This document shows, piece by piece, positions 1-64,000 of a stretch of 64,000 bases of DNA; position 1 is the first letter of the stretch, and each line of letters begins with the position of its first letter. The stretch spans positions 868,001 through 932,000 of the forward strand of contig OZ287071.1 in assembly GCA_965645245.1 (NCBI GenBank). Reading direction: 5' to 3'. Both the position numbers and the translations under genes were made by a program. The notes beneath the pieces are model-generated. The model was not told where the DNA came from. It ran no database searches and saw only the letters and a program-made list of their open reading frames with translations. This DNA is from Massalongia carnosa (lineage: Eukaryota).

Positions 1-1023
1 GAGCTTGTCTCGTTTGCGGAATTACAAAAGACGTTGGGCCAGTTAGGATTCAATGGTGGTAGCACCTTGTTGCGCCTGAGCTTTAGACTTACAGAAATTC
101 CTCTGGAGGAGGCTATGGAAGAAATTGGTAACTATTTTAAAGCTGTTGGGGAGGATGAACCTGAAGGAGCCCACGTTGGAAGCATAACAGTTTCTGAAAG
201 CCTATCGAAACCCTCTCAATTTTCATTGTCAGAGGTCGAGCCAGAATCCTTGGATACTCCGGAGCCTATAAATACTCAAGCGGACGAAGAAATATCTACG
301 ACCCAGCAAACGATTTCGCCCCTTCCATCCGCCAACCAAACAATCAGCGGACCGAACCAACGACCTATCTCCGTTTTCGCCGCACCGACTTCAACAACTC
401 TTCATGCTTCACTTCAACCACATGACGAACGAGACTACGAGCCTACTGTTGATCACGCAAAGTTGCACCAATCCCGCCTTGCGTCCTCAACCCGTAACAG
501 ACGCCTACCCACCGATGCAGAAATTGCTGCACAACAGGAGGTTCAAAAACAGAAAGCGGCAGACGTTAAAGAAGTCAAAATAAAGATTCGTTTTCCAGAT
601 CAGACGCAAGTAGTCAGTACTTTTTCGAATTCAGATACGTCCACTACATTGTATGATTTTGTAATAGGACTTTTGGAGAATGAGAAGGAGCCCTTTTTGC
701 TAAATTTCAGCGCCATGAGTGGACCAAAATCCATCCCAAGGGAAGGCGCGGTAAAATTGATTGGGGGATTAGGGATGGCTGGGGGAGTGTTGGTAAATTT
801 CATATGGGACGAAGGGGCAAGTTTTGAGGCGCGGGGAGCTAACGTGCTGAAAGAAGAGTTTCGGGAAAAGGCTAAGGAGATCGAAGTTAAGGAGGTGAAG
901 GTAATCGAGGTTGATGACAAACAGGATAAGGGTTCTGCGGTAGGCAAAGAGAAAGATAGCGAGGGTAAAGGAAAGGGAAAGGGAGGCTTGCCAAAGTGGT
1001 TGAAGCTGCCAGGGAAGAAATGA
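1..1023 (+). CDS. UBX-domain protein, TUG/ASPSCR1/Ubx4-like (5' partial, open from base 1)
   Basis: Frame is open from position 1 (ELVSFAELQKTLGQLGFNGGSTLLRLSF). UBX motif KIRFPDQTQVVSTF...LYDFV, a DYEPTVDHAKLHQSRL segment and a C-terminal PKWLKLPGKK typical of this family. Confidence 0.75.
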   Translation, partial: ELVSFAELQKTLGQLGFNGGSTLLRLSFRLTEIPLEEAMEEIGNYFKAVGEDEPEGAHVGSITVSESLSKPSQFSLSEVEPESLDTPEPINTQADEEISTTQQTISPLPSANQTISGPNQRPISVFAAPTSTTLHASLQPHDERDYEPTVDHAKLHQSRLASSTRNRRLPTDAEIAAQQEVQKQKAADVKEVKIKIRFPDQTQVVSTFSNSDTSTTLYDFVIGLLENEKEPFLLNFSAMSGPKSIPREGAVKLIGGLGMAGGVLVNFIWDEGASFEARGANVLKEEFREKAKEIEVKEVKVIEVDDKQDKGSAVGKEKDSEGKGKGKGGLPKWLKLPGKK

Positions 1024-1384
1024 ATCCGGCTTTGCTGCATGGTTAGAAGGCTGAAGAAAGGGTCTGTAAGATGAATGATGAGCATGAGCCAATGATAAGA
1101 CGCTAAAACCACACTGGGATGCGAGCATCTGCACGGCGTCTATAGAGCATCATTGGATTACCGCTGCAGATATGTCAATGGAGCTGTTCAGCTAACGAGG
1201 CTCATGAGCGCCACGCAGCGGCTAGCTTTTCAAGAGGCTTCTGAGTAGCAGTACATGGTCCTTGACAGACAATTTTTCATCTCAGCTCGCACTAACTGTA
1301 ATCCCAACCCTTTCTCTTCCCAGCGTTCCCGCGTCATTCGTCTCTCCGCCCAAGCTTAACTCGTCCGTGCAAGCCTTCCTCCAC

Positions 1385-2265
1385 CTAATGACCCGCACGC
1401 CTTGACTCAGCAATGACGCCTTGCAGCTCGTCAACCTTTCGCTTCGCGCGGCCGAACGTGCCGAGCTATATATCACCACCACCGCAATTAGCATATGAGC
1501 TTTACCAATCCACCTCAATGCCCTTGATATGTTGGTATTTGTAAAAACGGGAAAAAAGCATAGATATCTTCCGAATCCAAGCGCATTCGATGAAACGTGG
1601 TCGTATGGAAAAAGCTAAGACTGTCGAAAGGGATACGTACTCGCTTCTTGGCCAGTTTCCGTGCGCGCTTGTCTTTGCTATTACGGAGGAGTTCGATGAC
1701 GCGACGTTCGTAGGGGGCGAGTCTATATAATCAAAATAATGATTTAGCTTCTGGAGTCTAGAGTGGATGATAGTAAGGGTGCATTGCGGAATGAACCAAA
1801 GGAGAATTTCCAAGCGGGCCTAAAATGTACAGGACATCCTCGATAGACAAAGCCATATACATTTCACCTTCGTAAGCCAATAAGGACGATTAAGGTGCTC
1901 CAGGTAATATTGAAGTCAAATCCCGGCACTTAGGCGGAGAAAGCAACTCTTTATGACCAATGGCATCACAAAAAAGAAGCAACATACCCAGAAACCTCCT
2001 TTACGATCTCTCTTACAAACGCTGTGCGTTTGCTTAAATGACCTTTGGTGCGCGAGATACGCGGCTTAGCTTCGCGAGACGTAGTTTTCTACAGCAAAGC
2101 GCAATGGAAACACCATGGTGGATTAGTATATCTTATTCTTCGTGATATCAAGTGTGTTTTGAACTCTGTAGAGCACCGAGATTGGCGTTGTAATGGACAG
2201 GAACGGGAACGTACATGGCCACGGTTCAAGCCAACGGCAATGCCACTGCGCTCCTTGATGGCCAT
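1385..2265 (-). CDS. RPL36: 60S ribosomal protein L36 (4 exons: 2265-2215, 2088-1988, 1722-1641, 1465-1385)
   Basis: Hand-spliced at GT-AG sites: [104 protein letters not shown]. All exon phases are consistent. Not in the ORF track. Confidence 0.95.
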
Positions 2266-3869
2266 CGTGGATGCTTTTGTTGATGATGACGCTGGTAGGA
2301 AACGATTGTGGATTTAGGTTTATGTGCTGAAGGCTAGTTTAGATTAGGCAAGGGCGGGAAATGTAGGGTTACGGGTTAGCGAACCCTAATAAATAGATTG
2401 AAGGACTCTCCCGTTTCAAGAAGTTGTGTAAAGTTATCCAAAAGTTCCATAACCAGATCTTCGAGAGAAATGATGAATATTTAAGTTACCCCAACATTTT
2501 TATTGAATATATACAATGAGGTTGTCTAGTAAATGCGCTTGAAAATACTTGTTATCGGTCTATCTTCTGCCAGTCCATTTGCTACCGAGTATTTTGCACG
2601 GCCTCATCTAACTCATTGGGGTATTTAAGGTACGTTATGGTGGTCAGAGAATCACGTGGAATTGCAGCTTGTTCATAGCTAATGCAAATCTTGGGAAGAG
2701 ACAACAGTTTGAATGCAACGTACTCTGTGCATAGCGATGATTACATCCGAATGAACTGCCGGAGCTCATTGCAGAGGCAAGTCTTAAGCTGCAGAGAGGA
2801 TATGAAACAGCCAGCGCACCAAAGGAAGTGTACCAACGGATATGGATAGTTATTTAGGGGTTGAGGTGAGTTTAGTAAATAGGAATTGGTGAGCTAGATG
2901 GTGCCCATGACTCAGAAAGGCAGGCGCATTGAATGACACGGACGATTAGTGATTCTGGGCCTTGGACTTCCAACGCACAAGAAAAATGGAACAGGTTCTA
3001 GGGGATTCCAAAGGGTGCATGAAGCAGACTCTGCCCGTCGAGATCTTTTCGACATTTCCGTGGTTCTGGAAGTATAAGTACAGGCGCAAAGGTCATTAAT
3101 AATCTTAAATGCACCAGAGGTCAACGAAAGCGACGATCATTGCACGATAAGGCCTCTCAAGGTTGAAGCTAAGGCGCATTGCATAGAAAACGCAGTAACA
3201 GAGGAAGCTGTCAAGAATGCGTGGGGAGCTTTCTCTTAACCGGGTGGCATGTGCCAGTATTGGCTACATCGGATGAGTGCAATTTGCAGGTTCATTGGGC
3301 CATCTCAGATCAAGCGATGCATGGCGCAATTGCTCGGGATCGGCTGCTGGCCGCAGTGGGGAAGAGTAAAGCCACTGGAGGCTGCCCTGCGTGGCATGGC
3401 ATGGCCTACGTTCTCCAGGTCGATCAAATGATTGCGGTACGGCCATATATGGCAGTCGGACGAACCTGAAAACCCTTTGGGAGGAGGAATGCGTTTAGAA
3501 CATGTTCTAGACTCGTCTTAGAGGAGACAAAGGTTTGGAGCTCTCTTCAAAGCTTCCCATTCACAGTCGACCGATGAAGTATGTACCCAAATCCTAGCCC
3601 CCGAGTTGTTGTGACTCCGCGAATCCGCAATCTGTACTTTGTACTCGGTCGAGTTCCAAATCTACCTGTCTTGGGCACTGAGAATGTTATACTAAATAAC
3701 GCTAATATTGGCTTATTCAAGATCCAGTATCCAAATTACCCATTTAAACTTTAGTCTTAAGTCGTAATCTAATAAGATCAGCCAGAAAGGTGTGCAAGAA
3801 TCTCGGGTTGGGCAGGAGAACATGAGGTAAAATTGCCTCAGAACAAATGTAGTTCAGTCGTACCGAATG

Positions 3870-3929
3870 CAGAGTAGTATACAGAGTAGTATACAGAGTA
3901 GTATACAGAGTAGTATACAGAGTATACAG
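3870..3929. repeat. 12-bp tandem repeat (CAGAGTAGTATA)x4 plus a truncated copy
   Basis: Directly visible; it produces the spurious YTTL repeat in ORF 3744..4115. Confidence 0.9.
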
Positions 3930-4872
3930 TAAAAAGTGAAAAGTGCCTAGAAATAGACTAGGCAGATCTTGGGCAATGCACATTGTACGATATGGAGGGG
4001 AGACGTTTGAAGCACTTTGGACTAAGGGAGTCTGGGCCCAGAAAAAGACCCTGGGATCAATGCTGCAAGAGAGAGAACCGGCAGAACCGAGAGAACCGAG
4101 AGAGCAAGCAAGCAAGAAAGAGAGCCAATCTTATTCCGTCTCCGTTTCTTGTCTTCGCAAAACATATCTAAAAAAGGAAGAGAACTTTAGTTGACAGCAG
4201 CGGGCAATCTTCTGCCACTTTTCACATCTCTCTTCAAGTCTCACTTCCATGACTTGCATTCAACTACTGTCTTCGCGTCTTGTCAACTCCTGGTATTCCC
4301 CCTGACCCCGTCGATCCTCGCAAAGTTGCCTTCTTGAAGGAACCACCCATCCGGCATGACGTGATTCACAGCAACTAATGCCCGCGGAAACCGAACCTGC
4401 AATAATGAAGGCGCTCTTACATAACGTTACCTAACCAATCCTATTAACCTCGTCGATTAGGCACTCTTCGTGTTTCTCATCAATCCTCACAAGACCACCA
4501 CTACTACAACCCCCCCCCCCCCCCTTTAAGCTTAGTTGTATAAATATAGACGCATCTCGCCAATCTGTGGCTTGAATCCACGATCGGTTTCACAGACAGC
4601 GACCACGGCTGTTCTTACGCACCTGCGCATCTGTCTCCTGGCTCGTTTTTCCCTTCGTATGTGGATGGTTCGGCTCTTCAAGAATTCTGAAACTAAATGA
4701 CATTGCCTGGAAGATTTTACGCAGCCAACAAATCATATCGCAGCATTTTCTCCATACGGATACACCTTCCATGTCTTCTTTCGCCAAGCGTCAAGTTCTG
4801 CGAATATCAAAAATATCACTATTCCTAATCTATGCATAAACCTAGAATTTTTGCAACGACGGTCTTTAAGCC

Positions 4873-7691
4873 ATGGAAGACGCCGTGGGAAAGAATGGGC
4901 TAGAGGGGATGATGGAGAGGACATCACTGTGCGTGTCAGGCCCCACGCCTGGGATTGCGTCGCACGACGGTGATGTGGGCTTTCGCGAAAGGGTTCAGCA
5001 GCATTATTCGGTATCAGAGAACAACGCGGTGGAGCAACTTGTAATTTTGAAAGCCAAGCTCATCACAGCAGCGACGTACGATTTTTGGACCCTACTGATG
5101 GAGGGCATGACGAGTATCACACAGGCTCAGTACGGCTTCGTGACAAAGCGAATTTTAGTCGATGACCAGAATTCCGCGGTAGAGATGCCACCCATAGGGG
5201 AACCTGGATCCTGTCTTCTTGGAGTCGCTTTCTACTACAACGATGGGAACCAAATTACGAATCTCCATAGAGACTACAAATATCTAGCATACGGCGCTCC
5301 TTGTCATAATATGAAACATGACAAGGTCTTCTTGATCCCCAATGGCCTGCCTGAGTTTGTCACAAATAACCCAAACGAATTTCCTTTCCCGACAGAAGCA
5401 TATCTTGGGGTGCCTCTTTTTGCAGATGGCAAATGCTTTGCACATTTTGGTATGATGTGGACGGTACAAGGGCTCAAGAAATTGAAATTAGGTTGGGCTT
5501 TTGTGGAGATGCTATTGCACTCCCTCGAAGACCTTATTTTACAGCGGTTAGTGGACGGCCAAAGCTTCGCGAGGGGGGTGGAAAACAATAAATTAGCCAA
5601 GGTTATTCCTCAAGAAGCCGTTACGGCAGCGCAGTCTTTGAAACCATATGCTCGAAGCTTGTCGCACGAACTTAGAACGCCTATGCAAGGAGTGGTCGGG
5701 ATGTTAGATGTTATGCATGCAACAGTTCAGGAGTCTCTCGAAGGACAATCCGATGCCGTGGTACGGAAAGTGCTCAAAACGTTGCGAGAGAATATTGAAG
5801 TAGTTCAAGGTGAGTTCTAATTGTTCCGAAAATTAGGTGATCCTTCAATGACCCTTCCATTAGATAGCTCACGAAGGGCTGTAGAGGCAGCTGATAATGT
5901 CGTTCATGCATACGATCTGAATATGCAGGTCCCAGATACTCCCATACCTGCTGATGATGACGAAAACATGGATATACAATCAGCCGTCTCTTCAGAAAGC
6001 CGACGGCCAAGCTTACTTCTGGACGGTAATAGTATCTTTTTCAGGCGGAACAAAAGGCAGCGGACCAGCTCCGCCGAATGGGACGTTGCTCCTGCTACCA
6101 AGCACCGTGTCGTTCAGTCTACAACCCCAACCCCCCATCGAGATGTCTCCCCGCATACAGCCTCTTTACGGACTGCGGTGGAAGAAAGCGATAGCATCAC
6201 CAGCGGTATGCAGGACGTCTTGCAGTCTGGAAAAAAAGCCAAAGGTACCAGGCGACAGAGTGCAGCAGTCTTAGACTCGGAACTTACTTTTGACACATAT
6301 GAGCCCGAGGCGGTGGTTACCCCTGGTCTCAGGCACACAAAGGTCCGCGACCTTTTACGGCTTATCGTCAACGAGTCATTGAGGGTAGGGGGAAGGCCAG
6401 ATTCAGCTGTGGCCGAAGATACCGATGGTGGAGAGATCATCGAAGTAAGAACAAGGAACTCCAAGGGCGAAACCTCCAGCAAAATCATTGATTGGTCGGT
6501 TGACTCACTTGTGCCGGAAACGATATTTGGTAAGTCTCTTATGAAATCATTTGAAGACTGGGCTGACAGACCTGATATCTAGTCGACGAGCGCGACCTGG
6601 CAAAGCTAGTCTCTTGCGTTTTCCTTAATGCTGTTAAGTTTACCGAGTGCGGGAAAATATCGCTCAGAGCGGCTTTGAGCAACACCTCGCGTCGTTTCAT
6701 CATTATCAACGTTATTGATACTGGACCTGGTATACCACCCGCGTTCATGCCGAACTTGTTTAAAGCTTTCTCTCGTGAGGATGATTCCTTGACTCGACAG
6801 AAAGAGGGTCTCGGCTTAGGGTTGCTAGTTGCCAAAGGTCTGGCTCGCAGAATAGGCGGAGAACTCGTGTGTGTCCGATCGGACATAGCTGGTCCGCGGC
6901 AGGGGACTGAATTTGAGCTTCGTGTTCCTATCTCTACATTTGATACAAATAGTAGAACAGGCACACCAGCATTATTAAATACACCTTCCCGATTTTCCGC
7001 AGAAGACTCAGCGATTTCGAATTCAAGAGGGAGGCAGACATCATCGATGAACCGCCGGGGCACATCTCGCCGAAATTTTGATTCCCAGACCCCTGATCCA
7101 TCGTCTTTTGCAAAAGTTACGTCGCCTCTCGTTCAGTCATCGCCTTCCCATCGGAACAGCCTTTCTCAGAGTCAGCCGTCCTCAAATCGACGCCCCTCTA
7201 TAAAGAATGTGGTCACTTTCGACCGCAATCTAGCTAAAAAGTATCCTCTCACATTTCTTGTAGCGGAAGACAACAAACTTAACAGAAAACTCCTTGTCAA
7301 CATGCTTTCCAAATTTGGTTACAACGACGTTCATGAAGCGTATGACGGGGCTGAAGCAGTACGGCAGATGAATATTGATCGGGACGTACGAAACGAGAAA
7401 CCCATCGATGTTGTCTTGATGGACCTTTGGATGCCGGGCATGGACGGTTACCAAGCCACAGAAAGGATTCTTGCAATGGAGAAGGAAAAACGCAAGCGTG
7501 GGATACTGAATGAGAAAGACGACGATCAGGCCAGAAGGAAGCGAGGCGTCACCATTTTGGCGGTTAGCGCCGATGTGACAGATTCGGCGTTGGAAAGAGC
7601 GAGAGAGGTCGGAATGGAGGGGTTCTTGACGAAGCCGTACAAGCTACTTGATCTGGAAAGACTTATCATCGAGTATTGCTCAGGCGAGTGA
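4873..7691 (+). CDS. Hybrid sensor histidine kinase (GAF-like - HisKA - HATPase_c - receiver); exons 4873-5809, 5864-6529, 6583-7691
   Basis: H-box SLSHELRTPMQG, N-box FLNAVKFT, G1 VIDTGPGIP, G2 GLGLGL, receiver LVAEDN...VLMDLWMPGMDG...LTKP. Both introns are GT-AG and in phase. Confidence 0.9.
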
Positions 7692-8447
7692 GGCCTTATG
7701 ATGAAGTGGCAGCCCGGCCAGACACCATTAACGACGACATCTTTCGATTATTTAGAGGCAGATTCGGCAGTAAAAAGTCACCATCTCCTTCGGCGCAATG
7801 TTCGAATAAAAAAGAAAAGGGGTTGGCGTATTGACGCATTTACATGGTGACATATATGGCGAATTCAGCCAATCAGAAGCACTTGAGCTACGAGTTCGAT
7901 GACGCACACGATGTATAGTAATGCACGAACCACCTAGATACCTGATAAACGATGAGTGTTAAACCAAATCGTTGCAGCAATGAGCCGAGTGTTTGAGACT
8001 ATTGCCAGGGGTAATAAGTGTTTTCAGTCTACAAGAGACATGGCAATCAAACAAATACCTAGCAACAACCTCCACACCTTTGGATTATTGGGGAATTCTC
8101 GCTCTTCATCAAAGACAGGAAGTGCGTATGAGGCCCGTAGAATAGGGAGAAACTCGGGTAAAAGATGGAGTTTTCGTGCCTTGCTTCAGCCTCAAATCTC
8201 GAGACGATCCCAGTTAATGGACTATTGCATGATTTAGCTCATCCCTTGTTACTTGTACAGAATTCGAATGTCACATTCCACGCCGAAACTATGGCTTCGA
8301 TTATTCTTCTCCCTTCACATTTCCCCTCGCTAAATAACAAAACAAGCTATGGTTTCTTAATATAATATGCGCATCTCCATCATATCTTATTCTGCTTTAG
8401 AATTTTGCAAGTTTGGAGCATGAGTTCAATACCATTGAGCTAATAAC

Positions 8448-9941
8448 ATGGCCCATAAGCAGCGAGATGTCAGGTGGGTTGAGGTCCGGTTTTGTCTTCT
8501 CTTATTTAGTCAATTAAACATCCTGCTAATGCATTGCAGGGGCTCCGTGGTGTCACCGCTCTCTTGATTGTCACTGGTCATATCTTCACAGCGCTAGACG
8601 ACAGCCTGCTCTCACCAGCACGTTCCGACCATTCACTCCCCTCCCTCTTCCAGCTTCCTATTCTTCGCCTAGTCATTTCTGGACGAGCGAGCCTGTCGAC
8701 CTTCTTCCTCATCACAGGCTTTGTTAGTTCTCTTAGCTTCCTTAAGCATGTTCGTGCTGGCAACCCGAACGCCGCATTAATAGGTCTGGCCAGGAGTTCT
8801 TTCAGGCGCATTGGCCGCATGATCTTGCCTGCCACCGCCTCAACGTGTGTGAGTTGGGCACTTTGCCAGATGGGCGCGTATAGCCTGGCGAAAAGGGGTG
8901 AGATAACGTGGTTCCGAGAGATGAGCCCGTCGCCAAGTGCGTCCTTTGCGCAGGCGATTTGGGACCTGGTGTGGAACATTTGGACCACATGGGCAAAATC
9001 GTCGAATGAGTACGACAAGGTTCAATGGAATTTGTTCTTTCTGCTGAAGGCATCTTTGACGGTTTATACCATCCTGCTAATGACGACTTACGTCACCCCG
9101 AATGCCCGCAAACTCTGTCTCTTCGCCTTTTACATGTACGGGTGGATGAGCGGTGAAGGTACCTTCATTCAATCAAACCCCCGTTTCAAGGCGCAAATTC
9201 CCACGCTGACAATTCCTTCAAGTCTTGACGGCAATGAACATTGGCGCCGGAATGTTCCTTGCGGAACTCTTCCATGACCAGGCCAATGCTCCCCCATCCT
9301 CCTCCCAAGCACCCAAAATCTCCATCGCCAGAGCTTTACCCCCACTTCTCCTAGCAGCAGGCGCTATTGTCGCCGGCTACCCAGAAAAAAACGCCAAATG
9401 GACCCCTTGGTCCCACGCGCTTGAAACGCTCGGTACGCACCTCTTCCGCCCCGGCGCAGACCTCTCCCGCTGCTGGGGATCCGTCGGCACCACTCTCATC
9501 CTGCTTGCTATCTTGCACATGCCCGCGCTGCAAGCGGCCCTCGCGCATCCGCTGCTCGTATGGATGGGCAGAGCTAGCTTCGCCGTGTTTTTACTCCATT
9601 CACTGCTGGTACGCAGCCTGTTCTGCTGGATGCTGTATGCGTATTCGGTCGTGCCGGCAGCGGTGGAGGGAAAATCACCGGAGCCATGGTCATCGTCATT
9701 GTCTTTAATCGGTGTAGAGGAGGAGGGGAGCCTAGGCGTGATGGGGCGATTGCCTCCAGCGAATGGAGGTAGTTTGTGGCTTATCTTAGGCCTGTTTTTC
9801 CCACTGCTGTATCTTTTCGCCCATCTGTGGACCGTGTACGTGGAGGGGCGGTGTGGGCTGGTGGCGCGGTGGGTGGAAGAACGCATGACGGGGAATTACG
9901 AAAGCAGGTTAGATCATCATCGGGCGGCTTTGCCCAAGTGA
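8448..9941 (+). CDS. Acyltransferase family 3 (OafA-like) membrane protein; introns ~8484-8539 and ~9159-9222
   Basis: N-terminal RWVEGLRGV motif after splicing, FFLITGFV, VQWNL and WMGRASFAVFLLH motifs, many hydrophobic helices. Confidence 0.8.
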
Positions 9942-10509
9942 AGGACATTAACGTGCTGATGATGTATTCTGGAAAAGCGGTCATCCTAGCTAATGGTGGA
10001 AAGGGGGGGTAATATATTTTTAGATTAGAAGCACATACTCTGGCCAGGATAAGAGCCTAACGTGGTCTTTGTGGAACAAACCTTTGCTCCATCCTCTCAA
10101 GCCGGCCCATACCTGTCCCTCTCCCTTCCACACTCCCTTTCTCAATCCAACCCCCCCCCTAAACCGAGTTCCATCTACCAATCAGCCGTTTACTTTTGTT
10201 CCATTCATACTGCCACTTTCCTTGATGAAGAAGAAGGAGAAGGAGAAAATAGAACGAAGGAGTCCAAACAGCTAATAGGCATTTGATATCTAAACACAAG
10301 CGATCAAGAGAATACACGCTAGAACGAAACGGGGCGATAGGGCTTAGAGTCCTGCACTAGTCCCGATTAGGTGCTGCTGATCTGCGGCTAACCAGCTGTT
10401 TTCGGCCAGTTTGCTTCAAAGCTTCCCAGCGCAAAACGTTAATAACAACTTTAGCTCAGCCAAGCCAAAAGGTGCCGTTGAGGATCCTGATAATTTGTTG
10501 CAAAGGCCC

Positions 10510-12345
10510 ATGAAAAGCAGTGAGCAGGCTCCGAGGATGGTCAACGAAAAGGATTCTCTGCCCAAACAGCCCAATGGCCACCGAGCCGACGCCATTGCGA
10601 CGAAACTTGTCAATAAGTCCAATAGCGTGCAGGAAAAAGCAACCACTGGCAAAGAGGGTAAGAAAGAGAAAACTCCCGCCGGCGGCTGTGATGAGACTCC
10701 ACTCCCCGATGCCCCACGGGGATACACCCTGAGGTTTACATTCCACCGCGCAAAAAGCCTCCCCATGGCAGATATTACCTCACTGTCCTCGGATCCATAC
10801 GTGCTGGCGCAACTAAACACCCAGCTTCCTACCCGTCACAAGCAAGACCCGCATTTGCGCTTTCGCACGCCCACGATCCGCCGATCAACGGAGCCGGTAT
10901 GGAATTGCGAATGGATTGTCGCCAACGTGCCGGCCAGTGGGTTTGCGCTCAAGGCGCGGATCTACGACGAGGATCCGGCGGACCATGACGATCGGCTGGG
11001 CAATGTGCATGTGCATGTGAAGGAGATTGGAGAAGGGTGGGAGGGAATTAAAGAGCAAGAATTCAAGATCAAGAAGCGCATGGGGAGCAAAAGAGCCTAT
11101 ATGATTCGGGGATGCGCGGCAATGATCTCATCCAGTGTTCACCTATCGGGGAGCTTAATCGTGAGCGTGGAGTCGCTTGGGCGCACGGAAGAAGATCATG
11201 GAGGAAGAGTTTGGACGGTGGGACCGTGTGTGTGGACTCAGCACTTTAGCCCTATGATTGGGAGATTGGCAGGTACAAAGGAGCCTGGGGAAAACGGTTC
11301 TTCAGAAAAATACAAGTATGCCCCTTTTCTGCTCCTATTTTCAAACCCACTCTCTCACCTTCCTGTCCAATAAACTGGCTCACATCGTTCACTCAGCTTC
11401 CAAGCCAACCAATTCCAACTCGAAGGACCCGTTCCCGCATCTCTATATCATCGCTACGTAGAATTTAAACCATTCGTCGCCGGCATGTTCAACTCCAAGT
11501 CCCTGCGTGGTCGCATCCTCAACCGTGCCCTGCACCACCAGCACGCGCGTGTTTACAACTATGATCGTACCACTGTCTACGGCTCTTTTCCACAACCGTG
11601 TAGAGAAATGTCCGTTAAGTTCCTCGACCTGGTGCACTACGACCGCGGGGGTCGCATCTACACCTATGTCCTCACCCTCGACGGCCAATGGCGCTTCACG
11701 GAAACGGGCAAGGAGTTCGGCATCGACCTGCTGTCTAAACACACCATGCACAGTGACGTGAACATGTACATTGCCTTCAGCGGCGAGTTTTTCATCCGTC
11801 GCCTCAAAAACCCACACCAGTCCCCGCTAGAGCAGGAGACGCACCCGCCCGCCGACATCGAGGGCGGGCCCCCAAACGCCGAAGGCCCCAAGGACCCGGC
11901 ATACTATGCGCTCGTCATCGACAACGACAGCGGCACCTACCGCCCCAACGCCAAGCTTCTGCCCGATCTGAAGCGCTTCATGCAGCGCAACCTGCCCGGC
12001 ATCAAGATCGTCACGCTCGACTGCACCGGAGACGCCGAGCGGATGGAGAAGATGAAGGGCGAGCAGTGCGCGCGTAAGACGAGCGAAGGTAGCCGGCAAG
12101 CGTTCGTGCAAGATGACGGCGACTCGTGGAGTAGTAGCGACGAAGAGGAGCTAGATCGGAGGGTTGGGGGTTTGGCGGATGAGGACGAGGAAGGCGGGGA
12201 AGGGAAGGGGAAGAGGAAGGAGAAGGGAAAGGGGGGCGAGGATCCCAAGAAGGGGTTGAAGGGGTGGATAAAGGGCGATCGGGAACGGGTGCAGCGCGAG
12301 ACAGAGGGGGATGAGGCCGGCAGAGTGCAGCCGAGCGCCGCATAA
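10510..12345 (+). CDS. Fungal C2-domain-containing protein; intron 11316-11396; start codon uncertain
   Basis: C2 motifs FHRAKSLPMAD...SSDPYV...TEPVWN...IYDED...DDRLG; conserved C-terminal FTETGKEFGIDLLSKHTMHS and IDNDSGTYRP. Confidence 0.8.
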
Positions 12346-13274
12346 GGGAGATTTCTAAATGAGGCTTCTGTTTCTCGCTCAAGTATTTCTTTTCTCTTAC
12401 ATAGGCGGACGATTCTTGGGGAGGGGGTCATCGGCGCTTCTGCAGCCTCCTTCTTTGGTATGCTGTTTTTGTGCGAGTTGCTTTTCTTCTTGGAGGCGTT
12501 GAGGAGGTTTGGCTCGCCCTGGATTCTAATTCTTCTCTTTCTCCTACTTCTCCTTTAGCTCCCTATCTAAGATTAAAAACAAAAATCCACTAACCCGACT
12601 ACCTATTTACCTACCTACTTTTACTCCCTTCTTTATTACTTCCCAATTTCCTCCCTGCATAAGCTTTTTCGTGACTTTAGATCTCCGTGCCTCCCTACCA
12701 TGTCTATTTATCAACCCATGCTATCGTGGAAAGAGAGAAAGAGAGAGCTCTCCCACACTTACGATGGCTAAAAACCCTCAGGTGGATTTAGTTCAGTTCA
12801 GAGGTAAGTAGGTAAGTAAGTATTCCGACCTTTTGCCCAAAATGGGGGGAAAGGGGGGCCGGGGGTAAGCTTCCGTTCTTGTATAGGTATCTCATCTTCT
12901 TCTAGTTAGATCAATGAGCTATACGTACTCAGTTATCACCCTTGTATTCAATTTAGGTGTGATGATGCTTTTATTATATGGTTGATTTAGGGCGTAGTTC
13001 CTAAGCAACGTTAGGGTTTTCGAACTTTACATGCTCAAAACGATGTTGAAGGCGCAACATTAATTTTAGATCTTTCATTCATTTATTTATCTTTTAGTTA
13101 TGTTTCTCATAAAATGATAAATCTAATAAAGGGTCGTCATGGATTTAACATAAAGTAATCATCGAGCGACAAAGCATGAAGCAAGAACGGGCCTGAAAGG
13201 GCTATAAGAAAACAGTAAGTACGATCTTTAACTGTCCGGCTAGAATTCCATGTCTTCCGTCTTAACTTTTCTTC

Positions 13275-14524
13275 CTATCTATGTGGCCTGTAGGATGATG
13301 AGGTTGAACCGAACAGCGCGGCTAGATCGAAATTGCCATCCGCGTCCTTTTCAGACACTCCCACTTCGGTCACGATCGCATCGATGAGATGGGCCGGGGT
13401 TACGTCGAACGCCGGGTTCCAAGCTTCTGTATCTCCGGGCGCCGTGCTAATCTCTTCACTTCGAGTTGTCTCGATGCGTAGAATTCCATCATCCGAGCGG
13501 TAGAGCGGCGAGCCTCTGAGCCGAGTCACTTCGGTAGATGGGCGCTCTTCAATGGTAATGTCGGCTCCGGATTTTGTATGGAGATCAATGGTTGTGCGAG
13601 GTGCTGCCACCACGAACTTGACATTATGGTAGCGAGCCAGGATGGCCAGAGAATAAGTGCCTATTTTGTTCGCAGTGTCCCCATTTGCAGCCACTCTATC
13701 CGCTCCAACAATGACTATAGCAATGTCGTTGCTTTGACTAAAACGGTGGAGAGTGGCTGCAGCCATTGAGTCCGCTATCAGGACAGCAGGAATCTTATCG
13801 TGGAGAAGTTCATAACCTGTCAAGCGAGACCCTTGATTATATGGTCGAGTTTCTGTATAATAGGCTCGGGAGAGGTTTTTGCGGGCGTGGAGGCTGCGGA
13901 TGACACCGAGTGCTGTACCATAACCTGCAGTAGCCAAAGATCTGTGATTTTACTGTCAAAAATAAATAAGCAAGCAGCAACCAAAGCTTCTCTATACCCA
14001 GTATTGCAATGCGTTAAAACGCTTATCTTTTGCTCCTGATCGTCTCGTTTTGCTTCTATCCACTCAGCACCGTAATTTCCTATGTTCTTATTATCCTTAA
14101 CATCATCAAGTAGCATCTGCTCCGCCGCTTTTATGTATGATTTTAGCACGGTAAATCCAGTTGCGCCTGCCTGTCGGCTAGTCGACTGAATTAGAGTCTG
14201 CAGCCTTGATGCCGCCTCTGCAAGATTGACTGCCGTAGGCCTACTCGTGACGAGGTATTTCAGCGCTTCTAACAAGAAGGCCAAGATTTTTTGGGGAGGA
14301 TCAGCCTGTTCAACGCTACTTTCCATATACTTCGCACCCCATATCGCCAGACTCAATATGGCCACAATCGCTATCGCCGGGGCTCCCCGCACCTGCATTG
14401 ACTTGATGGCGTTCCATGCGTCCTCAGCTGAAGTAATCTCCAGGTAGATTTCTTGATGTGGTAATTTGAGTTGGTCAAGGATCTCAAGCTTACCCGGAGA
14501 ATACTTAATGGCTTGAAGAGTCAT
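13275..14524 (-). CDS. MRI1: Methylthioribose-1-phosphate isomerase; one intron ~13942-13998
   Basis: MTLQAIKY...[66 protein letters not shown]. Confidence 0.95.
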
Positions 14525-14887
14525 GGCGATATGTAGGAAACCAGCAGAAATAACCCAAGGAGCTTGGAACCGCAACTTGCGACCAACTAGTTAGTTAAGC
14601 TTATCGGATGATCTTTTAACCGAAAAGTACCGGAGCCCAAGTGAAGACCTGCACAACTGCAAGCTCACGAGTGTCCATGCTCATAAGTAATTCTTTCAGA
14701 GGGTTATATTTCGTAATCCTCTGTCAAGCTAGCTGAAGAAAAATCCAAGACTGTCAGTAATAGTACATACAGATTATTCAATTTAGCTACCAAATCCATC
14801 CTTCCGCTATCCTTGTACCATTATTTTGCGCTCAGAAACAGTCAGATCAGCTTTCCTGCTTGTTGTACCTATCATATTATAGCCACT

Positions 14888-16244
14888 ATGGAGGGAGCCC
14901 AAGACCCAGAACGCGCCGATGCCCTGGAGCAATTCAAGAATAAACTTCTTGAGTCAAGAGAGATGGAAGCAAAACTAAAAACCTTACGACTGGATATTAA
15001 GGGTCTACAGAAAGACTTCGATACGACTGAAGACAACATCAAAGCGCTGCAAAGTGTCGGTCAGATAATAGGAGAGGTGCTAAAACAGCTTGATGAAGAA
15101 CGATGTAAGTCTCGTTTTCTCGATTTTGAACTAGCAAATGCGTCCACTGCTAAGCTGTACCTTAGTCATCGTTAAGGCCTCGTCTGGTCCTCGATATGTC
15201 GTGGGGTGCCGATCAAAAGTCGACAAAGCCAAATTAAAACAAGGGACACGCGTTGCACTCGATATGACTACGCTCACTATAATGCGAATGCTTCCTAGGG
15301 AGGTCGATCCTCTGGTATATAACATGTCGCTTGAGGATCCCGGCCAGGTCAGCTTTGGGGGAATAGGTGGGCTAAACGAGCAGATAAGGGAATTACGAGA
15401 GGTTATAGAGCTGCCGCTCAAGAACCCCGAGCTATTCTTAAGGGTGGGCATCAAACCGCCCAAAGGTGTTTTGCTGTATGGACCTCCAGGCACAGGGAAA
15501 ACACTCCTAGCAAGGGCAGTAGCAAGCGGGTTGGAGACAAACTTTTTGAAAGGTAATTCTGCCTTCGCCGACTTGCCTTTAAACCCTCCACTGGCTTACC
15601 GTAAGTATAGTCGTATCATCGGCGATCGTTGATAAGTACATTGGTGAATCTGCGAGACTGATTCGGGAAATGTTTGGTTATGCAAAAGAACACGAGCCAT
15701 GCATTATTTTCATGGACGAGATTGATGCTATTGGTGGTCGAAGATTTTCTGAGGGCACTTCTGCGGATCGAGAGATCCAACGAACGTTGATGGAGCTCCT
15801 GAACCAGCTTGACGGTTTCGACTATCTGGGCAAAACTAAAATCATAATGGCCACAAACCGACCCGATACTCTCGATCCCGCACTGCTACGAGCTGGACGT
15901 CTAGATCGGAAGATCGAGATTCCACTGCCCAATGAAGTTGGTAGATTGGAGATTCTTAAGATTCACACCAGCGGTGTTGCCTTGGTAGGAGAGATAGATT
16001 TTGAGAGTGTCGTGAAGATGAGTGATCAGCTTAATGGTGCTGATCTGCGCAATGTTGTTACGGAAGCGTAAGTGGCTACCTCTTCACCTTTCATGAAAAT
16101 TTGCTAAAAGTTCCCATCTCTAGGGGATTGTTTGCCATTAAGGATTATAGAGATGCAATCAACCAAGATGATTTCAATAAGGCTGTCAGGAAGGTTGCGG
16201 AATCGAAGAAGCTTGAGGGTAAATTAGAATATCAAAAACTCTAG
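14888..16244 (+). CDS. RPT4: 26S proteasome regulatory ATPase subunit Rpt4 (PSMC6); 3 introns
   Basis: [26 protein letters not shown], Walker A GPPGTGKT, Walker [10 protein letters not shown]-terminal [11 protein letters not shown]. Confidence 0.95.
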
Positions 16245-16648
16245 ACTTACAGTACTTATAGCACGACCTTGAGCATCTGCGTAAAAGTGCTATTAGACCA
16301 AGAATGATCTGAATATGTGATTCTATTATATATGAGGCCCTGCTTGTAGTGCGTGATTTCTCGATTGCCCGAAACAAGTTCGCCAAGGCGCGGCACATGA
16401 ACAATGTCTGAAAAGTTAGGTCCAACGAAATTTTTTCAGGGACTGAATGGTGTTGTTTCCAACCACTAAGGCGGAGCTACCACATGCGTGTTCGTTTTCT
16501 AATATTGGAGATCGTGGAAGACATGGTGAAATATTCTAGACTTCTGTTCAGGTATTCGTTTTGTTACGTCTTTAGCTCCTATACACTGGACAATCATTGA
16601 TCCTTTGACGGAGTGTCGATTTCGCCATTATATAGGGCCTCAGACGGG

Positions 16649-18913
16649 ATGTCCTTCTCGGTTCCGAGGAATGTGCCAAGTTTCAACAATGCCCAACGAG
16701 GTGTTGAAGATGGCTACTGGATGAGCTCAGGCATATTACGAGGGCCAAATGGGCATGCGAGCAACGGCATAGGCGGGAGACTAGACAAATTTTTTGATAA
16801 GAGGCAACTGCCCATGTATAAAGACAAGCCATACAACTATGCGGCCTCTGCAAGGAACAGCCGTTGGTACCAAAAAAGGAGGAATCTTGGTGGAGCTGTA
16901 CTTATTATACTAGGGTTGGCCTATTGGTATGGTGTACTATCATCCGCTATTGAGGTCGCCCCTGTTGCAAGCCGGGTCACAACCTCGTGGTCTTGGGGAG
17001 GCAAGGCCACGAACTTGAAGGCAGACTGGAATGACCGACGTGAAAAAGTCAAGGACGCATTTGTTATTAGTTGGGATGGATATGAGAAGCATGCTTGGGG
17101 TACGTCCAAATTCTTTGGGGCACGTTCAGTTTTCTGACGAGAAGAAATACTACTTCGCCACCGAACACCCGGCTCTTTCAAGTGCTGATTTTGAGCTCTC
17201 AGGGTACGATGAATATCACCCTGTCTCGAAGAAGGGGAATCAAATGACGCCTAAGGGTGTAGGATGGATTATTGTCGATGCTCTTGATACCCTCATGATC
17301 ATGAACTTAACATCGCGATTATCGCACGCTCGAGAATGGATATCGACAACTCTTGACTATGACCAAGATAATAACGTTAATACATTTGAAACCACAATAC
17401 GCATGCTTGGGGGCCTTTTGTCAGCTCACTATCTGTCAACAACGTTCCCCGATATGGCTCCGGTAGCCGATGACGACCATGGGACGCCGGGAGAGGACTT
17501 GTATCTAGAGAAGGCTGCGGATCTTGCAGACCGTATACTTGGAGCCTTCGACTCGGAGAGTGGGGTTCCCTTTGCAAGTGTAAACCTAAAAGAAATGAAG
17601 GGTGTTCCATCTCATGTGGATGGTGGTGCCTCATCCACAGCCGAAGCAGCGAGCTTACAATTAGAATTCAAATACCTTGCCATGCTGACAGGGGAGAAGA
17701 ATTTCTGGGAAAAGGCAGAGAGAGTTATTCAAGTTATCGACGATAATGGAATGGAAGATGGCCTCGTGCCGATTTTCATCTATCCTGATGACGGCCAATT
17801 CAGGGGTAGTATAATTCGGCTTGGTAGCCGAGGAGATTCTTACTATGGTTTGAGATTCATCCAGGAAAACAACAGTACAGTTGCTAATGGACTTTAGAAT
17901 ATCTTATCAAGCAATATATTCAAACTTCAGGACAGGAGCCCATATACCTCGAACTATGGGAGCAAGCTCTAGCCGGAGTGCAGAAACATCTAATTACATA
18001 TTCCTTGCACTCTAACTTCACCATCATAGGCGAACGCCCTCACGGATTAGGCGGACAACTCTCTGCCAAAATGGACCATCTCGTCTGTTTCATGCCTGGC
18101 ACCATTGCTCTTGCCGCCACATTGGGGTCCACGGTCGAGGAGGCCAAAAAACATGGTCTTTGGGGCGACAAAGAAGAAGCCCAAATGAAACTTGCTGCCG
18201 AATTAACCAAGACCTGTTGGGGCATGTACAAAGTGATGGCTACTGGCCTCGCCCCTGAGATATCCTTCTTTCAAATCAATGACCCACCCCGCATGCAAGC
18301 CGAGGTCGGCATTCTCGCCTCAGCAGAACTGGCACCCGATGATCAGGACGCCCCTTGGCGCACCGACTACCAAATCAAGCCCCACGACTCGCACAATCTC
18401 CAGCGCCCCGAAACCGTTGAGTCGCTCTTCTACATGTGGCGCATCACGGGCGACGAAAGCTACCGGGAGCTGGGGTGGGAGATGTTCACGTCTTTTATAA
18501 GGCACACGGCCGTCAATGACGGCACGGGCTTCTCGAGCCTGGCCAACGCCAACGAGGTGCCTCCGCCGCTGCGCGATAACATGGAGAGCTTCTGGCTTGC
18601 CGAGACGCTCAAGTACTTCTACCTCCTCTTCTCCCCGCCCGATTTGCTCCCGCTCGATCAAATCGTGCTCAACACAGAAGCACACGTGTTCCCGCGGTTC
18701 GAGCTTGCTCGCGGCTTGAAGACGGGATGGGCAAGGAAAGCGAGGGATTCACAGGGAAAGATTATCAAAGATGTCAAACACGAGAAAGTCGAGGAGGGGA
18801 CGAAGGACGGGGCTCCGGGTAAAGTGGCTGTGCTGACCAAGACGCAGCAGGAGGTGCATACCATTCAACTTGTGGCGACCCAAGAGGGGCAAAACGAGAA
18901 AGAGAAAAAATAG
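16649..18913 (+). CDS. MNS1: ER alpha-1,2-mannosidase (GH47); 2 introns
   Basis: Type II TM anchor; HAWG/YDE, IVDALDTL, FETTIRMLGGLLSA, GSRGDSYY/EYL, MDHLVCF, LQRPETVES, DNMESFWLAETLKY, NTEAH. Confidence 0.92.
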
Positions 18914-19278
18914 CGTCTGCGGGATTATAGCATGGGCTTTTCTCTTCCGTTGAGGAACGTCTATGGTAATACTTGTATTTTTATGTATCGTATGACTCGG
19001 GATTACCGTTTCCTTTGACGTTTGGCAGTCGGGCATTTTGGTTTAACAGGAATTGTGTTATTTATATAGAGATTTATTTGTACTTTTAGATTGGCCGATT
19101 GTCCGTTACTGATAACAAGCCGTTATGTCGTTTCTCGTTCATTCTCTTCTCTGAGTGACTTTTCCACCCTCTATCGCACAATCTAGAGACCATCATGCCA
19201 ACCTCTTGTCCAGGATTTGAACTCCTCGCGCAGGCAAAAAGCTCCCGTGCCAAAAATGTTCCTCCAAACTGCAATTAC

Positions 19279-20958
19279 CTAAACCCGGCCCCCGACGGAA
19301 TAAGGGCTCTTCTCCCTCAGCTTCTTTCCGTATATCCACAGCAACACCGGAGCCGGAAGCCCTAACGCCAGCGCTACAAACCCTAACAAGCTATCCGCCC
19401 ACCCATAATCCAGTGCCGCGTACATAGACGGCGCAAACAGTGGAAAGGCAAACCCGGCCAAGCTCCGTAACAAGACAGTAGCCGCAATGGCGGAAGCAGC
19501 ATACTGTGTATAGGTGTCAACGAGATAGGTTTGGATACACTGAAAGGGAATGATGATGCCCGCGGCCGCGGCTGCGATCCCAATGTTGGGGACGATCCAA
19601 TGTGTGTGGTACTGCGCCGACCAGCCGTAGAGAAAGAGACCGCAGGGGACAAGGAACGAGCATGGGATCATGAGGGGGATGCGGAATTCGGGGCGCCCGG
19701 CATGGTCGTTTCGGTGTTGTAGGCGGAGGTAGATCCGGTCGTTGATTGGAGCACAGATCTGGGTGCCAATCAGGTAGCCAACGACGATGGATAGGTAGTT
19801 TAACCCACCAATGGAGATGGAGAAATGGTAGTGTTTGGTCCAGAGGGCAGGAAAGGTGGAGACGACAAGGTATTGCAGACCGAAGAGGTAGGCCACATAG
19901 ATTGCAAGGGTCTGAACGATTATTTGCGTTCCGAGGAGTTTGAAAGGGCGGATGAGGGAGATTTTGAGATGGTCGATTATCGTGCAGTTCGAATGATCGG
20001 AGGCGGTGTACAACGCGTCGTTGCCAGTTTCTTGGCGGAGCTTTGCGGCTTTCAGGTGCAGAAGCTTGGGAGAGTACGTTTCTCGAAAGAAGAAAAGAGC
20101 AAGCACTTGGACAAAGGCGCCTACAATAGAGCTTGCGTGAAAGACCCAACGCCAAGATGCGTATTGCGTCAGGAATCCGCCAGCTATGGGACCAATAGCT
20201 GGGCCGAGAAAAGGAGCGAGACTGTAGACGCTAACTGCCAGGCCCCGTTCATCTGCGCGCCAGCAATCGCCAAGAGAACCACCACCAATCTATAAATTGT
20301 TAGCGGGAAATAATCCACGAATCTGAAGGCAACCCAAGACTAACAGCGAAAGGCGCACTTCCCCCAAATCCAGCGAGAAAGCGAAAGGCGATTAGCTCTC
20401 CGTTGCTTTTGCTGACTCCGCATGCGAAGTTGAAGATTAAGTATATGAAATTCGAAAGCTGCAGCACACGCACCCGACCATAGACCTCGGAAAGGGGCCC
20501 GAACAGCAATGGCCCAATGGCAAATGCCAGGACCATTATAGACAATACAAGTTGTTTTTCAACATCCTTCGTGATCTCTAGGTCTTTCGCGATAAGTGGC
20601 ATGGCAGGAGCCACTATCGAAGATGAAATGGAAGAAATCAGAGTGAAGGATGCCAGGATTGCGGTCCACACCCATTTCTGTCCTGTTGACCAATTTTCGG
20701 GGTTATCTAAGTCCCCATCTGCCCACTTAACCTTGAAATACTATTAGAAGCGTCTCCAGGTGAGCTTGCCCAATGAGTACTCACCAGGTTAGGATCATCC
20801 TCCGCCTGTAACGTCTCTCGCTTGGCTTTATTTTCTGCCTCATTTTTCTCTGATTGTGCCAACCCCTTAGACTCGAGCGGCAGCGGTGTGGTCTGTCCTT
20901 GATGCTCAACATCCCGAACACCCTGAAATTTCGAGCGATGGTTAGCTAATCCGGGCAT
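19279..20958 (-). CDS. MFS multidrug transporter (DHA1-like); 2 introns
   Basis: GPLSEVYGRVRV, FRFLAGFGGSAP, ETYSPKLL, PEFRIP, YLVDTYTQYAASA and a 12-TM pattern. Confidence 0.9.
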
Positions 20959-21841
20959 ATTTTTTCCAGCTTAGTTGGCCACCAAGGCTAGCTCTTGGAG
21001 TAGATGTTTGATTATAAGAGCACAATCGTGTTCTATCAAGGTAAGCCAGCGACGGCACTTTCTTTCTTCTCCTCCAGTCATCCACCAATCCCCAGGCACA
21101 TGGGTCAGAGCTTGAAGCTGCCTTGACCTTCTCGACATCTAGATAGATAAAGATTCAGCTCAGCAGACTCTATAGCCTCAGGAGGCAACTAACCGTTTAA
21201 CGGGTCATACCAGGCAAGACTGCAAGACTGCCATAGTTTGTCTATCATGTCTCCTACGGGTAGGTAAATGTGGCGAGCCACTGAGGGATAATCTTTTGCC
21301 ATCTCAATCTTTCATGGTGTCATCCTTGCTAGCCACCTCACCAAATGATGAGTCATAATGGCCAAATAACATCTCGCCCAATACCGGAAGGTAGAAGCAT
21401 ATTTCTTGAAGAGATGTTTGTTAGACGGACAGACAACATTTGCCTGGTTCCACAACAGATCTGTCATGCCTTCCCGGAACCCCTAATCCTGCTAAATAAC
21501 GCTAAAAATGCACGATTATATTCGGAATCTTGGATGGGAGTTTTTACGGAGTAGACTTCAAGTCTCAGCATTCATCCTCCTCCGACTGCCGGACTAGCTG
21601 GTAAATGATCTTGAAGGGACTCCCAACCGGTACTCCTGTGCGTATCGCATACTTTCATCATATTTAGCCACCATGGTTTACAACCACCATCACCGAAGCT
21701 CCTCACAATGTCCGTATGTCTCTTTCTTATAGAATCCAAAAAAAAAGATCCCAGCTCAGGCCGGATACAAAAGTAATGCGCCCTCGACAACTTCATCCCT
21801 TGTCACAGAGTTCCTGGCCCCCCACACCTACATCGAAGCAG

Positions 21842-23559
21842 TTAGCCTTCCACCTTGCCCATTCTATTCCCTAACGCTGAGTTCTCGAGCCCTTCTCTCG
21901 CGTTTATGCTGATACAAAGTATGGGATCAAGGCTCCTTAGTTCTGCCTCTCGCATAACCGCCAAAGCAGCGAGCCCAAGGTACGAGTGTAGAATATCTAA
22001 CGTGACCTGTCAGCATGGGAATCGGCTGTAGCAGCTAGGAAGAGTAGGCCGATCTTTAGACTGTGTAAAATAAGGTTGCATATTGCATATCCTCGGGTGG
22101 TAATGAAAGGAAATTGACCGGTAGGGATGACGTACCAGGAGGATCTCCGGAATACTTGCCGAAGCCACCTATTAGATGTTGTGTTTCGGAAAGAAGATAG
22201 TTTCGGTTGGCAGTGAAATCAAAAACGTGGACTTTTTGGAGAATCTAGGTGGAGGGCCAATTGTTAGAGGGGATATGTACATAGACAGGGAGAGGGTGGA
22301 GACATGATAAGAACCGAGATGCTCAAAGGGTTGAATGAAGAATTATACTTACAGCCAATGTGCCGCCGACCCAGAAAGAATAGCATGTGTCGGATACTTT
22401 GTTAGATCTTCCGCTGAAGCCGGCAACTTGCAGCCTCTCGGACAGGGGCTCCAAGCATGGGGGCGTTTGGGGTGAAATTATTGGCGCGATGGGACAAGAA
22501 TCTCCAGGTGGGTTATAAGAACTGCCTTGGATGACGTTCGATGCGTGATCAATCAGAGCATCGTCTATAGATACGTGGTAGCTTGGCGTTCGGTAATTCA
22601 ATACAGGGCTGGGGAAATCATCTGCCCGTACATGAAAATCCTCCTCTTCAGATGATGTTTGGCGATACACAAGCCAGCGTATAACGGCATCGAGAAAGCT
22701 CGAGTTTAAACCAGCCTTGCTAGCGCTTGAAATACCGCGCTTATCCCATACTCCTGGCAGCCGTCCAAGGAGGGTAAGTGCGCCGATACCACAATACGTC
22801 CACCCAGCTGCATGTCCATATGAGCATTGGCTCATTACCTGGCAGCAGAAACGACGAGGTGCGTACCGTGGGCCTCATGGAAAGGGGCCTTTCCAACCCC
22901 CCCTTCATATGACTGTGTCCAGCATCAGCGAGTCACCCCCGGCAACAACCTCGGCCTCATACCTGGGAGGACGTAATAAAATCCGCTAAGGCCTCAACAT
23001 CAATATCCTCCACTTTCGTTAGGACCTCATCTCCACTTAGACGTAGAATCCATCTGACAGCCGCTGCTAAATAGCAAAATCTAATGTCTCTTCCCCCTTC
23101 GATATCGTCCCCCCGGCCCAGCGCCTCTCCAAAACTTCCATCTTTTTGCTGCAGCCTTCTCATCCACTCCCAACACTCGGTCTTTCTCACCCTTTCCATA
23201 CTATCTCCCAATACTGCTAGCGCTGCCAGAGCGAAATACGTCGCGGCCAAATTGGCCGGATCCCAGCATCCATTCCCTTCATTCCTCTTTTCTCTCAAAT
23301 CCGCGCCCGTGAAACCTCGGAAGCCCCCGTCCGGATGCTGGCACATATAGATCCAATCCGCATACGCGATGCGATCAGCATCGGTGGTACGCTCGTGCAG
23401 GGCGCCGAGAAGGTCGAGGGCGGAGAGGATGAAGAAAGCTAGGGTAATGCGTTGAGAGTCATTAGATGTGTATTGGGTTGGAAGATAGGTCTTTAAGCAA
23501 CGGAGCCAGTATTTGATGTGTTGATCTTTTTTGAAGGTCGGCTTTTCAGGCGGAGACAT
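21842..23559 (-). CDS. CDC43: Geranylgeranyltransferase type-I beta subunit; multi-exon
   Basis: HIKYWLRCL, DGGFRGF, NLAATYFAL, DIRFCY, EAHAGWTYC, GFSGRSNKVSDTCYSFW; last exon DILHSYLGLAAL...KVEG* (stop at 21842-21844). Confidence 0.9.
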
Positions 23560-23776
23560 GATGCAGTAGTAACACAAATATCGATGTTATTCTGCTTGAG
23601 GTTCCTACCAATAAAGGTCTAGCAAGGCATGGACATGAAATCCAAGCGCGATAGGCGAGCGGTGGAAAACCCTAATCCTCGAGGGAGCCCTTTTGCGCAT
23701 CTTTGATTTAATATATTGGTCTTTATAGTTGCTACGCATACTCTACTTTCTAAGGGCATGACCTTATTCGAAGACA

Positions 23777-24460
23777 ATGGCTATCATTTCCGCAACTTCG
23801 ATCATCCGCTCCCTCTCCATCTTCCACCTTACAGCCGCCTACTTCCTCCTTACCTCCCCTCTAACAATCGCCGACCAAAATCTTGTCTTCATCCTCGGCG
23901 CAGCTATGAAACTTGTAATAGGCCTCCGTTTGTCCTATTGTCGATTCTTGTTAACCTCTTTCTCATAGCCCAGCCCGACCTCCTTTAGCAGGCCCTCTCC
24001 GTCAACGGCGCTCCTCTCGGCCGTCCTCGCCCTCTCCGCTATCTCTGACCTCACAGCCGCTTCCCTGCCCCGCGAGATATTCTCCTATTATTGGGGCTCA
24101 CAGGCCCCCATAAGGCTGCTGTTCTTCTTCGTTACGACGTTTTATGCGTACGCATTCAAGCCTGGCGGCCTGTCGTTGATGGGGAGAGAGTTTGGGAAAG
24201 GGGCAAAAAATAGTAGGGCAGGTTGGGACGATCTGAAGAATAGCCTTGTTTTTTCGTGGGGGTTCTTGGAGATGGTATTGTGGTTCTGGGTAAGTTGAAT
24301 TTATGTATGGGCCGTTTTTTCTGCGTGGATTGAAGTGGTTAAACGATGAAGGGATGCTAATATTCCGCCGTTATAGATATATGTTACGTTGAGGAACGAG
24401 AGAAGGGAGGCTCTAGTAATGGCGGCAGAGAAGAGAAGGGCAGAGGAGGATAGGTTATAA
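23777..24460 (+). CDS. ILM1: Increased loss of mitochondrial DNA protein 1 (Ilm1 family) membrane protein; 2 introns
   Basis: Spliced product MAIISATSIIRSLSIFHLT...ILGAAMKL/PSP...YWGSQAPIRL...LKNSLVFSWGFLEMVLWFW/IYVTLRNERR. Confidence 0.8.
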
Positions 24461-24779
24461 TGTTATATTAGGAATACGACATTCAGGTCATTCTAGGCTG
24501 TTCGCTCACAAATCGTAGACAGAATGCCTCGTGGCATCCTACAATTAGAATCGTTACGACCTAGAAGATCTTCAGATTCTGCTTTCGTGCTTGTAAGACC
24601 CTTGGTTCTAACTCAAGAATTTATGGGTGTACCGTAATACGCCTTTTATGTAACGGAGCCCGAAATACATCTCTTGTGAGGCTCACAGCGTTTCCCTAAA
24701 TCGCGTTAGTGCTATGCAGGTGAATCGTTTACTTTCCTATTCCATTCCGCACATTTCATCTAATAGCGACTATTATCCT

Positions 24780-27700
24780 CTATCCGACCTTTGTTCTTAA
24801 AATCCCCTCAAGTGCCTCTATCCAGCAAGAGCAAAGACTAGCAGCAATCTGTTCAAGCCGTTGCGTGCCTATTAGAGCCCTTATCTGCCATCCTATATTG
24901 TTGTCGGAATCTTCCGCGTTGCCGAATGCTGCATCAATTATCATACTGGCGTTGCTGGCCACCCGCAGCCTATTTATCAAGTTCGACGCAGTCCAGTGAA
25001 CGTTAGCACAGAGCTTAACGATGGACTCCTTAATACAGTTTGATCTCTTGGCTAGATCACCCTGGTTGAGGACCGGATACAAGGAATTCTCCGCAAGCAC
25101 GTAGTCTAGAGTTTGTATCATGAGCTGGGATATCTCCAGAACCATGAACATGATGTGAAAGAATTCCCAATCTAGATCTCCAGCATCGGTACAAGTCTTG
25201 CATGGGAACGATTTTTGCACAGAAGGGGCCGACATCCAGGCTTGAGCCATTGCATCAGACCAGGAGCAGATATTACGAAGTAAATCTTCCAAATGATTGC
25301 GTTGACCCTGGGGCTGATGCCTGGCTTTGCCACCCAAATTTGCGTTTCGAGGCTTGTGGTGGTAAACGATACATACGAGAATCAGCATATCCATAATATC
25401 GTACAGCTCAACTTCTATAGCAGTGAAGCTTAGGCAACTTGATGGATGGAACTCATCGGTTGAGGACCCTAGAGTGGTTGTAAGGTTGCCACGCTTTGTG
25501 CGTAAAAAATTCCAGAATTCTATTATCCGCACTTGATATCGTAGCCACTGGTCCTAAGAGATAAGATCAGCTAGGTCATAAACGAAAATCAGTGTAGCAA
25601 CCAATTACATCAGGGCTAGCTCCACACTCAAGCAAATCTTCAAACCTGACTTGGCCGGCTGCCTCAGCGTCCGGGAATGCCGTTCTATCTCGGGTGTCGA
25701 CTGTTTTGGAGGGGATTTCATCTGCGTAGACTCAAATCAGTCGGTTAAGAATGCCATTCATGTTCTGCCTTTTACCTAGTAGTTCCGAGTAGTCCTCTAT
25801 CTCGGAGAATTGTGAGAACCTTCCGATGCGGTGTGACTCCACGATAAACATGTATTTTGAGAAGCTAGCCTTTACGGACTTATCAATTTCAAGAGCGTCG
25901 AAAAGCATGCTATACTGGCCGTTGTCCAGCATTTGGCTAATAGAGTCGACATTCAGCTCTTCGGCCGATCTATGCCAATCTATAGCATGACTAAGATTCT
26001 TTGACGAATTTATTGGTGTAGGATTCGCTCTCGTGCTAGAGGGCGCATAGGGATGAATCGTCGAAATCCGGGTATATAGAATCCAGGAGACTGTTGCCTG
26101 TTGCAGGTTCTTTATGGAAAGCCGTGAATGAAGCTCCATGGCCAATGAAGCCGCACCAACGCGCATATAAAGACGAACCAAGGTTAGCAAGGCGTCATAA
26201 TTGTGAGGAGAATTCAAAATAAGAAACTCAAGGGTGGCTATGCATTGTAATACAACACTCTTCTCCCCGTATTCGAGTAGTTGCATAAGTCCCATCACAG
26301 CTAAAATAGCTGCATCATCTCCTGGACGTCGCTCGCTGACTGGAAGCTTAATATTTATTGATAATGAAATTTTGTAGAGTCGAATGCTATTGCTGACAAA
26401 GGCACGGAGAAGGGCTCTATGCTTAGGGGTATCTTCATGAGATACAATAAGATAATAGTCTATTTTCAGTGCATTAATTTCGGATGTGATCCATTTCAAC
26501 CTCTTTGACTGCCATAGGATATTAGTAACGTAGGGTATCGTCAATAAAAATAACACTACCTGGGAGGCATATTCATGACGCACAAGCCGTCGCGTGTTCT
26601 GGGCCAGAAGCCTAATAAGTCTATCCTGAAGGGGCTTCTTCAAGCAGCCTATATAGGGCTGGAGATCCCGGAAACATATGACTTTGGAGCCGTATTCTTG
26701 AAAGTACCCATAGCAGGCCAAGAGGAGATCTTCTTGACGATTTTCGGCACGGAACTTTACCCACGCCAATCGGGCATTTCGTGAAATGGTTGTTGAGGTC
26801 AGATAGAAGTCTAGTAGCTGCTCGGTTCCATGCAGAATCCTGCAATCATTTAATATGTATCCTTTCAACAAGTGCGCACATGCTGCTTGGCACATACTCT
26901 GAACTATTGATCTCACGTGTGGCTAAGAGAAGTCCAGCCCACATTTTCCAATCATCACCAACCGTACCGAATTGATGGAAGGGAGAGCGAGACTTATTTA
27001 GTGTGTTATGAGGGTGGGCATCCTCCAGTAGTTCTTTGCAGAACTGCCATAGTTCATTCCAGTGTTTGCAGATTTCGTAGAGCTCAATTTTTTGCCTTAC
27101 AAGCTCCCAAGAATTTTTACCAAGTGGAGAATTGATCGCCGTACGGGGATCGTCGAGCACTAGGAGTGCTTCTGTATATTTCTGCTGTGCTCGATAGACT
27201 TTCAACAGGAGTAAGACGTCCTCGAGAGTGCTTAGTGCTCTGCCATTTTTAGAAAATTGCTGGTCCATACTTTCAGTATGATATAACGGATGTAATTATC
27301 AAAAGCATCAGAATACCTTGCTTGTAGCGACCTCGGCGGCAGCCCTGGAAAGGAATCCATGCGCAAGGGGTCTTAAAACTCTTTTGTCCGTTTCCGATGC
27401 AGATTCCTGGCTTCCTGCAAGTTCACAGGTAACGATGTTCCAAAAAAAAGGCTCCCGCTTCTCAGGAAACTTTTTCATGTACATCATCGCCGCCTATGTT
27501 ATCATAATCAGCTTTAGCAGGAGCGGTGATACAAAACCTACTTTTTGGGCGGCCGTCCAATTTCTCTCCAAAAACTTGACCTTGAACCATATTATGTACA
27601 GCCCTTCGTCTTGCGGGCGTACTCCTGCTGCACGTTCCCATATCATTTGTATTCGCGGATCATGGTCTTTGCGAGCCTGGGCGGCACCGTTCAACGCAAC

Positions 27701-28012
27701 AAGAGCTTCTGTCTCTGAGATGGGATATGGCCGACCAAGGATTTCATCAAGTTCCCTCCGGCCTTGAACTCGCCGGGCAGGCTCGGGATGAACGAGAAGG
27801 ATGTTGACTTTTGTAACCTAATTTTCTGTATGGTAAGCTTAGCAGTTTTGATTCAGTTTGTCTGTTCTTTCGCTAACCAGCAGCTCTTCGCTTTTCCCCC
27901 CTTTCTTGAGTCTCTTTTCGCATAAATTCAGAGCCTGTTTGAACCGATTACCATTGAGCAAGTCTTGCAGCTGCTTGTCCCACCGGTCGGTGGCTGGGAT
28001 TGGAGTTCTCAT
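24780..28012 (-). CDS. MDM20: NatB N-acetyltransferase auxiliary subunit (NAA25/Mdm20); multi-exon
   Basis: N-terminal KQLQDLLNGNRFKQALNLCEKRLKK, GDDWKMW, RNARLA, YFQEYGSKVICFRDL, LNSPHNYDALLTLVRLY...LSIKNLQ. Confidence 0.8.
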
Positions 28013-28278
28013 GACGAATGAAGAGAGCCAGGTGAAGGTAATCAAGTACCCATGATTAATGTTACAAAATACTTCATCTATGGCAAAGCTAAAAATTCAG
28101 GTACCAAGCATAGTGAAAGGCGGGAAAGGATTGAAGGTTCTGAACGATAACAATGACGATTTATCTACTCAGTGAAAGCAGAGTACAGATTAACTAACTA
28201 ATGAACTGGTCACCTCAGTTGCATACAAGTGGCGACTCGCTTAACTAATTTCTACATTACTTGCTAACCGTGCGACCG

Positions 28279-28339
28279 AGGTAAATCCGATGGACCGCAC
28301 CCGGAGCGTAGCTCCGGGTGCGGTCCATCGGATTTACCT
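28279..28339. repeat. Perfect 29-bp inverted repeat with 3-nt GTA loop
   Basis: AGGTAAATCCGATGGACCGCACCCGGAGC-GTA-GCTCCGGGTGCGGTCCATCGGATTTACCT. Confidence 0.95.
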
Positions 28340-29295
28340 GTATGCTGCCACCTGCTTACATACTCTAAAGTTTATGTGATTGGGGAATTAGGTACTCCGT
28401 ACAAAGTAGTTATGTCACGATCGCGAATTCATTTGGATTCTGCAATCGCTACATTCTGCTACTACACTCCCCTCGAAATAAGGCCGGAAGAGCGAGAAGC
28501 AAAGCAGAAGATTCAAAAATCGACGTTTCGTGACATGTCCTTTGAGATTTGTTTAAACGGCACGTATACTCTAGATCGTGTCATATCAGCTGAAACACTT
28601 TCATCAAAGCCTCTTAAAATAATATTCCTTCATCTTCTTCATCTCCTTCCCGTATCTTTCGTTATCTTGCCCATGTCTAGCTTAAAAGTAAAGATCAAAA
28701 CGAGAAAGAAAAAATCGTGAAGAGCAAAGGTCTTTGGTTTCATGCTAACAAGCTGATGAATGAAGAACAAATATGAAAACGAAGTGGTACAGTAGATTTA
28801 ATGCATTATATTTCCGTAAATATGGATAGGCAAGGTAATCGGGAACAGTAACTAGAAACAAACAGCCGATTTTACTCGGTGTTACAGAGCACTAATCTGT
28901 ACTGCATGTGAGTTTTACAGCCTCCCACTGCATGTTAGATCACCTTCGTAGTACCTACTTGTATCCATATAACTCCACATCATATGTTTCATTCAGCTTT
29001 CTCCAATATATCTCATACGTCAATTTAATTAGCATGTGTTTACTAGATTGTTCAATTCTAGAGACGAGCTTAAGCTCACCCTAATACATAGACTCTAGAT
29101 TATTATACCATACGGATGACAGAATAGGTACCAGGTTCTTGAGAATCCCAATCCATCGGTATAAACCTTGGCAACTTCTTAGGATATATCTTTCAAAGGT
29201 CAATGAAGTCCAAGTGGTCAGCCAGAAAACTCTCCGTTAATAATTATCCTTATGCTCGTCGCAAACGGAATCCGAAAGGCCCACAACCTGCTTCT

Positions 29296-29799
29296 TTAGA
29301 ATAGTTTCATAGCCTGCTTTCGTTTTGCTTCGGTACGCTCTGCGGTCTACAAACTAATCAGCATGATACGCTTTTCAATGACCTCGCTTTTCGAGACTTT
29401 AACTAGATTCATACCCAGTCCTTCTTGCAATCCCGATATGCCCTGGTATCAAACATCACGATCGTTAATAAAAAATTCAAGTCAACCTATGTCAAATATC
29501 CTCAAACTTAAATTCCAACCTTATGACGTCTCTATCTACGCAAGGGAAAAAAAGGGGACAGACTGAAAGAAATCCGAGCAAAATTCCCTTTCTCCTCCAT
29601 TTCGGCGTAGACATCTCAAGCTCCGGGAAGCAGCTTCCTGGCATGGGTCGAAGTATTCACTGTTTCTCTTACTGGGGATTGTTAGTATCTAGAAATGTCA
29701 AGTTGTTCTTCAGAAGATGAATAGAGTCATTACAACGCACCTAGAGAACGTGTTCTCTGCCTTGGACCACGCTGATTCCTCTCTATCTGCTTCCGCCAT
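29296..29799 (-). CDS. COX23: Cytochrome c oxidase assembly factor Cox23 (twin CX9C/CHCH); exons 29799-29741, 29671-29564, 29442-29415, 29346-29296
   Basis: Hand-spliced: MAEADREESAWSKAENTFS/SKRNSEYFDPCQEAASRSLRCLRRNGGEREFCSDFF/QAYRDCKKDW/TAERTEAKRKQAMKLF*. Phases are consistent. Not in the ORF track. Confidence 0.9.
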
Positions 29800-30299
29800 A
29801 ACTGTACTTGTATTGATAATCTTTTGCTTTGGAAATGATGCTTTTAGTTGACTTTGATGAAGAAGCAAACATGATACGATGATTTAATGTCGAGGTACGC
29901 AGATGATCTTTACAAGTAAGTCAAACGCGTATTTACTAATTCTTGAAACTGACTAAAAGTACTAGCTTGGGGAAGTCAATGTAATATATCTGTGAATCCA
30001 GAGTATACTTAGATCAATACTCTTTATGTAAATAATCAACTACTCAAATAACCAACCAAACTGTCCTATCACTCTACAGTACCTTGTACTCCGTAATAAG
30101 TACAGTGCACCCTAATTACAATAAGCTGTTTTTTCTAGAGGATCAAATTGTTTCATCGTTATGAACAGATTCGCCAAACGGTATAGTAGATTAGCTGGCT
30201 TACTGATTTATCCTATCAAGCACCGCTTTGTCAACAGTAGTTTTACTAATTTTGTACTAGCTCGCTATTAAATTATGCTTACACTACCAGATCCGTGTC

Positions 30300-30516
30300 A
30301 TATTACCCAACATTACAGCACGGGTCACCTTGGGTAATGATGTGGGTAATAATTACCCAACTTTAATTTTAACGTCCAATATTACCCAACGTTACAGCAC
30401 CATCGCCTTGGGTAATGATGTGGGTAATGGTTACCCAACTTTAAGTTTAACATCCCATATTACCCAACGTTACAGCACCGTCACCTTGGGTAATGATTAC
30501 CCAACTTGAGTTTAAG
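30300..30516. repeat. Left subterminal array: ~78-bp unit x ~3 built from inverted TTACCCAA/TTGGGTAA motifs
   Basis: Units start ATATTACCCAAC(A/G)TTACAGCAC at ~30300, ~30379 and ~30457; the third unit is internally deleted. Confidence 0.9.
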
Positions 30517-30765
30517 TCAATAATATCGTACCCGAGCCAGCTTATCTCCTCCCTCCCCTCTCCTTACGAGAGGTTAGTAAGCAAACATTGACAAGCGCTA
30601 TTGTTTTGTTTGTTAATTTTCTTTTAATTTCCCAGATCCTGTCTTGAAGAAAATATTCTCCTTGCTTTCTCATCCTTCCATCTCTCGCAACCTCTTCCCT
30701 CTTCACAACCTCTTCTATCTTCCATCTCTTTCATCATTTGTTTCTATCTTTACACTCAATCAACA

Positions 30766-32433
30766 ATGGCTCCTCCCAATATTCATAAGCGAAAAGCAGT
30801 AAGATCTATTCCGACCAGGTCATATCGTAATTGCCTTCCGCATCAAAAACATCTGGCTCTCACCTGCTTGGTATCTACACTGGCAATTTGCGCCAATGCA
30901 TGTCTCTGTCTCTTAGTCCGTACAGACTATGCTTCTACGATATGATATAAATAATATTACATGTGGCCGGTGCAGATACCAAGCAGGTGGTGTTTCTGAT
31001 GCGGTAGGAAATCATAACATGACCTAACGGTTTGTTCAGCCATTATCATATATTGATCTTTGAATATTTAGACTCATGCTGGCTTGAACAATCTAGAGCT
31101 TTCAAATACGGCACCTTCAATGCGAAATGGAGACCCTTCGGCTTCTTTGGAGACTGGTACATCCGCATGGGACCTAGCCCTGGCAAGATTCATTTCCATG
31201 TTGATATAAGTAATTTACCATTCTAATTAAATTGTTAAAGGCACTTCTCTGGGTAATGCGCCGTCATCGTCGTCTTCAAATAACCCGCATCCTCGATCAG
31301 CAACCGACTCTACGCGATTACCGCTTGCTATGCAAAGTCCTGTATTTACATCAGAGCAAGCCGCTATCTTTCGATCGATTCAACGGGAAGATCTTTTGGA
31401 TCATGACCTTGTCGAAACTTTTATCAAGGTATGGCATGAACTTGTTGCCTCTCTTAATATGTATGTAATCGCACACGTCAATGTCTCATGTTTTATTTAG
31501 AACATGCTTTTTAATGATACATATTAGAGTTCCACGGGGTACCAACTAGCATCTATATACAAGCTTCAGTTGCAAAATAGGAAGGAGATCACACGGATTA
31601 AAAAGGAAGCCAAATCTACAAAATATGCCACAGAGCTGCGGGCGGTTTGTGTAATCTTTCAGAATAATACTTGTGGCTCATGTTTGCAGATAATCAGACC
31701 CATAATACGCCGACGCTTAACTTTGGAACGATACAAAGAAAGCACATGGAGCGATCCCAAGCAAGTATTAGTACGTTATCGTTAGGCTCGTTTGGTATTC
31801 CATAGCTAATACTGTCGTTAAGACCTCATTACGAGGTCATTTTCCTTCCGACCTAATACTTCTAGACAATGCTGTCGCTTTAGTGGGGAAAGTCCGCATA
31901 GAGAAAAAGGCTAAACTAAAGGAACGACTCCTCAAGTGTCAAGATGTTGTCGATAAACCTCTTGCGGATTTTGCCGAATGCCTAAGGTCAGAAGTGGACT
32001 CGGAGACCAAACATGTGGACAATGATATGTCTTTGTGGAAAGCAGCAGCTTGTTGGGTAGGCTTCCCTTCATATTGTTGTCTTGCATCTTGTTTATTGCA
32101 AAAGCTAATATCAATGAATGATAGAGATATGTTGTTCTTGAGCAGATGGAAAAGAAAGAAGGAAGTTTCTAGTTCCAGGTTGATAAGATTTTGATGAATA
32201 TAGACGCAGACTGGTACGTCAAACTGAATAACTCTTATCTTTTCTGTGGTAGAGTTTCTTCATGAACTAATTTGAACAGGGACTTTTATACTCCTGACGT
32301 ATTAGAGTATGGTCTTGCGTCTCTAAGTGACGGCTTAACTTTAGCTCAAAATCCCACTCTCGATACTACTTTAGATTCGAATAATACAACACCGCTGGCA
32401 GAGGATGAAGATAACGATAATTCTACTGAATAA
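30766..32433 (+). pseudogene. Element-borne gene of unknown function (~340 aa, 8-9 exons) with one in-frame TAG at 32170-32172
   Basis: Exons 30766-~30818, 30976-31003 (tentative), 31072-31156, 31241-31428, 31528-31644, 31690-31770, 31823-32056, 32125-32213, 32280-32433 join in phase at GT-AG sites. Confidence 0.7.
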
Positions 32434-32760
32434 GGCGAGTTGAGTTGTTCTAGGCTAGGAATTGATCCACTGGACGGTTGTTTCTTGATCGGTCGGACTG
32501 AGCTCAAAGAAAGGAAGGGGGGAAGGGCCGGGCAGACATAGACTGTACAGGTTTTATATATGAAGATAATGTGATCTGGGTATCATTGTCTATACGAGAA
32601 AGCCTAATCATTAGATATCCTCGAGACAGATTAAATACAAGTTTTTTCTTCGATTTTGATTCAGGATGCAGATTTGGCGGCGGCGCCAGTGAGCCTGTAA
32701 TATTGAGTCGCAAGCTCCAAACTAAGTTTAATGCATCATGAGTCATCATTATACGTTAAA

Positions 32761-32912
32761 TGAGGTAATGGTTACCCGATTGTTGGGTAATGGTTACCCA
32801 ATTATGCTCCTCATCATTATGTAACGTTATCCCCTCATGGTGGTAAAACATTGATAGAAAACATTACCCAACGTTACATAAGGATACAACCGTAACCATT
32901 AGGTAACGTTAT
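32761..32912. repeat. Right subterminal repeats of the CACTA-ended element
   Basis: GGTAATGGTTACCC twice, TTGGGTAA, ATTACCCAACGTTACA and GTAACGTTAT twice; same motif family as the left array. Confidence 0.8.
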
Positions 32913-33474
32913 GCAGATATGGTAGTGTAGTATGCTTTCTAGCTCACCAAAAAAACTAAACGATATCGGAATAGAGAAGTTATCGTCTAAGAAAATAATC
33001 GATTCCACGTAGTCAAATCGCTATAAGCAGATTATCAAGATCGCTATAGCCAGGGTGCACTGTAGATGCGATACAGATTGATTCATTGCAGAATATTAAC
33101 CTTGAGCGGGATGGTAGAGCTGATCGGGAATTCTTATATCTCCTTATTAAAATTCGCTTTCAGTTGCGGGGACAAGACTGGCTAACCATGACGAGAAATT
33201 TTGGTGCTTGGGCTAGAAGTGCGTATGATGGTTCAATGTGCATTGATGATGATGATGTATTCATACTCCGATATGACACCGGCCGTAGGCCGGCCCATGC
33301 GGGCAAAGCTATCTAAGTTATGTTACATGGAAAACCTTTCACAGGTGTAAAAACCATATCCCATGATAACCGTCCGATGTGACTACGGGTCGACGTCGGG
33401 CGGGAGACGCAGTGCAAAAGACGTGTGGGAACTGTAATGCCTTGTGAAAAGAGAAGAAAGAAAGAAAGGTTCAA

Positions 33475-36400
33475 CTACTGTTGATTGTACAATAATGTTG
33501 ATGCTAGTGAGAACTGATTCAATAAGCCTATTTTCATTAGCCAAGCAGTTAGTATCTTCAGAGTTTTTGATGATTCGGTCAGCTGCTGATAGTCGCTCGT
33601 GCCGGCGGCGCGAAACATCTGTTCTCTATTGTCAATAAGTCTGCAGAACATGATTACATGTTCTGGAGTTTGTCTGTGCCAGCCACATGAGCAGGCCGGT
33701 GAGGTGACGGAGGGCACCCGTCGCTTGTAGAGGAAGTCAGCTAACCCGATTTTGCCAGTGCGGATTTGAGTTGTTAGAGCGCTTTCTGCCTTTTTTAGCT
33801 GCGTGTGTATTTTCAGCCGTTTTTTGCTCAGTGGGACTGATTGTGCTATGGAGGGTTCGATGACGTGATTTTGATATGCGCACCACGAGTCGTTCCAGAC
33901 CTTCATTTGTCGTGCTTTAATTGTTTGCATCTGCTTGTGTCGGGCCGTTGCCGCAACGGTAGCTTCGCGGTGCCACGCCGGGTAGACTTCGAACCATGGT
34001 GGTTGTGCCTTTGGTGGTTGAACTATTTTGAGTCGATCAGTAGGCTTTTGGCCCAGATGTGTTTCAGCTCTCCCGGGGTGGGTTTTTGAAGTCGTTTGCG
34101 ACCTGCCTTGCCTCGAAGTTTTTCAGCTATTTTGTTGCATGCGGAGGAGATGATCTTCAATTGGCCTCCGGCTCGGAGCCGGTGCCTTGCCTGTGCTTGT
34201 AGCATGTCGAGATACGTGTCTATGGGCGCTATGAATGTCTCTACTTCTAGTACTGAGATGGGAGTAGCTTTAAAGGCACCGGCTATGGTGCGAAGGCAAT
34301 TGTTTTGCATGACGGAGAGCTTGCTCGTTGACGTTTTTGACTTTTTGACTTCTTTGGGCATGTGCCATACGGTTGACCTATATGTCATGGCCGGACGCAC
34401 CACGGCACTATAAACTTGCCTTGCCTTGGCGAAGGTGGCACCCCAGGTTGATGTGGAAATTTTTGTCAATGCCATGGATTGTTTGACCATTTTCTCTTGC
34501 GTTTTGCGAACGTGCGGTCCCCATTTCAATTTGGTGTCGATTTGTAGGCCCAATACTCTGATGTCCGTTTTTGGTTCAATTTCGGTGCTAGCAATATTGA
34601 TAGATGCAGTCATGTTGAATCTTTTGGGATTTCTGGACAAGTGTATGAGTTCGTACTTCGTCGGAGCAAATACGGATCCGTGCCGTGAAGCCCACGTCTC
34701 ACATTGTCTGTGTATTGCCTCTAGAGTTTTGCAGTTTTCCTCGGTGCTTTTCCATATGCCAAAATGTTTGCATCGTCTACGAATCCTATGGCACTTGTGT
34801 TTTTGCCTGGTCGATCACATATTTCCAATAGATCTGCATTTTAAAATAGGTAAAGAATGGATGACAGGGGAGAGCCCTGCGGGATACCCGTTCTTACCGC
34901 AAACCGCCCGGTGACTTTTCGATTTATTGCTAAAGTGGTGCTTCGATCGCTCAGAAAGCTGTTTAACCAGTCGGTGATCCATTTTGGAATTTTTCTTTTC
35001 CGTAGGTTGTGCGTTAGTCGTTGATGTGATACCGTATCGAACGCGCCGGCGACGTCCATGCTTAGCAGTGTGGCTACTTTGTCTTTTCCCTGTCCCCAAA
35101 TCGTGTGAACCTGTTCAGTTAGCAGTTCCAGTGCTGACTCTGTGGATCTGCCCTTCCTTGCTCCCATCTGTGTGTCGGGTAGGAGCCGGTGTGTTTCCGC
35201 TAGATAGGTTATTTTCGATCCAATGATGAATTCCATAACTTTACTGAGCGTGTTGAGCAGTGCAATTGGTCGGTAGGCTTTCGGCGTGGTATAGTCTCCT
35301 TTGCCTATTTTTTTCAGCGCTAATGTGTTTGCCATTTTGAAAGCCCGCGGGTGGTACGAGTGTGTGACTCACGCCTGAAACAGAGGTGTTAGTAGTTCGA
35401 CAAGTTTTTCGCTGCATGCTTTGAGTATTCTGTTAGATATGCCGTCTGGGCCCGGTGCCTTATCGGACTTGAGCCGACTCAGGGCCGTCGATACTTCTGA
35501 CTTGGTGATAATTATTGGGCAGTGCGGCGATGTAGGATAGAAGGATCCTTCTATGTCGCTTAGGTCGGCCGGTGGTGGTGCGGGAAAGAAGACACCTTTC
35601 AGCATTTCGGCTTTTTGGTCAAACGTGTCTGCTACTCGGTCATTGAATTTTAGCATCGGCATTTTGGATACTTCTCTAGATAGATGACTTTTGTCTTTGG
35701 CCCATTTCGCTAGCCGCCATAGTCCCGGAGGCGTTTCGGTGGCCTTACTGATTTCTTGACGAAAGTTTGTTCTCTTTGCGTTTTGAATGATTTTCTGTTT
35801 TTTATCATTGGATTTCATATAGTTAGACCAGTCCGTTAGGTCTAACGTGCTGGACCATATGCGGCGTAGTTTCCTTGTGGCTTTGGTGGCAATGCTGCAT
35901 TCTTCTGTCCAGAATGGCTTAGCATATTTGCTAGATTTTGCCCATGGAACTGCTTCATTGATGACATTTTGTAGAAACTTTTGAATCGATTCCGTGTACG
36001 CATCAATCTCGGCAGTGGTGCGGGGAGACTCTGGTATAGGGGCGTGTCGTTCGGCCTCCCTTAATTTTTCCAGGTTTAGAAGTTTCCATGCTCTGCGTTT
36101 GATTTTCGGTTGCGGTTCGCTTCCGAGTAGGATGCGGGTTGATATCGGTACGTGATCGGATGATTGATTCAATTCTGGTCTGGACATGCAGTGTTCGAGT
36201 CTTTCGGCTAGATATTCTGACATGAAAACCAAATCTATCGTGCTAGACGTGTTTCTTGCTTCCCATGTTACGGTGCCTTTCGGCAGTGTCAACGAAAGAT
36301 TATGATCATCGATTATTTCTAGTAATTGATCAGCAGCAGCGTGTTGTGTGGGTCTTGAGGGACCATTCCAAAAGGGATGATGCAGGTTGAAATCTCCAAG

Positions 36401-36838
36401 TAGTATGTGATGCGCATCGGCGGTAAGCATGCTCCGAGCCGCCGGTAAGGTCGTGGGACTGTCAGTGGATGAATAGGAGGCGGGAGAGGGGTTATACACA
36501 TTATGGACGTGAATTGTTTCCATAACGCCTTCGGTGTAGGTCTTTATTTTCAAAGTGCACATGTCGGCCGAGGTGAATTCCACCTCCCAGCTGTCAGTGT
36601 CTATTAGGTCGTTGACATAAAAGCACACTCTGGTGTCATCTCCTGGGCGGTATAGGAGGTGAAAGCCGCTTTGATGAGAACTAAGCGATGTGGGGGCGGA
36701 TGGATTGCGCCACGGTTCCTGTATTGCAATAATATCATAGTCCTGGGTGTTTGTGTCTGCTAAGAGGGGTATCATAGTACTCACTCTGTCATTTCTGACA
36801 TTATACTGCAATATAGAGAGGGATTTTGTGTCCCTCAT
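33475..36838 (-). pseudogene. LINE ORF2 (apurinic endonuclease - reverse transcriptase - zinc knuckle)
   Basis: APE: LQYNV, IAIQEPW, GDFNLHH, TIDL, SDH. RT: KAPGPDGI, YRPIALLNTL, LSMDVAGAFD, GIPQGSPLS, GFVDD. CSCG..QTPEHVIMFC. Stops at 35369 and 34841; -1 frameshifts near 34750 and 34025. Confidence 0.92.
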
Positions 36839-38322
36839 AGGATTTCCATCGTTTCGGCCGCTGTGTTCGATGTGAACTGAGTTCCTGCCGTTAATGCTAC
36901 GGAATCTGCACGAGGCTTACCCAGCACTGGTTTTGCTAAGCTCTTTACCATATTTTCAGGATTCATGATGCCTATATTAGCCCAGGTGGGTGCGTCGTCT
37001 CCCCGATGAGGGCCCGGGGGTGTGCCGGATGAGGGCGTAGCGTTGTGTATTTTTCTTCTCTTGCCGTTTACTATCTTCCACGTTGACGGAATTTCGTCCG
37101 TTTGTGTGACTGTGGGTGTCGACTCTCGTTGAAGTTGAAATTGAAATGAGGGCGGTTGTAATTCGATTGCATAGAGGGGGGCGCGGTTTTGCATTGCTAT
37201 TTCAGTTTTTCGCTTTTCAGCTTTTCAGACTTTGCATGCTGTAGACCATGCTTCGTGTCCCTTCTCTCCGCATACGACGCAACGGCGGTATTGCCCCGTT
37301 GTCTCCAGATTGCATTCTTTGCTTTGATGTCCACCGGCGCAGTGACCACAGGCGGCGGGATTGCGGCATGATCTACCGATGTGTCCGTATTTTTGGCAGT
37401 TGAAGCATTGAGTCATGGTGCAACCACGTGTAAAGCGCTCGCAGTCCTTTATTTCGTAGCTTTCCATTAGGCCCTCGGTAATGAGCCGGTTAGCCATCTC
37501 GGCGGTGGCGACCTCTATATGAAGCGTCGAGTACGCTTTTTTCTCTCTGATGGCCTTGATTGACCAGGCTATTTTAACGATCTTCAAGTTAGGGTGCAGG
37601 CGTGCGTTAGCGGCCTGAAGGTAGGTGATGGCTGTTGATTGATTGGCCACTTTGATGTTTTCCACCCTGATTCCATTCGCTCTTACGGTGAAGGTGCGGG
37701 TGTGCACCGCAGCTGAGGCGGCCACCATGCGGGTCCAATCGGTCTTCTCCTGCAGGGTCTTCTTTGCTTCCAATGACTCTGCGTGAATCCTGATGTCGCC
37801 GTTTAACAAACGCGACACTCCCCTTATTCCTTCAGCTCCATTTTGTAGTGTTTCTACCAACTCCTTGGTTGGCATTAGCTTCATTTTTTCCTTGTCCGCA
37901 TCCTCCGTGATGTGAACGGTGATTTCCCGGGCACGTCGCGCTTCTCTTGGTGTGGGTGCTTTGTCTTTGCGGGCCTGTTGAGGCTTGATGTTTTGGTTCT
38001 TTGGGGGTGCGGGCTCATCTCGGCCTTGCCCTGTGGCAGCAGCGGCATAGCTGCGAGGAGTGGTCTCATTGCGCTCTATGCGTGTCAATGATTGTTGGAT
38101 TGCCTGTAATGTGTCACCTATGTTGATGGGAGTTTCTGCAACTTTGTCATCGACTAGATTTTGCGCTTGCAAAATTTCCGCTGAGTTTCTCAGCAACTGC
38201 AACGCCTCCGGGTCACCAACAGTGCCCACTCGATTAAGATACTCCTTGATCTTTACGTGCAAACCTTTCCTCCTTTCGCTGTGCGCTCTCGAGAGCGCGT
38301 TTGATTGTTCGAGTGCAGTCAT
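36835..38322 (-). pseudogene. LINE ORF1 (gag-like nucleic-acid-binding protein)
   Basis: Starts MTALEQSN at 38322; knuckles CFNCQKYGHIGRSC, CGHCAGGHQSKEC, CVVCGEKGHEAWSTAC. A single in-frame TGA at 37225-37227, after which the frame continues into ORF 36835..37194. Confidence 0.88.
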
Positions 38323-38925
38323 TTTCCCCTTATCAATGTGCATTGATAATTCATCACGGACAAGTAATGGGACTAAAATGAAGCTATTAAATGTCTTGAT
38401 CAAAGTTAATTATATCTGCATTTCAGTTTGAAGAACGGGTCAACGCGAGAAACTCATGCCAAAAATGTTAGGTATGTGTTTATTGCGCTGCACCCGATAA
38501 CTACTCTGTATTTAAGAGATCTTATACTTCTTTATCGGATTTCTTTTCCCTTCGCTTCTCTTTCTCCGACGAATGATATATGAAAGCTTCACCCCATTTT
38601 TTACTCGTACGCCCCTATAGTTTCAAGTATTTGACTCGTTAAGACTCTGGGTTTCTGACAGCAATCTGCCAAGAGTCAACCTGTCGTATCTAACGTTGTT
38701 ATCCTTACAAAAAACCTGTTTCTGATATTTTCTCTGCGTTAGATAATCTCGAAAAGAAGTACTATAATGTGTACGAGCAGTTGCATATGCTTGAAACATC
38801 TAATGACGACTTATTTTGATATCAGGAGAAATCCAGAAATCCTTTTAACGTTTATGTAATGTCTCAGTCCTTGAAGCCCTTCGGGTACATAGGAACAATG
38901 AAACGAATGTACGCATTAAAAAAAG

Positions 38926-39010
38926 CAATGGAGACAATGAAGACAATGGAGACAATGAAGACAATGGAGACAATGAAGACAATGGAGACAATGAAGACAA
39001 TGGAGACAAT
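38926..39010. repeat. Minisatellite (CAATGGAGA CAATGAAGA)n: nine 9-bp units strictly alternating G/A
   Basis: Directly visible. Confidence 0.95.
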
Positions 39011-39237
39011 AGAGGCAAGAAGATATAAACCCAAGAAAGGATGAACAACATCGAAAAATGATAATATCGACTGAAGTAACGAGTAACTAAGGAACACTCT
39101 ACCAGCATTTACCTCTTCTATTGTTGTCTTATACGTACATCTTAAACATATATAAGAATGCTCGCGCCCTCTGTCTACGAGTGCTATATCCTCATAATTG
39201 AACAGTCTAGCTCAAGAAGGCGTCAATATCAGCATTT

Positions 39238-40362
39238 ATGCGTATGGGACTTACCTTGCCAGCTTTGGAGAGCTTTGATCCAAAAAGACATATCGACTTC
39301 AGGCCACCAATCAAAACCTACACAATGTGTGACCTTAAGTTTCCAGAAAACACTGGTCTCAGCCCCATGGGTATCTCCGAACCTTTCCAGTTCTTCACTC
39401 CAAACGCCGTCGATCGGATGCGGTCAGAAATATTGAGTAAGGATGTATTGGAAAATTGCCAATATTCAAGCAACCTTTCTAAGAGCCAGCTGCGAGGTTA
39501 CGCATCGAAGTAAGTCATCTTTTCTATATGCAATCTGACAATGGCTAACATTTTGTGTCGATACGCTCCGTTCGTCTATGACACCTGGAAGAGCCCCGAG
39601 ACTCTTGCCATCATCTCCAAAATTGCTGGTATCGACCTCGTGACTGAAATGGACTTTGAAATCGGACACATCAACCTTTCCATTAAGGTGGAGGTTTCTG
39701 CAGCTTCGCTGGAGAGAAATCTCGACGAAGGCATTGTTGATTGCCCCTCGGAGGACGATCAGCCAATCGTCGATTGGCACACGGATAGCTACCCCTTCGT
39801 CTGTGTCACGATGCTTAGCGATTGCACCAATATGGTTGGGGGCGAAACAGCTCTTAGGACCGGGGATGGTAAAATCATGAAGGTTCGGGCCCCTCAAATG
39901 GTAAACGCCTCTTTTTCCCCTTTAAATAGAAGAGTAATTAGCTAAATTTTTAAGGGGTCTTCGGTGATCCTTCAAGGGCGTTATATTGAGCACCAAGCTC
40001 TCCGCGCACTTGGGACAACGGAACGGATCACAATGGTTACGTCCTTTCGGCCTCGCGACCCCACAATCCGAGACGACACAGTACTTACCACTGTCCGAGC
40101 CATTTCGAACTTGCCTGAACTCTATTTCCAATTCAGCGAGTACCGATTTGAGATGCTTCAGGAACGTATCCGCCTTCAAGTGGAAAAAATGCGAGACGTT
40201 GCGCAAGCTGGGAGGAAGTTCGATACCGCGGCAATAAAGTTGTTTCTTCAGGAGCAACAGGACTTCTTGGCGCATATGAACCATGAGATTGTCGAGGACG
40301 ATCAAGTTATCAAAGGAAGCATCGATGATAGTCATCTCTTACGAATCGCGCATTCGAACTAG
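39238..40362 (+). CDS. Conserved fungal Fe(II)/2-oxoglutarate-dioxygenase-like protein; introns 39510-39560 (acceptor reads CG) and 39901-39954; possibly a pseudogene
   Basis: FDPKRHI, SEPFQFFT, WHTDSYPFVCVTMLSD (HxD), GGETAL, LQGRYIEHQAL, ERITMVTSFRP. Confidence 0.75.
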
Positions 40363-41415
40363 TCAAACCCATGTACAACCCAAATGTAGGCGGATTTGCT
40401 CTAGGGGTTCATGCGGCGTTCGAAGCAGTCGAAACATCCGAAGCTAAACACCCATAATCTTTTAACTCATTTTATCGATTTATTTTCTCCATTGGGATGA
40501 GCGAGGGGTATTGATGTAGATGTTTTTGAGAATTAACGAATTGTTTGCAGTACCTCTTTGATTATCTCTCACCTCGTTGTACCATCAGAAAGTTACAAGA
40601 GTCAACTATCTTCTCATAATCCCCACATGATACATATTGATACCTACCTTCGCTCAAAACTAGTAAGCGTATTTGAAATGAGTCTTTAGTAACGTTTTCT
40701 ACCTTTCCCGTAAATACGCATTTGTCAGAATTTGAAGGATGAAGTGCAAAGAACGCATTGTGTTTGACTGGCTTGTGGTAAGGTTTTTGGAAAGACTTGA
40801 CTTGCATTACGAGTACAGAGGACATACTTGAAGAACAGCGGTTGTAGAAGATACAGTACTTGCTTTTACACCTTTCTTTGAATAGGTAGCTTTGTCATCA
40901 TATCATCGACAGAAATGAAAAATCGCCATCAATTCCATTGAAGCTGAAAGAGTTCTTGTGTCTTTGCCTCACGGTTTGGTGGAACTAATTTCGTGGTCTG
41001 AGCCCGGACAAACTTGCTAATATTCCTCTTCATTGTTGGGAGCCAAACTATTAGCACGAGTAAAATCAAAAAATTCCCTTTCTTCCCTTTGGGAGACTGA
41101 AGTCTGCCTTTACTTGCCTTACACAGTTCTCTTATTAGACAGACCCTCGTTCAATATAGGAGAAGAAACATACATGCAATCTCCCAGCAGTGTCAGATAT
41201 CGCGCTCAATCCCTCCTTTGGATTTGTCCTAAATATACAAGGGTATTGCGGAAAAATCTCCTTGCTATCTTCGGTGGGTTGGTCAAGTTTCTACCAAAAG
41301 ACTTGCCGATAGATAGACCGTGTAGCAAAATTTTGATAGAACCTTGTATTGAAAGTCATGTGCTTCGGCCCTTAGAATCCTTCACTCTTTTGCCGATTCC
41401 CGAGTTCGTTGAGGG

Positions 41416-41841
41416 TTAGTGGTCTCCTTGGGCTAATTCGTCTCCGTCGCTTAAGATATCTTCAAAACTTTCTGGCATAATCGGAGATTCCAATCTCAAG
41501 CCGGCTGTCGGCTTGACAGGCTTGACAATATCAACATTCCAGAATTTCTCCTCCACCCCACAGTTTCTCAAGATGGTCCTGAGCAACTCCCTCTCAAGTC
41601 TGTTCATATCTTTGGCTCTGACCCATGCTTCATCCTCTGTATCATGCAGGTGGAGGTAAGTGGACTTGACATCACTCGTGGTCAATCTTGGCTTAAGCTT
41701 CAAATGCGCATTCAGCAAAGAGGCAACGGCCGATGGGGAGGAAGAGACATAGATGCTATAAACGCTAAGTTGGAAGAGATGACTGGGGGAGAGATCTAAA
41801 CGAGGTACAACTTTGATAAGGGGCTTGATAGGGGGAGCCAT
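41416..41841 (-). CDS. Hypothetical protein, 141 aa, single exon
   Basis: ATG-initiated ORF with protein-like composition and a pyrimidine-rich 5' leader; no recognisable domain. Confidence 0.5.
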   Translation of the reverse strand: MAPPIKPLIKVVPRLDLSPSHLFQLSVYSIYVSSSPSAVASLLNAHLKLKPRLTTSDVKSTYLHLHDTEDEAWVRAKDMNRLERELLRTILRNCGVEEKFWNVDIVKPVKPTAGLRLESPIMPESFEDILSDGDELAQGDH

Positions 41842-42782
41842 GTTAAGAACTAGGTTACTGAGAAGAATGGAGATGATGAGAGTAAGGAGGAGTATGATGA
41901 GAAGGAAAGATGGTGACTGCCTTAGGAGAATTTATATACGGCAAAGCGCCTGTCAGAACTATGTTGTGTTGATAAAACTTGCAACATATTCGATGCTGGT
42001 GACACAACGTTGTCTGACTATGGAAAAATGTCAAGTGAACAATTCCAAACAAACAAAAGCGAGTTGGAGGAGTTTAGTTGTCATAGAATCGGTTATAGTG
42101 AATTAAACTTAGCACCATTTGACATACATTTCATCACCTCATAGGGGGATACCATCCCGAATTTCACGGTGAGTAATCCCTTCCAAGGCGAGAGTGAAGA
42201 CCCTCTGCCCTGCCCATATGTATCAAGTTACCGTGCCAGGGAACAACTAACTGCGGTTTCCCGTACGGAAAGCATAGATTTAGACAGCTTGTTCTGAAAC
42301 ACCAAGTGACCGTGAACCTTCTGAGCTGATAAGAGTGAGGAAATAAATGAAATCGCTGGAACAGATATCATATCAAGCGAAAGTTGATTCTAGCAGTTCA
42401 AAACGCGTTTTTCACCTATACCTTCACAAAGTGATAGAAAAGCCTCAAACAAACTTATCGTTGCTATGATCTAGAGCTGATGAGAAGAGCTTCTAATGCA
42501 AAGCTCTTCCTTGGCTGATACAGTACTTTACAGAGAAGGGAAAGCGATACAAGATTTTGGAGTTCAGCCTCATAAGCCCACGGGTGTGAATCTTATCTAA
42601 CTACTTTAATAATAGCGCGATCATCCTCCATGAACCGCAATATACACAGACCATGTACTTAACCTAACTATTCTCTGTCTACATAACACAACAGCACATC
42701 CAGATCTCGCCCCACCCACCTTTTTTTCCAGCGATGAGCAAGATTGATTATCTACACGTTTAATTAGTGGTGAACTAACGGC

Positions 42783-44981
42783 ATGGGTGAACTAACACAA
42801 ATCCAAGGACCTTTGAGAACGCCGGAGAAAATAATCGAGCGAGGCCACCAGCATCAAGATGGCTCCGGTAGCTTCCTGCAGAGCCTTGAGACAGATTTGG
42901 ATGAGTTAAGGACACTTGTTACGTGTCGAATCTGTATTCGCCCTTTATACGAACCTTACACCATCTCATGTGGACATACCTTTTGTTATAGTTGCCTCCG
43001 ACAGTGGTTCGAAAGAGACCGCACCCATAAAACGTGTCCCGATTGCCGTGCCAAGGTCCTACAGCAGCCTGCACCGGCCTATCTGGTTAGTTACTTTGAG
43101 TTCGATGTTATCAAAACTTGTTACTAACCTTGTACTTATCAGGTCCGAGACATGACCCAGATATTCATAAATCGGGCTGAGCTTATGCCTGTGGGTGAAA
43201 CGACCGAAAACCACAAGGAATGGCAGAAAGAAGAGGCCTTTGCCGTAGATAAGGATAGGAAGAGTGTTGGTGACCCTTGTGGAGGACTTTTTGGAGGTTG
43301 TTTTGCCTCCTCTTCACGACGAAACGGTCCTCCAATCATAGACTTTGAGGATGGCATCGACCGATGCCCACGGTGTACCTGGGAACTTGAAGACGGAGTC
43401 TGCGCATCGTGTGACTACGAAGTTGGTGTTACCTTCTCTGGACTTAGCGGCTCGGAAAGTCCATCTGTCTCATACTACACAGAAGACGAGATGGCGCAGG
43501 AGTATTTTAGGAGTCAGAGAGGAGAAATATTTGATGATGGCCATAGAAGACGTCTAGTTGAGCAAAACTTCGCAGCAAACGGTAGAATCAGTAGTGATTC
43601 AGATGAAGATGCTATTGCAATTGCTTCTGAGCGAGCCGTTCTACGGCGGCGGTTTAGAGCAAGAGAAAGAACTGTAGCATCGCCGCCTGGCCGATTTCAT
43701 TACCCAGGTATAAATGGGGCCTATCCTGATATTGCTACAGATGATGATGAGTTTGGTGACTCTGATGATTACAGCGCAGAGGATGAAGAAGCTGGATCCT
43801 TGGATGGTTTTGTGGTTGATGACATGGACGAGCAAACCTCCTCCATAGTAAATTCTCCTCGAAGCTCTCATTATGACACCGACGAAGTCACTGGTGTTAT
43901 CGAGGAGTTTAGAACGTATAGCTCTGAGGATGAACAGCATGCGCGTGAAGACCACCATGGAAATGATCATCCCGTTCAGATAACCGAAGAACGTACTTTC
44001 GAATCTGATACAGACGATGACCCGATCACACGAGCTGGAAGACACGATTTTCAAAGATCCGCTGATTCTCCAAAGCCGAGCTCCAGCGATGGCTCAGAAG
44101 TTATTACTATTGCAGACAGGTACAATCATTCTCATGGCAGCAGACGCGAACAAAATCATGAAGCATCAACCAATCCCCAAACAGCATCTCGTCCGAGCAC
44201 TGCTAACAATGCTGCGGGCCTGGGCAGTCGTAACGGATCTCGAGGTGTGCTAATAGAGATTGGAAGCGATTCAGATTCTCCACCTGTAGTTCCACGCCCT
44301 CGCAGAAGGCGAGCACTGCCACCTCGCATCCTCTCAGATGATGACGACGATGCTACTAATGCAAGTGCGGATGCTCATCCTGGACCGAGTCGTCCTAGCA
44401 GTAGCGGTACGGCAACTATTGGACAACCGTCACCAAGTCGCTCCTCTGTACGGGATGGTGACTTGCAGCAACCTAATCAGATTTTTAGCGCTATATCCCC
44501 CATAGTTATCACCTCAAGTCCTAACAGGCCCCATGTTCCCCGATATGGATGGTCCCCTTATCACCAGTCCGCTGCATCTCCGGATCGTGTTTCCAGAGCC
44601 CCTCGTCCAAGTATAGCTCGTTCGGGTAACGAGCGTAACACAAGACAACACGCATTAATGGCTCGGCATCGACAGCACCGTCAAAACCAACCACAGAGCC
44701 CTCGCCAACCCAATACTCAGCCTTCTTCAATCCAAGCTCCCCGCATGCTACTATCGTCCTTAGTCGCCGATAGCCCACGTGCTGATCCAAGAGAAAGAGT
44801 CCGGCTACTTACGCTAGAGCGTGCAGCGCGGAAGGCTGAGCGTCAGCAAGCAAAGCAGGACCGTAGAAGAAGAGAACTTGAGCGGACTATTGCATCCGGA
44901 TCATCGCGGCAACCTACTTCGCTAGATGGATCTGAGATGATGAATCTTGATGGGGGCGTTGAGTTTGTGGATCAGGATTGA
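42783..44981 (+). CDS. RING-finger E3 ubiquitin ligase, Psh1-like; intron ~43087-43142
   Basis: C3HC4 RING CRICIRPLYEPYTISCGHTFCYSCL...CPDCR, a second motif DGIDRCPRCTWELEDGVCASC and a long acidic/disordered tail. Confidence 0.8.
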
Positions 44982-45466
44982 AGCAATTGGTCAAACACAA
45001 AGGACCAATTAATTTAAAGATTTGCAAGCGGAGGGGAAGTCCAATTTCTATGTTTCCGCGCAATGTGACACTCCCCGAGTTGCTCTTGACGCTTCTTTCC
45101 GCCCATTGAAATGATGGGGCTTTAGAACTGATTTGCCGGTCTACTTTTCTGGCATAGGGAACCGGTTCCGCCATTATCGATCATTGCAGATTATGGAAAT
45201 GGCACAGGGATCACGGTGTTGGTGGCGCCAAGGAGAATATTAATGGACAGGCTTCGGCTATACTGCAGTAGCTGGAGAACCATAGATGGTCCGCCTTTTA
45301 GGGATGGGGGCACTCTAGTATTCGAGCTGTTTTAGAGCTGTAGCATTGAATAGCAGCTTCCTCCGATACTGCGAGCCACACAATGAGTGATCTTGTTCTT
45401 GTTTCTTGGGGAGCAGTCTGCCCTCGTGCTTTGGAGACGATACGGCATATTGTGCGCTTTAGACCG

Positions 45467-47280
45467 CTATGCATCTTCGGCTAACCCTTTGCATACCATC
45501 CCAACCCCATCTGCTTGCCCGTTGGTAACCTCAGCCTCACTCCCTCTCACTGCCAACTTCGGCACCTCAAACACCACCGCGCCACTCTTTCCCATCATCG
45601 TCTTCCACCTCCCCAGCCGATGCTCCGTACCAACGCCCACAACCACGCAAATCCCACCCTTGCCCCTTTCTCCCCTTTCAAAAACGCCAATATCGTTCAC
45701 AACACCCCTCACCTCACCCTCAGCCCCTCCGCCTTCCTCCAATCTCCCTAATACTCCAACGGTCTCAATGCGCTTCTTCTCTTTTCCGACCTTCCAAACC
45801 CGCACACAGCCATCCCAACTCCCGCTCAGCACTAGATCGCTATAAGGCACCGTCGCCAACGCCGTGATCCAGCGCGGCTGTGGCTTAGCGGGGACTTCAG
45901 GGTTCGGAACCTGTTCGGCGGACGCTTCTTCGGGCGCCAGGGGCGGGTCAAGCCCGTGGGCTACATGGACCGTGAAGACGGGCTTTTTCTTGTGCAGTGT
46001 CCACAGGGATAGCGAGCCGTTGTCTGAACCAGTGATGAAGGTTTCTTCATCGATGAGGGCGACGCGATCGATACTACCTTCTGCATATATTCGGGCTTGG
46101 GGCGCAATGGTACCGTTGGCCGAACCCCGGGGCTTCTTTCTTTCATCGTTGCCTTTGCTTCCGCTCCCGCCCCGGAACACTAGCTGCGTCTCCTCCGCTA
46201 CCTTCCATAAGCGCGCCGTGCGGTCTCGCGCGCCAACGCTGATGCAACGCTCCTGTGCCAATGCTGCGATGTCGACGACTTCTTCTTGGTGGCCAAAGAG
46301 CGTCTCAACGTAGGCCAGCTCATCGAGGCTCCAGGTCTTGATAGTGCGGTCTTTGGAGCTGGAGTATAGCTGATTCGTGCCGCGACGAAATGCGAGGCTG
46401 GTGACAGAGTCACGGTGTTGGCTAAACACTTTCAGAGCTGTGAGATCAGCGGCCGACCAAATTATGAGACGCTTGTCGGCGCCGCCCGTGGCAACGAATT
46501 TACCGGACGAGGCGGCCGCAACAGCAAGGATGGCGCCGGTATGATGCATATATGTTTGGTTGTTCGATTTAATTCTTCCACCTTTCGTCATGAGTAGTTT
46601 GGTAGGGCGGCGGCGAACTGGCGCAGGGGGTTTCTTGATGGGTTTGCGCGGTTTGGAAGGGGGCGGTTCGGCCAGCTCCCATTTTGTGAAAATAATGTCT
46701 TTAGAGACAGTGTAAACGAAGGGCGGGCAGAGGGCAACTGAGGTAACAGTCTGGGACAGAGAGCGAAAATGAGTCTTTGAAGCTGCGGAGAAATCAAGTT
46801 CTGATGCGATATTGCGGTAGAGCCGTCCTTTGGTTTCGGCCTACCTAAGCAATTAGGATTCTAAGAGGATTTGAGATTGATTTTATTGGAAAGGCATACC
46901 ACATCTTCTTGCAACCTTTCGGAAATCAGATCTCGGTCGATCTCTTCCGCGTCGAAGCCGACCTCATCCACCTCCCCTTGAATAGTCTTCAGGTATCGCT
47001 CCGCAAGCCTTAAGCGTCGCTCTGCGCCTGTCTCGTCCTTGTCCTCTGAACTACTGCTTAGTCCACCATCATTTTCGCTTAGGTCATTGTGCCTGGGTTC
47101 GTCTTCGGAACCACTTCCTGATATTGATTCATCTCTTTTGGGGCGGGGGTTTTTCGACTTTTGTACTTTGCTGATTGCTTTGGAGTTGGTGTTTGGTCTT
47201 TTTGCCGAGGGGATAGCAGCAGCGGATTCATCGCGCTTGCGTTTGCGCTGCGACGCAGGTGTAGTGAAAAAGGAAGACAT
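45467..47280 (-). CDS. RRP9: U3 snoRNP WD40 protein Rrp9; one intron ~46841-46899
   Basis: MSSFFTTPASQRKRKR, ETGAERRLRLAERYL, YVETLFGHQ, VGARDRTARLWKV, GTEHRLGRW. Confidence 0.92.
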
Positions 47281-47384
47281 TCTATAGATGTACAAAGACG
47301 TTTATATCAATAACAAAACTCGAAACTAATGAATCTCGTTTGGCGTTGTGCTAAGCATCGTTTTCGCTTACTAGTGCCTGCCCA

Positions 47385-49233
47385 ACGGCTCAAAGTCCAA
47401 AACGGTTCAAAGACCGAATTAACTATGCATGTTCAATTTGACTACGAAAAATCTTCCACCATTTGGTCCTTTCAACCTCCCATTTTTTACGTGCTCGGAG
47501 GAAGATATTGGCCTCACGAAACAGTCCTTTCCAGAGCTTCTTTTCGGCGTTGTCGATGACCTGTTGCTTTTCAATGCGGCCGCTTTAGCTCGGTCCAAGG
47601 CCTTCTGTGCCTTTTCCACTCCATCTTCATGTCGTTTGGTGACTTTAGCACGTACATCTCGAACGGTGATGACCCCACCTGACTGAGCAACAGTTCCAGC
47701 AAGCTTTTTACGCGCTGCCTTAGCAAATGAGGCTCTGGCTGAGGTCAATAAGTCCCTTGCAGCCAATTGCTGAGCATGAGCGCTAGCCATAGCACCTTTG
47801 AAAAAGCGATCGACATGCAACTTATAATTTCCGTCGATAGCATCATTTGTCTGCATGCTTCTTTGAAGTTTAGTGCCAAAGATGATGACCTCAGTGGAAG
47901 TACGAGGTGTTCTGGCCAATAATGGGGCCGATGGTGGGGGTGGAGGGGTAGTCGGCCTTTGACGACTTTGCGCCTCGATTTTCGAGATGACCACATTCGG
48001 ATTATAAGGCACTAGTCCTGTGTTTCTGAATGCAGCTAAAATCGTCGATTTGGTGAATGTTTTGAGGCGCATATCCTGAAAAACCGACAAAAAGTCGATC
48101 TTGTTGAACTCCCCTCCTCCGGCACGAATAGCCTCATCAGCATGATAGTGTTTAAAAGGCTGAAAGCATCCAATGTCCAGTGGTTGGGTCAAATGAGTGG
48201 AATGAGCAGGTAATCCGAACAATTCGATGTGCTCGCTCTGTGCATACTCGAAAAATTCATACGTCATATGAGATCCATATCCGTCCAAAATCAACAACCT
48301 CCATGCACCAATTTGCCCTTTTGCACTATGTTTATCAAATGTTTCAACCAATCAATAGCGAGATCATCATTCGAATAACCAGTTGAACTGACGGCGAAAA
48401 GAATGTCATCATCCAAATCATTTTCCAGGGCCCATTTCTCCTTTGATTTGTACGCCAGGAAGTATGATCATGGGGGGAATATCCCTTCCTCCACCACTAA
48501 TACTCTCCACCGAGGTGATGTAGTCTCTGTTGTCTGGATCCGTCATCAAAAGAGGCTTATGAGAATGAGTCGAAATCACCCAATGAGCTCTTCCACAGCC
48601 AATTCGAAAGCCCGTTTCATCCATGTTCCAGGTGTCCTCGTCCACGATTCCCCTCAATTCTCGAAGGACCTTGTACTGCTCAAAATGCTTCATCATACTC
48701 TCCGAATCGTGTGAATGTTTACGCTCAACAGCGAGGGGTTTTTGTTTACGTTTGAAGTACTCCGGATGACGTTTTAAAAACCGTCTGGTCCACATGGCGC
48801 TTACGGTAGGAAGTGGAGTGTCGGTTTGATCACGATCAATTTGTCCAACTAATGCTCGACCGAGCAGGTAATTAGCAGCTCCACGAACCATCGAGAGCTT
48901 AGCTGATTGTTCCATATGATCCAATCGCTCAATATAAGCACAAATAGCTTTTTCTTGTGCATCTGTAAGTGCTTTGTTGCTTGATGAACGAGTTGATTTG
49001 GAAGCCCCTCCATTGAGTCTTCGACGAAGTGTCCTCGAATCGACGTGAAATTTTCGAGCGACAGCGCTGGCACTAGAATCATCACTACTGTTATACGCGC
49101 TGATGGCCTCATCAAGACGATTTTCAGAGTCCCAGAACGAATCAGACATGGTGGTGTGGAATGGGCACGCGTTTGGTGAAGGATGAAATAAATGGTTAAT
49201 TTGGTCTTTGAACCGTCTTGGACTTTGAGCCGT
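47385..49233 (-). mobile_element. Fot1/pogo-like (Tc1/mariner superfamily) DNA transposon, 1849 bp, frameshifted transposase
   Basis: 39-bp TIRs ACGGCTCAAAGTCCAA(A/G)ACGGTTCAAAGACC(G/A)AATTAAC (37/39 identical), TA at 49234-49235. Transposase from ATG 49149: HTH/CENP-B-like N-terminus, NMDETG, LILDGYGSH, QPLDIGCF. Confidence 0.93.
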
Positions 49234-49401
49234 TAGGCACTAGTACAGTAAGCGAAAACGATTACTGGTGGTGTGGCACGATTAGACAGAAGTTCGCCGA
49301 ATCTAGCTTGCGTAGTTTTAGGCTTCCTAAGCTCACGCGTTGCTTGCAGTTAGATAGTTTTCTCTCTTAACCTCAAAATAAAATCATTAACAGCAACCAA
49401 T

Positions 49402-50265
49402 ATGTAAGCCAGTAGTTGAGGAGTTCTGGCTAATGGCACTGATATCTGAACAGGGAGGTTCTTCTTGGCATCACTGGCAAAGACTATACGATCATTGCGG
49501 CATCTAAAGCTGCAATGCGAGGTGCCACCATTTTGAAGGCGACTGATGATAAGACGAAGGAGCTCAATAAACACACGCTGATGGCATTCTCGGGTGAGGC
49601 AGGAGATACTAGTATGCTGTGACCAGGCTTCAATAAATTATAAAATTACTGATCCGTAGCTATCAGTACAGTTTGCGGAATATATTCAAGCCAATATCCA
49701 ACTGTACTCCATGCGGAATGATACCGATTTAGGGCCCTCAGCAGTCGCCAACTTCGTCCGAGGAGAATTAGCTAGAAGCTTGAGGTCAAAGAACCCTTAC
49801 ACTGTCAACCTGCTGCTTGGAGGATTGGATCCCATCACAAAGCAACCTAGTTTATACTGGCTGGATTATTTAGCGGCGCTGGCCCCTCTCCCATATGCTG
49901 CTCATGGATATGCTCAGTATGTTTTAATTTTGTGATTTAAATTCTTCAATGGTGGTTTAGACCCTATTATACAGACTTACTAACGCTTACTTTTTAAGGT
50001 ATTATTGCTTGTCTATACTTGACAAACACCACCATCCCGATATCAATTTCGATCAAGGCCTGAAGATCCTTCGATTGTGCACAGATGAACTAAAGCGGAG
50101 ATTACCCATAGACTTCAAAGGGGTAAGATACTATTGAGACACTATGCACTAAAATCTACGAAGTCAGGCTGACTCGGCGCCCTACAGATGCTTGTAAAGG
50201 TGATTGATAAGGATGGTGTACGAGAGATCGATTATGATGATAGTAAACCTGTATTAAGTGCATAG
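49402..50265 (+). CDS. PRE1: 20S proteasome subunit beta-4 (PSMB2); multi-exon, start codon split by intron 1
   Basis: AT|gtaagc...cag|G GAG GTT CTT = [58 protein letters not shown]. Confidence 0.93.
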
Positions 50266-50594
50266 CATGGCGGTTTTTCTTCTCCTGGGGTCCTTGGGGA
50301 ATACTTTGTAGTATGTAGCTACCCAGTTATCTAGATTGAATTACAGTCATCCCTCAAAAATCGACCTACTAAATCAAATTCAAATATACTAATCTAGACC
50401 TATCTTTACGCTCCAAATTTGTATAACCAGCATGACTTTATCGATGGCCTACCTTAGCGCCATTAACGTAGAGGAGCCGGACACAAAGTATGTACTGGGC
50501 TTAGGGGCTAGTTATGTCCTAGCGTTTATAGTGATCCTTTACAAAGCACAAATCTAGGACTCCAGAACACAACCCATACTCAAGAAGTTGCACG

Positions 50595-52405
50595 ATGACC
50601 AAAAGGCAGGCAGAGGAATCGCTTGAAAATGTAGTATCCCGCGACTCTCCGGCTTTGAAGAAGCCACGCGTTGACGATTTGCCCGAGCGCAGCAAACAAC
50701 TCAGCAACTCCAATCTACCTACTGCTCCAGTGTTTGCCAACGTACATCGGCGGGAGGATGGCGAGAAGGGTATGGACGGTACTTCGGAGGTAGCGAAAGC
50801 TGAAGGTGAAGAGCTGGAAGAAGCTAGATCTCTTGCAGAGGCAGATGAGTTGGAGGAAGAGCAGTCAGCATATTCGGCGGCTTCACGGCAGACCGCTCCG
50901 CTAGATGGATATACGGATCTCTACTTGGACACGATTGATCGATCAGTGCTGGACTTTGATTTTGAGAAGCTCTGTTCTATCACTTTATCTAATATCAACG
51001 TCTACGCTTGCCTGGTTTGTGGGAAATACTATCAAGGTCGGGGGCCCAAGTCACACGCATACTTCCATGCTTTGGAGGTGGGACATCATGTCTACGTGAA
51101 TATGCAGTCAAAAAGGGTGTATGTACTGCCCGAAGGATACGAAGTGAAGAGTAAGAGCTTAGATGATATAAAATTCGTCGTAGATCCACAGCTGTCCAAG
51201 GACGAGGTCGCCAGCTTGGACAAAGAAGCCCAAGATGCATTGGACCTAAGCGGAAAGAAATATAGACCCGGTATGGCTGTGAGTTCTCAAAGATTTTACC
51301 AGTTCTGATTCAGTGTCTAGGCTTTGTTGGAATGAACAATATTAAGGAGAACGATTACTTTAACGTAATCATTCAAGCTCTCGCTCATATCCCTCCTCTA
51401 CGGAATTATTACATGCTCGAGGATCTCTCAAATAAATCCGAGCTGGTGCAGCGCTTCTCGGTCCTCGTTCGCAAAATCTGGAACACCCGAGCTTTCAAAA
51501 CCCACGTCTCCCCTCACGAGCTATTACAGCAAATTTCCCGTCAATCAAGCAAGCGCTTCGACTTGCTACATCAGTCCGACCCAGTAGACTTTCTAAGTTG
51601 GTTTCTCAACAATATGCATATAGCATTGGGCGGCAGCAAGACGAAGCCATCTACTAGCATCATTCATCGAATATTCCAGGGGAAGCTGAAAGTAGAGAGC
51701 CAGCAAATTACGGCGAAAGCGGATGCTGGCGATAGACTTCGATTTGAAGAGGCTGCCGAAGTGCTCGTAGATACTATGAGGTATTTAATGCTAACGTTAG
51801 ACTTACCTGCCGCTCCGCTGTTTCAGGATGAGCTCGATAAAAACATCATCCCTCAGGTATGGACTCCCCTCATGAAGCCAAACGGCCCCTATATTGCTTG
51901 AACTTACATCCCCACACAGATTCCCCTAACCGCCATCCTCTCCAAATACGACGGGCTTAAGTCGCAAGAGCATCTTAACACGCGCAAGCGCTACCGCCTC
52001 CTCCACCCGCTTCCGCCGTACCTCCTTTTCCACATCAAACGCTTCTCCAAGAACAAGTTTGTCTCCGAGCGCAACCCTACTATCGTCACCTTCCCCGTCC
52101 GCTCCCTCGATATGTCCCCCTACGTCGAGCCCAATCCTGTCCTGCACTCGCCCGGCGAACCCATCTGGTACGATCTGGTCGCGAACGTGACGCACGAGGC
52201 TGTGCGGACGCGCGACGATAGCGTGGAGGGCGAGGCGGAGCGGAAGGTATGGCGGGTGCAGGTTCGGGATCGGGCGAGGGATGAGTGGCTTGAGATACAG
52301 GACTTGTTTGTGGAGCGGGTGGCGACGGAGACGCTGTTCACCAAGGAGAGCTACCTTATGGTTTGGGAGAGGAGAAAAGACGTCAAGGGCAAGAACGCAC
52401 GGTGA
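50595..52405 (+). CDS. SAD1: U4/U6.U5 tri-snRNP protein Sad1/USP39; 2 introns
   Basis: LDFDFEKLCSITLSNINVYACLVCGKYYQGRG, GFVGMNNIKENDY, KRFSKNKFVSERNPTIVTFP, YDLVANVTH. Confidence 0.93.
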
Positions 52406-52911
52406 AGCGAAGGTCGATAGAAAGTCACTTGAAGCAACCCGGATTTCTTGCCGTTCGAGCCCAACAACACCTTCTTTACCGTAGTGGACACCACCCGTGT
52501 GCCGCGTTTTCTACCGAGTTAAAAGCCTACCTACACAACACATCACCTCTCTACCTTATCTTCAACACCTCTCCCGCCCCTTCCCCCCTTTCCTATCCTA
52601 AATAGATATGTACGTTGGTAGATACACCCATCTCTCCCGAACAAGACCCGACCCCTTTTCCGTACCCTGGTGTTTAGCTACGCAACAGACTCTATGCTGT
52701 GAGAGTTGTTTCTGAACTTAAGATTTTGGAGTGCCGGGTAGATGGCTCCCCTGATATTTAGTTGTAGGTATAATATGTTACATGTTAGATATCGTTACAT
52801 AGTGTCACCAAGTGACAACGTCTTGAGAGTCTTTTTCTATTGATAACTTGAGATGTTTTAGCTCAACATTCGTTTTCCAAAGAGTAAAGCAAGAAAGTAA
52901 AAGGGGGTTTT

Positions 52912-53498
52912 GATGATGTATTCATACTCGGATATGACACCGGCCGTAGGCCGGCCCATGCGGGCAAAGCTATCTAAGTTATGTTACATGGAAAACCTTT
53001 CACAGGTGTAAAAACCATGTCCCTTGATACCCGTCCGATGTGACTACGGGTCGACGTCGGGCGGGAGACGCAATGCAAAAGACGTGTGGGAACTGTAATG
53101 CCTTGTGAAAAGAGAAGAAAGAAAGAAAGGTTCAACTATTGTTGATTTTACAATAATGTTGATGCTAGTGAGAATTGATTCAATAAGCCTGTTTTCATTA
53201 GCCAAGCAGTTAGTATCTTCAGAGTTTTTGATGATTTGGTCAGCTACTGATAGTCGCTCGTGCCGGCGGCGCGAAACATCTGTTCTCTATTGTCAATAAG
53301 TCTGCAGAACATGATTACATGTTCTGGAGTTTGTCTGTGCCAGCCACATGAGCAGGCCGGTGAGGTGACGGAGGGCACCCGTCGCTTGTAGAGGAAGTCA
53401 GCTAACCCGATCTTGCCAGTGCGGATTTGAGTTGTTAGAGCGCTTTCTGCCTTTTTTAGCTGCGTGTGTATTTTCAGCCGTTTTTTGCTCAGTGGGAC
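52912..53498 (-). mobile_element. 5'-truncated copy (587 bp) of the same LINE
   Basis: Matches 33251-33837 with about a dozen substitutions by eye; 13-bp TSD AAAAGGGGGTTTT at 52899-52911 and 53499-53511. Confidence 0.95.
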
Positions 53499-53842
53499 AA
53501 AAGGGGGTTTTAAATTAGTAAATAAAAATAAAAATGAAAAAGGGCCGGTCTTATACAGGGGACTAAGTAGGCATCTTGGTATAGAAATATTTCATATTTT
53601 CTGAGAGGTATGAGTGAAGTTTCTCAATGGATAGCACACCCCGGCCATCAAAGGACAGATTAAAGGACAGAGCCTATGATCGCATAATTATTCAGACTGG
53701 CATCGCGAATCATACATAGACAAACCGACGAACCCTATATTCCATAAAAACTGCTGCTGCATGTAACCTGATAAAACCGTCGAACTAAGACCTCTATCTA
53801 GCCTAGTTCCCTTTAACTAACCCCCCCAAAAGACTAGCCAGT

Positions 53843-56284
53843 TCACCACAATCGCCATGCAAACCATGACTTGCCCGCCCACCACACCACGCCCGCCCCA
53901 AGCTGCCAAATCACATGCCCAAGCACAATTTCCATCCCGACACAGAGCGCGATCCTTGACATATAGTTGCCCATGAGGGACCATCCGCCCTGTAAACCAG
54001 CCCCAAACATTGTAAGTGTGGGGAAGACTTCACGACGCAAGCTCCGACGGAGTAACGAGGACGATGGCAGGAGGGGACCAGAGAACGGTGGGCTGGGCAA
54101 GGAGAGATAGTTTAACGCAACTGCGCGGACGAAGAAAGACTCGAGGGGGAGGAAAAGGATGCTGGCGATGTGGCTTGCGAGGTGGGAACTCAATGAAGCG
54201 GCAAGATGGGCGGTCAAAGCTGTGACGCGATGGTAGGAAGGTGCTGCAAGGAGAAGGGCTTTGTTTAGTTTTGGCTGTAAGAGGTTAGAGACATGGATTA
54301 GAGAGTGCTTACCTGTCTTCTCCTTGGAGGCGGTTGTGGCAGTGGTATTAGGTAATCCTGGGGCGTTAGGGAAGTTATTCCTGGAGAGCTCTTCGTTAAT
54401 TTCAGACCTATAAGGTAAAGAAGTAGTAGAATCAAGGCCGGGCGTAGGGGTGATATTTCTTGATGTTAGAGGATCGATGGTATTAACATCAGGAGGCGGC
54501 CCTGGAAAAGTCCTCGGCATAGGAGAGGGAGAATTAGACTGAAACGAGCCTGGGCGCGGTGAATAAGAATTATTAGAACCCTGGTCTTGACTATCGCCAT
54601 AAACATATTCGAGAGATACACTAGAGTCGAAGGGGATTGGGGTTTCTGGTCGGTGCTCTATTACAATCGCTGGTGGCCCAGATGATGAGATCTCAGAAAA
54701 TGTGCTATGAGTGTTGACAGGGGCGAGTGGATGTTCTTCATAGTCGCTGGCGCCTTCCTTTGCTAGCTCTTCTCGTCCTCCTTTCTTTCTCAGCCTACTA
54801 ACCAGTTCCCAGAACCCTCGAGCCATTTCTAAGACATTCTTCTTTAATTCGGCCCAGAACCCTTCTAGGCCGCGATCAGTAAGTTCCTCGCGTTGATGTG
54901 GGAGGCCAAGTCCAGGTATGGAGTCACGGTCTAGATTATCTATATCGGCACCTTCAAGTGAATAAAAGTCTGGATTCTCGGGCTTAGGAAGCACCGGAGA
55001 CATGTAGTTATAGAGGCTTTTGTCTACTTGTATCTTTGCATAGAACAATATCCACCAAATTGGCAAGGGGGAACTTATAAGCGCAGTCAGAAGCTGCACG
55101 CTAGAACTCAAGCTGAAGTTTGATGGTAAATTCTCAGCTTGAACTGGTGATAATGAAGTAAATGGAATTAGAGCCAAAGGATTGGGGAGTAGGGGCCAAC
55201 CGGGAATGAGAGCCAGTCTTTGTAGAGTAGCGAAGATTTCTAATGGGGCAACCAAGGTGAAGGTTGCTATTCGAAGACTATATTACCATGGTCAGCATAT
55301 GATTGCCTGAAATATCATTGCGAATTCAAGGCCATGTACACATTTTTGGCAACTTCCATGATCCATCCGATTTGACGACGGTGTTCCGAAGAGCCCAATT
55401 TCTCTATAACTCGGTGCATGAACCAACTATGAAGTGACTCGATAAAGTAAAATCGACCGAGATCTAGAACGTGAAAGGTCAGGGTTGCAGGTGCACCATC
55501 CAGGAAGAAATGTGCAGGGCCGAGGTGTTTTCCCTCAACTTTAAGGACCTCTAGTATCGGTATGTTCGCGTAAAACCTGAAAGCCTATCTCAGCATGTTT
55601 AATGAGTGTACCGTATCTTCCAAGAACTCTCACTGACCTGCATCCGATGTCTAAGACCGAGAAAGCAAGCGCTAGCGAGGCAGAACAGACCCAAATCAAC
55701 CGCTGTTATGAGAAGGCCAACTCCATTTTCCCTTCTGACACCCTCAATGTTTGATTTTTTGGCCGAGCTGCGCTGGTCTAACGACATTGATTTCATTGGC
55801 TTGTCACCCCTATCTTTACCAATACAAATCCCCACACTTGCAAGAACCTCATTCTGAGCTCTCCTTGACTGGCGACTTAGTAACCGTGAGACAAGATTTT
55901 GTGGATAGCCTCTACTATCATATTGCTGCACATAGTGTCCTGGGCTCGAAGCAGGAGTCTCATCTCGGGTAAGATCTGGTCTGTTCTCTGAAGAGTTGTT
56001 GAAGTTCTCTCTTGATAAGCTCCTCAAGGGCTCGTAAGGAGACCGACCCTGTGAGAGGATTCAGCCCATCTCATATACAGGATAGCGGTTGTCATGTTTT
56101 AACATATGCTCCTTTAATCGTCTGCAGTGGTCTTGTTAAAATGCATCAAAATTCGTTTAATACAACCAAATCAAAGGCTTAGGGGGACAAAGTTCAACCA
56201 AATAATTGTTTCACTCTAGGAAACCCCAGTTAAAATATCTTGACTCACCAGCGCCAGCGTTGTTATATAGGGTTGACGGCCCAT
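53843..56284 (-). CDS. Conserved hypothetical membrane protein; multi-exon
   Basis: MGRQPYITTLAL|gtgagt...cag|GRSPYEPL, YDSRGYPQN...RRAQNEVLASVG, PLEIFATLQRL, HRVTALTAH, hydrophobic C-terminus ending FAWRLW. Confidence 0.7.
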
Positions 56285-56632
56285 TTTGCCAGTGTTAACA
56301 TCCGCAAGCGCCTGTGGTGGACCACATAAATGCCATGATATGGATGAATTGGAGATGTGTTATTCTTGGTTGAGTACTTCTTCACGAAGTTGCTACTCTT
56401 AGCCGCTCAGGTCTAAAGTGCTTCTGCGTTACAAGCTGGAGTTATCAGTGCCTAATTAGCCTTAACTACCACGTGATGATACTCTAATCTCAGCCATAAG
56501 CCACATCAAGTCTAGATTAGAATTAGATTAGATTAGAGCCTTCTCCCATCCTCTTCCCGTATTCTCTACTCGTACATCAAATGAGTTTATACCGCATTAT
56601 CTACCCTTGTTGTGTGCAAGAGCACTATAACC

Positions 56633-59474
56633 ATGCTTCCAAGGGCCACTGTAACTAGTACCTTTGAGCCTGAACAAGTCATTCAACCCATTTATACAGG
56701 AGGGGATGTAGCCCTCGACAGGACAGGTCGGATACTGGCAACATGCCTGGGTGAAGAAGCGCTGATTACAGATCTCAGCACTGGCAACTTACTCGCTCGT
56801 GTAGAGGGTGTAGGGCTTGATTATTTTGATTCAAATGAGCCTTGCTAATAAGGCATGCAGGATGGCGAGATTTTAACAGCACTTACCAGTATGGCTAAAG
56901 GACCGCATTGGACGCGCATGATGCTAATCAGATATTTTAGTCTCTCCTTCCGCATCACATATTATACTATGCTCGCGCTCACAATCAATGCAAATTCATG
57001 CCTTGAAGTTCTCTGAGAAAGCAAGCTTCGCTGTCAAAACATCATTGCTGACGACATTGAAACCCCACGCCACCCCTGTCGTCAGTATTGCAGTAGACCG
57101 GACGAGTACTTTGGTCGCCACTGGTAGTGCTGATGGTGTAATAAAGGTATGGGACATTCGAGGTGGATATGTTACTCATACCTTACGGGGCCATAGCGGG
57201 GTCATCTCTGTGCTGCATTTCTTCGAGACTGCCGAACCCGAGGTAGAAAACCATGAATCGATACGGCACAAAAAGAAGAAGAATCACAACAGCAGAGAGC
57301 GCCAGGATGAAGTTATGACTGATGTGGATTTAAACGCCAGCAAGTCAACAGTATCTTTCCGGCTAGCCTCAGGCAGCGAGGCGGGCCCGATTCGGATATG
57401 GGATCTTGCGAAACGTAAGGCAATTGCGACTCTAGACTCTCACGTCTCGGTTGTACGTGGATTACAGTACTTGCCAGAATTCGACTTTCTGGTGTCAGCC
57501 AGTCGAGACAAAACCGTAGTGCTCTGGGACACCAAGAGTTGGAAAGCTGAAAAGGTTGTTCCTGTTCTCGAAGGAGTTGAGGCTGTGGGTTTTATCAAAG
57601 ACGGTTCTTTGTTCTATATTGGAGGCGAGAATGGGAGGTTACGGATTTGGGAGACTATCAGTGGAAGAGAAATCACCAAAGAACAGGAGGTAGGTGGAGA
57701 AGCGGATGGGATTGTGCATGTAATCCACAATTCCAATCTAGATTTTATTCTCAGTGTGCACGCAGACCAAAGCCTGATTCTTCATTCGATTGCATCTCTC
57801 TCGCTCCCCAACACCCCCGGACTTTCAATTGAGCCTTTACCTATTCTTCGACGAATATCAGGTACCCATGACGAAATCATTGATCTCGCCTATATAACAC
57901 CTGAGCGAGGTCTTCTAGCTTTGGCAACAAACTCCGAGAACCTACGGCTGATATCCCTTTCCGTTGTCGCCAAAAACGCAGACCATGTTGCCACGGGAGC
58001 CTACTTTGGCGCTGACGTGGCATTGCTGGAAGGTCATGAAGACATAATCGTTTGTCTAGATGTAGATTGGTCTGGTTGCTGGCTTGCCACAGGCGCTAAA
58101 GATAACACTGCTCGCCTATGGCGAATTGATCATGCCAGAAATGCCTTCCAGCACTTTGCCACTTTCACAGGCCACGCTGAATCCATCGGGGCAATCTCAT
58201 TGCCTTGCAGTGCGCCACTGATTAGCTCCGATGCGCACAAGAATCCTCTTGACCATATACCCCCCTTTCTTCTGACAGGCTCCCAGGACAGAACGGTGAA
58301 GAAATGGGACGTCAGCAAAGTTCAGGCCTCAAAGCCAAACCAGCATGCACCCCGAGCGCTATACACCCGGAAAGCACACGATAAAGATATCAATGCTATA
58401 TCAGTAAACCACAACTCCAATCTTTTCGCTTCCGCGTCCCAAGATCGTACAGTCAAGATCTGGTCGGTACATGAAGGTGAAGTTCAAGGGGTCCTTCGCG
58501 GCCACCGTCGAGGAGTTTGGTCTGTCAAGTTCCCTCCTAAAGATACGCCTCCTTTAATCGGCGAAAATGGCACAGCTAGCACAAGCCGCGGTCTCGTTCT
58601 AACCGGTAGCGGCGATAAAACCGTTAAGATATGGAGTCTGACAGATTACAGCTGTCTCCGCACCCTGGAAGGCCATACAAACAGCGTTCTCAAAGTCCTC
58701 TGGATGCCTCTTCCGTCCACCACAGCGGCCACCACTGCAGCAGTGTCGTCTCCCAAATTCAACCTTCAAATCGCTAGCGCGGGAGGCGACGGTTTAGTTA
58801 AGATCTGGAACGCCAACACAGGCGAAACTGCCGCCACACTTGACAACCATGCCGACAGGATATGGGCACTAACCGTCAACCCAGCCACCAACACCCTCGT
58901 CTCGGGGGGGGGGGACAGCACCGTCACGTTCTGGAAAGACACCACGTCCGCGACCATCGCTGCTAGCGCAGCCGCCTCTGTCGTGCGCGTAGAGCAGGAG
59001 CAGCAACTGCAGAACCACATCCACCGGGGCAACTACCGCGAAGCCATCATCCTAGCCCTGCAGCTCAACCACCCGGCCCGCTTACTCGCGCTGTTCCAAG
59101 GAGTCGTGGATCGCCGACCGCTGGAAGCGGGGTCCCTGTCCGGCTTGCTGGCTGTGGATGAGGTGCTGGCAAGCCTGAGCGACGAGCAGTTATTGCTACT
59201 GATGGGCCGGGTGCGGAATTGGAACACGAACGCGCGGACCGCGGTGGTGGCACAGAGGGTCCTGGGGGTGGTGGTGCGGTCGTATTCGGCGGAAAGGTTG
59301 GCGGGGATTAGGGGCAGGGGTTGGAAGGAGGTGTTGACGGCGCTAAGGGCCTATACGGAGAGGCACTATAAGCGGACGGAGGATTTGGTGGATGAGAGCT
59401 ATTTGCTAGATTTCACGTTGAGGGAGATGGAGGAGACAAGTTTTGTAGGAGGGAAACAGATAACCGTGGTTTGA
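56633..59474 (+). CDS. UTP13: U3 snoRNA-associated protein Utp13 (TBL3), WD40; 2 short 5' introns
   Basis: IQPIYTGG, many WD repeats, AHDKDINA, C-terminal Utp13 domain LLMGRVRNWNTNARTAVVAQ...AYTERHYKR. Confidence 0.93.
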
Positions 59475-59661
59475 TGAGCACAATGTAGATTCTTTCACTG
59501 GGAAAGAGATGTATGTAAGATCAGCCTGGTAGACAAGACCGTTAGAACTCAGGACTAGAGTCCCAAAAGCAAACCTCAAAATTTAGAAATGATTGATTGA
59601 TTACCTGTTCCTCCTTGGAACCCCCCTATCCGACTCTATCACTCCAACCCCGATCACTGGC

Positions 59662-60274
59662 TTAAGACCTTGACGACACCCTCATATTTGCCCTCACTCT
59701 CTCGAGCAGGTCCTCCCTCGTCGCCGTCCCAGTAGGGAGCAACTTCCTCTTTTTCCCCAGCACCCCTCATCATCAGCAAAACCAAAAAAAAAACATCCGT
59801 CCTCTCCTTAAAAACGGAAAAAGGCTCTCACCGCATCAAGCCAGCGCGTTAGCTCCGAATCCGTCCATGATGCCGGATCTGTTCCGAGCAGTGACTCAGC
59901 GCTTGCTACTCTCGAACTGTTCCGAAACGAACTTTAAGGGTGATATAAAACGGGTATGAGGCGGGGGAGAGCTATCGGAACGTACCACCGGTAGGATCTT
60001 TGTCCGTCGGAAACACATCGCCGTTCCAGATCGTCCATGCGGTGACCGCGGTGATAAGACCGGCGAACCCTACATGGGATGGTTGTTTCAACTTGTCAAA
60101 CCGAGCTCGTCTCTCTTGCTGAATATGTTTTGGGGAGGGGAGCGGGGAAGAATGTACCGAGAAGTGCGTTCTGGAGATAAAAAAGTTGGTCAGCTTCGGA
60201 CTCTTGGAGAATAGGGGGAGGGGACCGGAAATACGCACTCGGGATTGCATGGCTTTATCGAGAGGAGTAGGCAT
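59662..60274 (-). CDS. Small conserved fungal single-TM protein (~88 aa, 5 exons including a 13-nt micro-exon at 60170-60158)
   Basis: Hand-spliced: MPTPLDKAMQSR/NALL/GFAGLITAVTAWTIWNGDVFPTDKDPTG/DPASWTDSELTRWLDA/RKLLPTGTATREDLLERVRANMRVSSRS*. Confidence 0.75.
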
Positions 60275-60370
60275 TTAGGTAGTTATAATGGGGTGGATTG
60301 GAGTTGTAAAAGGGCCTTGAACTACTACTTGACTGCGCCACATTCCCATCCGCTAATCAACTTAACTAGC

Positions 60371-60602
60371 CACGCGGTGCGAAAAAAAGTTGACACACCG
60401 AAATAAGACTCCCACCAATACATGACTTACTTCTATGATTTGTTTTAAAGGTACAAAACGAATAGTTACTACTTAGATTTATGATTTAAAATCAATTGTT
60501 TGACTTTTACGATCGTACAGAAAGATAATTTTGTAATTGTGTTTTGAGGAGTAAGTTGATGAAATCCTGATTTGGTGTGTCAACTTTTTTTCGAACCGCA
60601 TG
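60371..60602. mobile_element. 232-bp MITE with 29-bp TIRs
   Basis: TIR CA(C/T)GCGGT(G/T)CGAAAAAAAGTTGACACACC (27/29 identical), flanked by CTAGC on both sides; AT-rich interior. Confidence 0.85.
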
Positions 60603-60776
60603 CTAGCCACGCTAATTAACTAGTTAACTAAGGGCTTCGCTAAACCTTATTAGCAGCACCCACAGACCCAATTTCAGGTACGCCAACCCCAAGAATGAAA
60701 CTTCCATCTACCTACTTTGTACTTAAGTCAACAACATCTCTCTTCCACTACCATCTTTTCTTATCATCGGCTCACC

Positions 60777-61497
60777 ATGCCTAAAGAAGTCTCCGACATC
60801 AAGCAGTTTATCGAGATCTGCCGGCGCAATGATGCAACTTGTACCACCCCCCCCCCCCCCAAAACCATCAATGTGCTATCCCCAACCCGCTGCTTGCTAG
60901 AATAAGTTTTATTCATGGATATATCCCATACAATCTCCTTTCACCAATCAAACTGTTGCTGCTTGCGCGCTGGGAAGAAAGGATGGCTCAATCAGTCAAT
61001 CGAAAACCTCATAAGTATGATGCTAATGTAATGAGCAAAATTAGCGGCGCGTATAAAGCGCAATCGAAAATCGCAGCAGATCAAGTTCAAAGTGCGCTGC
61101 CACCGGTTCCTCTACACGCTTGTGCTCAAGGACGCCGATAAGGCGGATAAGTTGAAGCAAAGCCTGCCGCCAAGTAAGGACTCCTATTGTTATTTTCGCG
61201 CCTTTCTCTTGCCTTTCTTTGTTGCAGCTTTGCTGCGCCTTGGCTCCGAGCCATTGGGAAGATCCCTTTGGAGGATCACTACCTGGTTTGGTTGAGGCTT
61301 TGGGAGATTGACGAGGAGAGAGGGAAAGGATGCTATGGGAGACACCGTGGATAATTTAAGTTCAGATGCTGGGAAGGAGAACGCAGGCTTCAGCGTATCT
61401 GTTGTGGAATATATGCTGACCCCTATTTTTCACAACGGTAGATCTTACGATCAACGATGTACCGAAGAAGAATAAGAAGGGTAAGAGAGTCGCTTGA
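60777..61497 (+). CDS. RPL38: 60S ribosomal protein L38; exons 60777-60840, 61045-61173, 61442-61497
   Basis: [82 protein letters not shown]. Confidence 0.95.
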
Positions 61498-61738
61498 AAG
61501 CTGGGGTTCCTTTAGTATTGGGGGTAGGGATGGGAACGGATTGAGAGTCGCAATACGTTTCAATCTCGGAATTAGGCTTGGCTATGTATGAACAATGGAG
61601 CCAGGGCCTTCAAAAGACAATACTAGATGGTGGTGCTCCATCTCATGTGCGATTACCTAGCATCAAACTATGGTCGTAGAGCACAAGCACCATTATTCTA
61701 TCGGAAATAGCTCTTTGGTAGTCTTTGGAATTGCGTTT

Positions 61739-63482
61739 CTAGGTATCTTCAAACACTTTAAACTTGACAATCTCCACTTCCAGGGTGTCCATATCCAGCA
61801 ACACGACCTCACCCGTTTCCTTGAACTTCGGCACTGCAATCAAGCGCACTGTTTGTCCTGCCGGCCCTTCGATGCTTTTAGTTTCGAGCTTGGGCTGGTT
61901 ACCCACAAAAAATACGTGAGGGCACTCGTTGATTACAAATGGTTCTGTTTCTTGAAAGGGATAACACCCTGTACATTAAGCTTGAGTGAGCATTCTCTCC
62001 ATCATTTGAGGGCAGGAATTCAAGATGAGTTCTCGAGCAGAGAACTTACACAAAGTATCAGGAGCAGTTGGCGCGCCGCATCTCCACCTTAACAAGTGCT
62101 CGATCATCTCCAGTCGGTCATCACCCTCCACATACTTGAACACATCATCGATTGGTTGACCTGCATTTCCCATGATTCTCCAACCATCTACATCACCTTC
62201 CCAAGGATTGGTAACACTATCGAACCACCCGGGCTCGTCAGATCCGGGTATAGCTGAATATGCCCTACTATGCGAGAACATTGCCGGATGGATGGGTTGT
62301 TGTGGTAATGAGACATTTGCTGGATCGCATTCCCCGGGAAGAAGAGTTATCGGAATTGACGGGAGGAGAGTAGCAAGAAAGTTATCAAGATGAGCAGTCG
62401 GGACGGGGTTGTAGGCGGTAGCGTCGTAGCCGTATTTCTTATTGGCTTTCTTTTCTGGCAAATCATCCCGAGAGGTCAGGAGAATTCCTTCGCTTATGGA
62501 GTTTCCTGCGATGAAGAGCCGTGAGATTTTGCACACTTCTTTCTGGATGGAAGGGCCGCACGCTTCGCCGAGAAGATATTCCATGAAAAGATCAAGGGCT
62601 AGGGTGTCCGCATGATCTCCATTGAAACCCAAACCGCTCACGATTGCTATTTTTCCGCCTTCCATCCGGCTTCCTTCCGCCTTGATTTTGCTTTTCTTAT
62701 CATTACTAGCTAGTGCAACTGAACCATCATCTCGTTCCCAGCGCTGCGGTTGTCTGGGAAGGTCGGGAATCTTCAAATCCAGAATCTCAAAATCTCCGTT
62801 TGCATTCTCAGTTCCCATAACCGCTATAATACAACCCGTAACGAGCATGGATATTTGTAAAGGTGTTCCAATTAGTCGAAGGCGTCCTGATTCGTCCTCG
62901 AGCATGGTCTGGTCTTGACCGGACGGGGAGACATATTTCGTACGAGGTGGAGGTGCAGAAATCCAATGCTACGATACATTGAGACATTTTACATGCAAGT
63001 GGTTTTGGAGGGGTACTGAACCTACGTCCTTCGATATATCGTCCAGGATATTAGGCTTCAATGGCATGTCCATGTAGACTGTGCCTGCAACCCAGCAGAG
63101 CTCGCCCTGCCTAACATCAAGTACCCTATCAACGCGACGTACGCTCTCGCCTGCTATCTGTAATCCTCGCACCAGTCATTCCAGTAACCTTAGCGAAGGA
63201 TACTCACCTCGAAATCCTTCCAGCTTTCTTTAGCAATGGCTTCTACGGCAGGCTTAAGCTTTGCAAGCCGGACATAATACATGTCTCCATATTGCTGCTG
63301 ATAGTGCTTCTGGTCACCTTTTGCAAGCCGAAAGGTGTGGAGGGGGTTGTAGGAGGACAAATGGCGATGAAGGGTGGGGTATTCCTGGCCTCTTAGAAGT
63401 GGTGAGTCCTAGAAGACGAGGCTAGGTAGATTATCACTTACGATGAAGGTTGTAAAAGGTCACTAAAATCAGGTTGTTTCAT
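61739..63482 (-). CDS. POL31: DNA polymerase delta small subunit (POLD2); multi-exon
   Basis: YQQQYGDMYYVRLAKL, GTVYMDMPLKPNILDD, LEDESGRLRL, LPGECDPANVSLPQQPIH, APTAPDTL/WCYPF, CPHVFFVGNQP. Confidence 0.93.
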
Positions 63483-64000
63483 TGCTACCTCGTTTCCAGA
63501 CCTGAGCAGGCAGATTTGATACTGCAGACGACGGTGATAACTTACATACCCCAAAAGACGTGACGCGAGTCGCGTTGAAATGGTTAGGTTTAATCACGTG
63601 CATTATCCACTTCTTTATTTTCAAGACGTGCTGATATGCAAGTCTCAGCGTATTTTCAGAAAAACCTCAAGTGTAGTCATTTAATATAATTATAGTTAGA
63701 TTAGCTAAAGTGCAATGAGACAGATACAAATGGCTCCTTAGGCCTAAGGACTTTCATTATCAAAAGACATAGCTGTTCCTTGAACACATTATAGCTTCTA
63801 ATGCAAGGTCAAAACAAAATTGTTGGACTAGCGTAGTTCCTGTTACAACTTAGCCTCGAAGGAGATAATCAAGTAATAAGTTGTCCTCTCATCAATAGTC
63901 CGCCTGGAATAGCTTGTTCACAGACAGGTCTGAAAGATGGAGATGTCTCCGCCTCGTTAATGCGCAAAGTCCCACAGTTTCTCGCTCAAGAAACGGGTTC

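Follow-up and report, generated by a model that had tools for sequence, protein, structure and literature searches.

Here, we describe a 2646-bp element at positions 30282-32927 of a 64-kb stretch of DNA (the window, by which the whole stretch analysed is meant), bounded by CACTACCA...TGGTAGTG termini with TA on each flank, and carrying subterminal repeats at both ends, a pyrimidine-rich leader and one predicted intron-rich gene, referred to below as the accessory gene (Table 1). The terminal inverted repeat comprises 31 nt including the TA, with 74% complementarity and a perfect match over the outermost 8 nt. On the left side a 78-nt unit is repeated at 30325-30480 with 91% identity, families of 18-27-nt motifs are present at both element ends, and of the 16 occurrences of GGGTAA or its complement inside the element, 11 fall within the first 216 nt, 4 within the last ~160 nt and one between these regions. 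With at most 1 mismatch allowed, TTGGGTAATG was matched 17 times in the 64-kb window, with 12 of the matches inside the element, compared with a mean of 4.16 in shuffled controls (0 of 100 shuffles reached 17). Pyrimidines make up 71% of the leader and 52% of the entire element. No transposase-bearing ORF was found among the ORFs examined in the element. An earlier note on this DNA had described CACTA-like termini with ~30-bp imperfect terminal inverted repeats and TA flanks, dense subterminal repeats at both ends, a pyrimidine-rich leader, and one multi-exon gene with no transposase ORF, a description that these measurements bear out.

A second copy was not found in the 64-kb window, where the 16-nt end has 1 match at ≤3 mismatches. 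The same window holds a pogo/Fot1-like element at 47357-49262, the ends of which are unrelated to those of the CACTA-like element. An outer Tc1-like inverted repeat (30101-30113 and 33052-33064, 13 nt, perfect) was considered as the border of a host element and dropped, its left part being single-copy by depth.

The accessory gene is predicted to have 8 exons, 7 GT..AG introns and 326 codons on the forward strand, in a model guided by the spliced homolog P0001. The homologous proteins P0001, P0003 and P0005 read across the intron positions, which suggests spliced RNA in these relatives. Within exon 7 the window copy has an in-frame TAG; in the contigs of sequencing runs X1, X3, X4 and X5, position 32171 is G in place of the window's A in all depth, giving TGG, and tryptophan is conserved at this position in P0001, P0002, P0003 and P0005. 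The majority copies in the runs have intact coding exons, with no coding indel and TGG at the window's TAG. Judged by this gene model, the window's own copy is a pseudogene through the change from TGG to TAG at a conserved tryptophan, which corrects the earlier reading of a retained accessory gene. RIP was rejected as the source of the changes in the window copy, the ratios (TpA/ApT 0.86, (CpA+TpG)/(ApC+GpT) 1.18) not being RIP-like. A CpA/TpG context was seen at 5 of 9 G-to-A sites and 1 of 7 C-to-T sites, and the leftover pattern is a plain excess of G:C-to-A:T transitions.

Table 1. Features of the element, in window positions, with the basis of each assignment
Feature	Positions	Strand	Basis or remark
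Left TA target-site duplication copy	30280..30281		Single TA kept in the X3 empty-site contig
Left terminal inverted repeat, begins CACTACCA	30282..30310	+	Repeat analysis; 8-nt terminus common to L001, L003 and L006
Left subterminal repeats	30299..30513		78-nt unit ~2.7x; ATTACCCAAC / TTGGGTAAT motifs in both orientations
Pyrimidine-rich leader or promoter of accessory gene (putative)	30541..30765	+	71% C+T
Exon 1 (MAPPNIHKRKA)	30766..30798	+	L003 counterpart MSPPPRIFNKRKS then GTATGT at 4634-4672; L001 has PPRIFKRK
Exon 2	31072..31156	+	Frame-consistent GT..AG model, without homolog support
Exon 3	31241..31428	+	Exon end ..FIK conserved in L001, L002 and L003
Exon 4	31528..31644	+	Exon end ..LRA conserved
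Exon 5	31690..31770	+	IIRPIIRRRL...
Exon 6, most conserved core (VGKVR.E.KAKLK...LW.AAA.W)	31823..32056	+	71% identity to P0001
Exon 7, with in-frame TAG	32125..32213	+	Gene model, homolog P0001
Nonsense codon TAG, private to window copy	32170..32172	+	Other copies G at 32171, giving TGG = W
Exon 8, stop TAA at 32431-32433	32280..32433	+	Gene model, homolog P0001
Right subterminal repeats	32760..32898		GGTAATGGTTACCC, AACGTTAC motifs
Right terminal inverted repeat, ends TGGTAGTG	32899..32927	-	Repeat analysis
Right TA target-site duplication copy	32928..32929		X3 empty-site contig

Empty site, copy number and recent mobility

In X3, an independent lichen metagenome run, a 2120-nt contig passes directly from 30279 to 32928 and is an exact empty site: 2648 bases are skipped and one TA is left, with 2 letters fitting both sides. 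The 2-bp TA target-site duplication is therefore real, as the earlier note had read it, and the empty site that was to be sought in other material has been found. This exact empty site also rules out a longer duplication, for which TATGCT near the two ends (offset by 1 and 3 nt) had been a candidate.

Contig depth inside the element exceeds that of the flanks, at 2520-5371 against 419.8 in X1 (~6-13x) and 281-666 against 25.8 in X3, where each figure is a sum over all contigs and not a copy number. Single-copy contigs break off ~29 nt inside both element ends, and differing loose ends follow 32929/32930 in 3 contigs of X3 and 2 contigs of X4, so that the right end joins other flanks as well. 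The element is multi-copy and present at several sites; the possibility, raised beforehand, of single-copy ends is removed by the contig depth and the differing flanks. Since the insertion site is polymorphic, the insertion is recent, and the exact empty site documents recent activity of a DNA transposon in a lichen-associated fungus.

Family relatives and a putative CMC-type transposase

A metagenome locus, L003, contains a 5682-bp element with TA-CACTACCA ends like those of the window element, and holds both the accessory gene and a divergently oriented, predicted transposase of ~1080 aa. The transposase ATG (4102, minus strand) and the accessory ATG (4634, plus strand) are separated by a gap of ~530 bp that is pyrimidine-rich on the accessory-gene side; similar leaders lie upstream of the accessory gene in L003 (76%) and in a second locus, L001 (78%). 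All 7 element ends that were inspected have TA-CACTACCA: two each in the window element, L001 and L003, and the right-hand one in L006. L001 aligns to L003 at 615-806, 4288-4320, 4366-5953 and 6148-6300 and is without ~807-4287, which corresponds to the transposase gene; judged from this alignment, L001 is an L003-like element without the transposase gene, with the same architecture as the window element. The window element itself is alignable with L003 DNA only in stretches of 27-48 nt, and the two accessory proteins have ~49% identity in the best exon. L003 also adjoins a HET-domain gene, which was counted toward an ascomycete setting.

The L003 transposase is read from minus-strand ORFs 850-2556 and 2528-4126, joined by one GTACGT...CAG intron, and aligns full length with proteins P0014-P0016 (1109-1166 aa, 38-39% identity). 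These four proteins share the motifs LWNDGMSGV, GDNPAAS, PCRVC, KLHQLAH and TAE.NEA.NK, and in these relatives C(2)C (PCRVC) and H(3)H (KLHQLAH) sit, by motif, between GDNPAAS and TAE.NEA.NK, i.e. between the putative second D and the E. The N-terminus of the L003 protein has a C2H2-like zinc finger. Weak Transposase_21 matches were obtained in 4 of 4 proteins in the same profile region (E 5e-4 to 2e-3), with scores of 17.9-19.7 bits that are under the Pfam cut-off of 28.6, and no Pfam Plavaka match was found at E ≤ 1 in L003 or P0014-P0016. Plavaka is carried by 100% and 99% of members in the nearest ESM Atlas clusters (score 0.95; 182 and 177 of 256 features), which are taken as a lead only. 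An HMMER profile of the transposase found nothing below E 0.089 among PDB chains, and no RAG1; a profile search of a 5.8-billion protein set with the transposase alignment returned P0014 itself only, and the AF2 model (pLDDT 37.9) was unusable. Because the profile matches are sub-threshold, no PDB match was obtained and the AF2 model is poor, the catalytic residues are assigned by motif only. Together, the weak hits and the motifs point to a CMC-type family transposase with Plavaka-like features, and it is through L003 that the window element would be tied to such an enzyme.

The architecture of L003 and the transposase-less L001 argue that the window element is a deletion derivative, and neither a captured cargo nor a Tc1/mariner element. 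Most probably it is non-autonomous and arose by internal deletion within a two-gene, cut-and-paste CMC-type transposon family of filamentous ascomycetes, in agreement with the earlier suggestion of a non-autonomous CMC-type member that kept only its accessory gene and has its transposase elsewhere. The full-length form of this family, as in L003, would consist of TA, CACTACCA...TGGTAGTG and TA enclosing a divergent transposase gene and an intron-rich gene for an all-helical protein of ~325 aa, from which the window element would have retained the second gene with its leader and both ends together with the subterminal repeats, the transposase gene being deleted. In the same genome, a full-length relative would provide the transposase in trans; the enzyme would bind the shared ends, and excision at the CAC...GTG termini would be followed by insertion at TA, with duplication of the TA. 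We infer that a full-length partner is present in the window's own genome.

The accessory gene and rival explanations

Only 11 relatives of the accessory protein were found at E ≤ 0.001 among 1.84 billion representative proteins, and 7 of 422 pattern matches in metagenome contigs (loci L001-L007) are relatives of the accessory gene. The gene lies inside, or at the end of, an element with these termini in 3 of the 7 loci (L001, L003, L006), and the other 4 (L002, L004, L005, L007) show no element end. Exon ends are conserved across L001, L002 and L003, and a rough dN/dS of 0.18-0.35 was obtained among the L001, L002, L003 and L007 lineages, a range that includes some intron read-through and in which transposase-less lineages are not separable from full-length ancestors. 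By the conserved exon ends, this rough measure and the majority copies in the runs, the accessory gene is native to the family and constrained. Pfam searches with its homologs P0001 and P0002 gave 0 families at E ≤ 1, including the plant Ptta/En/Spm (TnpA) family, a result compatible with remote homology. The AF2 model of the accessory protein (pLDDT 69.5) is predicted to be all helices; Foldseek gave no match to the PDB at E ≤ 0.001, and in a wide structure search with VIA the best Z of 6.2 is within noise for helical models, as are the Z ~5 scores of several small modules, three-helix or winged-helix, on residues ~112-180. Standard annotation would miss or mislabel both proteins of the family because the transposase passes no Pfam model and the second protein is without a Pfam match.

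By analogy, the second protein may be a transposition helper, like TnpA of En/Spm in role and not in sequence, with the subterminal repeats or the transposase as its target; we put this forward tentatively. Somewhat doubtful, in our judgement, is a passenger gene with no role in transposition, spared by chance when the transposase gene was deleted, in a derivative that spreads via its ends only. Non-autonomous elements generally need just their ends, the window copy has a nonsense codon yet occupies a polymorphic, recent site, and Pfam, Foldseek and VIA reveal no recognisable domain, DNA-binding or otherwise, in the accessory protein. However, the place, orientation and intron positions of the gene are kept in lineages that are ~70% identical in DNA, the rough dN/dS is 0.18-0.35, the coding exons of the majority copies are intact in the runs, and the transposase-less, gene-bearing architecture occurs twice (window element and L001). 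Retention of the second gene in two separate transposase-less elements makes it possible to test directly whether a helper is required by fungal CMC-type elements, in the way that En/Spm requires TnpA. An extension of the helper proposal that we hold to be improbable is a stable binary system, in which helper and transposase would be carried on separate elements with CACTACCA ends and the helper-only element would be kept by selection, as transposition of the family would depend on it; the helper would then form its own, new class of transposon accessory proteins, with no known fold and with the family-specific subterminal repeats as its target, and in a lichen-forming ascomycete the family would be the first ESTA-like (RAG1/Transib-related, TA-duplicating) lineage for which present activity is shown.

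The deletion-derivative reading leaves very little room for a Pack-type element with a captured host gene as cargo, the alternative that the earlier note had offered. Such a capture would suit a short transposase-less element that holds one complete multi-exon gene together with a leader, but the same gene stands beside the transposase in full-length L003 with conserved exon ends, is also present in L001, L002, L004, L005, L006 and L007, has just the 11 relatives given above, and in three of the seven loci is placed in or at the end of such an element, the other four showing no element end. The Pack-type reading is unsupported because the accessory gene is native to the family. It is equally hard to credit that this is a Tc1/mariner/pogo-type non-autonomous element with a coincidental CACTA-like terminus. 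TA duplication is a hallmark of Tc1/mariner, the empty site shows it for the window element, and a pogo/Fot1-like element lies in the window; against this, the ends of that element are unrelated, TACACTACCA was not found without mismatch elsewhere in the window, and no match to DDE_1, DDE_3 or HTH_Tnp_Tc5 was obtained at E ≤ 1 in L003 or P0014-P0016. A Tc1/mariner transposase, which had been anticipated as a possible finding in the family, was thus not seen, and the L003 protein has CMC motifs and a weak Transposase_21/Plavaka likeness. Least credible of all is membership in the PIF/Harbinger-related PHISTA lineage, which in rust fungi resembles the present family in its TA duplications and further protein, described as without a Myb/SANT domain (PMC12730594, section 3.1.4), whereas L003 and P0014-P0016 have no PIF/Harbinger-type (IS5/PIF) transposase domain at E ≤ 1, and by its CAC...GTG termini and its C(2)C and H(3)H motifs the present family matches the CMCT clade as described in section 3.1.6 of the same paper.

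With its ends defined, an active element of this kind could also be used for tagging in fungi that have no genetic tools.

Comparison with known systems

Maize En/Spm (CACTA) has CACTA termini, subterminal repeats and the proteins TnpA and TnpD, both made from one alternatively spliced transcript, with TnpA binding the subterminal repeats; it produces 3-bp duplications, and its internally deleted non-autonomous dSpm derivatives are mobilised in trans. EnSpm/CACTA in the strict sense has a 3-bp duplication, whereas that of the window element is 2 bp. The window element also differs from En/Spm in that its second protein is without a Pfam match and in that the derivative retains the second gene of the family.

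The CMCT clade is defined by 5'-CA..TG-3' termini and a 2-5 bp duplication (PMC12730594, section 3.1.6), and the window element fits both, with CA..TG and 2 bp. Within this clade, Plavaka (described for Agaricomycotina) resembles the present family in that the nearest protein-language-model clusters of the transposase core carry Plavaka (PF18759), and PlavakaA has 2-bp duplications (PMC12730594, section 3.2.2); the termini described for Plavaka are TGT..ACA (A) or CATCA..TGATG (B), whereas those of the window element are CACTACCA..TGGTAGTG.

The closest described group is ESTA, defined as EnSpm-like fungal transposons with TA duplications (PMC12730594), with the match made by description. TA duplication and dense subterminal repeats are common to ESTA and the window element. 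The EnSpm-like transposase of ESTA contains C(2)C and H(3-4)H (PMC12730594), and motifs of this kind are seen here in L003 and P0014-P0016. ESTA termini are 5'-CAC(C/T)AC, for example CACTACGGGG and CACCACCAGAGC, against CACTACCAGATC in the window element (PMC12730594, supplement). The ESTA elements examined are 7-14 kb, some with a TET/JBP gene (PMC12730594), whereas full-length L003 is 5.7 kb, with no TET/JBP and a different, unnamed second gene. TA duplication in CMC-like fungal transposons is not new, because ESTA has already been published (PMC12730594). The ESTA families examined from that defining paper come from rust fungi (Puccinia, Melampsora), with one labelled _AB, all basidiomycetes (PMC12730594), and the present family would extend CMC-like, TA-duplicating transposons to filamentous ascomycetes.

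Literature searches over a limited set of libraries returned no paper that deals with the present family, or with CACTA-like elements in lichen fungi. Among ascomycete elements, Sly1-1 and Sly1-2 of Neurospora crassa belong to the CMC superfamily (Wang et al. 2015, PMC4592977), and their description offers a likeness of architecture only: a divergent pair of CMC transposase (NCU09969) and second gene (NCU09968), as in L003, a shorter copy (Sly1-2, ~3.6 kb) with the second gene alone, like the window element, and presence/absence polymorphism between strains (PMC4592977). Sly1-1 is 11.5 kb, and its duplication is of at least 3 nt ('the third nucleotide of TSD1'; PMC4592977), compared with 2 bp here. 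As described there, Sly1-2 is without a demonstrated second end (PMC4592977), whereas for the window element the two ends are defined and an empty site is known.

Ends, copies and mobility of the element

The termini, imperfect inverted repeats of about 30 bp, subterminal repeats and flanking TA that the earlier note had placed at 30282-32927 are all as it described them (table). The inverted repeat of the ends spans 31 nt at 74% complementarity (TA counted in), with the outermost 8 nt perfect. A 78-nt unit is duplicated in the left subterminal region (30325-30480), short repeats are dense in both subterminal regions, and families of 18-27 nt occur at both ends. GGGTAA or its complement is found 16 times in the element (11 within 216 nt of the left end, 4 within ~160 nt of the right end, 1 in between), and TTGGGTAATG, with up to 1 mismatch, matches the 64-kb window 17 times, 12 of these within the element (shuffle control: mean 4.16 matches, 0 of 100 shuffles reaching 17). 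The window holds 1 copy of the element. A 13-nt perfect inverted repeat with a Tc1-like look brackets it (30101-30113, TACAGTGCACCCT; 33052-33064, AGGGTGCACTGTA); depth indicates one copy of the left part, and the repeat probably arose by chance or survives as an ancient remnant.

Positions of the element, its neighbors and its relatives (window positions, or contig positions for metagenome loci L001, L003 and L006)
Feature	Position	Strand	Description
Element	30282-32927		starts CACTACCA, finishes TGGTAGTG; TA directly outside both ends
Leader	30541-30765		71% pyrimidine
In-frame TAG	32170-32172		aligns with tryptophan in database homologs P0001, P0002, P0003 and P0005
Non-LTR retrotransposon	33244-38409	minus	zf-CCHC and endonuclease-RT domains
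pogo/Fot1-like DNA transposon	47357-49262		48-nt inverted repeat, 92%
L001 element	483-2677 (2195 bp)		TA, CACTACCAAG...TTTGGTAGTG, TA
L003 element	617-6298 (5682 bp)		TA, CACTACCAAGG...CCTTGGTAGTG, TA
L006 element			right end only; flank differs from that of L003

Five public sequencing runs (X1-X5), labeled as two organisms plus 'lichen metagenome', contain the window stretch or part of it. X3 stems from another study than X1, X2 and X4; in it, a 2120-nt contig with the depth of a single copy runs straight from 30279 into 32928, skipping 2648 bases, with 2 letters fitting both sides. This exact empty site with one TA left sets the element at 2646 bp and its target duplication as TA, confirming the 2-bp duplication proposed earlier and supplying the empty site to be looked for in other isolates. 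Summed contig depth, which is no copy number and is read only as 'several copies', is 2520-5371 within the element in X1 (flank 419.8) and 281-666 in X3 (flank 25.8); X3 is without this insertion, yet element depth there is about 11-13x that of the flank. Single-copy contigs stop about 29 nt inside each element end, and the right end continues into differing sequences just past the TA (3 contigs behind 32930 in X3, 2 behind 32929 in X4). Depth, contig breaks and differing right flanks point to several copies. The element is a cut-and-paste transposon with defined ends, a TA duplication, a recent insertion polymorphism and multiple copies. In other copies, 8 additional bases follow 30594 (X3, with loose ends in X1), and X5 copies have 126 bases (30486-30613) replaced by 35 others and 115 bases (32246-32362) by 13 others; these are subfamily variants.

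Right of the element, 32986-33243 has about 3x flank depth in X1, loose contig ends lie at 32985 (X1, X5), and one X3 contig joins 30281 to 32986; the segment is possibly a further repeat of low copy number, or a rearranged allele. The 3' end of the adjacent non-LTR retrotransposon (33248-33500) reaches about 740x the single-copy flank in summed X1 contig depth, with many differing loose contig ends at 33243-33253, and has the look of a 3' tail of very high copy number that finishes in a (TCA)n run. The pogo/Fot1-like transposon has ends unrelated to CACTACCA and carries DDE_1 and HTH_Tnp_Tc5 in two separate ORFs, so its gene is probably broken.

The accessory gene and its protein

The pyrimidine-rich leader and single multi-exon gene seen earlier were borne out: the gene model has 8 exons, 7 GT..AG introns of 45-273 nt and 326 codons, is frame-consistent, and agrees with P0001 (273 aa), which runs uninterrupted across the intron positions. 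As also claimed, no transposase is encoded in the window element. Position 32171 is G (codon TGG) in the covering contigs of all 4 runs compared, so the window gene copy, with TAG, is damaged while the gene is intact in other copies; for the majority copies, all listed indels fall in introns or beyond the coding sequence. Relative to that majority, the window copy chiefly carries A for G and T for C (11 and 7 of 37 listed changes in X1); dinucleotide context and RIP indices do not fit RIP as the source. Intron 1 is unusually long (273 nt) and contains a 24-nt, 92% complementary hairpin (30861-30884/30966-30989, 81-nt loop); judged by eye, its counterpart in L003 looks much shorter.

The accessory protein matches 0 Pfam families at E <= 1, and a search of 1.84 billion representative proteins gave it only 11 relatives at E <= 0.001. 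Prediction gives an all-helical protein whose helices are long and whose disordered N-terminus bears a KRK motif; structural-neighbor searches with the predicted model returned nothing significant.

Full-length and transposase-less relatives

An alignment of the accessory protein's conserved core, run against metagenome contigs, yielded 7 loci, of which L001, L003 and L006 reach element ends; all 3 share one terminus with TA beside it. Lineages have the 8-nt terminus in common but not the subterminal motifs, which are of TTGGGTAAT type in the window and of GATAA/GTTGGTAA type in L001 and L003; this fits a conserved, putative cleavage site plus a fast-evolving, putative binding module. A HET-domain gene adjoins L003, and the distribution of this domain points to a filamentous ascomycete as its source.

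A relative of the longer, CMC-type-encoding kind that the earlier note suggested seeking was found among the metagenome loci, in L003. There, the strand opposite the accessory gene carries two large ORFs, 850-2556 and 2528-4126, which one GTACGT...CAG intron connects to encode ~1080 aa; the transposase ATG (4102) and accessory ATG (4634) are divergent, with ~530 bp between, pyrimidine-rich on the accessory side. The transposase can be aligned over its whole length with P0014-P0016, three proteins of 1109-1166 aa from databases, at 38-39% identity; they share an N-terminal C-x2-C...H...H finger, and the core runs LWNDGMSGV, GDNPAAS, PCRVC [C(2)C], KLHQLAH [H(3)H], TAE.NEA.NK. Such an arrangement defines CMC-type transposases according to Yuan and Wessler, as cited in PMC4592977 and PMC12730594. 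All 4 proteins match Pfam Transposase_21 in the same profile region, below the curated cut-off, and the closest clusters in the ESM Atlas are annotated with Plavaka or Transposase_21; a sequence search of solved structures gave no match, and the predicted structure has a pLDDT of 37.9. Judged by these motifs, the full-length form of the family encodes a CMC-type transposase.

L001 matches L003 at both ends, the intergenic leader and the accessory gene, and is without L003 ~807-4287, the transposase gene. The window element has the same layout (left end and repeats, pyrimidine-rich leader, exon 1, remaining gene, right end), and its exon 1, MAPPNIHKRKA, resembles MSPPPRIFNKRKS of L003. Exon ends are conserved among L001, L002 and L003, and dN/dS among the L001, L002, L003 and L007 lineages is 0.18-0.35, a rough range that includes some intron read-through. 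Being coupled to a transposase, conserved and kept in two transposase-less elements, the accessory protein might, tentatively, be a helper analogous in role to TnpA; only slightly less probable is that it is dispensable for movement of the derivative. The Pack-type cargo alternative fails, since shared layout, exon ends and dN/dS argue that the gene is native to the family and under constraint. L004 matches L003 only at 2225-2934 (98.6%), with 2.2 kb upstream (1-2224) unmatched, and is either a truncated or rearranged copy of the accessory-gene region or a chimeric contig.

Placement among known systems

The architecture of L003 and L001 supports the earlier note's main reading, a non-autonomous ascomycete CMC-type member that kept its accessory gene. 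A full-length partner in the same genome would supply transposase in trans. The evidence supports a TA-duplicating, two-gene family in ascomycetes, ESTA-like (EnSpm-like fungal transposons with TA duplications) or of the wider CMCT clade, with the window element as an active derivative holding the putative helper gene only. A literature search for this family found no paper, and both its accessory protein and its transposase are uncatalogued.

EnSpm proper makes 3-bp duplications, in contrast to the 2-bp TA of the window element. Within 48 of the 88 places in the PMC12730594 supplement, ESTA consensus sequences open with CACCACGG, CACTACGGGG or CACCACCAGAGC, their subterminal regions are dense in repeats, and the ESTA families are all from rust fungi, plus one labeled _AB. 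Plavaka termini, as described in PMC12730594, differ from those of the window element. Sly1-1 of Neurospora, also an ascomycete, appears in PMC4592977 as a CMC element with a divergent gene of unknown function and a short copy bearing that gene alone, the same architecture as the present family.

Follow-up and report, generated by a model that had tools for sequence, protein, structure and literature searches.

A TA-flanked CACTA-type transposon in an ascomycete carries a single eight-exon gene, which may encode a TnpA-like adaptor

What is a multi-exon gene with no recognizable domain doing as the only gene of a small transposon? The window that we analyzed is a 64,000-nucleotide stretch of contig OZ287071.1 from Massalongia carnosa. 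The original prediction, made from these letters alone, was that open reading frames that look like junk are really the exons of one gene within a mobile element, that the gene encodes a protein of about 340 amino acids, and that this protein, by analogy to the plant transposon protein TnpA, binds DNA or counteracts silencing.

A DNA search of the source genome (an intron-rich ascomycete; 52 Mb in 25 contigs) with positions 30090–33075 exposed a repeated unit at 30282–32927. This unit is a 2,646-bp element with CACTAC...GTAGTG ends; it starts with CACTACCA and finishes with TGGTAGTG. All 22 of the ends in this genome that were caught by our pattern abut a TA, and the flanks beyond are mostly unrelated. 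The constant target is TA: the third base is unlike on the two sides in several copies, and we did not find the 3-bp target duplication of classical CACTA/EnSpm elements. The element does have the CACTA ends and the subterminal direct and inverted repeats of that classical group. The octamer TTACCCAA has 12 exact occurrences in the window, as compared to 1.7 expected, and all of them lie at the element's two ends. The eight-exon gene is the sole cargo (Table 1). Neither this element nor the related element L143 (see below) has the room or the reading frame for a DDE transposase, so the element is non-autonomous. We recovered no empty insertion site: the outer element, into which our element inserted, has three relatives, but these are longer and have only its right end in common.

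Table 1. Features of the element and its gene (window positions)
Feature	Position	Strand	Remarks
Whole transposon, 2,646 bp	30282..32927	+	borders agree in sister copies with unrelated flanks
Left TA target-site duplication	30280..30281	.	TA outside 22/22 ends in the source genome and both L143 ends
Right TA target-site duplication	32928..32929	.	same end-flank comparison as for the left TA
Left subterminal array: 78-bp unit in 2.5 copies; 11 TTACCCA sites in either orientation, some of them forming inverted pairs	30299..30513	.	
Right subterminal region, 5 TTACC(C/T) sites	32770..32905	.	
Outer TA-flanked CAGTGCACCCT...AGGGTGCACTG remnant; separate family, host of the insertion	30103..33062	.	
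Exon 1: 11 codons from the ATG; short basic motif that may be a nuclear signal	30766..30798	+	equivalent first exon with phase-0 intron in L143
Inverted repeat in long intron 1, arms ~30817-30884 and 30966-31025, perhaps an old small insertion	30817..31025	.	
Exon 2: low-complexity; one G missing at 31169-72 in the window copy; GC donor 31183, alternative GT donor 31157	31072..31182	+	
Exon 3	31241..31428	+	
Exon 4: long helix	31528..31644	+	
Exon 5: basic	31690..31770	+	
Exon 6: most conserved; basic helix and LWEAAAxW motif	31823..32056	+	
Exon 7: private stop at 32170-72	32125..32213	+	
Exon 8: acidic tail, stop	32280..32433	+	

Other repeats lie in the same window. A near-complete LINE (33250–38430, minus strand), with gag-like, endonuclease, and reverse transcriptase parts, adjoins the element, and a 300-bp copy of the LINE's 3' end is found 19.7 kb off, at 52911–53210. 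There is also a pogo/Fot1-like transposon at 47379–49239, whose inverted repeats are 48 bp long and whose transposase is split; a miniature element of 230 bp, with arms of 32 bp, at 60371–60602; and, in low-GC intergenic DNA at 28279–28339, a perfect 29-bp inverted repeat with a 3-nt loop. For neighboring elements we use the names Academ, Tc1/mariner, Tad1, and pogo/Fot1.

Our gene model has 8 exons and encodes 335 amino acids, from the ATG in the exon at 30766–30798 to the stop at 32431–33. It lies within 30282–32927, much as had been predicted. The introns are, in order, 273, 58, 99, 45, 52, 68, and 66 nt long; six are GT-AG, and one (31183–31240) is probably GC-AG. The five core introns (31429–31527, 31645–31689, 31771–31822, 32057–32124, and 32214–32279) are GT-AG and in phase, and their GT and AG are kept in every sister copy that covers them. 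Six consecutive in-phase GT-AG introns had been judged unlikely by chance; the five core introns hold up, and there are six GT-AG introns in all, with the remaining intron probably having a different donor.

Homologous proteins bear on the splicing as well. With exon 6 as the query, we found P0001, whose cluster contained the 322-aa P0004. P0004, encoded on a short Logan contig, is free of introns and collinear with the gene model across all seven junctions (173–174 identities in 299 aligned pairs). P0054 is a second intron-free homolog that is collinear across splice junctions. The intron-free homologs in public assemblies are 39–58% identical. Because independent intron-free homologs are collinear across the junctions, chance splicing is ruled out, and, by these sequence comparisons, the gene is real. 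The prediction would have been in trouble if there were no homologs and no spliced transcripts; homologs exist and several of them are spliced. We found no RNA from this organism: the four sequencing runs behave as DNA, with no joints at the splice sites, and are no guide to expression.

The window copy is damaged. Its in-frame TAG had been tentatively attributed to a change from TGG, and this was correct: position 32171 is G, giving TGG, in all 12 of the sister copies that cover it, and it is G in all four DNA runs that we compared. The stop at 32170–72 is private to the window copy. The claim that this copy is one base from intact fared worse, as it has a second lesion: one G is missing from the run at 31169–31172. 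Among the 10 sisters that cover this run, five have the extra G, four lack it, and one has an adjacent 20-bp deletion. The G-bearing allele encodes ...AWGPSPG, which matches ...AWGPGPG in P0004, and the intron that follows is then GC-AG (31183–31240). With the GC donor at 31183, the window copy is frameshifted and reaches its first stop at codon 118; only the alternative GT donor upstream, at 31157, would rescue the frame, and the window copy would then be one base from an open frame of 326 aa. The full frame is open in two of the seven completely covered sisters, or in three of seven if the alternative donor is allowed; C3:222363-225013 and C3:2168368-2172886 are intact sisters. Since the frameshifting deletion is common to five copies (the window copy and four sisters), the element may do without an intact gene in cis.

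The source genome has 14 gene-bearing copies. Exon 6 is present at 13 loci (14 matches, two of which are from one frameshifted copy), and one further copy is cut before exon 6. Both ends are present in eight copies, several of which have been broken by later insertions. Divergence from the majority sequence is 0.9–5.2%, with a mild transition bias (C>T and G>A make up 72 of the 145 core changes). Changes that are private to one copy look neutral (32/123 are synonymous, p = 0.39), and shared changes are enriched for synonymous ones (10/22, p = 0.019); the direct comparison of private to shared changes is not significant (p = 0.077), with only 22 changes in the shared set. We found no copy of the gene outside the element in this genome.

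All 17 matches to the right-end motif in this genome are either known copies or a 98-bp right-end stub. The stub occurs at six loci with common flanks (L047–L052, on C4, C6, C8, C9 twice, and C14), having been amplified passively inside a larger repeat. Loci L126 and L127 (C20:136576 and C15:246680) are cut at the same point, window position 31414, and have about 390 bp of different sequence in common beyond it. Loci with just the left end or just the right end are truncated pieces among retroelements.

The closest named homologs come from the lichen fungus Lobaria immixta, in which three proteins (MCJ1270601.1, MCJ1264710.1, and MCJ1267705.1) are annotated as hypothetical. A single L. immixta assembly contains three divergent paralogs, which are 42–80% identical to each other's clades. 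A profile search gave 34 proteins at E ≤ 10, of which about 30 are convincing, and most of these are single-exon calls from metagenomes. An unfiltered homolog search gave 11 representatives, all of 239 aa or less, so we saw no fusion to a transposase. The viral contigs that we scanned contained no homolog. One fragment of the family, P0043, is labeled at its source as "prophage maintenance system killer protein," and is probably a mis-annotated chimeric frame.

A scan of metagenomes (592 candidate stretches) identified at least three loci with the gene or parts of it: L143, L144, and the fragment L145. L143 (2,735 bp) is the one complete distant element among the matches listed. It is a whole 2,195-bp element with a TA on either side, the same two termini, and a homologous gene as the sole cargo. 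If the homologs were ordinary host genes, unlinked to transposons, we would not expect a complete homologous locus between the same ends with TA flanks. The gene in L143 is of the P0054 type and is 39% identical to the window gene. The terminal ~23 bp are near-identical in the two elements, and the right-end 23 bp of L143 nearly equal those of one copy in the source genome; the subterminal regions of L143 have no blastn match to the window element. L143 has few sites that resemble TTACC(C/T), with three near its ends, so this motif is not constant across the family. The L143 copy is decayed: its exon 2 is frameshifted, and one acceptor has degenerated. In L144, the gene runs straight into a similar right subterminal region, which ends just short of the terminus.

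The five core introns have the same positions and phases (0,0,0,0,2) in L143 and L144. The position of intron 1 is also conserved in L143, for a total of six of the seven intron positions; the GC-AG intron is absent from L143. P0025, P0026, and P0054 are spliced products of this distant clade; since the introns of L143 and L144 are missing from them, we regard them as transcript assemblies. Over 215 codons, the protein has 44% identity to that of L144, and synonymous sites are saturated (pS = 0.81) at pN = 0.38, which indicates long-term purifying selection.

The protein has about 110 low-complexity residues, followed by a helical core and an acidic tail. In the AlphaFold2 model, the core contains helices only, namely a 63-residue helix and a bundle (pLDDT is mostly above 85 up to core residue ~120 and low beyond, with a mean of 72, so that the C-terminal third is of low confidence). 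Most conserved positions are basic or aromatic, including a conserved basic helix, and they do not form a D..D..E, C(2)C, or H(3-4)H pattern. Neither of our two models has a beta strand, and hence neither has an RNase H fold. We recognized no catalytic or chromatin-reader motif. That no domain can be recognized had been noticed from the sequence, and database searches agree. Pfam scores were within noise for the exons, the homologs, and the 30 members of the alignment; PF03004 (Transposase_24) matched none of those 30 and none of the full-length homologs; a sequence search of PDB gave 0 matches; and Foldseek gave no match at E ≤ 0.001. The best VIA-align Z scores, 6.4 and 6.9, were to unrelated helical bundles, with residues past ~143 barely covered. 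In the ESM Atlas, unnamed clusters of 320–332 aa from Basidiomycota have feature scores of 0.93–0.95 to the protein. DUF6698 and DUF6532 have feature scores of 0.85–0.88. All of these are a lead only: there is no alignment support, neither DUF has a Pfam match, and the recognition score is under the mark for known families.

If the element is non-autonomous, then its transposase should be encoded elsewhere. In the source genome, we found no element with these ends plus a transposase. The CACTA-related families PF02992, PF13960, and PF06869 have no match there, but none of them passed the cut-off in control genomes either, so these blanks are not proof of absence. The 12 loci with near-matches of the terminus have no further likeness to the element, and by eye we saw no second family with paired ends among the 100 matches listed, of 126, for TACACYACCA. 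As to whether homologs neighbor transposases, we found no homolog next to one.

Two other transposon families were considered as partners and rejected because their ends differ. Plavaka (PF18759) is found at five loci of ~20 kb each, with no blastn match to our element. These copies, in an ascomycete, are 91–98% alike (C12:1987963, C22:47062, C6:195792, C19:1700724, and C20:264204). The other candidates contain DUF6589; they have TTGCCTCAG ends and 8-9-bp duplications (20 loci of 56 matches). About 30 of the 56 are near-identical full-length matches, and a second family is at 66% identity. The main DUF6589 family, such as L106:2553-8556 (C11:835052-841055), is very young. It is 6.0 kb long, bounded by TTGCCTCAG inverted repeats of ~60 bp and target duplications of 8 bp, and it encodes DUF6589 and, on the opposite strand, a RecQ-like helicase. 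This makeup indicates that DUF6589 is the transposase domain of an Academ-type element.

It is useful to compare the element to ESTA, which the accessible text of PMC12730594 defines as EnSpm-like elements with TA duplications. Among the ESTA entries covered in its supplement, the consensus sequences are 7–14 kb with a RAG1-like transposase, and non-autonomous ones are 0.9–2 kb; their ends start with CAC, mostly CAC(C/T)AC, and all are from rust fungi. Our element is like these described ESTA in having 5'-CAC(C/T)AC ends, a TA target duplication, and a fungal host. In contrast, its host is an ascomycete, it spans just 2.6 kb, and it lacks a transposase. The 5'-CA..TG-3' ends that characterize ESTA and CMCT elements, with CAC(C/T)AC in ESTA, are present, and so is the TA duplication (22/22 ends in the source genome and 2/2 in L143); but no DDE transposase bearing the C(2)C and H(3-4)H motifs is encoded. 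The element thus fits ESTA by its ends and target, but cannot be filed there without a transposase.

The other useful comparison is to plants, whose TnpA is described in the accessible text of PMC8195511 as multi-exon, fast-diverging, and binding to subterminal repeats. According to the accessible part of 10.1101/2024.04.02.587720, three SPM families of Arabidopsis have TnpA without TnpD, and TnpA is predicted to have a disordered tail, a coiled-coil dimer, and a basic pocket. In the accessible text of PMC8978399, the protein encoded by the second CACTA frame is given no known function. Maize En/Spm, with its TnpA, and Arabidopsis SPM1/1A/4 resemble our element in their CACTA-type ends, subterminal repeats, and multi-exon second gene, which in SPM1/1A/4 is the second gene alone; the proteins are alike in having a disordered N-terminus, a long helix, and a basic core. 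However, our protein has no PF03004 match or sequence similarity to TnpA and is much shorter, and the target of En/Spm is 3 bp instead of the 2-bp TA. VANC, from the Mutator-like VANDAL elements, is also a transposon-borne and non-catalytic protein with a disordered tail and a long helix, but it belongs to another superfamily, and no similarity was detected. The main text of a preprint on transposons in Peltigerales (10.64898/2026.02.14.705750) does not contain CACTA, EnSpm, or CMC, and the literature that we searched, with most subscription journals and Repbase outside it, gave no account of such a fungal element or protein.

We propose that the protein is a fungal TnpA-like adaptor, which would bind the ends of a transposase-less lineage of ESTA/CACTA type. 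We put the probability of this at roughly 0.55. A non-autonomous cut-and-paste lineage would have kept the second gene alone. We infer that the protein enters the nucleus, where its basic helical core would bind the element's own subterminal repeats and its long helix would mediate self-association. The adaptor would bring the two ends together and recruit a DDE transposase made by another element, and the borrowed enzyme would cut at the CAC ends and insert at TA. DDE transposons of the CMCT clade have ends of this kind, so the transposase would have to come in trans. The terminal 23 bp are conserved while the subterminal regions have diverged, which fits a shared transposase with a family-specific adaptor; an adaptor of this sort would account for the selection that maintains the gene. 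In position, exon richness, and architecture, the retained gene is like the second gene of CACTA elements. The analogy to TnpA fits the anatomy and has a precedent in the TnpA-only families of plants, but we found no homolog beside a transposase. Also counting against an adaptor are that neither sequence nor fold ties the protein to TnpA or to any DNA-binding domain, that we found no transposase between these ends in the source genome, that the motif is sparse in L143, that the frameshift is shared, that the synonymous excess among shared changes comes from 22 changes, and that we saw a single complete distant element.

The one-gene layout might instead be recurrent: each family could be a short-lived internal-deletion derivative of a two-gene autonomous parent, arising independently, with the long-term selection acting in the parent. 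Non-autonomous CACTA elements usually originate in this way, ESTA consensus sequences are 7–14 kb (supplement of PMC12730594), and the L143 copy is decayed. On the other hand, the one-gene layout is common to two distant families, at 2.6 and 2.2 kb, the L144 gene runs straight into the right subterminal region, and the source genome has no longer parent with these ends. We regard this as possible but doubtful; because it concerns history and not protein function, it is compatible with an adaptor. A role in countering silencing would not conflict with an adaptor either. Outside of the transpososome, like VANC or TnpA in its second role, the protein would bind motifs and shield the family from methylation or RIP. 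The copies are just 0.9–5.2% from the majority with a mild transition bias, and counter-silencing cargo (TET/JBP) is known in fungal DNA transposons (accessible text of PMC12730594). We still consider this role unlikely, as the protein has no catalytic or chromatin-reader motif that we recognized, and the mild decay may merely reflect weak RIP in this host, which is possible because the Academ-type and Plavaka copies are also nearly intact.

Gene capture is frequent in CACTA elements (accessible text of PMC8195511), and this gene is intron-rich like a host gene and has transcribed homologs, so it might be captured cargo, either passive or of benefit to the host. This seems improbable, given that no copy exists outside the element in the source genome, that one Lobaria immixta assembly has three divergent paralogs, and that the element context is kept at 39% identity, far beyond the usual lifetime of passive cargo. 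We give the least credence to the idea that the protein is itself the mobilizing enzyme, as a non-DDE transposase or recombinase. It is the sole gene in two distant complete elements, and the family spread recently with no partner found, but the searches for a partner had no positive control, the ends are of the DDE-type ESTA/CACTA kind, and the protein has no beta strand in either model and no D..D..E, C(2)C, or H(3-4)H. We found no cognate transposase in the 25 contigs of the source genome, where the family recently reached 14 copies. We also thought about a long-lived lineage that is mobilized by a single fold-less helical protein. This protein would be a non-DDE transposase of a new kind, or else an adaptor through which an unrelated transposase or a host nuclease is redirected to CACTAC/TA ends; we consider this scenario very unlikely.

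The protein family has no name, and so far its members are merely "hypothetical." It is tied to a type of transposon that the accessible text of PMC12730594 describes only from rust fungi. For annotators, such elements look gene-free or look like host genes. Binding is directly approachable, since nature provides intact copies and the candidate site is a defined 7 bp. If the protein is an adaptor, then it would offer a small, single-gene handle on how ends are paired in two-component CACTA-type transposons outside of plants, and on how an element without a transposase keeps a gene under selection.
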